From: Alphaproteobacteria bacterium
Lineage (GTDB): Bacteria > Pseudomonadota > Alphaproteobacteria > Rickettsiales > UBA3002
Reading direction: 5' to 3'
NCBI GenBank assembly: GCA_037200745.1
Contig: JBBCHK010000008.1
Span: 12,999 to 76,998 of the forward strand
Length of the DNA: 64,000 nucleotides
The notes below the pieces were generated by a model that saw only the letters and a list, made by a program, of their open reading frames with translations, had not been told where the DNA came from and made no database searches. This document shows, in pieces, positions 1 to 64,000 of the stretch. The translations under genes were made by a program, and so were the position numbers. Positions within the stretch are counted from its first letter, which is position 1. Each line of letters starts with the position of its first letter.

Positions 1-55
1 AGAAGTGAATCATGAGAAAGAGGAATCGTTGTTAACTTGTTTAAGGAGACTACCC

Positions 56-148
56 ATGGTTATGAAGAAAAAAGCGAAGAAAAAAACCGTAGCGAAGAAA
101 TCCGCTTCGAAATCGGTTAAATCGAAGAAAAAAGCGAAGAAGAAGTAG
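56..148 (+). CDS. small Lys-rich basic protein, 30 aa (MVMKKKAKKKTVAKKSASKSVKSKKKAKKK)
   Basis: Own translation: ATG 56, TAG 146-148. AAGGAG at 43-48, 7 nt upstream. Hairpin plus T-run terminator follows directly. Too short for the ORF track. AT-rich context. No homolog recognised. Confidence 0.4.
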   Translation: MVMKKKAKKKTVAKKSASKSVKSKKKAKKK

Positions 149-171
149 CTTACTTTTTCTTCCTAGAGAAA

Positions 172-198
172 GGGCCGCTATTCAGCGGCCCTTTTTTT
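172..198 (+). terminator. rho-independent terminator
   Basis: GGGCCGC (172-178), loop, GCGGCCC (185-191), then TTTTTTT (192-198). Confidence 0.6.
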
Positions 199-212
199 AT
201 TTCCGCCGATCT

Positions 213-293
213 GTCATTGCGAGGAGCGAAGCGACGCGGCAATCCAGCTTGCTGCCTGGAAAGCTGGATCGCTTCGCTGCCGCTCGCAATGGC
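213..293. repeat. palindromic MITE/REP-like repeat, family A (GTCATTGCGAGGAGCGAAGCGAC..GCAATCCAG ... CTGGAT..CGCTCGCAATG)
   Basis: Same architecture and near-identical arms as the copies at 3826, 7536, 37848, 42805 and 53165. Confidence 0.85.
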
Positions 294-355
294 GGAAACA
301 AAAAAGGGGCGCATCTTTCGATGCGCCCCTTTTCGTTTAAGTCGAACGTCGGCGC

Positions 356-2521
<2,166 letters not shown>

Positions 2522-2685
2522 AGTAAGTAAGTCCTTTCTTTCCCCCTCCCTAACGCTTCACGTCCCCAATGGACGAAGCAACCGCAAAAAATAATATCTT
2601 CCGCGACCGATCAGGCGGGAGCCTGTTGCACACCGTTCTTTGACAAGGTCCGCCCACGGTGTGCCGGGTAGGCTTTCCTTTTCCT

Positions 2686-2764
2686 GTCATTCCCGCGAAA
2701 GCGGGAATCCAGTTCTTTTTAGTGCGCCTTCGGCGCGCTGGATCCCCGCCTGCGCGGGGATGAC
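2686..2764. repeat. palindromic MITE/REP-like repeat, family B (GTCATTCCCGCGAAAGCGGGAATCCAG ... CTGGAT(T/C)CCCGCCTGCGCGGG(G/A)ATGAC)
   Basis: Each arm is itself a hairpin (ATTCCCGC GAAA GCGGGAAT). Copies at 34850, 44099 and 61189, variant at 34387. Confidence 0.85.
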
Positions 2765-2801
2765 GGTTTCGTAAGCGCGCAAGCGCGCTAACTCAAAACC
2801 G

Positions 2802-3071
2802 TCATTTCCGAATGCCGAGCTTGCCGATGAGCGTCGAGTAACGCCTGGCGTCCTTGGCTTTCAGGTAGTCGAGCAGGCGGCGGCGGGCGCCGACCATTTT
2901 CAGCAGGCCGCGACGCGAATGGTGGTCCTTGAGGTGCGTCTGGAAGTGCGACGTCAGGTTGTTGATGCGCTCGGTGAGGATCGCCACTTGCACTTCCGGC
3001 GAGCCGGTGTCGCCTTTTTCAACGGCGTATTCTTCGATGAGCGCGGTTTTGCGCTCGGCGGTGATGGTCAT
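2802..3071 (-). CDS. rpsO: 30S ribosomal protein S15
   Basis: [89 protein letters not shown], 89 aa, the 3' part of ORF 2802..3914. Confidence 0.95.
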
Positions 3072-3072
3072 G

Positions 3073-3830
3073 TCAGTTCCTATGCAGCATCGGGTTCTTG
3101 GCTCGCCGCCCGCCGGGATGCCGTCCAGCGTGGTGAGGAGCCAGGGGGTCGCCCCTGAGCCGGTGGCCTTATGCACGGAATCCGCGAGGAAATCCAGCGA
3201 AATTGCGTCCTTATCGGAAAACGGCCCCACCCGGGAGCGGTGCAGCGCCGAAATATACCCCTCGGAGCCCAGCGCACGGGCCATATCGCGGCCCAGAGCG
3301 CGGATATAGGTGCCTTTGGAGACCTCTGCCTCGAACCGGGCGACGCGCCCCTCAAGCCCCAGCAGGGATAGTGTATATAGAGTAACGACGCGCGGTTTCA
3401 GCACCACCTCCTGCCCTGCCCTCGCCAGGTCGTAGGCGCGCTGGCCGTCGATTTTCAGCGCGGAGAAAGCGGGCGGAAGCTGCTCGATCTCACCGGTGAA
3501 GCGCGGCAGGATGGCGCGAATCTGCTCGGCGGTGGGAATCACGTCCGAGGTGGCGACCACCTCGCCTTCCGCATCGTCCGTCGCGCGGGCCTCGCCGAAG
3601 GTGACGGAAAAACGGTAGCCCTTGGTCGCGTCCATCAGCAGGTGGATGGACTTGGTCATCTTGCCGAGCGCCAGCGGCAGCACCCCGGTCGCCAGCGGGT
3701 CGAGCGTGCCGGCATGGCCGACCTTGGCGGCATTCGTAGTGCGCTTGGCGGCGGCGACGGCGCGCGCCGAGGTCATGCCGAGCGGCTTGTTCAGGTTGAT
3801 CCAGCCGGTGATGTTCTGTTTTTCCGTCAT
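3073..3830 (-). CDS. truB: tRNA pseudouridine-55 synthase, short form. Reads through into rpsO in the given frame
   Basis: [50 protein letters not shown] motifs. There is no in-frame stop before rpsO. An out-of-frame TGA at 3073-3075 sits 1 nt before the rpsO ATG. Confidence 0.85.
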
Positions 3831-3918
3831 TGCGAGGAGCGAAGCGACGAAGCAATCCAGTCCTTGCAACCGGCATCGTCCGGATTGCCACGTCGGCCGA
3901 TGGCCTCCTCGCAATGAC
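3826..3918. repeat. family A palindromic repeat filling the rbfA-truB gap
   Basis: GTCATTGCGAGGAGCGAAGCGACGAAGCAATCCAG ... CCTCCTCGCAATGAC. Its terminal GTCAT contains the truB ATG (3828-3830, minus strand). Confidence 0.85.
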
Positions 3919-3920
3919 GG

Positions 3921-4322
3921 TTATTCATCGTCTTTCTTTACGACATCGGCGCGCACGCGCTCGCTGTTGAGCAGCTGGTTGATGCGGCCCGCCACCTCGT
4001 ACGACACGTCGAGCTTGAAGTTCAGCTTCGGCACGTGGCGCAGGATGACGCGCTTGCTCATCAGGCTGCGGATGTGGCCGCCATGCTCCTTGAGCGCGAC
4101 CATGACCTCTTCCTTGTGGTTGCCGTTGAGCGGCATCACGTAGGCGGTCGCATTCTTGAGGTCGGGGCTGATGCGCACTTCCGAGACGGTGATCGAGGAG
4201 GAATCGAGCGCGAGGACATGCGTCTCGCCCAGCGCGAAGATCTGCGCCAGCGCGTTGCGCAATTCCTCGCCGACGCGCAGCTGGCGCTGCGAGGGCATGC
4301 GGGGTGCTTCGGAACGGGCCAT
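3921..4322 (-). CDS. rbfA: ribosome-binding factor A
   Basis: MARSEAPRMPSQRQLRVGEELRNALAQIF..ITVSEVRISPDLKNATAYVMPL, 133 aa, in the conserved position between infB and truB. Confidence 0.9.
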   Translation of the reverse strand: MARSEAPRMPSQRQLRVGEELRNALAQIFALGETHVLALDSSSITVSEVRISPDLKNATAYVMPLNGNHKEEVMVALKEHGGHIRSLMSKRVILRHVPKLNFKLDVSYEVAGRINQLLNSERVRADVVKKDDE

Positions 4323-4330
4323 GGGCTGCC

Positions 4331-6860
4331 TTAAGCGCTCGCTTGCTGTTCTTCGGCCGGGGCGGCCGCCGCCTTCGGCGCGTTGGCTTGCACCGTGCGG
4401 GCGATGGAGCTGACCTCGAAACATTCGATCTGGTCGCCCTGGCGCATGTCGTCGTAATGCTCGAAGGCCATGCCGCACTCGAAGCCGGCCTTGACTTCCT
4501 TCACTTCGTCCTTGAAGCGCTTGAGCGTCTTGAGCGTGCCTTCGTGGACGACGACGTTGTCGCGCAGCAGGCGCACTTTCGCGCCGCGCTTGACGGTGCC
4601 GTCGGTGACCATGCAGCCGGCGACCTTGCCGACCTTGGTGATATTGAACACCTCGCGGATCTCCGCGTAGCCGATGAATTCCTCGCGCAGCTCGGGCGAG
4701 AGAAGCCCGGAGAGCGCCGCCTTGATGTCGTCGATGACGTTATAGATGATCGAGTAGTAGCGGATATCGACCTTCTGCGCGCTGGCGAGCTCTTTCGCTT
4801 TCGGCATCGCGCGCACGTTGAAGCCGATGATCATCGCGCCGGTGGCCTGCGCCAGCGTGACGTCCGACTCGTTGATGGCGCCGACGCCGGAATGGATGAC
4901 GCGGACCTTCACCTCGTCGCCGTTGAAGCGCGAGAGCGAGCCGACGATGGCCTCCGTCGAGCCGTGCACGTCCGACTTGACGATGATGGGAAAGCTCCCT
5001 CGCCGAGGTCTTGCCGGCGATGGCGAACAGCTGCTCGACCGAGCGCGCCGAAGCGGCGGAGACGCGTTTCTTCTCTTTCTCGCGGCGGTATTCGACGATG
5101 TCGCGCGCGGGCCTTCTCGTTCTCGGCAGCGGCGAATTCGTCGCCCGCCTCCGGCGTGACGTCGAGGCCGAGTATCTCCACCGGAACGCTCGGGCCGGCT
5201 TCGTCGATCGCCACGCCCTTGTCGTTGACCAGCGCACGGGCGCGGCCGTAGGCGGCGCCGGCGACGACGAGGTCGCCCACCCGCAGCGTGCCGCGCTGGA
5301 CGAGCAGCGTGGCGACCGTGCCGCGACCGCGATCGACGCGCGCCTCGATGACGGTGCCGGAAGCGCGGCGATCCGGGTTGGCGGTGAGCTCCATGACCTC
5401 GGCCTGCAGCAGGATGGCTTCCTGCAGCTTGTCGAGGTTGGTCTTCGCCTTGGCCGAGACCTCGACGACGATGGTCTCGCCGCCGAATTCCTCGGGCACG
5501 AGCCCGTAGCTCATCAGCTCGGTCTTGATGCGCTTGGCGTCGGCGCCCGGCTTGTCGATCTTGTTGACGGCGACGATGATCGGCACGCCCGCCGCTTTCG
5601 CGTGGGAAATGGCCTCGATGGTCTGCGGCATGATACCGTCGTCGGCGGCGACGACGAGCACGACGATGTCGGTGACTTTCGCGCCGCGCGCGCGCATGGC
5701 GGTGAAGGCCTCGTGGCCGGGCGTGTCGAGGAAGGTGATCTTCTGGCCGGAATCGAGCGTGACCTGGTAGGCGCCGATATGCTGGGTGATGCCGCCCGCC
5801 TCGCCGGCGACGACGTCGGTATGGCGCAGCGCGTCGAGCAGCGAGGTCTTGCCGTGGTCGACATGGCCCATGATGGTGACGACCGGCGAGCGCGGCGAGA
5901 GCGCTTCGGCCGCGTCCGCGTCCTGCACGAGATGCTCCTCGACGTCCGCCTCGGAGACGCGGCGCGCCTTGTGGCCGAAGGTGCCGACGATGATCTCCGC
6001 CGTGTCGGCGTCGAGCGACTGGTTGGGCGTGGCCATGGTGCCGAGCTTGAGCAGCTCCTTGATGACGTCCACCGCGCGCTCGGCCATGCGGTTGGCGAGC
6101 TCCTGCACAGTGATGAGCTCGGGGATCTGCACCTCGCGCACGATCTTTTCCTGCTGCGAGGACGGCACGACGTGGCCTTTTTTATGCACCTTCGCGCGCT
6201 GGCGCTTCACGGCGGAGAGCGAGCGGACTTTAATATCGTCGTCCATGCCCAGCGCCTGGGCGATGGTCAGCTTGCCGGCGCGCTTGTATTCCTCGACCTC
6301 GCCGGTGGGCTTGGCCTTCTTGCGCTCGGCCTCCTCGTCGACGCGCGGGGCGGGCGCGGCGAAGACCGGGCGCTTGGCGGCGGCCTTGGCGGCGGCGGCG
6401 CGGGCGCTCGGAGCGCCCTGCATGCGCGCGAGGTTGCGCGCGGCGAGGTCGTCCATCGGCGTTTTGGCGCTGGTGCGGATGCCGGTCTCGGCGCCGCCGT
6501 TTATCGCCGGCGTCCTCGTCGGGCTGCTCGTTGGCGGTGAAGTTGGCGAAATTCTCGTTCTTCTCGTTCTCGGCCTTCTCGGCCTGCTGCAGGGCGCGCA
6601 GCCGCGCCTCGCGCTCGGCCTGGTTGAGCATGCGCTGCTTGGTCGCTTCCGACGTGCCGCGATCGACCTCGACCATGCCGGCCGCGCCCCTTGGCGAAGG
6701 TGCGCGTCTTCTTCACCTCGACGGTGACGGTCTTGCTGCGGCCGCGCTGGAAATTCTGCTTCACCTTGCCCGATTCGACCGTTTTGGTCAGCGAAAGGGT
6801 GTTGGGCGAGCTCAGTTTCAGCGCGTCCTTCTTGCCGGGTGGGGTATTGTTATCGTTCAT
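4331..6860 (-). CDS. infB: translation initiation factor IF-2, frame broken at least 4 times
   Basis: Fragments 6501..6860 (N-terminus), 6230..6676, 4909..6456 (GTPase core [33 protein letters not shown]), 4740..5237 and 4331..4969 (C-terminus). At about 4990 a 1-nt insertion in a T run (GAGCTTTCCCATC) restores [21 protein letters not shown] when removed. Confidence 0.95.
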
Positions 6861-6902
6861 TCAGACCCTAAAAATTCCGTGGAGTGGGGCGTTTAGCACC
6901 GT

Positions 6903-7517
6903 TCACGCGAGAAATAAAGCGAAACGGCGGGCGGTCTCGATAAAAAACGGGGCCGCCGGGCCCTGCAGCACCGCCACGTGGACGGTGTTCTCGCGCCCCA
7001 GCACTTCGTCCAGCCATTCGCGGGGCAGAGAGTCGAAGGTGGGGATGCCGTCGGCGCGCAGCTTCTTCAGCCCGTCCGCCCCCGCGCCGGGAGCATGGAT
7101 GAGCGCCGCGACCTTGCCCTCATGTAGTGCGTTCTCGACCTTTTCAAAGCCCGCGATGACCTGGCCGGCCTTGCGGGCGAGCGACAGCGCGTTCTTTACC
7201 TGCGTCGCCATCAGCTCCTCCAGCCGGTTGAGGAAATCGAAGGGCGGCTGGGCGCCGCCGGTAGCGCGCGACAGCGATTTCTTGGCGATCGCCTCGGCGA
7301 CGATCAGGCGCGAATTGGTGAGGTAATACCCCCTGCCCGGCAGCTTGCCGGTGAGGTCGGCGACGATGACGTTCTTCGGCCCGACGACGAAGCGGATCAG
7401 CTCCCCCTTCGGCTTGCTCATGCGCGTGACGAGGCAGGTGCGCTCCGGGCTTTTCCTGTCCTCGATCTCGGGCGGGAGCTCGGCCTCTTCGGCTTCGACT
7501 GCGGTCTCTTCGCTCAT
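6903..7517 (-). CDS. YlxR (DUF448) / L7Ae-like RNA-binding protein of the nusA-infB operon
   Basis: ERTCLVTRMSKPKGELIRFVVGP..LPGRGYYL motif, a C-terminal L7Ae-like part, and the position between nusA and infB. Confidence 0.8.
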   Translation of the reverse strand: MSEETAVEAEEAELPPEIEDRKSPERTCLVTRMSKPKGELIRFVVGPKNVIVADLTGKLPGRGYYLTNSRLIVAEAIAKKSLSRATGGAQPPFDFLNRLEELMATQVKNALSLARKAGQVIAGFEKVENALHEGKVAALIHAPGAGADGLKKLRADGIPTFDSLPREWLDEVLGRENTVHVAVLQGPAAPFFIETARRFALFLA

Positions 7518-7535
7518 AGTGCTTTTTGCTTTCCC

Positions 7536-7630
7536 GTCATTGCGAGCGACCATCGGGAGCGCGGCAATCCAGTCGATGCCACCGGCAAGAACTGGATTGC
7601 CGCGTCGCGCGATGCGCTCCTCGCAATGAC
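7536..7630. repeat. family A palindromic repeat (nusA-ylxR gap)
   Basis: GTCATTGCGAGCGACC..GCGGCAATCCAG ... CTGGATTGCCGCG..CTCCTCGCAATGAC. Confidence 0.85.
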
Positions 7631-7635
7631 GCTGC

Positions 7636-9233
7636 CTAGGCTTCCTTCGCCTGGCCTTCCGCCTGCTCTTCTTCCACCGGCGCCCCTTCGCGTGCGGCTT
7701 TCATCTGGGCCAGCTCTTCCGGGCTGAACCATTTCTCGCGCGCTTTCATGATCATCGCCTCGACGTCCTCGCGCGTCATGCCCGGCTTGGGGATGATCTC
7801 GAAGAACTCGTCGGTGGCGAGGCCGGCGAAATCGTCCACCGATTTCACGCCGGCTTCGGCCAGCTTGGTGACCATGTCGCCGCTCAGCCCCTCATGCTTG
7901 ATGAACGCGTCCTCGACGCCCATGGCTTTGAGCTTCGCGGTGAGCTCGGCCTCTTTCGTGTCGAGGTATTCCTTCGCGCGCTGGCGGAGCTCCTCGGCGA
8001 CGTTCTCGTCGAAGCCCTCGATGCCGGCGAGGTCCTCGGTCGGCACGTAGGCCACTTCTTCGACGCTGCTGAAGCCTTCGGTCACCAGCAGGTGGGCGAT
8101 GACCTCCTCGACGTTGAGCGCTTCGATGAACAGCGCCGACAGGGCGGTTGAATTCCTGCGTGCGGCGCTCGGATTCGGCGTCTTCCGTCAGGATGTCGAT
8201 GTTCCAGCCGGAAAGCTGCGCCGCGAGGCGCACGTTCTGCCCGCGCCGGCCCGATGGCGAGCGAAAGCTGCTCGTCCGGCACCACGACCTCGATGCGGCC
8301 CGCATCCTCGTCGATGACGACCTTGGACACCTCGGCGGAGGAGAGTGCATTGACCACGAAGGTCGCCGGGTCCTCGGCGAACTGCACGATGTCGATCTTC
8401 TCGCCCTGCAATTCGGAAACGACCGCCTGCACGCGCGAGCCGCGCACGCCGACGCAGCTCAGCACCGGGTTGACGGACGGGTCGTTGCTCTGCACGGCGA
8501 TCTTGGCGCGGCTGCCCGGGTCGCGGGCGACGGCCTTGATCTCGATGATGCCGTCGTAGATCACCGGCACTTCCTGCATGAAGAGCTTCGCCATGAATTC
8601 CGGCCGCGTGCGCGACAGGAACACCTGCGGGCCGTTCTTCTCGCGGCGCACGTCGAAGATGTAGGCGCGGATGCGGTCGCCGGGGCGGAACAGCTCGCGC
8701 GGGATCAGCTCGTCCTTGCGGATGACGGCCTCGGCGCGGCCGAAATCGACCGTCACGTTGCCGTATTCGACGCGCTTGACCACGCCGTTGACGATCTCGC
8801 CGACGCGATCCTTGAACTCGTCGTACTGGTGCTCGCGCTCGTAGTCGCGGACCTTCTGGACGATGACCTGCTTCGCCGTCTGCGCGGCGACGCGGCCGAA
8901 ATCGATGGGCGGCAGCTCATCGCGGATCTCGGCGCCGATCTCCAGCGACTTGTCGCGCTTCTGGGCTTCTTCCAGCGTGATCTGCTGCGCTTCCTTCTCC
9001 GGCTCGACCGCCTCGACCACGGTGATGACGCGGTAGAGCGAGATGGCGCCCGTCTTGCGGTCGATCGAGGAGCGGATGTCGTGCTCCTGCCCGTATTTCT
9101 TGCGGCCGGCGATCTGGATCGCGTTCTCCATCGATTCGAGCACCTGGTCGCGCTCGATGTTCTTCTCACGCGCCACCGCGTCCGCGATCTGCAGCATTTC
9201 GGTCGAGCCGTGGATCACCTGGGGAACTGCCAT
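7636..9233 (-). CDS. nusA: transcription termination/antitermination factor NusA, frame broken at least 2 times near 8090-8250
   Basis: ORF 8082..9233 (N-terminal, S1 and KH domains), fragment GRRGQNVRLAAQLSGWNIDILTE in frame 7892..8350, and the C-terminal HhH repeats in 7636..8085. Confidence 0.95.
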
Positions 9234-9298
9234 TGTCTTCTCCTTCTTCTTTCTTCTTTATTTTGTCATGCCGTCCTCATGACGGCATCCATTGTGGG

Positions 9299-9789
9299 TC
9301 ATGATGCTTTTTTCTGGTGCGCCTTGATCAGCTCGTCGGTCAGCACCAGCTTGGCCGATTGAATGTCGCGGTAGGGCAGGAATATTTTTTCCCCGTCGAC
9401 GACGAGCACCACCCGCCCCTCGTCGAGCCCGTCGAGCTTGCCGGTGAAGCGGCGCCGTCCGTCGACGGCAGCGCGGTCTCCACCTTGGCGAGGTGGCCCT
9501 TGTAGTGGTTGTAGTCCTTCTCGCGCGTCAGCGGGCGGTCGATGCCGGGCGAGCTGACCTCGAGCCGGTACGCGTCCGGGATGGCGTCCTCGACGTCGAG
9601 GATCGCCGAGACCTGGTTGCTGATGGCGGCGCAATCCTCCACCGTCATCCCGCCTTCCGGCCGCTCGGCCATGATCTGCAGCAGGCGCGACTTGTTGCCG
9701 TCCATCAGGCGCAGCTGCACCAGCTCGAACCCCATCGCTTCGATGGAGGGGCGGATCAGGGCTTCGATCTTCTCACTCAATGAACTCAT
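9299..9789 (-). CDS. rimP: ribosome maturation factor RimP, one frameshift near 9470
   Basis: MSSLSEKIEALIRPSIEAMGFELVQLRL..YRLEVSSPGIDRPLTREKDY (9340..9789), continued by FTGKLDGLDEGRVVLVVDGEKIFLPYRDIQSAKLVLTDELI (9299..9634). Confidence 0.9.
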
Positions 9790-9843
9790 TTTTACTTCTT
9801 CATTTTGTTTTTCCCGAACTCCCGTTCGAAAAAACGCGGCAAT

Positions 9844-9867
9844 AAAAAAGGCGGCTCGCGGGCCACC
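9844..9867 (-). terminator. rho-independent terminator after the 163-aa gene
   Basis: Minus strand reads GGTGGC CCGCGA GCCGCC TTTTTT. Confidence 0.55.
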
Positions 9868-9933
9868 TCTTCGGATGTGTATATGAATGTTGGGGGGTAT
9901 TTAGGCCCCGCACGGCCCAAAATCAAGCCTTAT

Positions 9934-10425
9934 TTAGATGCCGCGCGTATTCGGGTCGAGTGCGCGGGGCACATAGCTATGCGTGGGGTCGGGATCTCTC
10001 TTCGTTACCGGCGTATAGGTAATGGCGCCGTTCTTCGCCACATCGCGCTTCAGGCCATGGAACTCAAGGAATCCTTTAAGGAACTGGGCGCGCTGGTCCT
10101 CAGGCACCAGATCGAGCATGCCCTTGATCTCACTTTCGAGCTTGGCGGTGCGCGCGTTGTTCTCTTTGTTCAGCCGCGCGATCTCGGCAGTGTCCTTCGC
10201 GATGGTCGCATTGTCCTTCGCGGTATCGGGGAAAAACCAGCTGTTCTTGTCCTTCACCGCATCCGCAATCTCGGCGCGATCGCCTTGAATGATGGGCGCG
10301 TTCGCGGCATTCAGGCGAATGCCGATCGCATCGAAATTCGCTTTCTCCGCGTTGTCCTTGCGCGGATCCTGCGTATCCACGACGGTGTAGGACGGAACGA
10401 CGATGCCGGGACTGAAATCGGCCAT
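9934..10425 (-). CDS. hypothetical protein, 163 aa
   Basis: Intact ORF with a strong AGGAGAAGAGG RBS upstream. Lower GC than its neighbours. Central coiled-coil-like Lys/Glu/Asn-rich part. No family recognised. Confidence 0.6.
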   Translation of the reverse strand: MADFSPGIVVPSYTVVDTQDPRKDNAEKANFDAIGIRLNAANAPIIQGDRAEIADAVKDKNSWFFPDTAKDNATIAKDTAEIARLNKENNARTAKLESEIKGMLDLVPEDQRAQFLKGFLEFHGLKRDVAKNGAITYTPVTKRDPDPTHSYVPRALDPNTRGI

Positions 10426-10509
10426 GACTTACCTCTTCTCCTTTGGAGAATACGCCGGAGCGATTAAAAAACCATTAAAAATGAGCGGCGGCCGCGCGCA
10501 GGATGGCCG

Positions 10510-10860
10510 CTATCCCCCTGGGGTCCGCACGGGCGCCATGCCCTGAAGCCGCTCCACCGCTTCTTGCAAAAGGGGCACCTGCGCTTCGTTGGCCACGGCG
10601 ACGCTGATGGTCGGGCGGCGGTCGTCCTGCGAGACCACTCCCCAGAATGGCTCCCTGCAATCGACTTGCTGTTTTTTCAGGTAATCCTCGAACTCGCTGG
10701 CGACGTTCGTCAAATCCCGGCCGGTCCATCCGTCGTCTAGCCGCACATAGCAGCGAAGCGTGCCGCTCGCGTCGGAGGTCGACACTTCTTTGACCGCAGC
10801 GCCGAGTTTTGCGAGCATCGTTTGCTTGTAAGCGGCTTTTTCTTCCGGTGTGAATACCAT
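10510..10860 (-). CDS. hypothetical protein, 116 aa
   Basis: Intact ORF with AAGGAGAGG RBS. Hairpin plus T-run downstream at about 10462-10500. No family recognised. Confidence 0.6.
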   Translation of the reverse strand: MVFTPEEKAAYKQTMLAKLGAAVKEVSTSDASGTLRCYVRLDDGWTGRDLTNVASEFEDYLKKQQVDCREPFWGVVSQDDRRPTISVAVANEAQVPLLQEAVERLQGMAPVRTPGG

Positions 10861-10923
10861 ATGTCCTCTCCTTGAGGGAATGTGAATATATTAAGAAGAA
10901 TTAACTGCCAAGCGATATTGCGC

Positions 10924-11686
10924 TCAGGCGCGCCTGCACTCGAAAAATAGCGGGTTCCGGCCCTGTTCGGTCGTTTTGCGCTGGTATTTGGTCTGGGTCC
11001 AGTCGGCGGGCGGGGTGTTCCAGTCGGCCTGCGCGCGCGCCGTCCAGCGGTAGTGCGGGGTGGTGAGCAGGCGCTCCAGTATCCACGCCGCGAGTAATCC
11101 GCATGGTCGGTGGCGATGAGCAGGCGACCGCCTTTCTTATGCGCGCGCGCCAGCATCGCCAGCGTTTCGGCGCTGATGAGCCGGCGCTTATTGTGGCGCA
11201 ATTTCGGCCACGGGTCGGGGAAGAGGATGAAGATCTCGCTGAGGCAGGACTCCGGCAGCGCCCGCACCAGCAGGCGCGCGTCGTCGGTGAAGAGGCGGAT
11301 ATTCTTCACGCCATGCTTCTCGATGCCGGTGAGCAGCTTGGCGACGCCGTTGATGAACGGCTCGCAGCGACGAACAGCGTGTCGCGGCGGTGCACGGCCT
11401 GCGCCAGCAGGTGCTCGCCCGCGCCGAAGCCGATCTCGAGGGCGATGTGGTCATAGCCCTCTCCTGCAAGGGGGAGGGTTGGGTGGGGGTCTGCCGAGTT
11501 TCGACTGGCAATGCTTCGACGGGCGGGACCACCGCTGACCCCCACCCTGCCCCTCCCCCTTGCAGGGGGGAGGGAAATTTCGAGCTGCGGCAGCAGCTCG
11601 TCGACCAGTTGCTGCTGGTGCGGCGGAGGCTGCGCCCGCGATTGCTGGCCGTAGGAGGAGAGGAATGCGGGACGTTCGCCGTGCAT
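10924..11686 (-). CDS. trmB: tRNA (guanine-N7)-methyltransferase with a repeat-derived in-frame insert and at least 2 frameshifts
   Basis: LEIGFGAGEHL, FILFPDPWPKLRHNKRR and own translation of the C-terminus WILERLLTTPHYRWTARAQADWNTPPADWTQTKYQRKTTEQGRNPLFFECRRA with stop at 10924-10926. A 1-nt deletion at about 11365 (GTCGCTGCGAG instead of GTCGGCTGCGAG) restores CEPFINGVAKLLTGIEKHGVKNIRLF when corrected. Start is uncertain (11686 or 11752). Confidence 0.85.
11457..11574. repeat. family D repeat (CCCTC..hairpin, GGTTGGGTGGGGG ... CCCCCACCC, CCCTCCCCC..GGGGGAGGG hairpin) lying inside the trmB reading frame
   Basis: Same architecture as 33716-33811 and 13081-13270. Translated as SLPPARGRGRVGVSGGPARRSIASRNSADPHPTLPLAGEG. 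Confidence 0.75.
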
Positions 11687-11729
11687 CGCGCGCAGCTTAC
11701 GTACCGGCGCGCGCGGCGCAACGGAAAAG

Positions 11730-12936
<1,207 letters not shown>

Positions 12937-13080
12937 GATGCGGGCGATTGGCGCGTGACACGCCTCTTTGCTTAGACGGAGATGGCCGCCAAGCACCAAA
13001 TGCCCACTTGCGGTCGCTTTCTAGCCGGAATGGTGGGCGCGTCAATGGAATCATGGCATGCGACCTGCACATTTATTTTC

Positions 13081-13270
13081 CCCTCTCCCGCTTCAGCGGG
13101 AGAGGGTTGCGTAGTCTTAACGAGCGAAGCGAGTTTAGACGGAGCTGGGAGAGGGTGCGGAGTCGCGCAGCGCGCGACGACTTCGCGCAGCGATTCTACT
13201 GACTCAGAAATTCATGCCTCGCTGCCGCTCGGGTCCCCTCTCCCTAACCCTCTCCCGCTTGCGGGAGAGG
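13081..13270. repeat. family D-type repeat, long variant (CCCTCTCCCGC TTCA GCGGGAGAGGG ... CCCTCTCCCGC TT GCGGGAGAGGG)
   Basis: Two terminal hairpins in direct orientation with an internal inverted segment, in the metK-XRE gap. Confidence 0.7.
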
Positions 13271-13278
13271 GAATCGAG

Positions 13279-13730
13279 TCAGGCGCCGGTCGGCGTCGGG
13301 ATCTTTTCGCGCTTGGGGGCTTTGCTCTCCGGCTCGTCGGCGACGGCCTTGATGAGCTCGATGATGCGCTTGCGCACCGCCGGATTCTTGATTCGGTAAT
13401 AGGCGCGCATGACGTCGAGCGTCTCGCGGTTGTTAATCTTTTCATGCTCGTAACCGGCGGGGCCCGGCTCGCCGAGGGCGAACTGCGCTACGTCGCCCGC
13501 CGCATAGTCGCCGAACCCTTCGAAGAAATACGACACCGGCACGCCCAGCGCCTTGCGAAATCGTAGATGCGGGCTGGCGCCCATCCGGTTGATACCGCGC
13601 TCATATTTCTGGATTTGCTGGAAGGTGACGCCGATCTCCTTGCCGATGGCTTCCTGGCTCAGCCCCATGATGTGCGCTTCAGGCGCAGCCGACGCCCCAC
13701 GTGGATGTCGACGGGGTGCGGATGGCTCAT
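13279..13730 (-). CDS. XRE-family helix-turn-helix transcriptional regulator, at least 1 frameshift
   Basis: Own translation from ATG 13730: MSHPHPVDIHVGRRLRLKR, then after a frame change IMGLSQEAIGKEIGVTFQQIQKYERGINR..LGVPVSYFFEG. Conserved neighbour of lnt and metK in Alphaproteobacteria. Confidence 0.8.
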
Positions 13731-13819
13731 ATGTGGGGAATGACGGGAAATCTCTTACTCTCTCTACAACCGTGAGCGTTAACCTGTTCATTACATTTAA
13801 GCAAGAAAAATTAATTTTT

Positions 13820-15370
13820 CTACATTTTTCTCACTTGGAGACTTACCCATGCCAGGCACCATGCCGCCAGAAGGACAATAAGTGTGACCCGCTCGCCGTA
13901 CCGTGCATAGAAAGTCGGCGGCAGCGGCTCGGGCAGCGCCTCGTCCATGACGCCGCGCGCATCGAGCGGCAGCATGCGCACGATGCGCCCGTACGGGTCC
14001 ACCACCGCCGAGATGCCGTTATTCGCCGCGCGCACCAGCGGCAGCCCCTGCTCCACCGCGCGCATGCGCGCCATGGCGAAATGCTGGTACGGCCCCGGCG
14101 AGCGGCCGTACCACGCGTCGTTGGTGAGGTTGAGCAGGAATTTCGGCCGCGCCCCGGGCTGCACTGCCGTCCACGGGAAGATCGCCTCGTAGCAGATGAG
14201 CGGGCTGAAGGACGGGATGTCGTCGACGGCGATCGTCTGCGCGCCGGGGCCGCGCGAGAAATCCGTGTCGCCGGGGGTGATCTTCTCCAGCGGCAGCAAC
14301 CGAGCGCCCCGGCACGAACTCACCGAACGGCACCAGCTGGTGCTTGTCGTAGCCCGCGCGCACCGCGCCGTGCTCGTCGACGGCGACGAGGGAATTCCAC
14401 AGCTTGAGCTTGTCGCCCGTATCGTCGGCGCGCACGACGCCGGTGATGAGCATCCCGCCCGGCGGCACCAGCGGCTTCAGCCGGTCCGGCCAGAGGCTGC
14501 CGGGGTACATGGTGAACGGCAGCGCCGTCTCCGACCAGATGACGATGGGCGGCGTCGGCAGCGCCATCTTCACGCGCGAGAGCGTCGAATGCATCTCGAG
14601 CGATTGCAGCCGCCCCTGCTCCGTCCACTTCACCGCCTCGGGGGATCGACGGCTGGACGATGCGCACAGCGCTCGTCCGTCAGCTCGAAATTCTTCGGGA
14701 TGCGCATCGCGCCGTAGGCGAAGGCGGCGACGACCAGCACCAGCGCGACGAGGCCGATCAGCACCCGCGCCGGGGCGTTGAAACTCGGCTTCACCCACGC
14801 CACCGGCACCAGCGCCAGCAGCACGACGAAGAAGCTCAGGCTCGTAAATGCCGCCGAGCGAGGCGATCTGCGACACGTCGCGCGAGGCGCCGGCGATATA
14901 GCCGGCGAGGTTCCACGGAAAGCCGAAGATGCCGATCGAGCGCGCGTACTCGACGAGCACCCACAGCACGGCGAAGCGCAGCAGGTCGGCCAGCGGCTCG
15001 CCGGTGCGCAGGCTCCATACGAGGAGGCCGAACAGCAGGAACCACAGCGCGAAGGCCGCGCTCAGCCCGAAGACGGTCAGCGGGATCAGCCAGCCGAACT
15101 GCGCGACGTCGACCAGCATCGAATTGGCGATCCACCACGTGCCCGCCATGAAATAGCCGTAGCCGAAGAAAAAGCCGCGCAGGATCGCCGCCGCGCGCGA
15201 CGGCGCGATTCCAGCAGCAGGTAGAATACGGGCAGCGCGACGAAGGTCACCGGCCAGAGGTGGAACGGCGCGAAGGCGAACGCCATCGCCGCGCCGGCGA
15301 GGAAGCACCACAGCACGCTCCATCTTCCGGCATGCTGCAGTCGCCGTTGGAGTTGTGCCGCGCCAGCCAT
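13820..15370 (-). CDS. lnt: apolipoprotein N-acyltransferase, frame broken at least 3 times
   Basis: N-terminal transmembrane part in 15086..15370 and 14019..15323. CN-hydrolase part SPLICYEAIFP..LLNLTNDAWYGRSPGPYQHFAMARMRAVEQGLPLVRAANNGISAVVDPYGRIV in 13820..14323. Confidence 0.9.
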
Positions 15371-15458
15371 GCCGCTTGCTACCGGCTCCGCCGGCCCATG
15401 AAAAGTTAAATACTTTTTAAGCTCTTCCTACGGGAAAGATGCGCCTGCGCTGTGCTGA

Positions 15459-16422
15459 TTATGCCAGCTTACGCCGCTGCGCTCTGCTGGGCGGGTGCAG
15501 GCGGGTGATGCGGACCTGGCGGATGCGGCGGGGGTCGGCGGCGGTGATCTCGATCTTGAGGCGCTCGCGCAGCTTCAGCACCTCGCCCTTGACCGGCACG
15601 CGGCCGAGGGTGAAGAAGATGAAGCCACCGAGCGTGTCGTAATCCTCCGGCGCCTCGCCTTCGCTGTGCAGCGTTTCGCCGAGCGTGTGCTCGATCTGCT
15701 CGATCTTGACGCGGGCGTCGGCCTCGAGCACTTCGCTGCCGACCCAGCGCAGCATTGATTCGCCGCCGTCGTCGTGCTCGTCCTGGATCTCGCCGACGAG
15801 CTCTTCGAACAAATCCTCCATGGTGACGAGGCCGAGGTGCCGCCGTATTCGTCGACCACGATCGCCATGTGGCAGGCGGAGACGCGCATCTTGAGCAGCA
15901 GGTCGAGGATGCGCATCGAGGGCGGCACGAACAGCACCTCGCGCAGCACCGCGCCGATCTCGAAATGCGCCCCGCGGCGAGGTAGGGGAACAAATCCTTG
16001 ACGTGGATGAAGCCCTCGATCTTGTCGAGCGAGTCGTCGTAGACCGGGATGCGCGTGTGCGACATCTCGATGACGTGGCTTTTGAGCTCGTCGAGCGAAA
16101 CGTCGCGGCGGATGCCGGTGATCTCCATGCGCGGGATCATCACGTCGCGCACCGTGAGCTCGCCGAAATGCATCATGTTCTTGAGCAGCGTGCGCTCTTC
16201 CTCGCGCATCGACATGCCGCCCTCGGCGGAGTCCTCCTCCAGCGCGTCCTCGATGATGGTCTTCAGCGTGCCTTCGCTCTTGCCGCCAAGCTTCTCGCGC
16301 AGCCAGCGCAGGGCGAGGTCGAAATGCGAGGCGGGATCGGGGGCCGGCGGGATATTGGTAAGGCCCGGTGCGGGGCCTGAAGGCTCGGCAGCGGGGCTTA
16401 AAGCGGCTTTGGGAGGAGGCAT
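15459..16422 (-). CDS. CBS-domain HlyC/CorC (TlyC) family protein, frame broken at least 3 times
   Basis: LTVRDVMIPRMEI..SHTRIPVYDDSLDKIEGFIHVKDL (15469..16422), HMAIVVDEYGGT (15575..15949), and the CorC_HlyC C-terminus EDLFEELVGEIQDEHD..DYDTLGGFIFFTLGRVP (15459..15821). Confidence 0.85.
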
Positions 16423-16434
16423 GATGCCCTCACT

Positions 16435-16873
16435 TTAATCGCTGAGGTAAGGGTTCGCAATACCCATCGCCCGAAGAAGCGATATCTCGCGCTTTTTCCA
16501 TGCGCTTGGCCTCGGCGGGCTTTTCGTGGTCGTGGCCATTCAGGTGCAGCAGCCCGTGCAAAAGCAGGTGCGCCAGGTGGTGCTCGAAGCGCTTGCCCTG
16601 CGCTTTCGCCTCGGCGCGGATGGTCTCGTAGGCCAGCACGATGTCGCCCAGGTGTTCGCCCTCGCCGTCGGGAAAGGAGAGCACGTTGGTCGCCTTGTCA
16701 CGCCCGCGAAAATCGTGGTTGAGCGGGCGGATCTCCGCATCGTTGGTGAGCACGACGGTGAGCGAAACGTCGCCGAGCTTCTCACTGGTCACCCCCGCCT
16801 TCATCACCTTGCGGGCAAGCGCCTTGTACTTCGCGAAGCGGCGGTCGTGGATGAGGACGGCGACGGCGCTCAT
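16435..16873 (-). CDS. ybeY: rRNA maturation endoribonuclease YbeY, 1 frameshift near the 3' end
   Basis: HLLLHGLLHLNGHDH zinc motif. An extra A in the run GGAAAAAGCG shifts the last codons. The corrected tail is EISLLRAMGIANPYLSD with stop at 16435-16437. Confidence 0.9.
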
Positions 16874-17904
16874 TCGCGCTCGGTGCCCGGTTCGGAATAT
16901 TGCTTCTTCTTCTCTTCCCACTCGTCGTAGGCCTTGATGATCTTGGCGGCGAGCGGGTGGCGGACCACGTCGCCGTCCGAGAAGCGCACCGTCTCGATGC
17001 CGGGAATGTGCTCGATCTTCGGAATGCAGTCGGCGAGGCCGGACTTCACGTCCTTCGGCAAATCGACCTGCGACAGGTCGCCCGTCACCACGATGCGCGA
17101 GCGCTCGCCCATGCGGGTGAGGAACATTTTCATCTGCGTGCGCGTGGTGTTCTGCGCCTCGTCCAATATGACGAAGGCGTTGCTGAAGGTGCGGCCGCGC
17201 ATGAAGGCGAGCGGCGCCAATTCAATTTCACCGTTCTCGATGGCGGCGTTGACCTTCTCCGCCGGCATCATGTCGAACAGCGCGTCGTAGAGCGGGCGCA
17301 TGTAGGGATCGATCTTCTCCTTCATGTCGCCGGGCAGGAAGCCGAGCCGCTCGCCCGCCTCCACCGCCGGCCGCGACAGGATGATGCGCTCGACCTTCTT
17401 GTTGAGGAAATAATAGACCGCCATCGCCACCGCGACGTAGGTCTTGCCGGTGCCGGCGGGCCCGAGCGCGAAGACCATGTCGTTCTCGTACAGCGCGCGC
17501 ACGTAGTTGGCCTGCACGTGCGTGTAGGGCACGACGGTCTTCTTCATCGTGCGGATGTAGACGTCGCTCTGCACGCCTTCGCGCTCGGTGGTCTTCGATT
17601 TCTTGTCGACGACCGGCGGCATCAGGCGGATGGCGGCGTCCACCTCCGCCTCGCCGACGGCCCCGCCGTTCTCGATCTGGCGGTAGAGCGTCTGCATCAG
17701 CCGCTCGGTGGCGTCGATGTCGCGCTTGTGGCCGGTGATCGAGACCATGTTGCCGCGCGCGATGAGCGCGACGTTCAGCCGCTCCTCGATGCGCTCGAGA
17801 TGCGCGTCGTGGTCGCCGTAAAGCATCGGCAGATACTGGTTGTGTTCGAAAAAGACGTTGACCGTCTGGTGGTCGCGCGCGGCGCGCTTATCGGGCTTGG
17901 CCAT
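16870..17904 (-). CDS. phoH: PhoH-like ATPase (YbeZ)
   Basis: Intact 344 aa. Walker [10 protein letters not shown], then [19 protein letters not shown] and FVILDEAQN. Confidence 0.95.
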
Positions 17905-18069
17905 TCATTCTCCTGATGCCTCAAGCTAGGCCCCGCCAACGGCGACGTCAACCAGCCGATGGCGGCCGTCCCCTGCATTCTCGGCAAGGGCGGATTGCGT
18001 GCGGCCAATAATTATCTTTACCGTCCCGCCGGGTTGCCCTACGTTCCTGCGCAGACGGTTTCGGCCGTC

Positions 18070-18237
18070 CGGGGCGTAGAAACCCCCTGCTATAGCGGCT
18101 TTCAGTGTAGCCGTTACTCACACTCCTCGACCGCAGGGTCGGGGAGGCGTTAGCGTATGTCCAAGGCGCAAGCCTAAAGGCTGACGCGAACCTTCTATAG
18201 CAGGTTTTTCTAACTCCCCGATCACCATCGGAGGAGT
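18070..18237 (+). promoter_or_regulatory. structured 5' leader RNA (candidate riboswitch/attenuator), copy 1
   Basis: Nested helices read by eye. P1 is 18086-18095/18195-18204. Hairpins at 18105-18123 and 18125-18144, then 18147-18154/18180-18187 capped by a GCAA hairpin at 18164-18175. U-run after P1. SD-sequestering hairpin at 18213-18237. A covarying second copy lies at 51013-51180. Confidence 0.6.
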
Positions 18238-18239
18238 CG

Positions 18240-19295
18240 GTGCGCGTTCTGTATATCGGCAATGCGGGGCAGAAATCTCCCGGCGCGAACTATTATTCCT
18301 CGCACCGGCGCGCCGTGAACGGCCTGCGGCGCAGCGGCCACGACGTCCTGCATTTCAGCGACCGCGACCGGCTGCGGACGAAGCGGCCGCTGCCTTTCGC
18401 CGCGCGGCGCGTCAACGTCGAGCTGCTGCGCATCGCGCGCGGCTTCCAGCCCGAAGCGCTCATCCTGTGCTGCGCCGAGATCGTCACCAACGAAACGCTG
18501 GAAAAACTCAAGGCCGCCAGCCCGGGCGTGCGTATCGCGCAAATCAACATCGACTGCATCTTCAACCCGGACAACGCCCGCCGCTTTCGCGCGCGGCGCG
18601 GCTATGTCGACATGCAGTTCTTCACCACCGCCGGCGACGCGCTCGCGGCCTTCGCCACGGCGGGCGCACCCTGCTATTTCATCCCGCAGCTGGTCGATTC
18701 CTCCATCGACACCGGCCGCGCCTTCGCGCTCGACGCCCCCGCTTACGACCTCACCTGCACCATGACCGTCGATCCGCGCTTCGAGGACAGCGCGTGGCGG
18801 CAGTCGCTGGCGCTCGGGCTGAAGCGCAACCTGCCGGAGCTCGCCACCTGCTATCGCGGCTTCGGCGGCCATCCGCCGCTGTACGGCCGCGCCTATATCG
18901 AGGCCTACGGCAACTCGGCGATGGCGCTCAATCTTAGCCAGACGATGTCCGGCAACGTCGCATCCACCGAGGCCGAGCGTTATCTCTATTCCTCCAACCG
19001 CATCGCCCACATCATCGGCAACGGCGCGCTTGCCTTCATTCCCGACGAGTTCGGCCTCGACGAGCTTTACCCGGACGCCGTCTTCTTCTCCGGCCTCGAC
19101 GAGCTGACCGACAAGGTCCGTTTCTACTGGGACCGTCCCGAGGAGCGGCAGGCCATCGCGTGGCTCAGCTGGCGCCGGGCGCATGCAGAGTTCGACAGCG
19201 CGCGCATCATGCGCTACGTCCTCGACCGGATTTTCGAACGGCCCCCCGGCCGCGATTACGCGTGGCCGGTGCGGCCGGTCTTCGCCGCCGCTTAA
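18240..19295 (+). CDS. CgeB-like glycosyltransferase-family protein, paralog 1 (351 aa)
   Basis: Intact ORF with GTG start after GGAGGAG. The C-terminal segment NRIAHIIGNGALAFIPDEFGLDELY..VFFSGLDELTDKVRFYWDRPEERQAIAW resembles the Glyco_trans_1_2/CgeB C-terminal domain. The assignment is from memory of the family only. Confidence 0.6.
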   Translation: MRVLYIGNAGQKSPGANYYSSHRRAVNGLRRSGHDVLHFSDRDRLRTKRPLPFAARRVNVELLRIARGFQPEALILCCAEIVTNETLEKLKAASPGVRIAQINIDCIFNPDNARRFRARRGYVDMQFFTTAGDALAAFATAGAPCYFIPQLVDSSIDTGRAFALDAPAYDLTCTMTVDPRFEDSAWRQSLALGLKRNLPELATCYRGFGGHPPLYGRAYIEAYGNSAMALNLSQTMSGNVASTEAERYLYSSNRIAHIIGNGALAFIPDEFGLDELYPDAVFFSGLDELTDKVRFYWDRPEERQAIAWLSWRRAHAEFDSARIMRYVLDRIFERPPGRDYAWPVRPVFAAA

Positions 19296-19339
19296 AAACC
19301 CTTTATCCCGTCCCGCACATGGCCTAGCTTGCGGGCCGT

Positions 19340-20413
19340 ATGAGGATCATCTACGTGGGCAACGCCGCGCTCAACTATGCCGGCAGCCGTTATTACTACC
19401 ACCATCGCCGCTTCGTGAACGGGCTGGTGCGCGGCGGGCACGACGTCTGGTTCTTCTCCGACCGCGACCAGTTCCGCGCCAAGTTCCCGCTCGTGCGCAA
19501 GCGCCGCGCCGTCAACCGCGACCTCGTCGCGCTGGCGAAGAATTACGAGCCGGAGGCGGTGTTCCTCTGCAGCGCCGAGATCATCACCAACGACACGCTG
19601 CGCGAGATCCGGGCCATGTTGCCCGCCCTGCGCATCGCGCAGATCAATGTCGACGCGGTCTATAACGACTATAACCGCCGCCGCTTCCTCGCCCGGCGCG
19701 AGGTGCTCGATGCGCAGTTCTTCAACACCGCCGGCGCGGCGGCGCTTTCGCCCTTCGCCAGCGACCGCGCGCCCTGCTATTTCCTCCCCAACCTCACCGA
19801 TTCGGGCCAGGACACCGGCCGCGCCTTCGACCTCGACAAGCCGCCCTACGACCTCATCTGCACGCAAAGCACCGACCCCAGGGTGCCCAGCGACATGGAG
19901 CGCGAAAAGCTGGCGCTCGACATCGAGCGCGCCCTGCCCGGGCTCGTCACCTGCTACCGCGGCTTCGCCGGGCGGCCGGGGCTGCACGGCCGCGCCTATA
20001 TCAAGGCCACCGGCGAATCGGCGATGGGGCTCAACCTGACGAAGACCGCCTCCGGCGGCGGCGAATCGACGCTGGCGACGCGCTATCTCGGCACCTCCTC
20101 GCGCCTCGCCCACATCATGGGCAACGGCGCGCTGGCGCTGATCCCCGACCAGTTCGGCCTCGAATCGATGTACCGCGACGGCGAGGACGCCGTCTTCTTC
20201 GCCAACGCTGGCGACGCCATCGAGAAGATCGGCTTCTACCGCAGCAACCCGCAGGCGCGCCGGTCGATCGCGCGCAAGGGCTGGGAAAAAGCGCACGGCG
20301 AGTTCGAAGGGCATATCGTCATGCAATACGCCCTCGCCCGGCTGATGGGCCACAAGCTGGCGCGCGACTATATCTGGCCGACGGAAGCCGTCTTCGACGG
20401 CGCGCGGGCATGA
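19340..20413 (+). CDS. CgeB-like glycosyltransferase-family protein, paralog 2 (357 aa)
   Basis: Collinear with the preceding gene; roughly half of aligned residues are identical by eye. Its stop overlaps the tsaB start (ATGA at 20410-20413). Confidence 0.6.
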   Translation: MRIIYVGNAALNYAGSRYYYHHRRFVNGLVRGGHDVWFFSDRDQFRAKFPLVRKRRAVNRDLVALAKNYEPEAVFLCSAEIITNDTLREIRAMLPALRIAQINVDAVYNDYNRRRFLARREVLDAQFFNTAGAAALSPFASDRAPCYFLPNLTDSGQDTGRAFDLDKPPYDLICTQSTDPRVPSDMEREKLALDIERALPGLVTCYRGFAGRPGLHGRAYIKATGESAMGLNLTKTASGGGESTLATRYLGTSSRLAHIMGNGALALIPDQFGLESMYRDGEDAVFFANAGDAIEKIGFYRSNPQARRSIARKGWEKAHGEFEGHIVMQYALARLMGHKLARDYIWPTEAVFDGARA

Positions 20414-21054
20414 GCGAAAGCCCCATCCTCGCCTTCGACTGCTCGACGCAGGCGGCCGGCGTCGCCCTCCTCGCGCATGGGCGGACGGAGGAGCGCGCCA
20501 TCGCGCAAGGCCGCCAGGCCGCCGAGCTGGTCGACGCCATCGACGCGCTGATGCGGGGCGCGAACGTCGCCTACGGCGAGCTCGGCGCCATCGTCACCAC
20601 GCTCGGGCCGGGCAGCTTTACCGGCCTGCGCATCGCGCTCGCCACGCTGCACGGGCTGGTGCTCGCCGTGCCGCGCCCGGTGAAGACCCTCACCAGCACC
20701 GAGGCCGTCGCCTGGGACATCGCCCGCTGGGCCGACTCGCCGGAGCATTTCGCCATCGCCATGAACGCCGGCAAGGGCGAAATTTTCTGGCAGAGCTTCA
20801 CCAACGATGCCAACCGCCCGCGCGCACAGGGCGATATCGAGCTCGGAAGCCCCGAAGCGCTCGCCGGGCTCACCGTGCCTTTCTACGGCAACACGCTCGA
20901 CCCTGCCGATGCGCACTACATCGCCGGCCCCTCGGCCGCCGTGCTCTGCGCCATCGCCGCCGAGCTTCCGGAATCGCCGCTTTCGCAGGCGCAGCCGCTC
21001 TATATCCGCCCGCCGGACGCGAAAATCCCTGAGCAGCCTGCATGGCTGGCTTGA
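20410..21054 (+). CDS. tsaB: tRNA t6A37 biosynthesis protein TsaB (YeaZ)
   Basis: ILAFDCSTQAAGVALL ... LGAIVTTLGPGSFTGLRIALATLHGL. Confidence 0.85.
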   Translation: MSESPILAFDCSTQAAGVALLAHGRTEERAIAQGRQAAELVDAIDALMRGANVAYGELGAIVTTLGPGSFTGLRIALATLHGLVLAVPRPVKTLTSTEAVAWDIARWADSPEHFAIAMNAGKGEIFWQSFTNDANRPRAQGDIELGSPEALAGLTVPFYGNTLDPADAHYIAGPSAAVLCAIAAELPESPLSQAQPLYIRPPDAKIPEQPAWLA

Positions 21055-21066
21055 GAAAAGAGGCTC

Positions 21067-21142
21067 GTCATGCTCGGTCGCGCATCGCGCGATCCGGGCA
21101 TCCATGGGTCCCCGGACGACGCGATGCGTCGCCGAGGATGAC
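21067..21142. repeat. palindromic repeat, family C (GTCATGCTCGG..GCATCGCGC..CCGGGCATCCATGG(A/G)TCCCCGGAC..CGCCGAGGATGAC)
   Basis: Centred on CCATGG. Other copies at 39613-39680 (partial) and 62344-62419. Confidence 0.8.
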
Positions 21143-21196
21143 GGAAAATGAAAATTTCCCATGATGGATTTATAGAGATCGTATTATGGGAGTCTC

Positions 21197-21778
21197 ATGA
21201 AAAAGCCCCTGCTCTTCGCCATTGCCCTGCTCGCCCTCGCCGGCTGCGTCGATAGCGCCGAGACGTACCACGCGCAGCGTTTCGACTTCGCGACGCAGCC
21301 GTCGGTGCGCATCAACGTCGCGCGGGTGAAGGTCGTCAACGCGTATCGCCCGCCGCTCGCCGCGCCGAACGTCGAGCAGGATTTCCCGACGCCGCCTGCG
21401 AAAGCCGTCGCGCTCTGGGTGCGCCAGCGGCTGCAGGCGGCGGGAACGCAGGGCGTGCTCGAAGTCACCATCGACGACGCCTCGGTGCGCGAAAACAAAT
21501 TGCCGGTCGATAAAAGCGTCAGCGGCTTCTTCACCGACCAGCAGACCAGCCGCCTCGACGCACGGCTGCACGTGACGTTGCGGCTCTATACCGGCGGCGA
21601 CGCGATGTCGGCGGCGAGCGGCGATATCACCGTCACCCGCTCGGTCACGCTCAACCGCAAGGCCTCCGTCACCGACCGCGAGCGCGCCTTCGACGACATG
21701 GTCGCCGCCATGATGACCGATTTCGACATGCAGGCGCATGACCGGCTGAATAGTTATTTTAAGGCCTACATGCTGTAG
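21197..21778 (+). CDS. putative lipoprotein, 193 aa
   Basis: MKKPLLFAIALLALAGC signal peptide with an LAGC lipobox. RBS GGGAG. Confidence 0.75.
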   Translation: MKKPLLFAIALLALAGCVDSAETYHAQRFDFATQPSVRINVARVKVVNAYRPPLAAPNVEQDFPTPPAKAVALWVRQRLQAAGTQGVLEVTIDDASVRENKLPVDKSVSGFFTDQQTSRLDARLHVTLRLYTGGDAMSAASGDITVTRSVTLNRKASVTDRERAFDDMVAAMMTDFDMQAHDRLNSYFKAYML

Positions 21779-21784
21779 GCCGGG

Positions 21785-22444
21785 TCAATCCGTTGTCTTT
21801 TTCGGGAATGCCTTGCCATACATCCACTTCACGCCGCGCTTGAAGTGACTCCAGTACCAGCCGCGCGGCCTCAGCTCGATGACGGCGGTGCCGGCGATGC
21901 GGTCGTGCCAGCCGCGATGCTCGCGGCCGAAGGTGATCCAGAAAATGCCGAGCATCAGCGGCAGGATGCTGACGATATAACCGAAATAGCGCACGACGAA
22001 CTGCCAGCGCGCCGGGCGCTCCAGCGTTTTGCGGTCGACGATGCGCAGGCCGAGCAGCCATTTCCCCGGCGTCGTCCCGCTGGCGCATTGCGTGCCGACG
22101 ATGGCGACGCCGATGATGCCCACCTGCACCGCCATGTTGATCAGCCACAGCTGCGGCTGGTGCGACGCCCACAGCAGCGGGAAATCGTGGATCACCGCCG
22201 CCGCGTCCGGCGCCGAGTTGATCGCGTCGCGCGCTTCCGCCAGCTTCCCGGGATCGACATGCGCGTAGATGCGCTCCTGCAGCCAGAGGAACATGGAGAA
22301 GAACAGGATATAGAGCACCATCACGTCGATGGCCGAGGCCATGGCGCGCTCGTTGAGGTCGGCGAAGCGCGGGCCTTCCGGCTCCGGCCGGCGGCGGCGC
22401 GCCGGGTTGGCGTAATAGACCAGCTTGTCCATCAGCGCTTTCAT
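21785..22444 (-). CDS. RDD-family membrane protein
   Basis: Multi-pass membrane protein with GTTPGKWLLGLRIVD and HRGWHDRIAGTAV (RDD signature). Its ATG overlaps the bioD stop (ATGA). Confidence 0.8.
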   Translation of the reverse strand: MKALMDKLVYYANPARRRRPEPEGPRFADLNERAMASAIDVMVLYILFFSMFLWLQERIYAHVDPGKLAEARDAINSAPDAAAVIHDFPLLWASHQPQLWLINMAVQVGIIGVAIVGTQCASGTTPGKWLLGLRIVDRKTLERPARWQFVVRYFGYIVSILPLMLGIFWITFGREHRGWHDRIAGTAVIELRPRGWYWSHFKRGVKWMYGKAFPKKTTD

Positions 22445-23100
22445 TCGAGCTCCCTGCCGAGGCGGTGCAGTTCCGTCGCCTCGCGCCACGAGGATACGCG
22501 CGGCTGCGCCACAATCAACGGAATATCGCGCGCGAAGCGTTTGAGCGTGTCGGCGGTGGAGGAAAGCGGCACCGCGCTGCCCTCCGATTCGCAGATAATA
22601 AGCGCGGCGATGCGCAATTCCCGCAGCGCGTCGATGGCCGTCAGCGTATGGCTCAGCGCGCCGAGATAGCTGCCCGTCACCACGATCACCGGCGCGCCGA
22701 GCGCGACCATCCAGTCGCGGGTGGTGTGGCTGTCGTCCAGCGGCACCATCGCGCCTCCGACTCCTTCCATCAGGCGCAACCCCTCGCCTGTTATTTGCGC
22801 GCGCGACCAGCTCACCAGCGCATCGAAATCCAGCGCTTTGCTTTCATCCGCCATGTTGGGTGAGAGCGCCGCCGGGAAGCGCCACGGGTTGATCGCTTCG
22901 GCGTTCGCTTCCGTCACCGCCTTGTCACAGGCTTCGAGCAATTGCGCAACGTCGCCCTCCGCCGCGCGCGAGACGCCGCTGGCGACCGGCTTGAAGCCGC
23001 GCGCGGCGCGGCCGGCGGCGTGGGCGCCGTGCAGCAGCGCGCAGGCGGCGAAGGTCTTGCCGACGTCGGTCCCCGCGCCGGTGACGACGTAGAAGCTCAT
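22441..23100 (-). CDS. bioD: dethiobiotin synthetase
   Basis: MSFYVVTGAGTDVGKTFAACALL P-loop, within the bio operon. Confidence 0.9.
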   Translation of the reverse strand: MSFYVVTGAGTDVGKTFAACALLHGAHAAGRAARGFKPVASGVSRAAEGDVAQLLEACDKAVTEANAEAINPWRFPAALSPNMADESKALDFDALVSWSRAQITGEGLRLMEGVGGAMVPLDDSHTTRDWMVALGAPVIVVTGSYLGALSHTLTAIDALRELRIAALIICESEGSAVPLSSTADTLKRFARDIPLIVAQPRVSSWREATELHRLGRELE

Positions 23101-23870
23101 GCCGGTTTCTTCAGCGCGAGGAACAGCGGCTGCCAGCTCGCGGCGACGCCCTGCGGCGTGGCGTGGCGCCGCTCATACTCGGCGATCAGGCGGCTGAGGC
23201 GGTAGCGCGGCGCGAAATGGTTCGCCCGCTCGCGCATCGCGTTGCCGGCGCCGATGTCGCGCATCGCGCTGAGCAGGCCGAAAGCGCTGGTGTAATAGAG
23301 CGTCTCGATGTCGCTGCGCTCGCGCTCGATGTCCAGCCCGGCGGCCTGCGCCTGCGCGCGGTAGGTGGCCACCGGCTCCATCGGCAGCAGGCCGAGCTCG
23401 CCGCTGCCCGCGAGCGCCTTGAGCTCGCGCAGGGTCTCTTTCGTCAGCGTCACCAGCACCGCGGACGCGCCGGGCTTCAGCACGCGCGCGATCTCGCGCA
23501 GCGCCGCCGGCCTGTCCTCCACCCATTGCAGGCAGAGCGAGGAGAAAACGCCATCCATGCTCGCCGAGGCGAAGGGCAGCGACACCGCGTCCGCCTGCGT
23601 GACCGCGCCCGTGCGCTTACGTGCCGCGTCGCACATGCCGGGCGAGAGGTCGAGGCAGGCGATGCGCCAGCCGGGGCGCTGCGCCGAGGCTTCCTCGGCG
23701 AAAAGCCCGGTGCCGCAGCCGACGTCGAGCAGCTGCGCGCGCTCGGGGAAAATGGCGAGCGCCCAGTCGAGCCCGCGCCGCATCAGCGAGTGCTGGTAGG
23801 TGGCGAGCGCATCGTAGCGCGCCGCGGCGCGCGAGAAATTCCGCTGCAGCCGTGCGCGCTCGACGCTCAT
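23097..23870 (-). CDS. bioC: malonyl-ACP O-methyltransferase
   Basis: SAM-binding motif LLDVGCGTGLF and FSSLCLQWV. Overlapping stop/start with both neighbours. Confidence 0.85.
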   Translation of the reverse strand: MSVERARLQRNFSRAAARYDALATYQHSLMRRGLDWALAIFPERAQLLDVGCGTGLFAEEASAQRPGWRIACLDLSPGMCDAARKRTGAVTQADAVSLPFASASMDGVFSSLCLQWVEDRPAALREIARVLKPGASAVLVTLTKETLRELKALAGSGELGLLPMEPVATYRAQAQAAGLDIERERSDIETLYYTSAFGLLSAMRDIGAGNAMRERANHFAPRYRLSRLIAEYERRHATPQGVAASWQPLFLALKKPA

Positions 23871-24550
23871 GCGGCCGCCTTCTGCGCGCGGCGATGCTCG
23901 GCGATCTCGCGCGCCAGCCGCGCGGGATCGTGCAAATGCGGCGCGTGGCCGGTGCCCTCCCAACGCGAGATGGTGACGTTCGGCAAGGCGCAGAACTGCT
24001 CCGCCTGCGCCACGGGCACGATCGCATCCGCCTCGCCGTGGATGGCCAGGGTCGGCGGCAACTGTTCAAGGAATGCAGCGTCGGGATGGTATTCCGCCAG
24101 CGCGTCGAGCCATGGCAGCCAGCGCGCAGCGTCGTCCGCCGACGGGTGGTGGCGGAAGTCGCGCAGGATCTCGCGCTGCCTTGTGTCGTTTTTCGCCACC
24201 AGCCCGGCGAAGCGCTCCATGCTGCGCGCGGGATCGCGCTGGTAGCTTTCGCGGAAGAGCGTGAAGGTCTCCTTCCCCATGCCGCCCGGGCCGACGAACT
24301 GCCAGGGCGTGGCGATCAGCGTCAGGTGGCGCGGGCGGAGCACGCCCTCGGCGATGGCGCGCAGGGCGAGCTGCCCGCCCAGCGACCAGCCGACGACGTG
24401 GGGCATCGCGGGGACGTCACGCAGCGCCTCGATCGCCGCTTTGGGCGAGGCAAAGGCGCTGTATTGGAAAACCGCCGCATCCGGCAGGATCGCGGCCAGC
24501 GCATCCGCCGGTTGCGTCCAGCCGCTCAATGTCAGGGTGGTGGCGCTCAT
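23867..24550 (-). CDS. alpha/beta hydrolase, putative pimeloyl-ACP methyl ester esterase (BioH-like)
   Basis: Nucleophile elbow GWSLGG and a C-terminal GHAPH. Sits between bioF and bioC with ATGA overlaps. Confidence 0.7.
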   Translation of the reverse strand: MSATTLTLSGWTQPADALAAILPDAAVFQYSAFASPKAAIEALRDVPAMPHVVGWSLGGQLALRAIAEGVLRPRHLTLIATPWQFVGPGGMGKETFTLFRESYQRDPARSMERFAGLVAKNDTRQREILRDFRHHPSADDAARWLPWLDALAEYHPDAAFLEQLPPTLAIHGEADAIVPVAQAEQFCALPNVTISRWEGTGHAPHLHDPARLAREIAEHRRAQKAAA

Positions 24551-25674
24551 GCGGCGAGTCTCTCCGTTTTCAGCGCCCGAATCAACCGCTCGACATGCGC
24601 ATCCTCGTGCGCAGCGGAGAAGGCCAGCCGCAGCCGCGCGGTCCCCGGCGGCACCGTCGGCGGGCGGATGGCGACGGCGAGGATGCCCTGCGCCCTGAGC
24701 GCATCGGAAGCCGCCAGTGCCGCCCGTTCCTCGCCGAGGATGAGGGGCACGATGGCGCTTTGCGCCGGCGGCAGCCCCAGCGCATCGGTGAAGCGCCGCG
24801 CCAGCGCGAGCGCCCGCTCGCCGCGCTGCGGCTCGGCCTCGATGATGCCGAGCGCAGCCAGCGCCGCCGCGCAATTGGCCGGCGGCAGGCCGGTGGAGAA
24901 AACGAGGCTGCGCGCGGCACTGGTGAGGCAATCGATGATTTCGCGCGCGCCGGCGACATAGCCGCCATAGGCGCCGACGGATTTCGACAAGGTCCCCATC
25001 CAGAGATCGACGCCGGATGTATCGCGGTTGCGCAGCACGCCGAATCCGTGCGCATCATCCACCATCAGCCATGCGTCGTGCGATTTCGCCAGCGCGGAGA
25101 GTTCGGCCAGCGGCGCGACATCGCCGTCCATGCTGTAGACATGGTCGACGAGGATGAGCGTGCGTTCATAGCCTGCGCGGTGCTCCTGAAGCAGCGCCTG
25201 CGCGTGCGAAGCGTCGTTATGGCGGAAGCGTTTGAGCGTCGCGCCGGAAAGCTGGGCGCCGTCGAGCAGGCAGGCATGGACCAGCTTATCGGCGAGAATG
25301 AGGTCCCCCTTGCCGACCAGCGCCGGGATGGTGCCGATATTGGCGAGGTAGCCGCTGCCGAAGACCAGCGCCGCCTCCTGCCCCTTCATGGCCGCAAGCT
25401 TCGCTTCCAGCGGCGCGTAGAGCGGGTGGTCGCCGGTGACCAGCCGCGACGCCCCCGCCCCCGCGCCGTATGCCGCCAGCGCCTCCTGCGCGGCAGCGAT
25501 GACGGCGGGATGTTGGCTTAATCCCAGGTAGTCATTGCAGGCAAAAGAGATATATCGCTGCACGCCTTGCGTGACGCTCACGCCGTCGCGCATCGATTCC
25601 GTCAGCGAGCGGCGGCGATGCGCCGCTTCGAGCGCGGCGAGTTCGGTGCGGCAATACTCAGCGAGCGATGGCAT
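24547..25674 (-). CDS. bioF: 8-amino-7-oxononanoate synthase
   Basis: [25 protein letters not shown], and [12 protein letters not shown] (PLP lysine). Confidence 0.9.
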
Positions 25675-25742
25675 TTTTCCTTTGTCAGCCTTGGATAGAC
25701 CGGGTAAATCTCTGGCACAAACCAGCCAGCGAGGCGAGCAGA

Positions 25743-26714
25743 ATGTCAACCATCCGCCATGATTGGAGCCGCGCTGAGGCGCTCGCGCTTTACGCCTTGC
25801 CGCTCAATGACTTGCTGTGGCGCGCGCAGGCCGTCCACCGCGCGCATTTCGACGCCAACGAGGTGCAGGTCTCGACGCTGTGCTCCATCAAGACCGGCGG
25901 CTGCGCCGAGGATTGCGGCTACTGCTCGCAAAGTTCGCATTTCGACACCGGCGTGAAAGCCACCAAGCGCATGGACGTCGCCGCCGTCATCGATGAGGCG
26001 AAAAAGGCGAAGGCGGCCGGCGCGTCGCGCTTCTGCATGGGCGCCGCGTGGCGCGAGCCGAAGGAGCACGACATGGCGCCGCTCGCGGAGATGATCGCCG
26101 GCGTCAAGGCGCTGGGGCTGGAGACCTGCGCCACGCTCGGCATGCTGAGCGATTCGCAGGCGAAGCAGCTTGCGGGCGCCGGGCTCGATTATTACAACCA
26201 CAACCTCGACACCTCGGAGAATTTCTACGGCGAGATCATCACCACCCGCACCTACCAGGACCGGCTGGATACGCTGGGCCGCGTGCGCTCGGCGGGGATG
26301 AAAGTCTGCTGCGGCGGCATCCTCGGCATGGGCGAGCAGCGCGAGGACCGCGCCGACCTGCTGGTGACGCTCGCCAACCTGCCCGCGCACCCGGAAAGCG
26401 TGCCGATCAACATGCTGATCCCGATCAGCGGCACGAAGCTCGGCCATGTCGAGCCGCTCGACGGCATCGAGTTCGTGCGCACCGTCGCGGTGGCGCGCAT
26501 CCTCATGCCGCGCTCGATGGTGCGCCTCTCCGCCGGCCGCGAGGCGATGAGCGACGAGCTGCAGGCGCTGTGCTTCCTCGCCGGTGCCAACTCCATCTTC
26601 TACGGAGAGAAACTGCTCACCGCCGCCAACCCGCAGGCGGACGCGGACGATAAGCTCTTCGCCAAGCTCGGCCTCACGCCGATGGAACCGCGCGGCGCTG
26701 AAGCCGCCGCCTAA
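25743..26714 (+). CDS. bioB: biotin synthase
   Basis: Radical-SAM motif [11 protein letters not shown], also [12 protein letters not shown] and YNHNLDTS. Confidence 0.95.
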
Positions 26715-26715
26715 C

Positions 26716-27975
26716 ATGGCCGACGACGCCGCATGGCTCGCCGAAGGCTGGCCGCACGTGTGGCTGCCTTACGCGCAGATGCAGACGGTGATTCCACCCC
26801 TGCCCGTCATCAGCGCGCAAGGGTGTCGTTTGAAACTCGCCGACGGGCGCGAGCTCATCGACGGCATCGCTTCGTGGTGGAGCGTCTGCCACGGCTACCA
26901 GCACCCGCACATCGTCGGCGCGATCCGGAAGCAGGCGGAGCAGCTGAGCCACGTCATGTTCGCCGGGCTGGCGCACGAGCCGGCCTATACGCTGGCGAAG
27001 CGCCTCTGCGGCTTCACGCGGATGGACATGGAGCGCGTGTTCTTCGCCGAATCCGGCTCGGTCGCGGTCGAGGTGGCGCTCAAGATGGCGCTGCAATACT
27101 GGCGCAACAAGGGCGCTGCGAAGAAGAACAAGTTCCTTTCGTTCAACCACGGCTATCACGGCGACACGGCGGGCGCGATGGGCGTCTCGGCGAAAAGCCA
27201 TTTCAACAACGCCTACGAAAGCCTGACGCTGCGCAACTTCCAGCTCGACATCCCGACCGACGAATACAGCTTCGCCGAATTCGCCGATACCGTCGCGGCG
27301 ATCCGCGGCCAGCTCGCGGCGATCATCGTCGAGCCGCTGGTGCAGGCGGCGGGCGGCTTCCGCTTCCACTCGCCGGACATTCTGAGCGAGATCCGCCGCG
27401 TCGCGCGCGAGCAGGAGGTGCTGTTCATCGCCGACGAGATCGCCACCGGCTTCGGCCGCACCGGCAACCGCTTCGCCTGCGACGAGGCGGGCATTTCGCC
27501 GGACATCCTGTGCCTCGGCAAGGCCTTGACCGGCGGCCACATCCCGCTGGCGGCGACGCTGGCCTCGAAAGCCGTATTCGACGCCTTCCTCGGCGACTCG
27601 GCCGACAAGGCGCTGATGCACGGCCCCACCTTCATGGCGAACCCCCTCGCCTGCGCGGCCGCGAACGCCTCGCTGGATTTATTTGAGCGCGAGCCAAGGC
27701 TGGCGCAGGCCGAAGCGCTGGAGCAAAAGCTGCGCGATGGCCTTTCCGCCTTCACCGCGCGGCCGCAAGTGGTCGACATGCGCGTCAAAGGCGCCATCGG
27801 TGTACTGGAATTGAAAGAAGGCACGGATGTTTACGCGCTGCGCCGCGCGTTCGTCGAACATGGCGCATGGATTCGGCCGTTCGATACGTCGCTCTACCTG
27901 ATGCCGCCGTTCACGATTTCGGACGATGAGATGGCGACGCTTTTCGGTGCGATGGATAGAGCATTAGAAAAATAG
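26716..27975 (+). CDS. bioA: adenosylmethionine-8-amino-7-oxononanoate aminotransferase
   Basis: ASWWSVCHGYQHP, FIADEIATGFGRTG, and DILCLGKALTGG (PLP lysine). Confidence 0.95.
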   Translation: MADDAAWLAEGWPHVWLPYAQMQTVIPPLPVISAQGCRLKLADGRELIDGIASWWSVCHGYQHPHIVGAIRKQAEQLSHVMFAGLAHEPAYTLAKRLCGFTRMDMERVFFAESGSVAVEVALKMALQYWRNKGAAKKNKFLSFNHGYHGDTAGAMGVSAKSHFNNAYESLTLRNFQLDIPTDEYSFAEFADTVAAIRGQLAAIIVEPLVQAAGGFRFHSPDILSEIRRVAREQEVLFIADEIATGFGRTGNRFACDEAGISPDILCLGKALTGGHIPLAATLASKAVFDAFLGDSADKALMHGPTFMANPLACAAANASLDLFEREPRLAQAEALEQKLRDGLSAFTARPQVVDMRVKGAIGVLELKEGTDVYALRRAFVEHGAWIRPFDTSLYLMPPFTISDDEMATLFGAMDRALEK

Positions 27976-27977
27976 CT

Positions 27978-28397
27978 GTCATTTTGGCGTAAGCAGGAAT
28001 CTTCGCCACACTAACGCTTAGGACCAAATCCTGGTTCCTTATTTTTAATGCACTCAGACAGTGCATATGTCCCCACATCGTGGGGCGTATAAGGAATCTT
28101 GGCATGATCTCCCGGATGAGCGGGTGTCGTCGATCCCCAACGGTGTAAAAGCTCTTCGGATAGCGCATCGGCAGTCGGCTTGTTTATCTTAGCAAGATCG
28201 GAGAGCGATTTCTCGATGCGCGCCGATGCCGCAATACATTCTTTGACCAGCGACTCTACCCTTTTACTCTCCTTATCGCCGTCCATGGCAATCTCCTAAA
28301 TGCAGACAGAATCAAAAGCATATCTCGATTTTGTTAATAATTCACTAACGGCCTCAATTGGGCCAGTGCGCTGGGTGCCAGCTTTCGCTGGCATGAC
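27978..28397. repeat. low-GC insert bounded by divergent family-B-like terminal arms
   Basis: Left arm GTCATTTTGGCGTAAGCAGGAATC (27978-). Right arm CTGGGTGCCAGCTTTCGCTGGCATGAC (-28397), compare CTGGATTCCCGCTTTCGCGGGAATGAC. The interior is about 45% GC and carries one small ORF. Confidence 0.5.
28011..28286 (-). CDS. hypothetical protein, 91 aa
   Basis: Intact ORF with an AGGAGA RBS 6 nt upstream of the ATG. Low GC. No family recognised. Confidence 0.5.
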   Translation of the reverse strand: MDGDKESKRVESLVKECIAASARIEKSLSDLAKINKPTADALSEELLHRWGSTTPAHPGDHAKIPYTPHDVGTYALSECIKNKEPGFGPKR

Positions 28398-28403
28398 AAA
28401 GTA

Positions 28404-30218
28404 TTACTTCACCAACTGGTCGATGTAGCCGCCGATGACGTCGAGGCCGGCCTGCCAGAAATCGGGCTTGCTGGCGTCGAGGCCGAAGGGTTTTAGCAAC
28501 TCCTTGTGGCGCTTGGTGCCGCCGGCTTTCAGCATGTCGAGATATTTGGCGGCGAACTGCTTGCCGCGGCCGGCCTTGGCTTCCTTGCGGTAGACGCCGT
28601 AGAGCGAGTTCACCAGGCAGTCCCCGAACGCGTAGGCATACACGTAGAACGGCGTGTGGATGAAATGCGGGATGTACATCCAGTAGACGCTGTAGTCCGG
28701 CGTCAGCTTGATCGCCGGCCCGAGCGATTCGGCCTGCACTTTCATCCATAGCTCGCCGATGCGCTCCGGCGTGAGCTCGCCCTTGCGGCGCTCCTCGTGC
28801 ACCAGCCGCTCGAACTCGCAGAAGGCGACCTGGCGCACCACCGTGTTGAGCATATCCTCGACCTTGCCGGCGATGAGCAGCTTGCGCCGCGTTTCGTCCT
28901 TCTCGCGGGCGAGCAGCTCCTGGAAGGTCAGCATTTCGCCGAAGACGGAGGCGGTCTCGGCGAGCGTCAGCGGCGTGTCGGCCATCAGCGCGCCCTGAGC
29001 GGCGGAGAGAAGCTGGTGCACGCCGTGGCCGAGCTCGTGGGCGAGGGTCATCACGTCGCGCGTCTTGCCCTGGTAGTTCATCAGGATGAACGGGTGCGCC
29101 GAGGGCACGGTCGGGTGGGCGAAGGCGCCCGGGTCCTTGCCGGGGCGCACCGGCGCGTCGATCCAGCGCTCGTTGAAGAAGCGCATGCCGAGGCGCGCCA
29201 TTTCGGGCGAGAAGGCCTTGTAGGCGGAGAGCACGGTGGAGACGGCGCCGTTCCAGTCGAAGCGGCGGTCGGACTCGGCGGGCAGCGGCGCGTTGCGGTC
29301 CCAGTAGTTGAGCGCGCTGCGGCCGAACTGCGCGGCCTTCCACGCATAATAGCGGTGGCTCAAATTCCCGTAATTCTTCTTCACCGTCGCGATCAGCGCG
29401 GCGACGACCTCGTCCTCCACCTGGTTGTCGACGTTGCGACTGCTGATGGGCTTCTTGAAGCCGCGCTTCTTGTCCTCGACCTCTTTTCCCTTGGCCAGCG
29501 TGTTGGTGATGAGCGCGAAGAGCGGCGCGTTCTTCTTGAACGCGCGGGCGATCGCCTCGGCGGCCTTGCGGCGTTTCTTGGGGCTTTTGTGCGACAGCAG
29601 GTCGAACACTTCGGCCGAGCCGAGCTTCTTCTTGCCGACCTTGAAGCTCAGGCGGGCGATGGATTCGTCGAACAGCCGGCTCCACGCGTCCTCGACCACC
29701 GAGCTTTCATGGATGTACTGCTCCAGCTCGTCGGAAAGCTGGTAGGGCTTGTAGTTGCGCACGTGGTCGAACCACGGCCTGTAGCGCGCGAGCTTCTTGC
29801 TGGCGGCGAAGGATTTGGCGAGGAATGCGTCGTCCAGCCGGTTGATCTCCAGCCCGAAGAAAATGAGCTTCGAGGAAATGTTCGTCAGCGTGTCGGAGAT
29901 GTTCTGGTAGAACTGCGCGATGGCGGAGTCCTGCATGTTGCCGGCGTAGAGCAGCTGCGCGTAGCTGCCGAGCTTGCCGAGCTCCTGCTCGATCCGCTCG
30001 AAAGCGGCGACCGCTTCCAGTAGCTGCGCGGGCGCCAGCGTTTTCAGCTGGCCTTGATATTGTTTGGCGAAATCCGCCGCGTCCTTCTCCAGCCGCTTGG
30101 CGTCGCGGGCGATGGCGGGGTCCTGCATGCCCTTGTAGAGCGCGGAAAGGTCCCATTCGGGAAGCCGGTCCGACGCCGCTGCGGGCGAGGCCTGCTTGCG
30201 TTTAGTGGCTGCTGCCAT
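28404..30218 (-). CDS. pepF: oligoendopeptidase F (M3 family)
   Basis: HELGHGVH zinc motif. About 604 aa from MAAATKRKQAS. AAGGAGA RBS. Confidence 0.9.
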   Translation of the reverse strand: MAAATKRKQASPAAASDRLPEWDLSALYKGMQDPAIARDAKRLEKDAADFAKQYQGQLKTLAPAQLLEAVAAFERIEQELGKLGSYAQLLYAGNMQDSAIAQFYQNISDTLTNISSKLIFFGLEINRLDDAFLAKSFAASKKLARYRPWFDHVRNYKPYQLSDELEQYIHESSVVEDAWSRLFDESIARLSFKVGKKKLGSAEVFDLLSHKSPKKRRKAAEAIARAFKKNAPLFALITNTLAKGKEVEDKKRGFKKPISSRNVDNQVEDEVVAALIATVKKNYGNLSHRYYAWKAAQFGRSALNYWDRNAPLPAESDRRFDWNGAVSTVLSAYKAFSPEMARLGMRFFNERWIDAPVRPGKDPGAFAHPTVPSAHPFILMNYQGKTRDVMTLAHELGHGVHQLLSAAQGALMADTPLTLAETASVFGEMLTFQELLAREKDETRRKLLIAGKVEDMLNTVVRQVAFCEFERLVHEERRKGELTPERIGELWMKVQAESLGPAIKLTPDYSVYWMYIPHFIHTPFYVYAYAFGDCLVNSLYGVYRKEAKAGRGKQFAAKYLDMLKAGGTKRHKELLKPFGLDASKPDFWQAGLDVIGGYIDQLVK

Positions 30219-31521
30219 GGTCGTCTCCTTTGGCCGGTGCGGCGGGCACCGCCGGTTGCGGCTGGACATGCGAGAGCTTGTGCCTGAGGAAGATGGTGAA
30301 CAACTCCTCGAATGTCGAGTGGCCGATGACGAACGCGCCGCCATGCGTGCGCGCGACGTCGACCGAGAGGTCCTTCACGTCGGCGAAATCCATGCCGGCG
30401 ATGTGGCTGACGATATCGGCCACCAGTGCCTCGCCCTCGGCGCTGAGCATGCCGTATTTCTTCAGCTCGGCGGTGAGGAACGGCAGGTTGGTGAGGCTCA
30501 AATGCGCCTTGCCGACGGGCAGCACGTCGTTCGCCTCACCGCTGAAATCGGCGGTGGCGTCGAGCGCGGCGTTCTTCGTGTGCAGCGCCAGCGTTTTCAG
30601 CACGAAATGCGACGATTTGGCCGTTTTCGCGTCGCCGCCGTTGTAAATAAAGTCGTAGACCAGCGAGATGGGCGCGTTGGGCAGCAATTCTGCTGCTGCG
30701 GTGATGTCGCCGAAATGCAGCGACGACGTCATGGTCTCGATGCCTTTGGAATCGAGCGTGTCGCTCCACTTGCTGTCGAACTCGGCAATTTTAATGGCCG
30801 CGTCCGGCATGCCCTCGGGCGCGATGACGATGTCCTTCAGCAGCACGGTGCTCTCGCCCAGCTTCTTCTCGCCGATGGCGATGCGCAGGTCGCCCTCGCC
30901 CGAATCGAGCGAGAGGATGATGGTCTCGTACGTGTCGGCGGCGCCCGGGTGCTCGCGCAGGTAGGTGAGCTTCGTCGATTTTGGCCAGTCGTGGTGGTAG
31001 TGCACGTAATCCCGCGAGTCGGTGCGCTCCTGCGTGACGTCGAGCGTCCACGGCGTGGCGGGGGCGATGGTGAGCAGCGCCTTGCCCGGCGTCTCCTCGG
31101 TGGCGACGTTGATCGCGGACGGCAGCACCAGCCGCATCGCCGAAAGGTCGGCCGATTCGGGATAGATCTCGAAGGTCGGCGTGCTCAGCAGCAGCGAGCC
31201 CGGCTTGCCGGCGGAAGGCGGCGGCGCGTTGCCCGGCAGCGGCTTGATGAGCAGCTTCGGATCGTGGACGATGGCGTGGCGGTCGGAGAGTCTGCCGGTG
31301 ATCTCGACCTCGCCGTAGGTGAGCTCGACGTCGCGCCCCTGCGCCTGTCCTTCCTGCTTGAGGTGGGCGGCGAAGCGGTCGAGCTGCTGCTGCACGAGCT
31401 GCGCGTCGATGCGCGTGTAGGAGGCAAGCACGACCAGCAGCGCAATGACGGCGACGGCGCCCAGCGCGATGAGCGTATAGCGGCGCTTGCTCCAGTGGCG
31501 TACTGCGTTCCCGTCGCTCAT
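30202..31521 (-). CDS. membrane-anchored hypothetical protein, 439 aa (possibly DUF2125-like, unverified)
   Basis: Intact ORF. N-terminal transmembrane segment YTLIALGAVAVIALLVVLASY followed by a large soluble domain. Confidence 0.55.
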   Translation of the reverse strand: MSDGNAVRHWSKRRYTLIALGAVAVIALLVVLASYTRIDAQLVQQQLDRFAAHLKQEGQAQGRDVELTYGEVEITGRLSDRHAIVHDPKLLIKPLPGNAPPPSAGKPGSLLLSTPTFEIYPESADLSAMRLVLPSAINVATEETPGKALLTIAPATPWTLDVTQERTDSRDYVHYHHDWPKSTKLTYLREHPGAADTYETIILSLDSGEGDLRIAIGEKKLGESTVLLKDIVIAPEGMPDAAIKIAEFDSKWSDTLDSKGIETMTSSLHFGDITAAAELLPNAPISLVYDFIYNGGDAKTAKSSHFVLKTLALHTKNAALDATADFSGEANDVLPVGKAHLSLTNLPFLTAELKKYGMLSAEGEALVADIVSHIAGMDFADVKDLSVDVARTHGGAFVIGHSTFEELFTIFLRHKLSHVQPQPAVPAAPAKGDDHGSSH

Positions 31522-31868
31522 CAGCTTCCCGTTTTCTTGTCAACCATCATGTTGCGCGTGGCGGAGGGGACGGCGACCTTCAGCCCCTCCAGCGAATCGT
31601 TGACCATGATCTGGCAGCCCAGCCGCGAGGTATGCGTCAGCCCGAAAGCGAGGTCGAGCATGTCCTCCTCGTCGTCCGAAGCCGGGGGCAGCCGGTCGTA
31701 AAAATCCTCCGAAACGATCAGGTGGCAGGTCGAGCAGGCGAGCGAGCCCTCGCAGGCGCCTTCGAGCGGCACGCCGTTCTTGTGCGCGACCTCGAGCAGC
31801 GAAATGCCGTTCGGCGCATCCACCAGCTTCTCCTCGCCCGAAGGCATTACGAAGGTGATTTTCGTCAT
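31521..31868 (-). CDS. fdx: [2Fe-2S] ferredoxin, adrenodoxin type
   Basis: [11 protein letters not shown] ... GCQI cysteine pattern. Last gene of the ISC cluster. Confidence 0.9.
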
Positions 31869-31869
31869 A

Positions 31870-33711
<1,842 letters not shown>

Positions 33712-33715
33712 GATA

Positions 33716-33811
33716 CCTCCTCCCCCCGCCGGGGGGAGGTTGGGAGGGGGGCATTGTTGAAGCTCCGAGCGGCCGGAGCCCCCACCCTGACCCTCCCCCG
33801 CAGGGGGAGGG
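33716..33811. repeat. family D repeat (hscB-hscA gap)
   Basis: CCTCCTCCCCCCGCCGGGGGGAGG TTGGGAGGGGGG ... CCCCCACCCTGACCCTCCCCCGCAGGGGGAGGG. Confidence 0.75.
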
Positions 33812-33825
33812 AATTCCTGAGACGC

Positions 33826-34347
33826 TCACGCATGGCTACCCGCCTTGAAGCGGAACAGCAGCATGTAGGCCTCTTCGAGCGCTTTGCCCAAATAGGCCAG
33901 CCGCGTGGTTTCCTCGACAGCGCGGGCGGTGTCGTCCGCGGCGAAGGCGTCGGCGAGCGACTGCACGCAGCGCGAGGCTTCGCCTTTGACTTCCTCGACC
34001 ATCGAAAGCAGCGCGCGGCCGTCGCCCGAGGCGGCGGCGATGCGCTCGCGCAGATCCATCATCTCCATCAGCAGCGGCGGCGCGACGGGGCCGCTTTCGT
34101 CCGTGTTGACGAGGACGCCCTTGAGCAGCAGCAGGTGCTCGGCGCGCGTCAGCGGGTTCTTCAGCGTGTCATAGGCCTCGTTGACCCATTGCGCCTGCTC
34201 CACCGCGCGGGCGTGCTCCGCTTTGCCGGCATTCACCAGCTTGTCGGGGTGCGACCGGCGCTGCGCGGCGAAGTAATTCTTCTCGAGCGCTTTTTCGTCG
34301 AGCGCGAAGCCGGTCGGCAGGTCCAGGATATCAAAAAAGTTGAGCAT
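33826..34347 (-). CDS. hscB: co-chaperone HscB (J-domain)
   Basis: MLNFFDILDLPTGFALDEKALEKNYFAAQRRSHPDK J-domain with HPD. Confidence 0.9.
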   Translation of the reverse strand: MLNFFDILDLPTGFALDEKALEKNYFAAQRRSHPDKLVNAGKAEHARAVEQAQWVNEAYDTLKNPLTRAEHLLLLKGVLVNTDESGPVAPPLLMEMMDLRERIAAASGDGRALLSMVEEVKGEASRCVQSLADAFAADDTARAVEETTRLAYLGKALEEAYMLLFRFKAGSHA

Positions 34348-34386
34348 GCGCGCGGGTTTTAGTGCGGTTTGACTCAGGTGTCCACC

Positions 34387-34486
34387 GTCATTCCCCGAAT
34401 TTGCGAAGCAAATTCTAGGGGAATCCAGCAAATGGCGGGGCCGGGCTGGATTCCCCTAGAATCGCCAGGGCGATTCGGGGAATGAC
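34387..34486. repeat. family B variant repeat (GTCATTCCCCGAA..GGGGAATCCAG ... CTGGATTCCCC..TTCGGGGAATGAC)
   Basis: Same termini and CCAG/CTGG core as family B, with different internal hairpin loops. In the iscA-hscB gap. Confidence 0.8.
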
Positions 34487-34488
34487 GG

Positions 34489-34836
34489 TCAGACGTTGAA
34501 GGATTCCCCGCAGCCGCAGCGGCTTTTTTCGTTGGGGTTGACGAAGACGAAGCCGCTTTTGAACTTCTCGTCGACGTAATCCATTTCGGTGCCGAGGAGG
34601 AACATCACCGCCTTGGGGTCGATCATGACGCGCACGCCCTTGTCCTCGACCACCTCGTCGTATTTGCCGATCTCGTCGGCGTATTCGACGGTGTAGGAAA
34701 GCCCCGAGCAGCCGCGCGTGCGAATGCCGATGCGCACCCCCGCCGCCGGCTTGTTGCGCTTGCTCAGCAGCGACTGGATGTGCTCTGCCGCGCGGTCGGT
34801 AAGGCTCAGTGCTTTCGTTGCGGTGTTGGTAATCAT
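34489..34836 (-). CDS. iscA: iron-sulfur cluster assembly protein IscA (HesB family)
   Basis: GCSGLSY ... CGCGESF motifs. The upstream ATG at 34854 lies in the repeat terminus, so 34836 is preferred. Confidence 0.9.
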   Translation of the reverse strand: MITNTATKALSLTDRAAEHIQSLLSKRNKPAAGVRIGIRTRGCSGLSYTVEYADEIGKYDEVVEDKGVRVMIDPKAVMFLLGTEMDYVDEKFKSGFVFVNPNEKSRCGCGESFNV

Positions 34837-34849
34837 CGTTTCTTTTCCT

Positions 34850-34931
34850 GTCATTCCCGCGAAAGCGGGAATCTAGTCCTTCTTTTTAAGTGGCGCTTCG
34901 CGCGCTGGATTCCCGCCTGCGCGGGAATGAC
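34850..34931. repeat. family B repeat (iscU-iscA gap)
   Basis: GTCATTCCCGCGAAAGCGGGAATCTAG ... CTGGATTCCCGCCTGCGCGGGAATGAC. Confidence 0.85.
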
Positions 34932-34939
34932 GAAATCCT

Positions 34940-35341
34940 TTAGCCGGCCTTAGCCTCGTTGGGGCGGTGCTTGTCCTTGTAGTCCTTGATCGCCGCCTTG
35001 ATGGCGTCCTCGGCGAGCACCGAGCAGTGGATCTTCACCGGCGGCAGCGCGAGCTCCTGCGCGATCTGCGTGTTGCGGATGGTGCCGGCCTCGTCGATAT
35101 GCTTGCCCTTCACCCACTCGGAAACGAGCGAGCTCGACGCAATGGCAGAGCCGCAGCCGAACGTCTTGAACTTCGCGTCCTCGATGACGCCGGCGGCGTT
35201 CACCTTAATTTGCAGCTTCATCACGTCGCCGCAGGCCGGCGCGCCGACCAGGCCGGTGCCGATATTGTCCTCGTCCTTGCCGAACGTCCCCACGTTGCGC
35301 GGGTTCTCGTAGTGATCGACGACTTTTTCGCTATAGGCCAT
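34940..35341 (-). CDS. iscU: Fe-S cluster scaffold IscU
   Basis: GAPACGDVMKL, FKTFGCGSAIASSS, LPPVKIHCS. Confidence 0.95.
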   Translation of the reverse strand: MAYSEKVVDHYENPRNVGTFGKDEDNIGTGLVGAPACGDVMKLQIKVNAAGVIEDAKFKTFGCGSAIASSSLVSEWVKGKHIDEAGTIRNTQIAQELALPPVKIHCSVLAEDAIKAAIKDYKDKHRPNEAKAG

Positions 35342-35351
35342 GCTGGTCTCC

Positions 35352-36602
35352 TTAGTGGGCTGCCCACTCGATTTTTGAAATATCCACGCCGTCCTGCACC
35401 ATTTCCCACAGCGGCGACATGGCGCGCAGGCGGTCGATGGAGCCGGTGACGATCTTGATGGCTTCGTCGATCTCGGCTTCGGTGGTGAAGCGGCCGATGC
35501 CGAAGCGGATCGAGGTGTGCGCCAGCTCCTCGCCGACGCCGATGGCGCGCAGCACGTAGCTGGGCTCCAGGCTGGCCGAGGTGCAGGCGGAGCCGGAGGA
35601 AACGGCGAGGTTCTTGATCGCCATGATCATCGACTCGCCTTCGATATAGGCGAAGCTGAGGTTGATGCAGCCGGGAATGCGGCGCTCGCGGTCGCCGTTG
35701 AGGTAGACGTCCGGCACGTCCTCCATCACCGCCTTGAGGAATTTGTCGGCGAGGAAGCGGATGCGCGCGTTGTCGCTCGCCATTTCCGCCTGCGCAATTT
35801 TGGCCGCTTCGCCGAGGCCGACGACCAGCGGCGTCGGCAGCGTGCCCGAGCGCATGCCGCGCTCCTGCCCGCCGCCGCTGAACAGCGCTTCCAGCCGCAC
35901 GCGCGGCCGGCGGCGCACGTACAGCGCGCCGATGCCTTTGGGGCCGTAAATTTTGTGGCCCGAGATGCTCATCAGATCGATATTCATCGCCTCGACATCG
36001 AGGGGGATTTTTCCGAAGGCCTGCGCCGCGTCGGTATGGAAGAAGACGCCGCGCGCGCGCGTCAGTCTGCCAATTTCTTCGAGCGGCTGGATGACGCCGA
36101 GCTCGTTGTTCACCGCCATGACGGAGACCATCAGCGTCGTGTCGCGGATGGCGGCTTCGAGCACTTTCAGATCGATGAGGCCGTTCTCCTGCACCGGCAG
36201 GTACGTGACCTCGAACCCTTCCATCTCGAGGTGGCGGGCAGAGTCGAGCACGCATTTATGCTCGGTGACGACGGTGATGATGTGGTTCTTCTTCGCCTTG
36301 TAGAAATGCCCGACCGATTTGAGCGCGATGTTATTGGCCTCCGTCGCGCCGGAGGTGAAGATGATCTCCTTCGGATCGGCGTTGATGAGGCGGGCGACCT
36401 GGCCGCGCGCCAGCTCGACGCCCTCCTCCGCCTCCCAGCCGAAGGCGTGGCTGCGCGAATGCGGGTTGCCGAATTTCTCGGTGAAATAGGGGATCATCGC
36501 GGCGAGCACGCGCGGGTCCACCGGCGTCGTGGACTGGTAGTCCATGAAGATCGGCGTCTTGCGGGTGTTGTGGCCCTCGGTGGCGGTGGCGGATACGGTC
36601 AT
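35352..36602 (-). CDS. iscS: cysteine desulfurase IscS
   Basis: [10 protein letters not shown] (PLP lysine), SSGSACTS (active-site Cys), C-terminal IEWAAH. Confidence 0.95.
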
Positions 36603-36725
36603 CGGTTCTCTCTGGTCGGGCGGCAGTTTTCCGCTCGAAAGCGGCAGCGCCTCTGTTGCGCTGCGGTGTAGAATAACATAGTCCGGGAGTCAACTATTAT
36701 CAAGCTGCGGAAACCCTTAATTTCC

Positions 36726-37836
36726 TTACGCCGCGCGGGCCCTGCCGAGCTTGCCGCAGGCCGCCTGCCAGGCAGCGGCGAAGGCCTCGATCTCGGTCAG
36801 CGACGTGCCCCAGCCGATACTGACGCGGATGGCGGTCTCCGCCACCTGCGGCGCGACGCCCATCGCCAGCAGCACGTGCGACGGCTCGATCCGGCCCGAG
36901 GAGCAGGCTGAGCCTGCCGAAACGGCGAAGCCGGCGAGGTCGAAATGCATCAGCTGCGTCTCGTTGCGCACCCCCGGCATGGATACCTGCGACGTATTGG
37001 ACAAGCGTTCAGCCTTTTCGGCAAAAATGGTGGATTGCGGCGCGAAGCTTTTGATCCGGCTTTCCAATTCATCGCGCAGCCGGGCCATCAGCGCCGCTTC
37101 CGGGCAGCCCGCTACTTCGCTGACCAGCACGGCGAAGCCGGTGATGGCGGTCAGGTTCTCGGTCCCGGCGCGCCGCCCCAACTCCTGCCCGCCGCCGCTG
37201 ATGAGCGAGCGGATGGGCAGGTCGTTACGCATCAGCAGCGCGGCGGCGCCGAGCGGCCCGCCCATCTTATGGCCGCTGACGGTCAGCATATCCGTCCTCA
37301 GCAGCCCCCAGTCGAGCGGGATTTTTCCGAGCGCCTGCACGGCGTCGCAATGGAGCAGGCCGCCGTGCTTGTGCACGATATCGGCGATCTGAGCGATGGG
37401 CTGGATGACGCCGGTCTCGTTATTGGCCAGCATCACCGAGACGAGCGCCGGCTTGCCGAGCGCTTTCAGTTGCGGCGTCGAGCGCGGCGAGGTCGAGCAC
37501 GCCGTTTCCATCCACCGGAATGGTCGCCGCGCCGAGCAGCCCGGCCGTTTTTCGCACCGAGGCGTGCTCGATGGCGGAGACTAGCAGCGGGCGGTCCGGG
37601 AAGCCGCGCAGCGCGAGATTGTTGGCCTCGGAGCCGCTGGCGGTGAAGATCACTTCGTTGGGGAAGGCGCGCAGCGCCGAGGCGATCTCCGAGCGCGCAT
37701 CCTCCAGCAGCTTCTTCGCCTTGCGCCCGGCCGCATGCACCGAGGACGGGTTGAGCGGCAGCATCTCGACCTCGCTCATCGCGAGGCGCACGGAGGGCCG
37801 CAGCGGCGCGGTCGCATTGTAATCGAGGTAGATCAT
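36726..37836 (-). CDS. second NifS/IscS-like class V aminotransferase, 1 frameshift near 37430-37510
   Basis: MIYLDYNATAPL, VSGHKMGGPLG, SAGSACSSG. Confidence 0.85.
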
Positions 37837-37847
37837 TTTATTTCCCC

Positions 37848-37970
37848 GTCATTGCGAGGAGCCGGAGCCGACGTGGCACCCGAGCGAAGCGAGAGAGGCG
37901 ACCGCAGGGAGCCAATCCAGTCCTTGCGGACGGCTTCTGGATTGCTTCGTCGCGATGCTCTGGCAATGAC
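37848..37970. repeat. family A repeat, long variant
   Basis: Family A termini plus an extra internal segment of about 45 nt that is shared, in inverted orientation, with the copy at 42805-42925. Confidence 0.8.
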
Positions 37971-38467
37971 GCCTTCTAAACATGCGCCAGCTCGCCGACC
38001 ATTTCGGCGAAACATCGCCGCCCCGGGGCAGCGCCTTGCCGCGCGGGAATTTTTCGGAAATGCGGCGGGCGCAGACATCGGCGAGGCTCAGGCCGCTGAG
38101 ATAGGTGTATATCTGCTCGCCGAGGCCTTCCCACAGGTCATGCGTCAGGCAGCGCGTCCGGCTGCTCATGCAGGCCTTCACCTCGCCGCCGCAGCGGGTC
38201 ATCTTGATCGCCTCCTCCGAGGCGAGGACGATGTCGGCGATGCTGATCGCATGCGCGGGGCGCGCCAGCTTGTAGCCGCCGCCCGGCCTCGCACCGAGGC
38301 GACGAGGCCGGCGCGCTTCAGCTTGGCGAATATCTGTTCGAGGTAGGCGGGCGGGGATCTCCTGCCGGCCCGGCGATGGCGGCGAGCGTCACCGGCCCCG
38401 GCGCCTTCTGCGCGGCGAGGTCGACCATCGCCATCACGGCGTAGCGGCCTTTGGTGGATAGGATCAT
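37849..38467 (-). CDS. iscR: Rrf2-family regulator (IscR-like), at least 2 frameshifts. The 3' end runs into repeat A4, so the true stop is uncertain
   Basis: [25 protein letters not shown], then [19 protein letters not shown], then [24 protein letters not shown] (Cys ligands), in three frames. Confidence 0.75.
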
Positions 38468-38523
38468 GGCTTGCCCTTGTTTTTCGGGGCCGGCATAGCC
38501 AAAACCCGCGCATCGCAACGGAT

Positions 38524-38940
38524 TTACCGTGCAGTGCCGCTCCGGCGCGTCGCCACCGCGAGCAGCGGCAGCAGGACAAATCCCATCTTGTCCATGGGCA
38601 AGGTCATGAATGGTTTGAGCAAATCGCCCAGGGCGAAGATGGCCAGGATGCTCGACAGCCCGACATAGACGATCGCGGTGACGAAGGAAGCCGGCTTGCG
38701 GCGGGGCGAATAGACCAGCCAGAAAACGACCGCCGCCCAGAGGACGACGCAGGCCAGCACGGCGAGCACCGCAGGCATGTGCGGCAGCTGGTCGTCCTCG
38801 TTCCCGGCGAGGAACTGCCAGAACATGTCGCCCGTGACCAGGTACAGCAGGCCGAGGATCAGCAGAAGCCCGAGCCAGAAGCCCCGATGCGGTGATGTCC
38901 GCCCCAGCCACAGGCCCATGATGAAGGACGGCGTGCGCAT
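38524..38940 (-). CDS. small integral membrane protein, 138 aa
   Basis: [35 protein letters not shown].. with 4 predicted transmembrane segments. Its ATG overlaps the cysE TAA (TAATG). Confidence 0.6.
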
Positions 38941-39600
38941 TATATCCCGCTGCCCTCGCCCTCGTTGGCCTTGACGCGGCGCTCCACGGCTTCGAGCTGG
39001 CGGCGCAATGCGTCGATCTCCTGCTGCATGGGGTCGATGTCCTCGGCGGAGATGCCGTAGCGGTGAAGGCGTCATGGACACCCGTCGCCTGCCGCGCGGG
39101 GATGCCGACCATGGTCGCGTGCGCCGGCACGTCGCGCACGACGACCGCATTGGCGCCGAGCGCGCGCCCTGCCCGACCGTCACCGGCCCCAGCACCCTGC
39201 GCGCCGGCGCCGATGATGACATCGGCCTCGATGGTCGGGTGGCGCTTGCCGTGGGCGAGCGTCGTGCCGCCGAGCGTGACGTCATGGTAGATGGTGACGT
39301 TGTTGCCGATGATCGATGTTTCGCCGATGACGACGCCCAACCCGTGGTCGATGAAGAAGCGCTGGCCGATCACCGCGCCGGGGTGGGATCTCGATGCCGG
39401 TGAGGAACCGCGCGATGGCTGGAGACGATGCGCGCCGGGCAGCTTCAGCCCGTGTTTTCCACATTTTTATGGGCGAGCCGGTAGAACAGCACGGCGTGCA
39501 GGCCGGGATAGCACAGCGCGACCTCCAGCCGCGAGCGTGCGGCAGGATCGCGCGCCATGATGGCATCGAGCTCGTCGCGGATTTTATGTACGGCACGCAT
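38940..39600 (-). CDS. cysE: serine O-acetyltransferase, at least 3 frameshifts
   Basis: [44 protein letters not shown], hexapeptide region [29 protein letters not shown], and own translation of the tail [39 protein letters not shown]. Confidence 0.85.
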
Positions 39601-39612
39601 TTCTATTTCTCC

Positions 39613-39680
39613 GCCATGCCCGGCGCAATCCGGGGCATCCATGGATCCCCCGGACGAAGCTCCGCTTCGCCGAGGATGAC
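39613..39680. repeat. family C repeat, left arm shortened
   Basis: CATGCCCGGCGCAATCCGGGGCATCCATGGATCCCCCGGACGAAGCTCCGCTTCGCCGAGGATGAC. Confidence 0.7.
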
Positions 39681-39767
39681 ATTGCAATGATGGAAAACTA
39701 TTGTATCGCAAGCGGCTTTGCGTTACCACGCCTTGCACGAAATACAAGGGTCCCATAGATAGGTTCC

Positions 39768-40479
39768 ATGCCCGAAGTCATTTTTCAAGGTTCCGAAGGC
39801 CGCATCGAGGGCCGTTACCACCATAATCCCGACAAGCAGTCGCCGGTCGCGGTGATCCTGCACCCGCACCCGCTCTATGGCGGGACGATGAACAATAAGA
39901 TCGTCTACCGGCTCTATAGCAGTTTTGCGAAAGCGGGCTTCTCGGTGCTGCGCTTCAATTTCCGCGGCGTCGGCCGCTCGGTCGGCAAGTTCGACGACGG
40001 TATCGGCGAAATGACCGACGCGGCCACCGCCCTCGACTGGGTGCAGCTGCAGAACCCCGACGCCTCCTGCTGCTGGATCGCCGGCTTCAGCTTCGGCGCG
40101 TGGATCTTCATTGCAGTTGCTGATGCGCCGCCCGGAGATCGAAGGCTTCATCGCCGTCTCGCCGCCCGCCAACATGTACGATTTCGGCTTCCTCAGCCCC
40201 TTGCCCGGCCTCCGGCCTCATCACGCAGGGCGACCGCGACGATATCGTCAGCGAGCCCGCCGTCTCGACGCTCGTCGACAAGCTGCGTGCGCAGAAGGGC
40301 ACCAACGTCGAATATAAGTCATCCACGGCGCCGACCATTATTACCGCACGCAGATGGACGCGCTGACGGGAACGGTCGAGGAATTCATCGCCCGGCGGAT
40401 GGACGAGATCAAGTCCCGCCCGCGCGTGCGGCCGGAGATAGAAAACGCCGCCAGATACCGGCCGAGCTACCCTCAGTAG
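39768..40479 (+). CDS. alpha/beta hydrolase (COG2945-like), at least 2 frameshifts
   Basis: [36 protein letters not shown]. Later frames give [25 protein letters not shown] and [32 protein letters not shown] with stop at 40477-40479. Confidence 0.7.
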
Positions 40480-41495
40480 TCGACGGCAGCGTCAGCGCCA
40501 GCGCCTGCATGCTGCGCGCCGCGAGGTAGGCGAACGCCTGCGCTTCGAGCGCATCCCCATCCCACATCATGTCCTCCACCGGCACGGCCTGCTTGCCGGT
40601 GGCGTGCGCGATCATGCTCATCAGCGTGGAGTTTGCGCGCCCGCCACCGGTGACCAGCAGCCGCTTCGGCGCCTGCGGCACCATTTCGCAGGCCCTGGCG
40701 ATGCCCGACGCCGTCATCGAGGCGAGCGTCGCCGCGCCGTCCTCCAGCGACAGGCCGGCCACCAGCTCCAGGCTGAAATGGTGGGCGGTCGAGCGATTTT
40801 CGGCGCGGGGGCCGAGAAGAACGGATCGTTCAGGAAGGCGCTGACGCGCCGGACGTCCACCTTGCCGCCGGCGGCGACGCGGCCCTCCTCATCGAAGCGG
40901 GCCTTGGTGTGCAGGCCGAGCCAGTCGTCGATCAGCGCGTTGCCGGGGGCCGCAATCGAAGGCGACCAGGTTGCGCGAGGGCGGCGGTCGACGGCTCGCC
41001 CACCCAGGTGACGTTGGCCCACGCCGCCGATAATGACCACCATCAGCGGCTTCTCCAGCGTGCGCGCCAGCGCCGCGTGGTAGATCGGCACCAGCGGCGC
41101 GCCCTGCCGCCGTTCTTGATGTCGTTGGAGCGGAAATCGGCGATCACCGCAGGCCCGTTTTCTCGACGATGAGCTTGGGCCTCGCCGATCTGCACGGTGA
41201 TGCCCTGCTTCGGCGCGTGGCGGATGGTCTGGCCGTGGAAGCCGACGAGGCGCACCTCCTCCTTCGCCTGCGTGCGCAGCTTCTCGATGGCCTCGACATG
41301 CACCAGCGTCAGCGCGCGGGCCACGGCATTGCGGTCGCCGACGCCCTTCATCAGCGCGAGGATGTCGGCGCGCAGCCGGTCGGCGTAAGGCACGGTTGAC
41401 GGAAAGCGAGGGCTCGGCGACGTCCCTTGCCGTCGGTATAGAGTAGCGCCGCGTCCACTACCGTCGGCGGAAGTGCCGCTCATCAGCCCGATCAC
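40409..41495 (-). CDS. anmK: anhydro-N-acetylmuramic acid kinase, at least 3 frameshifts. The 3' end is uncertain
   Basis: (V)IGLMSGTSADG, VRLVGFHGQTIRH, DFRSNDI, LLVTGGGRAN, spread over 3 frames. Confidence 0.85.
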
Positions 41496-41554
41496 CCCAG
41501 CACGGGAATTGAATCTTTGACGCCATGCGCGACATTATGCGAATAGGAAGCGAG

Positions 41555-42796
41555 ATGTCACAGGATTTTCTTTCCATCATCCAATCGCGCGGCTTCGTCC
41601 ACCAGCTGACGGACGAGGCCGGGCTGCGCGCGTTGCTTACGACGCCGGGCCAGCGCGCCCTATATCGGCTTCGACTGCACCGCGCCCAGCCTGCATGTCG
41701 GCTCGCTGGTGCAGATCATGCTCCTGCGCTGGTGGCAGAAATGCGGCCACACACCAATTGTTTTACTCGGCGGCGGCACCACCAAGATCGGCGACCCGTC
41801 AGGGAAGGACGAGACACGCCCGCTGATTACCGACGAAAAATTGCCGAGAACATGGCAGGCATCCGAACGGTATTCGGAAAATTCATCGACTTCAGTGCCG
41901 CCGTCATAGTGAACAACGATGACTGGCTCTCTGTACTGTCATTAAGGGACATGCTGGAACTGGCGCGTTATTTTTCCGTCAACCGCATGGTCAAGCAAAA
42001 GAGCGTGCAGCTGCGCCTCGAGCGCGACCAGGAAATGAGGCCTGCTCGAGTTCAATTACAGCGTCATGCAGGCCTACGATTTCGTGGAACTCTATCGCAG
42101 CCATCGCTGTCGCGTGCAGATGGGCGGTAGCGACCAGTGGGGCAATATCGTGGCGGGCATCGAATTGCAGCGCCGCTTGGGCAAAGGCAAAGCCGAGGAG
42201 GTGTACGGCATCACCTCGCCGCTCATCACCACGGCATCCGGCGCGAAGATGGGGAAGACGGCGGCGGGGGCGGTGGTGGCTCAATGCGGACCTCACCAGC
42301 CCGTACGATTACTGGCAGTACTGGCGCAATACCGAGGATGCGGATGTCGGGCGGTTTCCTGCGGCTGTTCACGGAATTGCCGCTGAACGAGATCGACCGG
42401 CTGGTCGAAGCCGGCGGCGCCGGGATCAACGAGGCGAAGAAAATCCTCGCTACCGAGGCGACATCGCTGCTGCATGGGCGCGCCGAAGCGGAAAAAGGCG
42501 GCGCAGACGGCGAGCGAGACGTTCGGCGGCTCCGGCGTCAGCGCCAATTTGCCGGAAATTTTCGTCACGGCTTCGGAGCTCGCCGAAGGCACGCCGCTTT
42601 ACGCGCTGCTGGTGAAGGCGGGCTTTGCGGCGAGCAACGGCGAGGCGCGCAGGCTCATCAAAGGCAACGGCGTGAAGCTCAACGACGCGCCGGTGACCGA
42701 CGAGAACCGGCGCCTTGCCAAGGAAGACCTCTCGCGCCGGATTTCGCCAAGCTCTCGGCGGGCAAGAAGCGGCACGTGCTGGTGCGGGTGAAGTGA
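41555..42796 (+). CDS. tyrS: tyrosine--tRNA ligase, at least 4 frameshifts
   Basis: [49 protein letters not shown] (KMSKS-like), and S4-like C-terminus [17 protein letters not shown]. Confidence 0.9.
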
Positions 42797-42804
42797 CCGT
42801 CTGC

Positions 42805-42925
42805 GTCATTGCGAGCGGCAGCGAAGCAATCCAGTCCTTTAGGCGGCAAGCTGGATTGGCTCCCTGCGGTCGCCTCTCTCGCTTCGCTCGGGTGCCGCGT
42901 CGCGCGCTGCGCTCCTCGCAATGAC
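42805..42925. repeat. family A repeat, long variant (inverted relative to 37848-37970)
   Basis: GTCATTGCGAGCGGCAGCGAAGCAATCCAG ... GCGCTCCTCGCAATGAC, with the same extra internal segment. Confidence 0.8.
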
Positions 42926-42927
42926 GG

Positions 42928-43991
42928 CTAGGTAGCGCGCATCGTGCCTGTAACAGCGGCCGCTTGATGATGCTCGATGGCGGCGGCATCGATTTTCGTG
43001 GCGGGCCGCTCGTCTTTTTTCGCCTCGGGCGGTGCGATTTTTTCCGGGGCCGGTGGTGAGGTTGCAGGCTGCTGGTGGGCAAGGTGGTATTCCTGCTCGC
43101 GGCGGGCTTCCTTGGCCTCGCGGCGCAGGCCGAAGAAGGGGCCCGTCACGCGGGTGATGACGAAACAGCCCGTCGGCGACGATGGCCGAGGTGATTCGCC
43201 TCGCTGATGAAATAATACGGCCCTGACGGAATGCATCGACTCGAAGACGCCCTTGATGGCGCCGCTCTGCGTACGCTCGATGACCGACTTCATGACGCCG
43301 GGGGATGTTTTCATCATCTCGGCGGCCTGGGTGGCGGCTTTCGGCGTTGCCCGCCAGCTTCGCCGCCGCCCAGCCGATCGTGCGCGAGAGCCGGGTGATC
43401 GGCCGGTCGACATACGCGGCGGCGCCGGTCGCCCCGGCCAGCGGGCTCTTTTTGTCCCAGATCAGCCAGTAGCCGAGATAGAACGGGATCAGCGCCAGGA
43501 TGCGCCCGCTCATGATGGAGGCCCAGCCCTGCCTGGGCGCCGCCTCGACCTCCTTCTCGGGAGCGGACGATGGCCGGATCGTCGGCCACCTGCGGCCCGT
43601 AGATATGCTGGTTGTATTTATGGACCAGCTCGGCCTTGCGGTCCTCGAGCCATTTCATCGGCGGGATGACAAGGAAGCCGGCCGGTCAGGAAGAATGTCT
43701 TGGTGATGTAGTACCGCATGCGCTCGAGCCCTTTTTCGGTCGAGGCGAAACGGTGAGCGGTCCAGTCCAGCACCGAGCGGCCGGAACGGGTGCGCTCGAT
43801 CCAGTAGATGCCGAGCAGGCTGAGGCCCACATTGGCCATGTAGCCCCAGCGACGGTAGGTGATGGCGTTGAACTTGTGCTCGCCCTTGGTCTCGAAATGG
43901 CGCGCAGGCGCGGGGGGCCGGTGCCGTCGCGGCATCGTCCCTTTCCTCGCGCGCGGGTTCGCGCAAATTGCGGCTCCTCGGCTTGCGCCAT
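42928..43991 (-). CDS. hypothetical membrane protein, at least 3 frameshifts
   Basis: Pieces in 3 frames: FETKGEHKFNAITYRRWGYMANVGLSLLGIYWIERT, MKWLEDRKAELVHKYNQHIYGPQVADDP, MSGRILALIPFYLGYWLIWDKKSPLAG, and a C-terminal Pro/Ala/Lys-rich tail. No family recognised. Confidence 0.45.
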
Positions 43992-44049
43992 GGACAGACC
44001 TCTCTAGCTTCGACTATAGCAGTACCGCTGGGGCGGATTTATGAAGGTT

Positions 44050-46990
44050 TCATGAAATCCAATGGGTTATTGCAGAAAAAACCGCATATTTATTGCCTGT
44101 CATTCCCGCGAAAGCGGGAATCCAGTCCTTCTTGGTGGCGCTCCGCGCGCTGGATTCCCGCTTGCGCGGGGAAATGACGGCTACTTGGATGGCGCCGGCT
44201 GCGCCAGGGCGGGGCGCCTCTTCCGGGCCGATGAGGCGGGAGGTGCCGGCTTCGTCCGGGTTGTCGGTCCCCTCGGCCGGGGCCGGCGTGTTCGCCCCGT
44301 CGAAGACGTTGAAGATGCCGCGCAGGAAGCCCGGCGTCAGGCCGGAGAGCGGGTTCACCGAAACCCTTGGGATCGCTGTATTTGCCGCGCACGGCGTAGT
44401 TGAAGGCGATCAGCCCCCTCGCCTTTGCCGCCCGCGAGCCTTGCCGATCAGCGGGATCTTGGTGACGATGGAGTTGAAGAAAATAGGCCGGCACCAGCAA
44501 CGCCCTTGAGGTCGAGGTCGGAGCGGGTGGTGTCGACGCGGCCCCTCGACGGTGATGCCGAGCGAGTTGCCGCTGGTATGGCCGTTCTTCACGTCGACGA
44601 TGCCTTTGAGGTGGTGGATGTCCGCCGTCATGTGGTCGAATTCGATGCCGTTGTTGGTGAGCATGTTGACCATGCCGGTGATCGAGGCGATCGACAGGAT
44701 GCGGGCGAGGATCTCCGAGTTGCGCAGCGTGTAGTGGTCGATGCGCAGCTTGCCGTCGAACGGCGCGGGTTGCTTGCGGTCGTCGTAGGTGCCGGTGAGG
44801 TCGAGCGTGCCGTCGAACACGCGGTCGGAGATGTTGAGGGCGCGGAATGAGGTCGCCCGCGTTGCTGCCGGTGATGGAAAGCCGGCGCGGCCCGTTCGCG
44901 TGGTCGATGACGGCGTGCAGCGCGGCGCGCCCGGCGGTCGCCGAGATGTCGGCGCTGTCGCAGCGCGCGCGGCCGCAGGCGAGCGTGCCGTGGACGTCGT
45001 GCAGCGAGCCCGTCTCTGTCAGCGCCAGCTCGTCCAAGGCGAGGGTAGAGCGTGATGGGCGGGGAAATCGGCGAGCAGGGTGGTTGTCGCCGCCCTGCGC
45101 CGCGTAGGAGGTCGAAGCGTCGAGCCGCTTGCCGCTGAGGGCCGACGCTGAAGCCGCCGGCCGTTCACCGCGTAGTCGAGGCCGAAATCGTTGAGGTCGG
45201 GTCACGATGCGCGGCATGTGCAGCGCGGCGAGCTTGCCGTCGGCCCGAGGCTGAGGCTGCCGCCGTCCGCGTGCAGGTCCTGCGCGTCGAGCGAGATGCC
45301 GTAGCTGCCCTTGCCGGCGGGCGGTGACGCTGCCGCTGCCGCGCTCCCGCCGCGCCTTGCTCCACGACAGCCCGGGGATATTCAGCGCGAGGTCTGTGAC
45401 GTCGAACGTCGCGCGCTTGAGCCTGCACGTCGTGGTCGGCGAAGCCCAGCTGCGCGTTGAGGTTGATGCTGCCGTCGCCGATCTGCGGCAGGTCGGGCAG
45501 GCCCAGCGCGGCCGAAGCTCTTGCGCGGCACGCGGCCGGAGAAAATCGGCGATCACGTGGCCGTTCGCCGCTTCGGTGAGGGCCAACGTGCAGGCCGGTG
45601 CCGCCGCTCATCGCCAGCGCGCCGTCGAGCCGGAGGCCCTTGGTGTCGGCGTGGAGGAGCGTGCCGTCGAAGGCGGGAGAGGTCGCCGCGGCCGAACAGG
45701 CCCGGCTGCGCCACCTGTTTGAGCGTGGCGTCGAGGGCGTAGCCGATCGCGTCGAGATGCGCCTTGCCGTCGTCCGGGCGGCCGGAATCGGCCTGGAATT
45801 CGAGCGTCATCTTGGCGTCGATCTGGCCGGTCGCTTTGCTAGGGTCCATCTGCCAGTCGTGCGCGAAAGGGAATGCGGGAAGCTGCAGCATCGTCTCGAC
45901 GTCGGCAGCCGGGCGCGCTGAGGTCGAGCACGGCCTTCATCGGCACGTGCGGGTCGGAAAGGTCGGCATCGAGCACCGCCGAATGGACCGTGCCGCCGGT
46001 GAGCAGGACGCCGGAAGTGGCAGCGATGTGCATCGTGCGCCCGCCGAAATGCGCTGCGCCGTTGACGTGCTTGAGCGGCGGGAAGCCCGGCAGGTAGTTT
46101 GACGGTGAAGTTCTCGGCCTTCATGTCGCCGAGTGAGCGCATTCCTCGCGCAGCTGGTGCGTGGCGAGCTCCTGCGGCGTCACGTCGATCTTCACCGTCG
46201 CGTCGCGGGCGATGCCCTCGGTGATCTTGCTGATGGTCCACAGGCGCGTGTCCTTCACCATCGGCAGCGGCCAGTATTTATAGAGGCGCGTCATGTCGAT
46301 GCGCGGGATGGAGCCCTGCGCCTTGACGGCCCAGCCGGCGTCGCTCCTGCTCGCCGCGCCGGAAAGCGAGACCTCGACGTCCGGGAACTTGAACTGCGCA
46401 TGGTCGAGGGCGATGCTTTTGCCGCCGTCCTCCATGCTCGCCGCGATGTCGCTGGAGACGAAATCGAGCGGCTCGGCGAACCAGTCGGGCAGCGTCAGGC
46501 TGGCCTTTCCGCTGGTCACCGCCGCCTTGCCCGCGCTCGAAATAGCCCGTTGCCGTCGAAGGCGATCTCCAGCGTGCCGCTGACGTTGCCCGCGCCCTTG
46601 CTGCCGTTCGCGGCAGTCGGCGAAGATGCAGACGAGACTGCGTCGGGAACTGCTGGAGCTGCACGGCGAGCAGGTGCTCGCCCGTTCGCCGCCGGCCTCA
46701 GCTGCCCGGCGATGACCGGGCTGCTCAGGCGGGGCGTTGATGCGGCCCATGGCGCCGTCAAAGATGAAGGGCATCGCCAGCGCGCCGGTGATGGCGCCGC
46801 TTGGGCCCCGCGCGATGCGGAAGCCGAACTGCGTGCTGGTGAGCGTGGCGCCCGTCGCGTCGTCCTGCAGCGAGAGCGAGGCGTTGCGCACCTCGACCGC
46901 GCGGAACGGCAGCGCCAGCGGCGCGCTCTTCTTGCCCGTGCCGGCGACGAAGAAGCCGAGGAGCTCGTTCTCAGTCACCTTCGCCGCGCT
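44050..46990 (-). pseudogene. AsmA/YhdP-like (DUF3971-type) large envelope protein. The 5' end is missing and there are many frameshifts
   Basis: Fragments: LLGFFVAGTGKKSAPLALPFRAVEVRNASLSLQDD.., TRLYKYWPLPMVKDTRLWTISKITEG, LRIDHYTLRNSEILARILSIASITGMVNMLTNNGIEFDHMTADIHHLKGIV, and C-terminal NPLSGLTPGFLRGIF. No N-terminal transmembrane region is present. Confidence 0.65.
44099..44178. repeat. family B repeat
   Basis: GTCATTCCCGCGAAAGCGGGAATCCAG ... CTGGATTCCCGCTTGCGCGGGGAAATGAC. It overlaps the 3' end of the AsmA-like reading frame. Confidence 0.85.
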
Positions 46991-46994
46991 GCCG

Positions 46995-48108
46995 ACGGAC
47001 GACCGCCTCGTGCTCGTCATCCTGCGCGGCGCGCTCGACGGGCTGGCCGCCGTGCCCGCCGTATGGCGACCGCAACTACGTCGCACAGCGGCGCACCCTC
47101 GCCCTCAAGCCGCCGACGGAAGCGAACGGCGCGATCGACCTCAACGGTTTCTTCGGCCTGCATCCGGCGATGGCGCCGCTGCACCCGCTGTACCAGAACG
47201 GCCAGCTCGCCGTGATCCACGCGGTCGCCTCGCCGTACCGCGACCGCTCGCATTTCGACGGGCAGAACCTGCTGGAGAACGGCACCCCCCACCCCGGCGG
47301 CAACGACGGCTGGCTCAACCGCGCCCTCACCGCCCTCAAGGCGGATCCCGGCGCCTCGCTCGCCTTCAACCAGCAGGTGCCGCTGGTGCTGCAGGGCTCC
47401 TACGCCGCCTCAAGCTGGGCGCCCAAGGGCGGCGGCCTCGACACCAACAGTGACTACATGAAGCGCGTCGCCGCGCTGTATAAAGACGACAGCGAGCTAT
47501 CGCCCGCCTTCAGCGAGGCCATCGAGACACAGCAGATGGCGGCGCAGTCGCTGTCGGGCGACGACCTCACCGCCGGCAAGAAACGCCAAGGGCGCCGACC
47601 AGCTCTACGGCGCGGCGCGCATGGCCTCGTCCTTCCTCGCGCGCTCCAACGGCCGCGCGTCGCCGTGCTCGAGGCCAGCGGCTGGGACACGCATTTCCGC
47701 CAGGGCACCACCGACGGCCAGCTTGCGCTGCGCCTCGGCGACCTCGCCAAGGGCCTCGCCGCCTTCCCCGCCGGGCTCGGCGCGGCGTGGAGCAGGACGA
47801 CCGTCATCGTCGTCACCGAGTTCGGGCGCACGGTCGCCGAGAACGGCACCGGCGGCACCGACCACGGCACCGGCAGCATGATGCTGGTGCTCGGCGGCAA
47901 TGTGCGGGGCGGGCAGGTGCTCGGCAAATGGCAGGGCCTCGCCTCGGGCGATCTCTACCAGAACCGCGACCTGATGCCGACGACCGACATGCGCAGCGTC
48001 TTCAAGACGGCGCTCTATACCAACTTCCGCGCCCCGCAGGCGGTGCTCGAAAGCTCGATCTTCCCAGGCAGCTCCGGTGCGCCGCTGGTGAGCAACCTGT
48101 TCGTTTAG
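46995..48108 (+). pseudogene. DUF1501-family (sulfatase-like) protein. The N-terminal signal region is missing and there are at least 2 frameshifts
   Basis: Recognisable sequence begins at DDRLVLVILRGALDGLAAVP, then YGDRNYV.., QNGQLAVIHAVASPYRDRSHFDGQ, VTEFGRTVAENGTGGTDHGTGS. No Tat-type leader precedes it. Confidence 0.7.
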
Positions 48109-48935
48109 GCCGCGTTGTCCCAGCGCGGCGCCCAGGCGGGGTTGATGAGGCGGTTGTCGCCGCCCAGTGCGTCGATCGCCGCGCGGTCGGCATCGCTGAG
48201 CTTGAAATCGAAGATGTCGAAATTGGCGCGCGCGTGCTTCTCGCTCGACGTCTTGGGGATCGCGGCGACGTCCGGCTGCTCGATGAGCCAGCGCAGCGCG
48301 ACCTGCTGCGGCGTCTTGCCGTATTGTTTGCCGATGCGCTCCAGCACGCCGCCGTCGGCGAGCCCGCCACGCCCGAGCGGGCTGTAGGCGGTGACGACGA
48401 TGCCGTGCGCATGCGCGTACTCGATCACCGGCTTCTGCGACAGCATCGCGTGGTACTCGACCTGGTTGCAGGCGATGGGGGCCTTCAGCGCCTCCGCCGC
48501 CTCGCGCATCAGCGCGACGGGGAAGTTGCTGACGCCGATGGCGCGCGCCTTGCCGGCCTTCTGCAGCTCCTGCAGCGCGCCGAGCGTTTCCTTGAGCGGC
48601 ACGTCGGGGTTCGGCCAGTGCATCAGCAGCAGGTCGACATAGTCCGTGCCGAGCTTGGCGAGCGACTCGTCCGCCGAGCGCAGCACGTCGCCGTGGTGGA
48701 AGTTGCTGGTCCAGACCTTGGTGGTGACGAACAGCTCCGCGCGGTCGATGCCGGAATCCGCGATCCCCTGCCCGACCCTCGCGCTCGTTCTCGTAGGCCT
48801 GCGCGGTGTCGATGTGGCGGTAGCCGATGGCGACGGCCTCCGCCACCGTGCGCGCCGCGTCCTTGCCCGTAAGCTGCCACGTGCCGAGCCCAGCGCCGGC
48901 ATCCGCGCGCCATTCACCAGTAGACGATATTCCAT
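48105..48935 (-). CDS. aldo/keto reductase (DkgA-like), frameshifted in the N-terminal third
   Basis: MEYRLLVNGARMPALG, then GLGTWQLTGKDAARTVAEAVAIGYRHIDTAQAYENE in another frame, then LFVTTKVW.., DYVDLLLMHWP, AIPKTSSEKH. Confidence 0.85.
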   Translation of the reverse strand: MEYRLLVNGARMPALGSARGSLRARTRRARWRRPSPSATATSTPRRPTRTSARVGQGIADSGIDRAELFVTTKVWTSNFHHGDVLRSADESLAKLGTDYVDLLLMHWPNPDVPLKETLGALQELQKAGKARAIGVSNFPVALMREAAEALKAPIACNQVEYHAMLSQKPVIEYAHAHGIVVTAYSPLGRGGLADGGVLERIGKQYGKTPQQVALRWLIEQPDVAAIPKTSSEKHARANFDIFDFKLSDADRAAIDALGGDNRLINPAWAPRWDNAA

Positions 48936-49097
48936 GAGCACCTCCCTTGAAGCGCCATGCTAGACCCCGGCGATAAAAAAGCAATACGGCCCGCCGGCCG
49001 CAATAATTTAACCGATCCCTTATAAATCCACCGTCAAACCGCATTCCAACCGGAGGCGCATCCGCGCAGAATGCGCCAACACCAAAAGGAGCCCGTC

Positions 49098-49253
49098 ATG
49101 CTATCCACCGTTCTTCTCGTCGTCCTCGTCCTCATCATCCTCGGCGCGCTGCCGACCTGGCCGCACAGCCGCGAATGGGGCTATTATCCCTCCGGCGGGC
49201 TTTCGCTGGTGCTGATCGTCGTCCTGATCCTGATGTTCAGCGGGCGCCTGTAG
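49098..49253 (+). CDS. DUF3309-family small membrane protein (51 aa)
   Basis: MLSTVLLVVLVLIILGALPTWPHSREWGYYPSGGLSLVLIVVLILMFSGRL. AAGGAG RBS. Confidence 0.75.
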   Translation: MLSTVLLVVLVLIILGALPTWPHSREWGYYPSGGLSLVLIVVLILMFSGRL

Positions 49254-49269
49254 GCACGCGGGAGAGCGA

Positions 49270-50466
49270 ATGACGAAAAAGCCCGGCAGCGTCGCGCCGA
49301 AGGACCGTGCGCCCGCGTTGCGTGCGCTGCGTAACCTGAAAATGGCGCGCTCGGCGCATGCGTTCGTGCGCGGCAGCACGCAGAAATTCTACGAGTGGCT
49401 GGAGACCGACGAAGGGCTGAAGGTCCCCCAGGGCCCCGCCGTTTGGATCTGCGGCGACTGCCACATCGGCAATCTCGGCCCCATCGCCTCGCCAAGGGCG
49501 GCATCAGCATCGAGATCCGCGACCTCGACCAGACCGTCATCGGCAACCCGGCGCACGATCTGATCCGCCTCGCCCTTTCCCTCGCCTCGGCGGCGCGCGG
49601 CTCGGACCTGCCCGGCGTCATCACCGCGCGCATGGTCGAGCAGGTCATCCAGGGCTACGAGCTCGCCTTCGACGAGGACCGCAAGAAACGCGAGGAGCTC
49701 GAGAGCCCAAGGCCGTCTCCCGGCCCTCAAGACCGCGCTCAAGCGCAAATGGAAGCAGCTCGCCGAGGAGCGCATCGAGGACGAGAAGCCGACCATCCCG
49801 CTCGGCAAGAAATTCTGGCCGCTGTCGGACGGGGAGCGCAGCGAGATCGAGCGCCTCTTCAACGACGAGAAGACCCGCCACCTCATCACCGCCCTGCGCG
49901 GCCGCGACGACGAGCGCCCGTCGAGCTGCTCGACGCCGCCTACTGGGTCAAGGGCTGCAGCTCGCTGGGGAACCTGCGCTATGCCGTGCTCGTCGCCGTC
50001 GGCGACAAGCGCGACGAGCTCTGCCTCATCGACATCAAGGAAGCGATGACCGCCATCGCCCCGCACGCGCCCAAGGCCGCGATGCCGAAGGACAACGCCG
50101 GGCGCGTCCACGAAGGCGCCAAATACCTCTCGCCCGCGCTGGGCAATCGCCTGCTGCCGGCGCACCTGGGCGACAAGCCCGTCTTCCTGCGCGAGCTGCT
50201 GCCGCAGGACCTGAAGCTCGAGATCGAAACGCTGACGGTCGACGATGCCGAAGGCGTCGCCCGTTTCCTCGCCTACGTCGTCGGCCGCGCCCACGCCCGC
50301 CAGATGGACGACGATGCGCGTCAGGAGTGGCGCAAACAACTCGCCGCCAACCGCTCCAAACAACTCGCCGCCCCGAGCTGGCTATGGTCGAGCGTGGTAT
50401 CCCTGATGATAACGCACGAGGGGGGCGTATCTGGAGCATTGCAGGAAATATGCGATGGGGGAGTGA
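49270..50466 (+). CDS. DUF2252-family protein, at least 3 frameshifts
   Basis: MARSAHAFVRGST..WICGDCHIGNLGP, DLDQTVIGNPAHDLIRLALSLA. An extra G in the G6 run at about 50420 shifts the last codons. The corrected tail is EGAYLEHCRKYAMGE with TGA at 50464-50466. Confidence 0.8.
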
Positions 50467-50493
50467 GGCTAGCCTACCGCGCGCAAAAGAAAA

Positions 50494-50513
50494 GGCCAGC
50501 GATTAGGCTGGCC
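50494..50513. terminator. bidirectional hairpin between convergent genes
   Basis: AAAA GGCCAGC GATTAG GCTGGCC CTT. Confidence 0.45.
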
Positions 50514-50536
50514 CTTCCCCTCCGACTTAAGAAGTT

Positions 50537-51009
50537 CTAGCCGCCGTGCTTGGTGCCCGGGTAGGCTGAGTCATCCGGATAGTCCTGGTCTTCGTCCGGA
50601 TGCGCCTGCGGCTTCGGTGTTTTGGGCCGCTCGACGTGCAATCCGCAGTTCTTCTGAATCCCGGCCTGCTCCAGCGCGTCGAACTCGCCCTTGAGCCTGC
50701 CGTACTCGGCGGCCTGGGTCGTGTTCTTGTCGAGGAAGAACAGCGCCGGCCAGAACAGCACCAGCCCGACGCCCATCACGGCTTCGTCGTCACCGGCCAC
50801 TTTGTCGTTCTGCGCGGCCAGCTCGCTGACGCGGGCCGAGACGGTGGCCATCTCCGCGCCGATCTGCTTACAGCTTAGAGTCTGGTACTGAACCGGTGAG
50901 GTATACTGCGCGGGATTTCGGACGAGTGCTGAGCACACCCTGCAACACAGGCGCTAACGAGTGACAGCGAGGCGATTGTCGCCGCTGGCCGCATAAGAGC
51001 TAGTCTCAT
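50537..51009 (-). CDS. putative lipoprotein, 1 frameshift after the signal peptide
   Basis: Own translation from ATG 51009: MRLALMRPAATIASLSLVSACVAGCAQHSSEI (lipobox). It continues in the frame of ORF 50537..50938 (QYTSPVQYQTLSCKQIGAEM..). GGAGA RBS. Confidence 0.6.
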
Positions 51010-51012
51010 GGT

Positions 51013-51180
51013 GATCTCCCCTAGGTTGGTGGCAGGGGAGTTTAGAAAACCCGTATTTCAAGGTTCGCAGTAGCCTTTAAGCCTTGCGGCTCTGGACATA
51101 CGCTAATGCCTCCCCAGCCGTGCTAGGGAGTGCAGTGACGGCTGCACAAAGACCGGAAATACGGGAGGTTCTAACGCCCC
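51013..51180 (-). promoter_or_regulatory. structured 5' leader RNA, copy 2
   Basis: Homologous to 18070-18237. P1 is 51156-51165/51050-51059. Hairpins at 51130-51147 and 51112-51128, then 51102-51109/51067-51074 capped by a GCAA hairpin at 51080-51091. SD-sequestering hairpin at 51016-51040. Confidence 0.6.
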
Positions 51181-51361
51181 AAAGCAGCCTTACGCCGCTT
51201 CGATTGGTAGGCTAGATGGAAAAAGAATAAGGCTCAACTGAAATGTGAGACGGGGCGAGATTGATGCGGCCTGCTGGCCGCCGCCCCTTCGGGGCTGCCT
51301 GCGGCAGTCCAAAACGTCTCCTGACGTTTTGTCGAAGGAGTTCTAATCCCGAACCACCCAA

Positions 51362-51409
51362 TCCGCCATGAAAAAGGGGAGCCAAGTGGCTCCCCTTTTT
51401 CATGGCGGA
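51362..51409. terminator. 48-nt perfect palindrome/bidirectional terminator that includes the tRNA-Ser 3' end
   Basis: TCCGCCATGAAAAAGGGGAGCC AAGT GGCTCCCCTTTTTCATGGCGGA. The core GGGGAGCC/GGCTCCCC is flanked by A and T runs. Confidence 0.6.
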
Positions 51410-51492
51410 CAGGGCGAGATTCGAACTCGCGACACAGTTTCCCGTGTACACACTTTCCAGGCGTGCGCCTTAGACCACTCGGCCACCTGTCC
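51403..51492 (-). tRNA. tRNA-Ser, anticodon GGA
   Basis: Manual fold: acceptor GGACAGG/CCTGTCC, D arm GCC..GGC, anticodon stem CACGC/GTGTG with loop CTGGAAA, long variable arm, T arm GCGAG TTCGAAT CTCGC, discriminator G, encoded CCA. Confidence 0.93.
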
Positions 51493-51649
51493 GCGCTTGA
51501 AGCGCGCCTTATAGCGATGTCGCCCGGGAAATTCCATGGAGATTTTAAGGCCGCGCGCGCGGCCCGGCGTGCGCGTTGATTCGGGCCTGTCGGCCCTCAC
51601 CCCTTCGGGGCTGCCTGCGGCAGTCCAAAACGCCTGCCGGCGTTTTGCG

Positions 51650-51670
51650 AGACCACTCGGCCACCTGTCC
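51650..51670 (-). pseudogene. duplicated 5' fragment (21 nt) of tRNA-Ser
   Basis: AGACCACTCGGCCACCTGTCC is identical to 51472-51492, and is followed by about 52 nt resembling the region upstream of the tRNA. Confidence 0.8.
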
Positions 51671-51791
51671 GCGCCAGGAGCGCGCCTTACAGCGATACCC
51701 ATCCGGAAATTCCATGGGGATTCTGCGGCGGCTTCCCATCCGGGGCCGGGGCTGCTATCGCTGGGGTGGCAAGAACCCTGAAGGAAGTCCC

Positions 51792-53164
<1,373 letters not shown>

Positions 53165-53249
53165 GTCATTGCGAGGAGCGCCTCGCGCGACGAAGCAATC
53201 CAGAGTGCGGCCTAGAAAGCTGGATTGCTCCGCTGCCGCTCGCAATGAC
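53165..53249. repeat. family A repeat between the aminopeptidase gene and marR
   Basis: GTCATTGCGAGGAGCGCCTCGCGCGACGAAGCAATCCAG ... CTGGATTGCTCCGCTGCCGCTCGCAATGAC. Confidence 0.85.
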
Positions 53250-53255
53250 GGCTTG

Positions 53256-53669
53256 ATGAGCGTTGAAACCTCGGTTATTACTCGTTCCATGAACGGAATG
53301 AGTAATCCACAGGATGCGCTGCATCTCTGGCACCGGGTGACGGGGCGGGCGCTGCGCGAATTGACGCACGACCTTTCGCAGCGGCAGATGGCGGTGCTGC
53401 TCAATGTCTACATGACGCCGCCGCCGCACACGGTGCGGAGCCTCTCCGAGCAGCTCGCCATTTCGAAACCCGCGGTCTGCCGCGCGCTCGATGCGTTATC
53501 CACATGGGACCTCGTCCGCCGCAAGAAAGACGAAGAGGACCGGCGCAACGTTTTTTTGCAGAGAACCGTTAGCGGTTCGGTATTTTTGCGCGACTTCGCC
53601 GATATCATCCTTGCCGAATCTGTGCATAACCAGAACGACGCGATGGTTTCCGTCGCGAATTCCCGCTAG
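53256..53669 (+). CDS. MarR-family transcriptional regulator
   Basis: Winged-HTH segment VRSLSEQLAISKPAVCRALDALSTWDLVRRKKDEEDRRNVFLQRT. The start is uncertain (53256 or 53289). Confidence 0.8.
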   Translation: MSVETSVITRSMNGMSNPQDALHLWHRVTGRALRELTHDLSQRQMAVLLNVYMTPPPHTVRSLSEQLAISKPAVCRALDALSTWDLVRRKKDEEDRRNVFLQRTVSGSVFLRDFADIILAESVHNQNDAMVSVANSR

Positions 53670-53885
53670 GCAATTATTTCCTAGATTATATCAAAAATAA
53701 TTCTTGCCTAATCGCGCTCTTATTATTATGTTCACAACGTAGGCAAATTCTGCCCAATAAAAATAAATCAGAGCCGTTTCGGTAAGCCACACCTGGGTGA
53801 GTTCATGTCCGATACGCGCTTAATCCGCCTGTCTTGCATCATCTCGCTCCGGTTTTCGTCACCTTCTCTCCCCGGAGCGTAGTTC

Positions 53886-55530
53886 ATGAATGCGATGGTC
53901 CAGTCCCTGAAGGAATTCAACAGGCGAAGCTCGCCGCGATGGTCGGCGCTGCGGTGCTGCTGATCGGCTTCTTCGCTTATATCTCGCTGCGCATGACCGC
54001 GCCGGACATGGCCCCGCTCTTCACCAATATCCCGCTCGCCGACGGCGCCAAGATCGTCCAGGAGCTCGAGGCCAAGAACATCCCCTACGAGATCCGCGCC
54101 AACGGCAGCGAGATCCTCGTCCCACCGAGCAGGTCGACAAGATGCGCATGTCCCTCGCGCAGGAAGGGCTGCCGAATTCCGGCTCCGTCGTCGGCTATGA
54201 GATATTCGACAAGGGCGACACGCTCGGCACCTCGAATTTCGTGCTCAACCTGAATCAGCTGCGTGCCCTCGAAGGCGAGCTGGCGCGCACCCTCACCGGC
54301 TTCGACACGATCGAGGCGGCGCGCGTGCACCTCGTCATGCCCAAGCACGAGCTTTTCTCGCGCGATACGGTGCAGCCGACCGCCTCCGTCGCGCTGAAGC
54401 TGCGCGGCGCCGGCACGCTCAATAAGAACGAGATCGCCGCCGTGCAGCACCTCGTCGCCACCGCCGTGCCCGGGCTCAAGCCGCAGCGCGTCACCATCGT
54501 CGACAGCAAGGGCGAGCTGCTCGCCAAGGGCGTCGACGAGGAGGACGATCCGAATCTCCTCACCGAGGAGTCGGAGGATTACCGCATCGCCTACGAGAAG
54601 CGCCTGAAGACGACCATCGAGAACCTGCTCGAGCAGTCGGTCGGCGCCGGCAAGGTGAAGGCCGAGGTGCACGCCGACATCGATTTCGACCGCGTGGTCA
54701 GGAACGACGAGAAATACGACCCCGAGGGCCAGGTCGCGCGCTCGGTGCAGGACGTCAGCGATTCGCAGAAGAGCAACGAGAAATCCGGCAGCGACAACAC
54801 GGTCAGCGTGCAGAACAACCTGCCGGCCGGCCAGGCGGGAGCCGCCGGCGGCGGCGCGGCCAACAGCAACGACCACAGCCGCTCGGAGGAGACCACCAAC
54901 TACGAGATCAGCAAGACCGTCACCAACTCGGTCAAGGAGACCGGCGACGTGAAGAAGCTCTCGGTCGCGGTGCTGGTCGACGGCATCAGCACCACCGACA
55001 AGGACGGCAAGCAGCAATACGCGCCCCGCTCGGACGAGGAGCTCAAGAAGCTGCAGGGCCTCGTGCAGTCGGCCATCGGCTTCGACGCGGCGCGCGGCGA
55101 CACGGTGAACGTCACCACCATGCAGTTCGCCGAATCGCCGAAGGACATGTTCAACGAATCCGCCTTCGACTGGATCAAGGCCGACTTCAACTCCATCATC
55201 CAGACGCTGGTGCTGGGCGGCGTGTCGATCCTCGCCATCCTCTTCGTCATCCGCCCGCTGGTGACCCGCGCCATCGAGTCGTTCGAGACCGCCGGCAAGG
55301 CCGACGAGCTCGAGCAGGCGGCGCTCGCCGCCCCGGCCATCGCCGCGCGCCTCACCGACCAGTCGCAGCGCCCCGCGCTGGCCGACGAGGAGGAGGCCGA
55401 GGACATGATCAACATCGACCGCATCCAGGGCAAGGTGCGCTCGTCGAGCTACAACAAGATCAACTCCATGGTCGACAAGCATCCGGACGAGACCGTCCAG
55501 ATCCTGCGCCAGTGGCTGAACAGCATGTAG
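53886..55530 (+). CDS. fliF: flagellar MS-ring protein FliF, 2 frameshifts (about 53925 and 54125)
   Basis: MNAMVQSLKEFN.., KLAAMVGAAVLLIGFFAYISL, MRMSLAQEGLPNSGSVVGYEIFDK, LNQLRALEGELARTL. Confidence 0.9.
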
Positions 55531-55539
55531 GAGCGAGCG

Positions 55540-56577
55540 ATGGCACAACTTCCCGCGACCACCGACAAGAAAGAGGACTACCGCAAGCTCACCGGCGCGC
55601 AGAAGGCGGCGATCATCATGATGGCCGTCGACGAGGAGAACGCGACGAAAATGTTCAACTCGATGAGCGACGACGAGATCAAGGAGATATCGAACACCAT
55701 GGCCTCGCTCGGCACCGTTTCCTCGGAGACGGTCGAGCGGCTGTTCCTCGATTTCGTCGAGGGCATGAGCTCCTCCGGCGTCGTCGTCGGCACGTTCGAC
55801 TCGACCGAGCGGCTGCTGACCAAGGCGCTGGGCAAGGACCGCGTCGACAACATCATGGAGGACATCCGCGGCCCCGCCGGGCGCACGACATGGGACAAGC
55901 TCGGCAACGTCAACGAAGAAATTCTGGCGACCTTCCTCAAGAACGAATACCCGCAGACGATCGCGCTGGTGCTCTCCAAGATCAAGCCCGACCACGCGGC
56001 GCGCGTGCTCGCCGTCTTCCCCGAGGAGCTGGCGATGGATGTCATCCTGCGCATGCTCGGCATGGAGTCGGTGAAGAAGGAAGTGCTCGACGGCATCGAA
56101 AAAACGCTGCGCGTCGAGTTCATGAGCAACCTCGCCAAGACGCAGCGGCGCGACACCCACGAGATCATGGCCGAGATCTTCAACAATTTCGACCGCAACA
56201 CCGAGTCGAAATTCATGACCCAGCTCGAACAGAAGAGCACCGACGCCGCCGAGCGCATCCGCGCCCTCATGTTCACCTTCGAGGATTTGAAGAAGGTCAA
56301 CCCGCAGGGCGTGCAGGCGCTGCTGCGCGTGGTCAACAAGGACAAGCTCGCCGTCGCCATGAAGGGTGCGTCCGACGCGATCAAGGAGCTGTTCCTCAAG
56401 AACATGTCCGAGCGCGCCGCCAAGCTGCTCAAGGACGACATGGAGGCGATGGGCCCCGTGCGCCTCAAGGACGTCGACGAGGCGCAGATGGCCATCGTCA
56501 CCGCCGCCAAGGAGCTCGCGGCGAAAGGCGAGATCATCATCGCCGGCGATTCGGCGGAAGACCAGCTGGTGTACTAG
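55540..56577 (+). CDS. fliG: flagellar motor switch protein FliG
   Basis: Intact 345 aa. KLTGAQKAAIIMMAV, EYPQTIALVLS, MFTFEDL. Confidence 0.95.
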   Translation: MAQLPATTDKKEDYRKLTGAQKAAIIMMAVDEENATKMFNSMSDDEIKEISNTMASLGTVSSETVERLFLDFVEGMSSSGVVVGTFDSTERLLTKALGKDRVDNIMEDIRGPAGRTTWDKLGNVNEEILATFLKNEYPQTIALVLSKIKPDHAARVLAVFPEELAMDVILRMLGMESVKKEVLDGIEKTLRVEFMSNLAKTQRRDTHEIMAEIFNNFDRNTESKFMTQLEQKSTDAAERIRALMFTFEDLKKVNPQGVQALLRVVNKDKLAVAMKGASDAIKELFLKNMSERAAKLLKDDMEAMGPVRLKDVDEAQMAIVTAAKELAAKGEIIIAGDSAEDQLVY

Positions 56578-56586
56578 GGGAACGGC

Positions 56587-57300
56587 ATGCTTCAACGCTT
56601 CGACCAGCAATTCCTGCGCGACTTCCGCACTCCCGTGGCGGTCAAGGCGGCCGCGCCCGTGGCGGTCGAGGAAGCGATCGCGCCGCCCCCGCCTCCGCCG
56701 CCCGTCTTCAGCGAGGCCGAGCTTGCCGCCGCGCGCGACGCGGCGAAGCAGCTCGGCTATGCCGAGGGCGTCGAGGCCGGGCTCGCCCAGGCGGCGACGG
56801 AAGAAGCCGCCCGCCGCAAGGACCTCACCGAAGCCGGCCAGCGCATCGCCGGGCAGCTGGCGCAGCTCGCCGGCACTTATAGTCAACTCATCGCCCAGCA
56901 ATCGGTGGAGCTTTCGGCGCTGGTCGTCGCCATCGCGCGCAAGGTCGCCGGCGAGGCGCTCGATGCGCGCGGCGTCGATACCATCGCGGCGCTGGTGAAA
57001 AGCTGCCTTCCCGTGGTCTACGGCCGCCCGCGCGTCACCATCGAGCTCCATCCCGACCTGCTGGACGACGCGCGTGACGCCATCCGCCCGCTGATCGAGG
57101 CCAGCGGCCTCGAGAGCGAGATCGCCTTCAAGGGCAGCGAAACGCTCGCCCGCCACGACGTGCGCGTCGACTGGGGCAACGGCCAGGCGCACCGCTCCGG
57201 CGACGCCATCTGGCGCGAGATCGAAGCGCTGCTTGGACAAGTGCCGCTCGTGCCTGATATGACACAACCATCACATCCAACGGAGCAACCACATGGCTGA
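56587..57300 (+). CDS. fliH: flagellar assembly protein FliH-like
   Basis: Position between fliG and fliN. Ala/Glu-rich coiled region and C-terminal domain (VRVDWGNG). Confidence 0.75.
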   Translation: MLQRFDQQFLRDFRTPVAVKAAAPVAVEEAIAPPPPPPPVFSEAELAAARDAAKQLGYAEGVEAGLAQAATEEAARRKDLTEAGQRIAGQLAQLAGTYSQLIAQQSVELSALVVAIARKVAGEALDARGVDTIAALVKSCLPVVYGRPRVTIELHPDLLDDARDAIRPLIEASGLESEIAFKGSETLARHDVRVDWGNGQAHRSGDAIWREIEALLGQVPLVPDMTQPSHPTEQPHG

Positions 57301-57580
57301 GGAAGCAACCAACGTACTGGGAGACGCCGCCGGCGGCAACATCACGCTCGACGCGGTGAGCGACATCCCGGTGCAGATCTCCGTCGTGCTGGGCAAGACC
57401 AGCATGCAGGTCCAGCAATTGCTGAAGCTCGGGCGCGGCGCGGTCGTCGAGCTCGACCGCAAGGTCGGCGAGCCGGTCGACATCTTCGTCAACAACCGCC
57501 TCGTCGCGCGCGGCGAGGTCGTCGTCGTCGAGGACAAGATCGGGGTGACGATGACGGAGATCATCAAGGCTGAAAAATAA
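57293..57580 (+). CDS. fliN: flagellar motor switch protein FliN
   Basis: SpoA domain: IPVQISVVLGKTSMQVQQLLKLGRGAVVELDRKVGEPVDIFVNNRLVARGEVVVVEDKIGVTMTEI. Confidence 0.9.
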   Translation: MAEEATNVLGDAAGGNITLDAVSDIPVQISVVLGKTSMQVQQLLKLGRGAVVELDRKVGEPVDIFVNNRLVARGEVVVVEDKIGVTMTEIIKAEK

Positions 57581-57619
57581 CGGACGGGGAAACCCCGCCG
57601 CATTCATGAGAGGTGTGCT

Positions 57620-58993
<1,374 letters not shown>

Positions 58994-59011
58994 CAAGGGA
59001 CTGGAAGACGC

Positions 59012-61165
59012 ATGGCTGACGTGCCCGCCACAGCGACCTTCGCGTCGCGCATGAACATGACGTCGATGCGCGCCGGCGTGCGCGTCGGCGCGCGGCGCTC
59101 GGACATCATGTTCGCGCTGGGCGTCATCGGCATCCTGACGGTGCTGGTGCTGCCGGTGCCGCCGATGATGCTCGACCTGCTGCTGTCGACCTCGATCACC
59201 ATCTCGGTGCTGATCCTGCTCACCGCGCTGTTCGTCAACAAGCCGCTCGACCTCTCCGCCTTCCCCACCATCCTGCTCATCTCGACGATGCTGCGCCTGT
59301 CGCTCAACATCGCCTCGGTGCGGCTTATCCTGAGTCACGGCCACGAAGGACCGGCGGCGGCGGGCCACGTCATCCAGGCGTTCGGCGGCTTCGTCGCGGC
59401 GGGATCGGTGCTGATCGGCGCCATCGTCTTCGGCATCCTGACCATCATCAACTTCGTCGTCATCACCAAGGGCTCGGGGCGCATCGCCGAGGTCAGCGCG
59501 CGCTTCAGCTTGGACGCGATGCCCGGCAAGCAGATGGCCATCGACGCCGACCTCTCCTCCGGCCTCATCGACGAGAAGGAGGCGCGCCGCCGCCGCAAGG
59601 AGCTCGAGGACGAGAGCAGCTTCTACGGCGCCATGGACGGCGCCAGCAAGTTCGTGCGCGGCGACGCGGTGGCCGGGCTGCTCATCACCTTCATCAACCT
59701 CATCGGCGGCATGGTCATCGGCGTCGTCATCAACGGCATGCATTTTTCCGAGGCGGTCGATACCTACACCAAGCTCACCATCGGCGACGGGCTGGTCTCG
59801 CAAATTCCAGCGCTCATCGTCTCCACCGCCGCCGGCATGCTCGTCACCAAGGCGGGCGTCGACGGCTCGTCCGACAAGGCGGTGCTCGGCCAGCTTTCGC
59901 GCATGCCGGCGCCGCTCGGCATCACCAGCTTCCTGCTCATCTCCTTCGCCATCCTGCCGGGCATTCCCTTCGCGCCGTTCTTCGCGCTGTCCTCGCTGAC
60001 CGGCTACCTCGCCTTCACCCTCAACAAGAACAACAAGCTGAAGAAGCAGGCGGCGACCAATGTCGGCGGCGTTCCCGGCGCGCCCGGTGTCGCGGGCATC
60101 CCCGGCCAGCCCGGCGCGGCGGTCTCCGACGAGAAAATCTCCGACACGCTGCAGATCGATTCGCTGCGCCTGGAGCTCGGATATGGGCTGCTGCCGCTCA
60201 TCAACTACCAGAAGGGCCACCGGCTGACCGAGCAGATCAAGGCGCTGCGCAAGCAGGTCGCGCGCGAGCTCGGCTTCGTCATGCCGCCGGTGCGCATCCA
60301 GGACAATATGCAGCTTCCCGCCAACACCTATGTGGTGAAGGTGAAAGAGGTCGAGATCGCGCGCGGCGACATCCGCCCCGACATGCTGCTGGTGATGGAC
60401 CCGTCCGGCAACAAGATCACCCTGCCCGGCGAGGAGACCATCGAGCCCACCTTCGGCCTTCCCGCCATGTGGGTGACGGAGAACTACCGCGAGGAAGCGC
60501 TGTTCCGCAACTACACCGTCGTCGACCCGCCCACCGTCATCACCACGCATTTGACCGAGGTGGTGAAGGACAACATGTCCGACCTGCTCTCCTATGCCGA
60601 AACGCAGAAGCTGCTCGACGACCTCAGCAAGGAGGAGCAGAAGCTCATCTCCGAAACGATCCCCTCGCAAATTTCGGTCTCCGGCGTGCAGCGCGTGCTG
60701 CAGAACCTGCTCGGCGAGCTCGTTTCCGTCCGCGACCTGCCGACCATCATGGAGGCCATCGCCGAATCGTCGCGCGTCACGCAGAACATCACCATCATCA
60801 CCGAGCACGTACGCATGCGCCTCGCCCGGCAGATTTCGCACGCGAACACCAACGAGGAAGGTTATATCAGCATCCTCGCGCTGTCGCCCGCGTGGGAGCA
60901 GAGCTTCATCGAAGCGCTCACGGGCGATGGCGAGGAGAAGATCCTCTCCATGCCGCCGACGCGCATCCAGGAATTCATCACCGCGACGCGCACGAAATAC
61001 GAACAGCTCGCCATGCAGGGCGAGCTGCCGGTGCTGCTGACCTCGCCGTCGATCCGCCCCTACGTGCGCTCGATCGTCGAGCGTTTCCGCCCGCAGACGG
61101 TGGTGCTGTCGCAGAACGAGATCCACGCCAAGGCGCGCATTAAAACGGTGGGGCAATTGCAATGA
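59012..61165 (+). CDS. flhA: flagellar export apparatus protein FlhA
   Basis: Intact 717 aa. FPTILLISTMLRLSLNIASVRLIL, DAMPGKQMAIDADL. Confidence 0.95.
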   Translation: MADVPATATFASRMNMTSMRAGVRVGARRSDIMFALGVIGILTVLVLPVPPMMLDLLLSTSITISVLILLTALFVNKPLDLSAFPTILLISTMLRLSLNIASVRLILSHGHEGPAAAGHVIQAFGGFVAAGSVLIGAIVFGILTIINFVVITKGSGRIAEVSARFSLDAMPGKQMAIDADLSSGLIDEKEARRRRKELEDESSFYGAMDGASKFVRGDAVAGLLITFINLIGGMVIGVVINGMHFSEAVDTYTKLTIGDGLVSQIPALIVSTAAGMLVTKAGVDGSSDKAVLGQLSRMPAPLGITSFLLISFAILPGIPFAPFFALSSLTGYLAFTLNKNNKLKKQAATNVGGVPGAPGVAGIPGQPGAAVSDEKISDTLQIDSLRLELGYGLLPLINYQKGHRLTEQIKALRKQVARELGFVMPPVRIQDNMQLPANTYVVKVKEVEIARGDIRPDMLLVMDPSGNKITLPGEETIEPTFGLPAMWVTENYREEALFRNYTVVDPPTVITTHLTEVVKDNMSDLLSYAETQKLLDDLSKEEQKLISETIPSQISVSGVQRVLQNLLGELVSVRDLPTIMEAIAESSRVTQNITIITEHVRMRLARQISHANTNEEGYISILALSPAWEQSFIEALTGDGEEKILSMPPTRIQEFITATRTKYEQLAMQGELPVLLTSPSIRPYVRSIVERFRPQTVVLSQNEIHAKARIKTVGQLQ

Positions 61166-61188
61166 GGCACGTAACACATCCCCTTCCT

Positions 61189-61278
61189 GTCATTCCCGCG
61201 AAGGCGGGAATCCAGCCCTTCTTCACTACTATTAAGCGGCGCTTCGCGCGTCTGGATTCCCGCCTTCGCGGGAATGAC
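61189..61278. repeat. family B repeat (flhA-flhF gap)
   Basis: GTCATTCCCGCGAAGGCGGGAATCCAG ... CTGGATTCCCGCCTTCGCGGGAATGAC. Confidence 0.85.
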
Positions 61279-61295
61279 AAGGCTGGAGTGCTTGC

Positions 61296-62324
61296 ATGAA
61301 AATGAAGCAGATCAGCGCCAGGAACATGCAGGAGGCGATGACGATCGCCAAGCGCGAGCTCGGCGACGACGCAGTGCTGCTCGACAACCGCAAGGTCGCC
61401 GGCGGCGGCGTTTCCGTCACCTTCGCGGTGGAGGAGGACGATTCGGCGCTGCTCATCGAGGACCCGGCCGATATCCTCCCGTTCTCGCCGAACATCGCGC
61501 GCTCCGCCGCCGGCGGCATCGAGACCAGGCACCCCGCGCTCGACCTCATCACGCAGGCGCTGGAGCTGCACAACGTGCCGCTGTCGCTTTCCGAGCGCAT
61601 CCTGCGCCGCGCCGCGCAGGCGCGCTTCACGCCCGACGCGCTGATCGACACCGCCGAGGCCGCGCTCGCCGAGGCGCTCGCCGATATCCTCGTCTTCCGG
61701 CCCATCGCCACCGGCGCCGAGCCGCCGAAGCGCGCGCTGATGCTGGTCGGCGCCTATGGCGCGGGCAAGACCTCGGCGCTCGCCAAGCTGGCCACCGAGC
61801 TGACGCTGGCCAAACAGCGCGTCGTCCTCGTCTCCAGCGACAACGAGCGCATGGGCGCGCTCGACACGCTCGACGGGCTGTCGAAAATCCTGAAATGCGA
61901 ATTCTGCGTCGCCGAGAATCGCGCGACGCTGAAGCCCATCCTGAAAAGCACCGTCGGCAAGGCGTGGGTGCTGATCGACACCAGCGGCGTCAATATCTAC
62001 GAGTTCAAGCAGCTCAAGGGCCTCGGCGAGCTCGGCACGCTGGCGGACGTCGAGCCCATCCTCACCTGCCCCGCCGGTATCGACGCGCACGAGGCGCAGG
62101 AAATGGCGGGTGTGCTGAGCTTCCTCGACATCGAGCGCATGGTGGTCACCCGCGTCGACGCGGCGCGGCGCCTCTCCAGCGTCTTCGCCGCGCTGGCGAC
62201 CGGCGGGCTGGCGCTCGCCAACCAGTCGAGCTCGGCGTCCCCGTCCGACGCCTGCACGCCGATCTCCGCCCCCCTCCTCGCCCGGCTGATGCTGCGCGAG
62301 GCCCGCGAGAAGCTGACGCAATGA
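61296..62324 (+). CDS. flhF: flagellar biosynthesis GTPase FlhF
   Basis: SRP-type GTPase motifs GAYGAGKT, DTSG and TRVD. Confidence 0.85.
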   Translation: MKMKQISARNMQEAMTIAKRELGDDAVLLDNRKVAGGGVSVTFAVEEDDSALLIEDPADILPFSPNIARSAAGGIETRHPALDLITQALELHNVPLSLSERILRRAAQARFTPDALIDTAEAALAEALADILVFRPIATGAEPPKRALMLVGAYGAGKTSALAKLATELTLAKQRVVLVSSDNERMGALDTLDGLSKILKCEFCVAENRATLKPILKSTVGKAWVLIDTSGVNIYEFKQLKGLGELGTLADVEPILTCPAGIDAHEAQEMAGVLSFLDIERMVVTRVDAARRLSSVFAALATGGLALANQSSSASPSDACTPISAPLLARLMLREAREKLTQ

Positions 62325-62343
62325 GTAAAAATAAAACAATGTC

Positions 62344-62419
62344 GTCATGCTCGGTTGCGCATCGCGCAATCCGGGCATCCATGGATCCCCGGACAAGGCT
62401 CCGCCTTGCCGAGGATGAC
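62344..62419. repeat. family C repeat (flhF-flhG gap)
   Basis: GTCATGCTCGGTTGCGCATCGCGCAATCCGGGCATCCATGGATCCCCGGACAAGGCTCCGCCTTGCCGAGGATGAC. Confidence 0.8.
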
Positions 62420-62433
62420 GAAAAGGAGGAATC

Positions 62434-63213
62434 ATGAGCGAACCCGCACCCAGCATCGCGCCGTTGCGCGGCGAGAACATCATCGCGGTGGCGTCCGGCA
62501 AGGGCGGCGTCGGCAAGACGTGGTTCTCGATCACGCTGGCGCATCTCTTCGCGCGCTCGGGACGGCGCACGCTGCTGTTCGACGGCGATATCGGCCTCGC
62601 CAACGTCGACGTCCAGCTCGGGCTGACGCCGGTGCGCGACCTGGGCGCCGTCTTCGCCGGCACGGTGGCGATGAAGGACGCGATCACCCCCTACGCGGCG
62701 GGGAATTTCGACATCCTCGCCGGCCGCTCGGGCTCGACCGCGCTCGCCTCGCTGAGCGCGGGCCGCATGCAGCCGGCGGCGGAACAGCTCGTCGCGCTCT
62801 CGGCGAGCTACGACAACGTCGTCATCGACCTCGGCGCGGGCATCGAGCAGCACGTGCAGGTGATGTCGTCGCTCGCCTCGCGCATCATCGTCGTCATCAC
62901 CGACGAGCCGACCTCGCTGACCGACGCCTACGCCTTCATCAAGCTCGCCACCGCGCGCGAGAACGCGCCGAGGATCGAGATCGTCGTCAACCAGGCGGCG
63001 TCGCAGAAAGAGGGCGAGGTCACCTACCAGACCATGAACCGCGCCTGCACGAATTTCCTGAAATTCTCGCCGGCCCTGCTCGGCGTCATCCGCAAGGACA
63101 ACAAGGTCAAGGACGCGATACGCTCGCAATCCTCGCTGATCGAGAGGGCGCCGCACACCACCGCAGCGACGGACGCGGCGACGATCTCCGTCAAGCTGCT
63201 GCGCAGGGAGTAG
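62434..63213 (+). CDS. flhG: MinD/ParA-type ATPase FlhG (FleN)
   Basis: Deviant Walker A ASGKGGVGKT, in the position after flhF. Confidence 0.85.
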   Translation: MSEPAPSIAPLRGENIIAVASGKGGVGKTWFSITLAHLFARSGRRTLLFDGDIGLANVDVQLGLTPVRDLGAVFAGTVAMKDAITPYAAGNFDILAGRSGSTALASLSAGRMQPAAEQLVALSASYDNVVIDLGAGIEQHVQVMSSLASRIIVVITDEPTSLTDAYAFIKLATARENAPRIEIVVNQAASQKEGEVTYQTMNRACTNFLKFSPALLGVIRKDNKVKDAIRSQSSLIERAPHTTAATDAATISVKLLRRE

Positions 63214-63219
63214 CGTTCC

Positions 63220-64000
63220 GTGGCCGATCCGCTCGCAGCACCGGCCATCAATCCGACCATCAGCGTGCGTCCGCTGGCCGCCTCGGCGCCGGAGCGCGAT
63301 TCGCAGGGCATCCCCCCGGCGCTCGCCGGCGTGGCGAACGGCACCACCGTCGAGGGCTTCGTCGTCAACCGCGATGCGCAGAACAACCCCGTGCTGCGCA
63401 CGCCGCTGGGCGACCTCGTCATCCAGAGCGACGTGTTCCTCAAGACCGGCAGCCAGGTCGTCTTCCGCGTCGACGCCACGCAGGCCTCGCGCGCGCGCAT
63501 CGTCAGCATCGACGGGCTGAGCCCGGCCGATTACGCTGGCCAGCAGACGCGCGCACCTTCCTCCGACAGCATCACGCAAACGCCGCTGCCCACCGGTGCC
63601 CCGGCGGCGGAAGAGCCGGCGGCAAGCGCCGAGCAGGCGCCCGCGCAGCCGCTCGAAGCGCTTTTATTGTCGCCGGCAACTCCGGCGAAGACCGCGACGC
63701 CGCCTATAGGCACACCGGCTGCCCTCGCGCCTTTGCCGCTGGCCGCCGCTGCCGCGAATACATCGGCAAAACTTCCACCGGCGCTCGCCGCATTGCCGGC
63801 AGGAAGCGCATTGCAGATCATCATAAAGACGGTTCAACTGCCGACAGAGCAGCCTTTGCCGCCTGCTGCCGTCGTTCCCCTAGCGCCACAGGCCGCATCG
63901 GCGGCGCAGCCCGTACGCGTGCTCGCCCAGCCGGTCATGGGTGCGCCGCTGCCGGAGCCCGTGCCGGAAGCATCGGTGACTGTTCCTGCCGCGCCCTCGC
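63220..64000 (+). CDS. Pro/Ala-rich protein, partial (runs off the window end)
   Basis: Own reading: GTG at 63220, 7 nt after the flhG stop, with an open frame to 64000 (VADPLAAPAINPTISVRPLAAS..VVNRDAQNNPVLRTPLGDLVIQSDVFLKTGSQVVFRVD.. then a P/A-rich tract). Not in the ORF track because it is open-ended. Confidence 0.45.
   Translation, partial: MADPLAAPAINPTISVRPLAASAPERDSQGIPPALAGVANGTTVEGFVVNRDAQNNPVLRTPLGDLVIQSDVFLKTGSQVVFRVDATQASRARIVSIDGLSPADYAGQQTRAPSSDSITQTPLPTGAPAAEEPAASAEQAPAQPLEALLLSPATPAKTATPPIGTPAALAPLPLAAAAANTSAKLPPALAALPAGSALQIIIKTVQLPTEQPLPPAAVVPLAPQAASAAQPVRVLAQPVMGAPLPEPVPEASVTVPAAPS

Follow-up and report, generated by a model that had tools for sequence, protein, structure and literature searches.

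A ~160-nt structured RNA occurs twice in the window (the whole stretch of alphaproteobacterial DNA analyzed here, 64,000 nt long), and our comparative analysis of predicted pairings shows two mutually exclusive global folds, both conserved across its family. We consider it probable that the element is a cis-acting bistable leader, in which an sRNA-Xcc1-like 3′ module joined to a new 5′ competitor module would control access to the ribosome-binding site. Exactly two full-length matches to our covariance model R1 were found in the window: copy A at 18071–18228 on the plus strand (113.7 bits, E = 1.4e-24, model positions 1–158) and copy B at 51026–51180 on the minus strand (96.4 bits, E = 1.8e-20), which share ~79% identity. 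Folding z-scores of −4.7 for copy A and −3.8 for copy B relative to dinucleotide shuffles, together with very strong family-wide covariation, bore out the original prediction that this is a functional structured RNA beyond chance. The second copy that this prediction had also described is real, and compensatory changes maintain its helices; it is encoded on the minus strand, however, and precedes a different gene (a lipoprotein-like ORF with its start at 51009).

The family is very large, barely described, and located mostly on mobile DNA. The original prediction had proposed searching for homologues with a covariance model, and such a model found full-length copies in ~120 metagenome contigs (R1 matched full-length in nearly all of these loci), with G+C contents from 0.40 to 0.72 and originating from soil, freshwater, marine, rumen, and human gut samples. 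Given that the metagenome set was chosen by a pattern in which GGGGAG, GCGYAUGUCCA, and AAAGG were fixed, the invariance of these motifs is circular. By blastn, relatives were located on 279 alphaproteobacterial plasmids, 229 of which were conjugative. Culturable hosts of family members include Rhizobium etli, with a copy on p42d at 76.5 kb, and Afipia carboxidovorans, with one on pOC167. An exact-core search of species-representative genomes retrieved one locus only, in a Rickettsiales metagenome-assembled genome, which was the first sign that the element occurs outside the window genome. No matches were found in the viral contigs scanned, and no other name for the full-length element was found in the literature.

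Two conserved folds of one element

In copy A (all coordinates on the plus strand), the element is preceded by a 5′-terminal hairpin, Pm1 (GACGGU-UUCG-GCCGUC, 18054–18069, in the minimum-free-energy fold), and a hairpin in this position directly precedes the GGGG in all relatives inspected; its copy B counterpart is GCGGC-GUAAG-GCUGC (51184–51198, minus strand). Pm1 and a promoter-like site at 18017–18044 both lie upstream of 18070, the start originally assigned to the element, which was thus placed too far downstream. The segment s0 (GGGG) and the 5′ strand of the closing helix P0 occupy 18071–18084, with their partner at 18204–18219; P0 comprises 13 pairs, nine of them with compensatory changes, and was 88% paired in the family alignment. 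The same GGGG can pair locally with CCCC (18083–18086), forming H5 (18071–18086) in the alternative fold (90.7% paired in the family). A UUUUU run that had been read as trailing P1 is instead the 3′ strand of P0, where it pairs with AGAAA (18078–18082) with covariation; its identity as an intrinsic terminator was rejected as well, and the terminator scan found none at the window element.

Every pair of P1 (18086–18095 with 18195–18204) covaries across the family, and the P1 strands differ between the two copies yet pair in both (CCUGCUAUAG/CUAUAGCAGG in copy A, CCCGUAUUUC/GAAAUACGGG in copy B). Within 18096–18124 lie two interleaved helices, S1 (CGGCU 18096–18100 with AGCCG 18109–18113) and S2 (AGUGU 18104–18108 with ACACU 18120–18124). 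This arrangement was present in 75 of 93 distinct sequences compared with a shuffle mean of 5.5 (maximum 9), and the 93 distinct family members carried 38 distinct variants of S1 and 57 of S2. Given that the connecting loops are often only 0–2 nt long, S1 and S2 may be alternatives rather than a simultaneous H-type pseudoknot.

P3 (18123–18146), formed by s1 (CUCCUCGACC, 18123–18132), a GCAG loop, and s2 (GGUCGGGGAG, 18137–18146), was 85% paired in the family. It is followed by P4 (18147–18154/18180–18187; six to seven of eight pairs covary), with an internal loop in which GUAUGUCCA (18155–18163) faces AAAG (18176–18179), and by P5 (AGGC-GCAA-GCCU, 18164–18175; three of four pairs covary), whose loop was of the GNRA type in 18 and of the UNCG type in 11 of 94 sequences. 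Downstream of P4, AACCU (18189–18193) can pair with AGGUU (18202–18206) in an alternative local hairpin, Hx (18189–18206), which is mutually exclusive with P1 and P0; the 3′ strands of these two helices, assigned from the fold and family covariation, lie within 18195–18219 (P1, 18195–18204; P0, 18204–18219, GUUUUUCUAACUCCCC). The putative anti-Shine-Dalgarno segment s3 (CUCCCCGAUC, 18214–18223) has three possible partners, namely s0, s2, and the Shine-Dalgarno sequence. A conserved unpaired ACCA follows at 18224–18227 (ACCA in 46 of 93 sequences, ACCN in 66 of 93), and the next segment (18227–18242) comprises s4 (AUCGGAGGAGU), with the Shine-Dalgarno sequence GGAGGAG at 18230–18236, and the GTG start codon at 18240–18242; the hairpin predicted to sequester the former spans 18213–18237. 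As for the helices first described by eye, P1, P3 (then delimited as 18125–18132/18137–18144), P4, P5, and the Shine-Dalgarno hairpin were all found in the sequence, while S1 and Hx had been missed. The four G-rich and C-rich segments reported with them, complementary to one another, are likewise present and allow the Shine-Dalgarno sequence to be either sequestered or freed.

In Fold A, the 5′ end of the element, beginning with GGGGCGUAGAAAC, pairs with its 3′ end, terminating in GUUUUUCUAACUCCCC, and the resulting long helix P0/P1 closes a junction bearing the S1/S2 hairpins, P3 (s1:s2), and P4/P5. In the family alignment, 87.2% of cells were paired under this fold, 36 of 48 pairs had compensatory changes, and 877 cells covaried, compared with 256 in shuffles and ~100 in slid controls. 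In Fold B, s2 instead pairs with s3, enclosing P4/P5 and Hx. Here 95.6% of cells were paired across 94 distinct members, P4, P5, and Hx all covaried (for Hx, five of five pairs, with 92% of cells paired), and the 10-bp s2:s3 helix was 95.6–96.7% paired, with the qualification that this alignment was fitted to Fold B and its pair counts lean towards it. Because s2:s3 varies little, its support is mostly conservation rather than covariation.

The predicted energies place the alternative states close to each other in copy A, with −92.5 kcal/mol for the open state and −92.0 kcal/mol for the closed state (a constrained fold in which s3:s4 was enforced). In copy B, the closed state (−85.6 kcal/mol) is predicted to be more stable than the open state (−82.1 kcal/mol), and the minimum-free-energy fold pairs CUCCCCUG with UAGGGGAG. 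Fold B was less stable than the best fold by 7.6–12 kcal/mol in both window copies.

Position in the transcript and genomic context

Upstream of copy A, we read from the sequence a promoter-like site with a −35 box TTTACC (18017–18022), a 16-nt spacer, and a −10 box CTACGT (18039–18044), which would start transcription near 18051; this weak site was not reported by a sigma-70 consensus scan. The copy B counterpart, at 51210–51237 on the minus strand, has TTGAGC (51232–51237), a 16-nt spacer, and CTAGCC (51210–51215). Family-wide peaks of TANNNT at −35 to −31 and of TTG[AC] at −58 to −56, relative to the first G of the element, agree with the leader position originally proposed, and a promoter at a fixed distance upstream suggests that the element forms the 5′ end of a primary transcript.

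Of 115 distinct copies, 43 have their start codon 10–29 nt past the conserved CUCCCC. In copy B, where CUCCCC is located at 51035–51040, this region (51007–51021, minus strand) contains the Shine-Dalgarno sequence GGGGAG (51016–51021) and an ATG (51007–51009). About one third of members, which we refer to as the plasmid type, have their start codon 60–75 nt downstream, past a further conserved hairpin, and in these members the GGGG partner beside s3 is not the Shine-Dalgarno sequence. Across the family, the orientation and distance of both promoter and start codon are fixed relative to the element. Taken as part of the bistable-leader reading, these observations make it likely, on balance, that the element serves as a structured 5′ mRNA leader, with the Shine-Dalgarno sequence and start codon directly after its ~160 nt. 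An intrinsic terminator directly follows the element in ~13 members, among them some low-GC relatives, and such members would also fit a free-standing small RNA. The label "attenuator" given to the window copies did not hold, as neither has a terminator, whereas some low-GC relatives do carry one right after the element.

Both window copies are located upstream of same-strand genes. Copy A is flanked by phoH and a glycosyltransferase pair, and the gene that follows it encodes a 351-aa glycosyltransferase (18240–19295, plus strand; Pfam Glyco_trans_1_2). Copy B, which adjoins a tRNA-Ser gene, is followed by a lipoprotein-like gene (50537–51009, minus strand) that comprises a 44-aa ORF (50875–51009) with the lipobox LVSAC and goes on in another frame as ORF 50537–50938. 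The element had been tied to the glycosyltransferase-tsaB operon. However, homologues of the glycosyltransferase (45–56% identity) occur in other contexts and other genomes, with no model match in their upstream gaps of 36–80 nt or in gaps cut by contig ends, indicating that the element is not specific to this operon, and we rejected a link to the glycosyltransferase family.

Among 83 predicted ORFs downstream of family members, we identified 32 Pfam families, most commonly DUF5818 (seven) and RovC_DNA-bd (six), while the others were singletons (autotransporter, Sel1, MORN, LRR, ankyrin, glycosyltransferases), in addition to lipoproteins and pseudopilins. This heterogeneity argues against a classical metabolite riboswitch, and the name "riboswitch" is not supported by a gene context without a metabolic theme. 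Family members show a strong association with conjugative plasmids and with regions resembling prophages. Given that the element precedes RovC/DUF2285-like and XRE-type regulator genes on the 229 conjugative plasmids, it may bear on the control of plasmid transfer.

Relation to sRNA-Xcc1

An Rfam scan, also suggested with the original prediction, assigned no known family to the element: the whole window at the gathering threshold had no match besides one tRNA, and region 17900–18400 at E ≤ 10 had nothing on the element, copy A included. Low-scoring matches to Ms_IGR-4, Methylophilales-1, and Xoo2 were attributed to chance, and all lay inside the glycosyltransferase ORF. The claim of novelty holds only in part: the 3′ half of the element, judged by its shared architecture, is a distant relative of sRNA-Xcc1 (RF02221) with scores below threshold. 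On the 3′ half of three relatives, the Rfam Xcc1 model scored 32.6 (L127), 27.4 (L004), and 39.0 bits (L012), all under the gathering threshold of 53 bits, while true Xcc1 sites in two E. coli prophage loci scored 79.6 and 64.5 bits. Conversely, model R2, which we built from the 3′ half of the family, ranked the true Xcc1 sites first in these two loci.

The sRNA-Xcc1 of Xanthomonas campestris is found on integrons, transposons, plasmids, and prophages. Its structure, an outer helix around two hairpins followed by an ACC(C/A) tail, was also found in the window family. As in sRNA-Xcc1, a closing helix (GGNCGGGG.../...CCCCGNNC) in the 3′ half of the element encloses two hairpins, of which the first has an A-rich internal loop and a GNRA cap at its tip and the second is small; ACC(A/C) comes next. 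Plasmid and prophage relatives similarly lie upstream of a mobile-element gene on the same strand. Genes reported in this position include symE (bioRxiv 10.1101/2025.06.18.660453), a gene for an ORF6N protein (PMC7313666), and antA/antB. In Xanthomonas, sRNA-Xcc1 was reported as a discrete 88-nt RNA starting at the first base of s2 (PMC2996969), which is also where the Rfam model begins, and it was called trans-acting (PMC2996969; title of a reference quoted in PMC12189769).

In contrast to sRNA-Xcc1, the window family adds a conserved ~70-nt 5′ module composed of s0, the P1 5′ strand, S1/S2, and s1, which makes a competing fold possible. The full-length R1 model had no match on the true E. 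coli Xcc1 loci, where the promoter apparently lies directly before s2, and the internal loop also differs (GYAUGUCCA in the window family, AAUACAAUA in sRNA-Xcc1). Promoter boxes of the window family are located ~100 nt upstream of the position of the Xcc1 5′ end (the first base of the outer helix), which suggests a primary transcript longer than the 88-nt Xcc1 RNA. Given that Fold B has the Xcc1 architecture, the window family would consist of an Xcc1-like 3′ module and an extra 5′ module, and it is best read as known in its Xcc1-like 3′ part and new in its 5′ competitor module.

Proposed mechanism and rival readings

In the bistable leader that we propose, the transcript would comprise a small hairpin, the ~160-nt element, and then the Shine-Dalgarno sequence and start codon, with s0, the P1 5′ strand, and s1 each competing for one strand of the Xcc1 fold. 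The C-rich s3 would act as anti-Shine-Dalgarno: when paired with the downstream GGAGGAG or GGGGAG, it would block translation initiation, and when captured by s0 (Fold A) or s2 (Fold B), it would leave the Shine-Dalgarno sequence free. On this view, translation would be switched in cis by a bistable element, which would act on termination instead in relatives with a terminator after s3, and we infer that this toggle controls expression. Mutually exclusive pairings of the type found in riboswitch expression platforms were present, as s3 has three partners and P1 excludes Hx, and platforms vary among members, with terminators in some and Shine-Dalgarno hairpins in others. A comparable logic operates in the plasmid-borne hok mRNA of type I toxin-antitoxin systems, in which long-range 5′–3′ pairing and metastable 5′ hairpins decide the availability of the ribosome-binding site; the window family is, however, unrelated to hok in sequence, no antisense partner was found for it, and most of its downstream genes encode something other than toxins.

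A fairly unlikely reading, which can nevertheless be combined with the bistable leader as a dual-function leader by analogy with IsrK, holds that the element is the precursor of an Xcc1-type small RNA. The Fold B s2:s3 stem with its unpaired ACCA would mimic a tRNA acceptor end, RNase P would cut 5′ of s2, as in C4 of phages P1 and P7, and the released RNA or the CUCC-bearing 5′ piece would act on ribosome-binding sites in cis or trans. The frequency of ACCA and ACCN directly after the s2:s3 helix is consistent with such processing, as are the shared start of the Xanthomonas RNA and the Rfam model at s2 and the RCCA motif, described as an RNase P determinant (PMC12710915). Reference lists name the C4 antisense RNA precursor as an RNase P substrate, and C4 is matured by RNase P. 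IsrK functions as an mRNA leader as well as a short RNA (PMC4825925). In E. coli prophages, true Xcc1 is found beside C4 and isrK and precedes antirepressor-like genes, and in one such prophage the three are side by side (the C4 model scored the true C4 in locus L128 at 77.4 bits). However, in many members ACCA also belongs to the following hairpin, as its 5′ arm (CACCAG...CUGGUG), and its conservation may come from this pairing; the energetic cost of Fold B in both window copies also speaks against the precursor. C4 (RF01695) and IsrK (RF01394) resemble the element in that they form part of the leader of an operon under their own control, occur on mobile elements, and have a closing stem followed by ACC, but neither model matched in the window, and C4 pairs through its hairpin loops with downstream mRNA sites, a complementarity that was not identified in the window element. 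The resemblance to C4 and IsrK is one of functional analogy only.

It is improbable that the element is a classical riboswitch, in which a small molecule or an ion, bound by the junction (P1, S1/S2, P3, and P4/P5 with its GYAUGUCCA/AAAG internal loop), would shift the equilibrium between Folds A and B. Its large, highly conserved, covarying core followed by variable platforms (Shine-Dalgarno hairpins, terminators, an extra hairpin), its anti-Shine-Dalgarno segment with alternative partners, and its constant position 5′ of a same-strand gene do resemble translational riboswitches and other sequestering leaders, and no Rfam riboswitch family matched the window element. Unlike translational riboswitches, the family has no coherent regulon, its 83 downstream ORFs sharing neither a metabolic nor a transport theme; riboswitches are not usually tied so strongly to mobile elements, and homologues of the window glycosyltransferase lack the element. 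We regard it as highly improbable that temperature or a global RNA-binding protein (Hfq, ProQ/FinO, CsrA), with the element as thermometer or binding platform, decides whether the Shine-Dalgarno hairpin forms. The nearly isoenergetic states of copy A and the suitability of a general signal for heterogeneous, horizontally acquired genes would agree with this reading, as would the Hfq-linked behavior proposed for Xylella homologues of Xcc1 (PMC12189769), but known thermometers are short hairpins, whose melting needs no 160-nt covarying multi-helix core, and no Rfam thermometer family matched the window element. Scarcely credible is a DNA-level repeat (REP, MITE-like, or a single-strand DNA promoter or origin) rather than an RNA. 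While two dispersed copies occur in one window rich in REP-like repeats, the ends of the element are inverted repeats, and the family is plasmid-associated, the end repeats covary between copies instead of being conserved, GNRA and UNCG tetraloops are present, promoter and start codon keep a fixed distance and orientation, and no target-site duplications were seen. The many G-U pairs in the family alignment, which imply that only one strand folds well, argue in the same direction.

If the bistable leader is correct, an RNA of ~160 nt with covariation as strong as that of established riboswitch classes would, in Alphaproteobacteria and other groups, control many accessory genes, whose products include surface proteins, glycosyltransferases, and the regulators of conjugative plasmids and of integrative elements. 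Xcc1-type RNAs, for which we know of no target, have been described as virulence-linked small RNAs that act in trans. In the curated RNA library there is only an 87-nt fragment model (sRNA-Xcc1) without a known mechanism, and the two-fold architecture would provide a concrete, testable mechanism for these RNAs; a full-length model would recover many copies missed by the current Rfam model. More tentatively, and with more doubt than confidence, we propose that a much larger and phylogenetically broad class of bistable leaders on mobile and accessory genes may exist, of which sRNA-Xcc1 is only the 3′ module. In full-length members, the 5′ module would supply each closing strand of the Xcc1 fold with a competitor. 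A general signal, such as a ligand, a host protein, or processing by RNase P at the tRNA-like stem-ACCA end, would flip the folds and thereby turn on genes gained by horizontal transfer. The family would then represent a new class of regulatory RNA that has a sensing domain of its own, beyond another Xcc1 homologue.

Two further identities were considered and rejected. A tmRNA or tRNA-like gene, prompted by the 5′ GGGG and the 3′ CUCCCC..CACCA, was set aside as there is no T-arm and ARAGORN found only the tRNA-Ser near copy B; we retain the likeness of the stem and its ACCA to a tRNA end solely as a hint at RNase P. A retron ncRNA, prompted by the flanking inverted repeats, lacks an adjacent reverse transcriptase gene, the sole one seen, in locus L005, belonging to a group II intron. 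In this locus, the intron is inserted into the element itself.

Two structured copies and the closing fold

The window contains a structured RNA element of approximately 160 nt in two copies, copy A at 18071-18228 (+) and copy B at 51026-51180. All helices listed in the original prediction for copy A were found where it had placed them, and the second copy that it reported without a strand does exist, on the minus strand. Copy A (18070-18245) had a folding energy of -80 kcal/mol (z = -4.7 vs dinucleotide shuffles; copy B, z = -3.8). Aligning 18040-18260 (+) with 50990-51210 (-) gave 79% column identity, with clear helix retention through compensatory changes, as in P1 (CCUGCUAUAG/CUAUAGCAGG in copy A, CCCGUAUUUC/GAAAUACGGG in copy B), and a 23-nt core had exactly two occurrences in the window, against none in shuffles. 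A full-length covariance model, R1, was built from 22 sequences. It had exactly two matches in the window, copies A (113.7 bits) and B (96.4 bits), and matched full-length in almost every metagenome locus.

In the R1 alignment of 100 distinct sequences, the fold that joins the two ends of the element (Fold A) had 87.2% of cells paired, compensatory changes in 36 of 48 pairs, and 877 covarying cells, versus 256 in shuffles and about 100 in slid controls. In Fold A, the 5' and 3' ends are joined by a long closing helix, P0/P1; the other parts are P3, in which strand s1 (CUCCUCGACC) pairs with s2 (GGUCGGGGAG), and P4 and P5, with an asymmetric internal loop that is conserved. The tip of P5 is GNRA in 18/94 and UNCG in 11/94 sequences. 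Two interleaved helices between P1 and P3, S1 and S2, were present in 75 of 93 distinct sequences (shuffle mean 5.5, maximum 9), in 38 and 57 distinct variants, respectively; given that their connecting loops are very short, S1 and S2 may be alternatives or the two halves of a tight pseudoknot. The U-run 3' of P1 was ruled out as a terminator tail, as it pairs with upstream AGAAA within P0, and a terminator scan returned no intrinsic terminator at the window copies.

A 3' half resembling sRNA-Xcc1

Copy A itself had no Rfam match in a permissive scan, RF02221 included. In permissive scans of plasmid and metagenome relatives, sRNA-Xcc1 (RF02221) was the sole recurring match, restricted to the 3' half and below the threshold of 53 bits (27.4, 32.6, and 39.0 bits). 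The outer helix of the Xcc1 model equals s2 paired with s3 (CUCCCCGAUC), s3 being the C-rich segment at 18214-18223. Within it lie P4/P5 and Hx, a small hairpin; the loop and 3' strand of Hx are parts of P1 and P0 in Fold A. Given that the P1 3' strand is the Hx loop without a spacer, this arrangement (Fold B) and Fold A are mutually exclusive. In the alignment of R2, a 3'-half model built on Fold B and thus fitted to it, 95.6% of cells were paired, 5/5 Hx pairs covaried, and s2:s3 was 96.7% paired with little variation.

In E. coli prophages, true copies of Xcc1 (79.6 and 64.5 bits by the Rfam model) adjoin C4 and isrK and lie upstream of ORF6N and antA/antB genes. R2 ranked these sites first, albeit weakly (18.8 bits, E = 0.008; 13.6 bits, E = 0.12), while R1 had no match there. 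From these weak cross-matches of RF02221 and R2 and the failure of R1 on true Xcc1, the window family is a distant Xcc1 relative with an added 5' module, in which s0 (GGGG, 18071-18074) competes for s3, the P1 5' strand for Hx, and s1 for s2. sRNA-Xcc1 is thus the closest known family, in which membership fails by score and holds by 3'-half architecture. The curated model contains neither the 5' module nor a two-state design.

One control region of an E. coli O104:H4 prophage contains isrK, C4, and sRNA-Xcc1 (locus positions 1463-1650 and 2486-2569); isrK and C4 precede a Rha-family regulator gene, C4 (1563-1650) partly overlapping the coding sequence (start 1579), and sRNA-Xcc1 precedes the ORF6N gene. 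Their occurrence in one region suggests that the three have interchangeable roles. At another locus, a true E. coli Xcc1 has a separate promoter, hairpin, and terminator (2370-2460) upstream of it; the terminator loop contains CACCCGAU, complementary to GGUCGGGUG in the Xcc1 5' strand, and may be a trans partner in the role of s1.

Leader position and proposed switching

Across the family, promoter boxes peaked at -35 to -31 (TANNNT) and -58 to -56 (TTG[AC]), counted from the element's first G, and some members, such as locus L001 (TTGACA, 17 nt, TATAAT), had textbook promoters. With boxes at these positions, the transcript should begin at the small hairpin preceding GGGG. Promoter-like sites in the window were TTTACC-16-CTACGT at 18017-18044 (+) for copy A and TTGAGC-16-CTAGCC at 51210-51237 (-) for copy B. 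Among 115 distinct copies surveyed downstream, 43 had a start codon 10-29 nt 3' of CUCCCC and, before that codon, a G-rich Shine-Dalgarno (SD) sequence with which s3 can pair; 34, of plasmid type, had an extra conserved hairpin (GCGGGGGCGYACCGC) followed by SD and start codon; and about 13, mostly low-GC, had an intrinsic terminator whose 5' arm starts within s3. Copy A has GGAGGAG at 18230-18236 and GTG at 18240 (+), and copy B GGGGAG at 51016-51021 and ATG at 51009 (-).

The promoter at a fixed upstream offset and the start codon downstream support the original reading as a leader. Sequestration of the SD is likewise supported, as s3 can pair with it (in segment s4) and computed energies of the SD-open (s0:s3) and SD-closed (s3:s4) states were nearly equal in copy A, at -92.5 and -92.0 kcal/mol (Fold B, -84.9). 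In copy B they were -82.1 and -85.6 kcal/mol (Fold B, -73.4). The analysis shows that the element has two conserved folds that exclude each other, that its C-rich s3 can pair with s0, s2, or SD, and that the promoter and the start codon keep fixed positions. We infer a cis-acting bistable switch on translation initiation, which would be set by the partner that s3 chooses; in terminator-type relatives, the switch would act on termination instead.

Fold B could additionally serve RNA processing. The four bases 3' of the s2:s3 helix are ACCA in 46/93 and ACCN in 66/93 sequences, resembling the stem followed by RCCA that is an RNase P determinant (PMC12710915), and titles of cited references name C4, the neighbour of Xcc1, as an RNase P substrate. 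In the Rfam model alignment, the 5' end mapped for the 88-nt Xcc1 RNA (PMC2996969) falls on the first base of s2. By analogy, processing in Fold B could release an Xcc1-type RNA, which would make the leader dual-function like IsrK (PMC4825925). The original reading as a novel riboswitch is only partly supported: the nearest known family is sRNA-Xcc1, and the downstream genes share no theme. Among 83 predicted ORFs 3' of the element, 32 Pfam families were found, most commonly DUF5818 (7) and RovC_DNA-bd (formerly DUF2285; 6), the remainder being singletons (autotransporter, Sel1, MORN, LRR, ankyrin, GT2, DUF805, and others), and ORFs without a Pfam match included many lipoproteins, small membrane proteins, and pseudopilins. 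Homologues of the window glycosyltransferase downstream of copy A (45-56% identity) in other contexts lacked the element. Given this heterogeneity and these element-free homologues, the element is modular and tied to no pathway, the main argument against a classical metabolite riboswitch. Xcc1 copies described in the literature precede symE (bioRxiv 10.1101/2025.06.18.660453) and ORF6N (PMC7313666).

The glycosyltransferase genes after copy A (18240-19295 and 19340-20413; Glyco_trans_1_2) are tandem paralogues between phoH and tsaB, with 73-75% DNA identity over stretches of 143-275 nt; homologues elsewhere lie between ftsA and ftsZ or adjoin a PBP1-type (Transgly/Transpeptidase) gene. The gene after copy B seems frame-shifted: a 44-aa ORF (50875-51009, -) with the lipoprotein signal LSLVSAC is overlapped in another frame by a 133-aa ORF (50537-50938, -) that continues its protein, which could reflect a pseudogene, a sequencing error in the MAG, or programmed frameshifting.

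Distribution and neighbouring repeats

The element is not private to its source genome. An exact-core scan of species-representative genomes returned one locus, in a low-GC Rickettsiales metagenome-assembled genome, with identical architecture followed by ATG. Searching plasmids by blastn with copy A recovered Shinella and Paracoccus copies, and the Paracoccus copy as query found relatives in 279 plasmid records (229 conjugative), including Agrobacterium (105), Rhizobium (73), and Bradyrhizobium (18), with neighbours typical of conjugative elements (DUF3085, DUF1419, DUF3991-toprim, RES toxin, AHL synthase). In metagenome contigs, at least 120 loci matched a degenerate pattern, nearly all with the whole element; the pattern fixed GGGGAG, GCGYAUGUCCA, and AAAGG, so that their invariance in this set is circular. 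The family is surely wider, and the Afipia copy found by blastn carries GUAUGCAACA in place of a pattern-fixed motif. For RNA biology, the element is of interest on account of its size and breadth, the covariation behind it, and its association with mobile elements.

One locus has tandem copies (725-872 and 1253-1401), about 530 nt apart and each followed by a small ORF, much like the five Xcc1 homologues reported in tandem from a Xylella genomic island (PMC12189769). An element copy in Shinella sumterensis plasmid NZ_CP132306.1 is interrupted in its 5' part, directly after GGGGCGUGAGAACCC, by a group II intron with an ltrA reverse transcriptase gene (locus positions 1632-2950); the leader structure is apparently an intron target.

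Copy B has tRNA-Ser (GGA; 51403-51492, -) a short distance upstream; the first 21 nt of this tRNA, with about 62 nt upstream of it, are repeated 178 nt further (51472-51554 vs 51650-51732, 82% identity), possibly a remnant of a duplication or tRNA integration event. Several REP-like palindromic intergenic repeat families occur in the window (e.g., TGTCATTCCCGCGAAAGCGGGAATCCAG; GTCATTGCGAGC...GAAGCAATCCAG), at 2675-2765, 34839-34932, 44088-44177, and 61178-61279 and also at 240-299, 3852-3919, 7564-7631, 37869-37954, 42799-42926, and 53165-53250, a type characteristic of relatives of Bradyrhizobium and Rhodopseudomonas. Another dispersed repeat, 92 nt long and with internal palindromes (21056-21147 and 62333-62424, 84% identical), has one copy directly after tsaB.

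Follow-up and report, generated by a model that had tools for sequence, protein, structure and literature searches.

The lipoprotein gene that starts at ATG 51009, on the minus strand of the 64,000-nucleotide stretch of DNA analyzed here (the window), is preceded by a leader that a sequence-only reading had described as the second, covarying copy of another leader in the same window. This raises the question of whether both belong to a family of cis-regulatory RNAs and, if so, how such an RNA might control the genes behind it. The window indeed contains two copies of one structured RNA, at 51016-51186 on the minus strand (copy 2, sensor domain plus expression platform, directly 5' of the lipoprotein ATG) and at 18068-18239 on the plus strand (copy 1, upstream of the GTG at 18240). 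A pairwise comparison gave 75% identity between the copies and no similarity between their flanks. The window contains exactly two occurrences of a conserved 14-mer, UUAGCGUAUGUCCA, where 0.06 would be expected, one at 51106-51093 (-) and the other at 18150-18163 (+). MFE folding found each copy to be more stable than 200/200 shuffles (z = -3.8 for copy 2 and -4.8 for copy 1). The copies are less than 33 kb apart. The coordinates given previously for P1, the SD-burying hairpin, and ATG 51009 were correct on the minus strand wherever we checked them, as was the count of P1 pairs changed on both sides between the copies (6/10). The differences reported for P3 (CCUCGACC/GGUCGGGG in copy 1, CCCUAGC/GCUGGGG in copy 2), for P4 (one G-C replaced by A-U), and for the P4 cap (AGGC-GCAA-GCCU in copy 1, AGCC-GCAA-GGCU in copy 2) can likewise be read in both sequences. 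The single U-A to C-G swap ascribed to hairpin 2 did not survive, as the copy 1 stem (GUGUAG/CUCACAC) has no clean equivalent of the copy 2 stem. Two other points required amendment. The element begins further 5' than had been described, at 51186, where it includes a P0 hairpin and a pseudoknot, and several of the stretches listed as unpaired are in fact paired: GCGAACCUU and GGUUUU carry helix X (AACC/GGUU), UUCUAA supplies one side of the pseudoknot, and the CCG of the hairpin-2 loop pairs with the CGG that follows P1. That reading included neither the pseudoknot nor the conserved second fold nor the lipoprotein frameshift, all described below.

Scanning one genome per species for the exact pattern identified 46 loci, 45 of which are clear homologues. 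These are mostly from MAGs of low-GC gut/rumen Alphaproteobacteria and of Rickettsiales, and several genomes have 2-3 copies. A covariance model built from 27 low-GC gut homologues only (R1), with neither window copy included, returned 48 matches on these loci and recognized both window copies, with 83.5 bits (E ~1e-19) for copy 1 and 69.5 bits (E ~1e-15) for copy 2 (51031-51183). A relaxed pattern scan of metagenomes yielded 94 stretches, and a search of 80 of these produced 94 matches, among them the high-GC, window-like members L071, L055/L128, L114, and L095. A broader model (R2), run on the window with filters off, scored copy 1 at 121.6 bits and copy 2 (51031-51184) at 111.7 bits in the sense orientation versus only 19.8 and 16.0 bits, respectively, in antisense; thus, the strand of the element is unambiguous. 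Neither R1 nor the broader R2 detected a third copy in the 64-kb window. Overall, the family comprises at least 142 matches in gut/rumen Alphaproteobacteria, Rickettsiales, and high-GC environmental relatives, with a leader length of ~150-210 nt. The relationship between the two copies far exceeds what chance would give.

This family was previously uncatalogued and lies outside every Rfam 15 family. All 4227 Rfam 15 models run on the window at the gathering threshold returned tRNA only, and at E values up to 10 the matches for both copies were chance matches outside the element. Fifteen further loci yielded tRNAs only, and the best homologue (L041) produced only weak matches to its terminator (21.7 bits versus a threshold of 37). 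The c-di-GMP-I and c-di-GMP-II models in particular had no match at E up to 10 in either copy or in L041. Full-text literature searches with conserved 11-14-mers and topical terms found no relevant paper, and the text of Narunsky 2024 describes no matching contexts. Fremin and Bhatt 2021 (PMC8040213) reported 16,482 unnamed structured-RNA models from human microbiomes. One of these models could overlap with the present family, many of whose members are gut-dwelling; the text of that report makes no mention of pilins, lipoproteins, or Proteobacteria.

The elements of the fold that we term state A are arranged 5' to 3' as P0, P1, J1/2, P2, P3 followed by AG, P4, a short joiner, the P1 3' strand, the pseudoknot strand, and the tail ACUCYCC. 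Covariation was evaluated in 46 distinct sequences, with shifted partners and 500 shuffles as controls. For state A, 95.6% of cells are standard pairs versus 35-44% in shifted controls, both-side changes occur at 41/53 pairs, and none of the 500 shuffles reached any of five measures. In copy 2, the P0 hairpin (51165-51180) pairs GGGG 51180-51177 with CCUC 51168-51165, and its loop holds UUAGAA (51174-51169), which forms an H-type pseudoknot with UUCUAA (51042-51047) that closes the whole domain. Across the family, the P0 stem is 95.3% paired with both-side changes at 3/4 pairs, and the helix between the P0 loop and the tail region is 99.2% paired with both-side changes at 5/6 pairs (e.g., GC:23/AU:20). 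The same pseudoknot helix also appears in the MFE folds of both copies and in an RNAalifold prediction from nine high-GC members, which by themselves recovered the same helices and architecture. P1 is a hypervariable helix of 9-10 bp. Its 5' strand in copy 2, CCGUAUUUC (51156-51164), pairs with GAAAUACGG (51059-51051), and a tenth pair (C51165-G51050) is possible, giving CCCGUAUUUC 51165-51156 with GAAAUACGGG 51059-51050. In the family it is 98.4% paired and all 9/9 pairs change on both sides, with up to four pair types per position. J1/2 (CGGUCUUU) leads into P2 (both within 51130-51155), where GUGCAG 51147-51142 and CUGCAC 51135-51130 enclose the loop CCGUCA. The P2 stem is 81.9% paired, with copy 2 partly misaligned in this region, and a possible second pseudoknot within the same interval joins the CGG(U) of J1/2 to the (G)CCG of the P2 loop (97.4% paired, UA:31/CG:7 at one pair). 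P3 (51112-51128) pairs CCCUAGC 51128-51122 with GCUGGGG 51118-51112 across an ACG loop and is followed by an invariant AG (51111-51110). This hairpin is 95% paired, with both-side changes at 7/7 pairs. P4 (51067-51109) consists of a stem of GCAUUAGC 51109-51102 and GCUACUGC 51074-51067, an internal loop of GUAUGUCCA 51101-51093 opposite AAAG 51078-51075, and a cap hairpin GAGCC-GCAA-GGCUU (51092-51079). P4 and P4b are 98.9% and 90.8% paired, respectively, and compensatory changes were found in both.

Conservation outside the stems should be read with the search patterns in mind. GGGAG is invariant in a 44-sequence MAFFT alignment whose members were selected on TTAGCGTATGTCCA...AAAGGCT rather than on GGGAG, which was required only in the later metagenome pattern. 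The P4 loop sequence, by comparison, was itself the search anchor. In relatives reached via protein homology this loop varies (GCAUACAACA and GGAUACAAUA), which indicates that the pattern scans are biased toward the most conserved subset. Some relatives even have the P4 loop/core replaced while the scaffold and switch helix are kept (the L079:8980-9164 group, L107:1322-1478, and L143).

Conservation extends to a second set of pairings that is incompatible with parts of state A. In it, the 3' strand of P3 together with the following AG can pair with the tail to form a switch helix, which in the gut members involves GGUCGGGGAG with CUCUCCGACC and in the window GGCUGGGGAG (51119-51110) with CUCCCCUGCC (51031-51040). 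This helix is 94.4% paired in the first sequence set versus 40-58% in shifted controls, and the figure rises to 97.2% in an independent, larger set of 67 distinct sequences, where one pair is UA:29/UG:17/CG:14. A further helix, X (GUCAU/AUGAU in gut members), encloses the P1 3' strand and is thus an alternative to P1. In copy 2 it joins AACC 51065-51062 to GGUU 51051-51048. Helix X is 98.3% paired in the 46-sequence set and 98% paired in the 67 distinct sequences, where it covaries (UA:45/CG:14/AU:3 and AU:57/CG:3), and it appears spontaneously in folding with the switch helix forced. Because the covariance model contained neither the P0 stem nor the J1/2:P2-loop helix nor helix X, none of the three could have been imposed by the alignment. 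The 3' strands of P1 and X lie just 0-1 nt apart, a spacing at which X and a 9-bp P1 would be mutually exclusive. Both this linker and the appearance of X in the forced alternative fold led us to reject helix X as a pseudoknot formed alongside P1. The alternative fold, state B, is modeled as a three-way junction of the switch helix, P4, and X. Overall, 97.7% of its cells are paired versus 23-54% in shifted controls, and U-A is exchanged for C-G in both of its new helices. The strongest case for a genuine switch is that evolution has preserved P1 as well as X, and P3 as well as the switch helix.

Nearest-neighbor energies favor state A by 8-15 kcal/mol in the absence of any ligand, so state B would need either a kinetic, co-transcriptional choice or a helper. 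One other pairing of the tail, with the 5' GGGG, is preferred by RNAalifold in the high-GC subset and is possible in 90% of cells. If it formed, the ribosome-binding site would be exposed in the folded state and the logic of the translational versions would be inverted. However, the 5' GGGG/GGAG:tail pairing had no covariation support and 19/500 shuffles were as good, and we therefore leave it unclaimed. The sequence just 5' of P0 also has some complementarity to the terminator 5' arm (-6.30 kcal/mol for matched versus -5.47 kcal/mol for permuted combinations, 1/1000), which we take as a hint only because relatedness confounds the comparison.

The expression platform downstream of the sensor differs among lineages. 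A canonical intrinsic terminator directly follows the element in 85/106 distinct instances, and in 81/85 of these its T-run starts 27-34 nt from the start of the ACUCYCC tail. The final bases of the switch-helix partner form the beginning of the terminator 5' arm (GACC ACC...). Among the non-canonical remainder, several have a terminator with an interrupted U-run. In six high-GC members an anti-SD:SD hairpin takes the place of the terminator, namely in the two window copies, L028, L095, L146, and L143 (assigned by eye in all but copy 2). The copy 2 hairpin forms in the MFE fold and pairs CUCCCCU 51040-51034, across an 11-nt loop, with the ribosome-binding site AGGGGAG 51022-51016 of the lipoprotein start (ATG 51009-51007). 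The tail CUCCCCUGCC can thus pair with either this site or the switch-helix strand GGCUGGGGAG. In copy 1 the corresponding hairpin is CUCCCCGAU ... AUCGGAGGAG. A scan around both window copies detected neither a consensus promoter nor a terminator. Copy 2 adjoins a tRNA-Ser gene, and the hairpin after this tRNA was presumably missed by the terminator scan because its stem absorbs the T-run. In L071 and L114, a TTGACC-N17-TATTAT box was found by eye 25-35 nt upstream of the element.

Nearly all copies are located 15-110 nt 5' of a gene on the same strand, and ~44/47 and 81/94 matches in the two sets precede a co-oriented ORF equipped with a ribosome-binding site. Among the exceptions are L014 and L022, both from a Rickettsiaceae MAG, which lie between convergent genes and have no downstream ORF. 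The downstream genes encode small lipoproteins (including Lambda_Bor), many prepilin-type pilins, flagellin, glycosyltransferases (GT2, Gly_transf_sug, and Glyco_trans_1_2), a large secreted Cthe_2159-domain protein, and TM2, DUF6150, and DUF6804 proteins, as well as YpsA-SLOG, SNase and PD-(D/E)XK nucleases, N6_N4 and EcoRI-type DNA methylases, an XRE regulator, MatE, and ankyrin and MORN repeat proteins. Outliers are gatB (a single case, L076) and possibly gyrA, and one degenerate copy stands in front of an IS1595 gene. An NCBIfam search of ten downstream proteins gave weak prepilin signals only. Judged from these neighbors, the predicted regulon is one of surface, motility, and accessory genes and includes no metabolic pathway. 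The suggestion that the regulated units point to the cell envelope is consequently correct for the lipoproteins, pilins, flagellin, and glycosyltransferases, but it does not accommodate the methylases, nucleases, XRE, SLOG, ankyrin, and MORN proteins. With lipoproteins, pilins, glycosyltransferases, methylases, and the like downstream, we also discarded a T-box or ribosomal-protein leader as an identity for the element.

From the homologues and their covariation, we are highly confident that the element is a conserved structured cis-regulatory leader, and the earlier assignment to such a family, with conserved loops, compensated stems, and an SD-burying hairpin, is upheld. Several features are those of a riboswitch: a covarying sensor, a platform with mutually exclusive pairings that overlap the sensor, and a position in the 5' UTR of co-oriented genes. 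Thus, it is quite likely that this uncatalogued alphaproteobacterial family acts in cis as a riboswitch-type genetic switch between states A and B, and an OFF switch is its likely mechanism. In state A, with P0, the P0-loop:tail pseudoknot, P1, P2 and the small second pseudoknot, P3, and P4 all formed, the tail CUCYCC and the sequence after it would be left free. In most relatives this would permit the terminator to be completed, while in the window tail nucleotides 51040-51034 would pair with the ribosome-binding site at 51022-51016, and in either case the gene would be OFF. In state B, GGCUGGGGAG would pair with the tail CUCCCCUGCC, P1 would open, its 3' strand would be caught in the loop of hairpin X, and P4 would stay. 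The anti-SD or the terminator base would then be occupied and the gene would be ON. An effector that stabilizes state A would accordingly repress the gene, and state A, with the gene OFF, is probably the effector-bound form.

As for the effector itself, a small molecule is plausible, with a chance that we would place at even or somewhat below. The downstream genes have no shared metabolic theme that would name a ligand. The mix of surface, motility, and accessory genes in the regulon, together with the presence of several leaders in one genome, hints at a global signal, for which a nucleotide second messenger would be one candidate. We therefore tentatively propose, as a possibility that falls short of an even chance, a new riboswitch class that senses such a signal and switches off surface, motility, and accessory genes as one regulon, in which case the variants with a replaced core may be sister classes that use this switching scaffold for other specificities. 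Alternatively, the RNA and its two states could serve a protein or other macromolecule, such as a dedicated antiterminator, a paralogue of the NusG/RfaH type, an RNA-binding protein with global reach, or an RNA acting in trans, by which accessory and surface genes would be grouped into a single regulon. The regulon would fit this, as it consists of unrelated and often horizontally acquired genes (the Bor lipoprotein, methylases, nucleases, the IS1595 transposase, pilins, and ankyrins) and is closer to an RfaH/LoaP type than to a metabolite regulon. A factor that opens state A is likewise plausible given how strongly this state is favored thermodynamically, and the variants retain the scaffold and switch helix even where the P4 core is replaced. 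Long invariant junction and loop sequences together with pseudoknots are, however, typical of small-molecule aptamers, and here long, near-invariant junctions and loops and two pseudoknots are kept from Rickettsiales to high-GC free-living relatives. Furthermore, no candidate protein gene was found beside the element in the loci with listed flanking genes. On balance, we consider a macromolecular effector unlikely, though it still merits consideration.

Explanations that remove the cis switch altogether fare worse. Termination right behind the element would yield an RNA of ~200-230 nt, and L014 and L022 have no ORF to control, both of which would suit a stand-alone sRNA, either a decoy or a trans-acting regulator, for which downstream control is secondary. 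Yet most copies by far keep a consistent orientation toward, and distance from, the start codon that follows, the antiterminator pairing covaries, and the window copies lack a terminator and instead have an SD-burying hairpin that is sensible only in cis, leaving this explanation improbable. Self-cleaving and other catalytic RNAs also occur in multiple copies beside unrelated genes, and a ribozyme located in 5' UTRs could account for the several copies per genome, the unrelated neighbors, the pseudoknots, and the highly conserved internal loop. Since no known ribozyme family matches and the orientation, the terminator/SD platform, and the conserved, mutually exclusive second fold all point to regulation, we regard a catalytic RNA as very improbable. 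The sequence-only reading had itself named two ways in which it could fail, a recent segmental duplication and the end of a mobile repeat, with the apparently compensatory changes being coincidental. Two copies within 33 kb, one of them beside tRNA-Ser, and lipoprotein homologues that are often found in mobile-element contexts would be in keeping with these. Even so, the copies are only 75% identical with dissimilar flanks, a model from other bacterial orders recognizes both of them, and their strand is unambiguous. Recent duplication is rejected by the distant alphaproteobacterial homologues and by compensation that holds over 46 and 67 distinct sequences. A mobile repeat is at odds with copies that nearly all lie upstream of same-strand genes, and no terminal repeats or transposase linkage were noted apart from the degenerate copy before the IS1595 gene. 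A search of 2.9 million viral contigs gave 0 matches to the element. The likelihood of either is in our view negligible. REP/MITE-like repeats and phage elements were set aside for the same consistency of orientation and spacing, the 0 viral matches, and the presence of just 2 copies in 64 kb.

The favored two-state leader has much in common with riboswitches such as SAM-I and the fluoride riboswitch (a pseudoknotted aptamer plus terminator). They share a multi-helix, pseudoknotted sensor in the 5' UTR, a closing P1 that shares its 3' strand with an alternative hairpin, a lineage-dependent platform of either a terminator or an SD-burying hairpin, and covariation in both folds. Unlike typical riboswitches, this leader switches through the 3' strand of the internal P3 and not P1 alone, its regulon is not a metabolic pathway, and it has no match among the Rfam 15 families. 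The c-di-GMP-I/II (GEMM) riboswitches occur in several copies per genome before pilin, flagellar, surface-protein, polysaccharide, and some mobile-element genes. In regulon the leader resembles these, a likeness that serves as a lead to candidate ligands or factors rather than as evidence, but their architecture is unlike that of the leader. In addition, c-di-GMP usually regulates motility and adhesion genes oppositely, whereas the leader copies appear to be all of one polarity. JUMPstart/ops (RfaH) and LoaP/EAR leaders are likewise common to unrelated surface and horizontally acquired operons. These elements are either short or affect how processively polymerase traverses long operons, whereas the leader is a large fold that covaries, is followed at once by a terminator of its own, and has an explicit antiterminator pairing; its Rfam searches gave no match to JUMPstart or EAR.

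To our knowledge, large orphan riboswitch candidates with such strong covariation are now rare, and each one solved has revealed an unexpected signal or pathway. The present family spans poorly studied and mostly uncultured gut/rumen Alphaproteobacteria, Rickettsiales, and free-living relatives and precedes cell-surface genes; identifying its effector would reveal which global signal governs expression of the surface and accessory genes of these bacteria. With both folds backed by covariation, the leader would also be a good model for co-transcriptional switching.

In the present genome, the leader would tie two otherwise unrelated units into one regulon, a glycosyltransferase-tsaB operon and the lipoprotein gene. 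Copy 1 is followed by the first of two paralogous Glyco_trans_1_2 genes (GTG 18240; Pfam PF13524) and then tsaB. The frame of the lipoprotein gene behind copy 2 (50537-51009) is broken. The ORF from ATG 51009 (50875-51009) has an LSLVSAC lipobox and reaches a stop after 44 codons, and 50537-50938 carries the remainder in a different frame. At least 808 homologues of ~145 aa were found, in which HSSEIPAQY(V/I)SPVQY is encoded in a single frame, indicating that the window is short of one base near 50917 (CCGGCG to CCGCG), through either a real frameshift or an assembly error. BLASTP found no significant similarity between the window lipoprotein and the motif-linked gut-MAG lipoprotein, and four more distant homologues of the window lipoprotein have no leader. 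Two closer homologues, 82% and 70% identical, do have it (L143, 48 bits, and L146, 73 bits), placing the leader before the same lipoprotein family in three different genomes.

The leader at window 18068-18239 (+), copy 1, is followed on the same strand by two paralogous Glyco_trans_1_2 (CgeB-like) genes (window 18240-19295 and 19340-20413) and then by tsaB (window 20410-21054), and because these genes are tightly spaced or overlapping, the segment from 18240 to 21054 probably constitutes a single operon. Copy 2 (window 51016-51186, minus strand) precedes a lipoprotein gene that is frameshifted within window 50875-50940 (-), where it has one base fewer near 50917 than its homologues. The sole piece of this gene called in the public annotation is P0001, a C-terminal part of 104 aa. 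A CBS/CorC-type gene adjoining ybeY and phoH (window 15459-16422, minus strand) is apparently broken as well, across two or three frames, a pattern that suggests mistaken indels introduced during assembly and not genuine pseudogenes. The neighbors of the lipoprotein family are often mobile-element genes, encoding WYL, Prim-Pol, ArdC, SNF2 helicase, N6_N4 methylase, and SNase proteins (flanks L144, L146, and L147 of the homologues), and the family may be cargo of integrative elements. Upstream of copy 2, window 51370-51492 (-) holds tRNA-Ser(GGA) and, downstream of it, a perfectly paired hairpin, AAAAAGGGGAGCC-ACUU-GGCUCCCCUUUUU, which lies ~185 nt from the leader and looks like a bidirectional terminator. 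The consensus scan did not pick up this hairpin, presumably because its stem absorbs the T-run.

Among the gut-MAG loci, the sequence immediately 5' of P0 (…AAGGUGCGG), the hairpin whose loop forms the pseudoknot with the 3' tail, tends toward complementarity with the 5' arm of the terminator (CCACCUU). When the ~10 nt preceding the start of the model were compared with this arm, the pairing was more stable for matched than for permuted pairs (1/1000). Such complementarity may reflect a further antiterminator pairing or, alternatively, mimicry of the terminator arm by a hairpin lying upstream.

Several relatives of the leader have an altered core. On the human-gut contig L079 (8980-10103), two leaders converge on a ~760-nt segment containing two small convergent genes, which encode an XRE-type HTH protein and a protein of 80-88 aa. 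One leader of the pair is canonical, while the other carries a plain hairpin, GCCCUGAGGUAACGACGGGC, in place of the P4 domain. The same arrangement is found in L049, L052, L060, L065-L067, L074, L077, L082, L089, L100, L112, and L126. A highly divergent relative upstream of a pilin gene (L107 1322-1478, plus strand; 22 bits) retains the P0 pseudoknot, P1, helix X, and the terminator, but differs in its core and in its switch pairing, which is formed by GCGGAUG with CAUCCGC.

Other copies occupy unusual settings. Both leader copies of a Rickettsiaceae MAG (L014 2965-3161 and L022 2345-2545) are located between convergent genes without a downstream ORF, and may be either free small RNAs or relics. 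A degenerate copy lacking the CUCCCC tail (L143 827-972, plus strand; 16.9 bits) is positioned ahead of a transposase gene of the IS1595 family, at a distance of ~45 nt, and is separated by 1.3 kb from a canonical copy that precedes a lipoprotein homologue.
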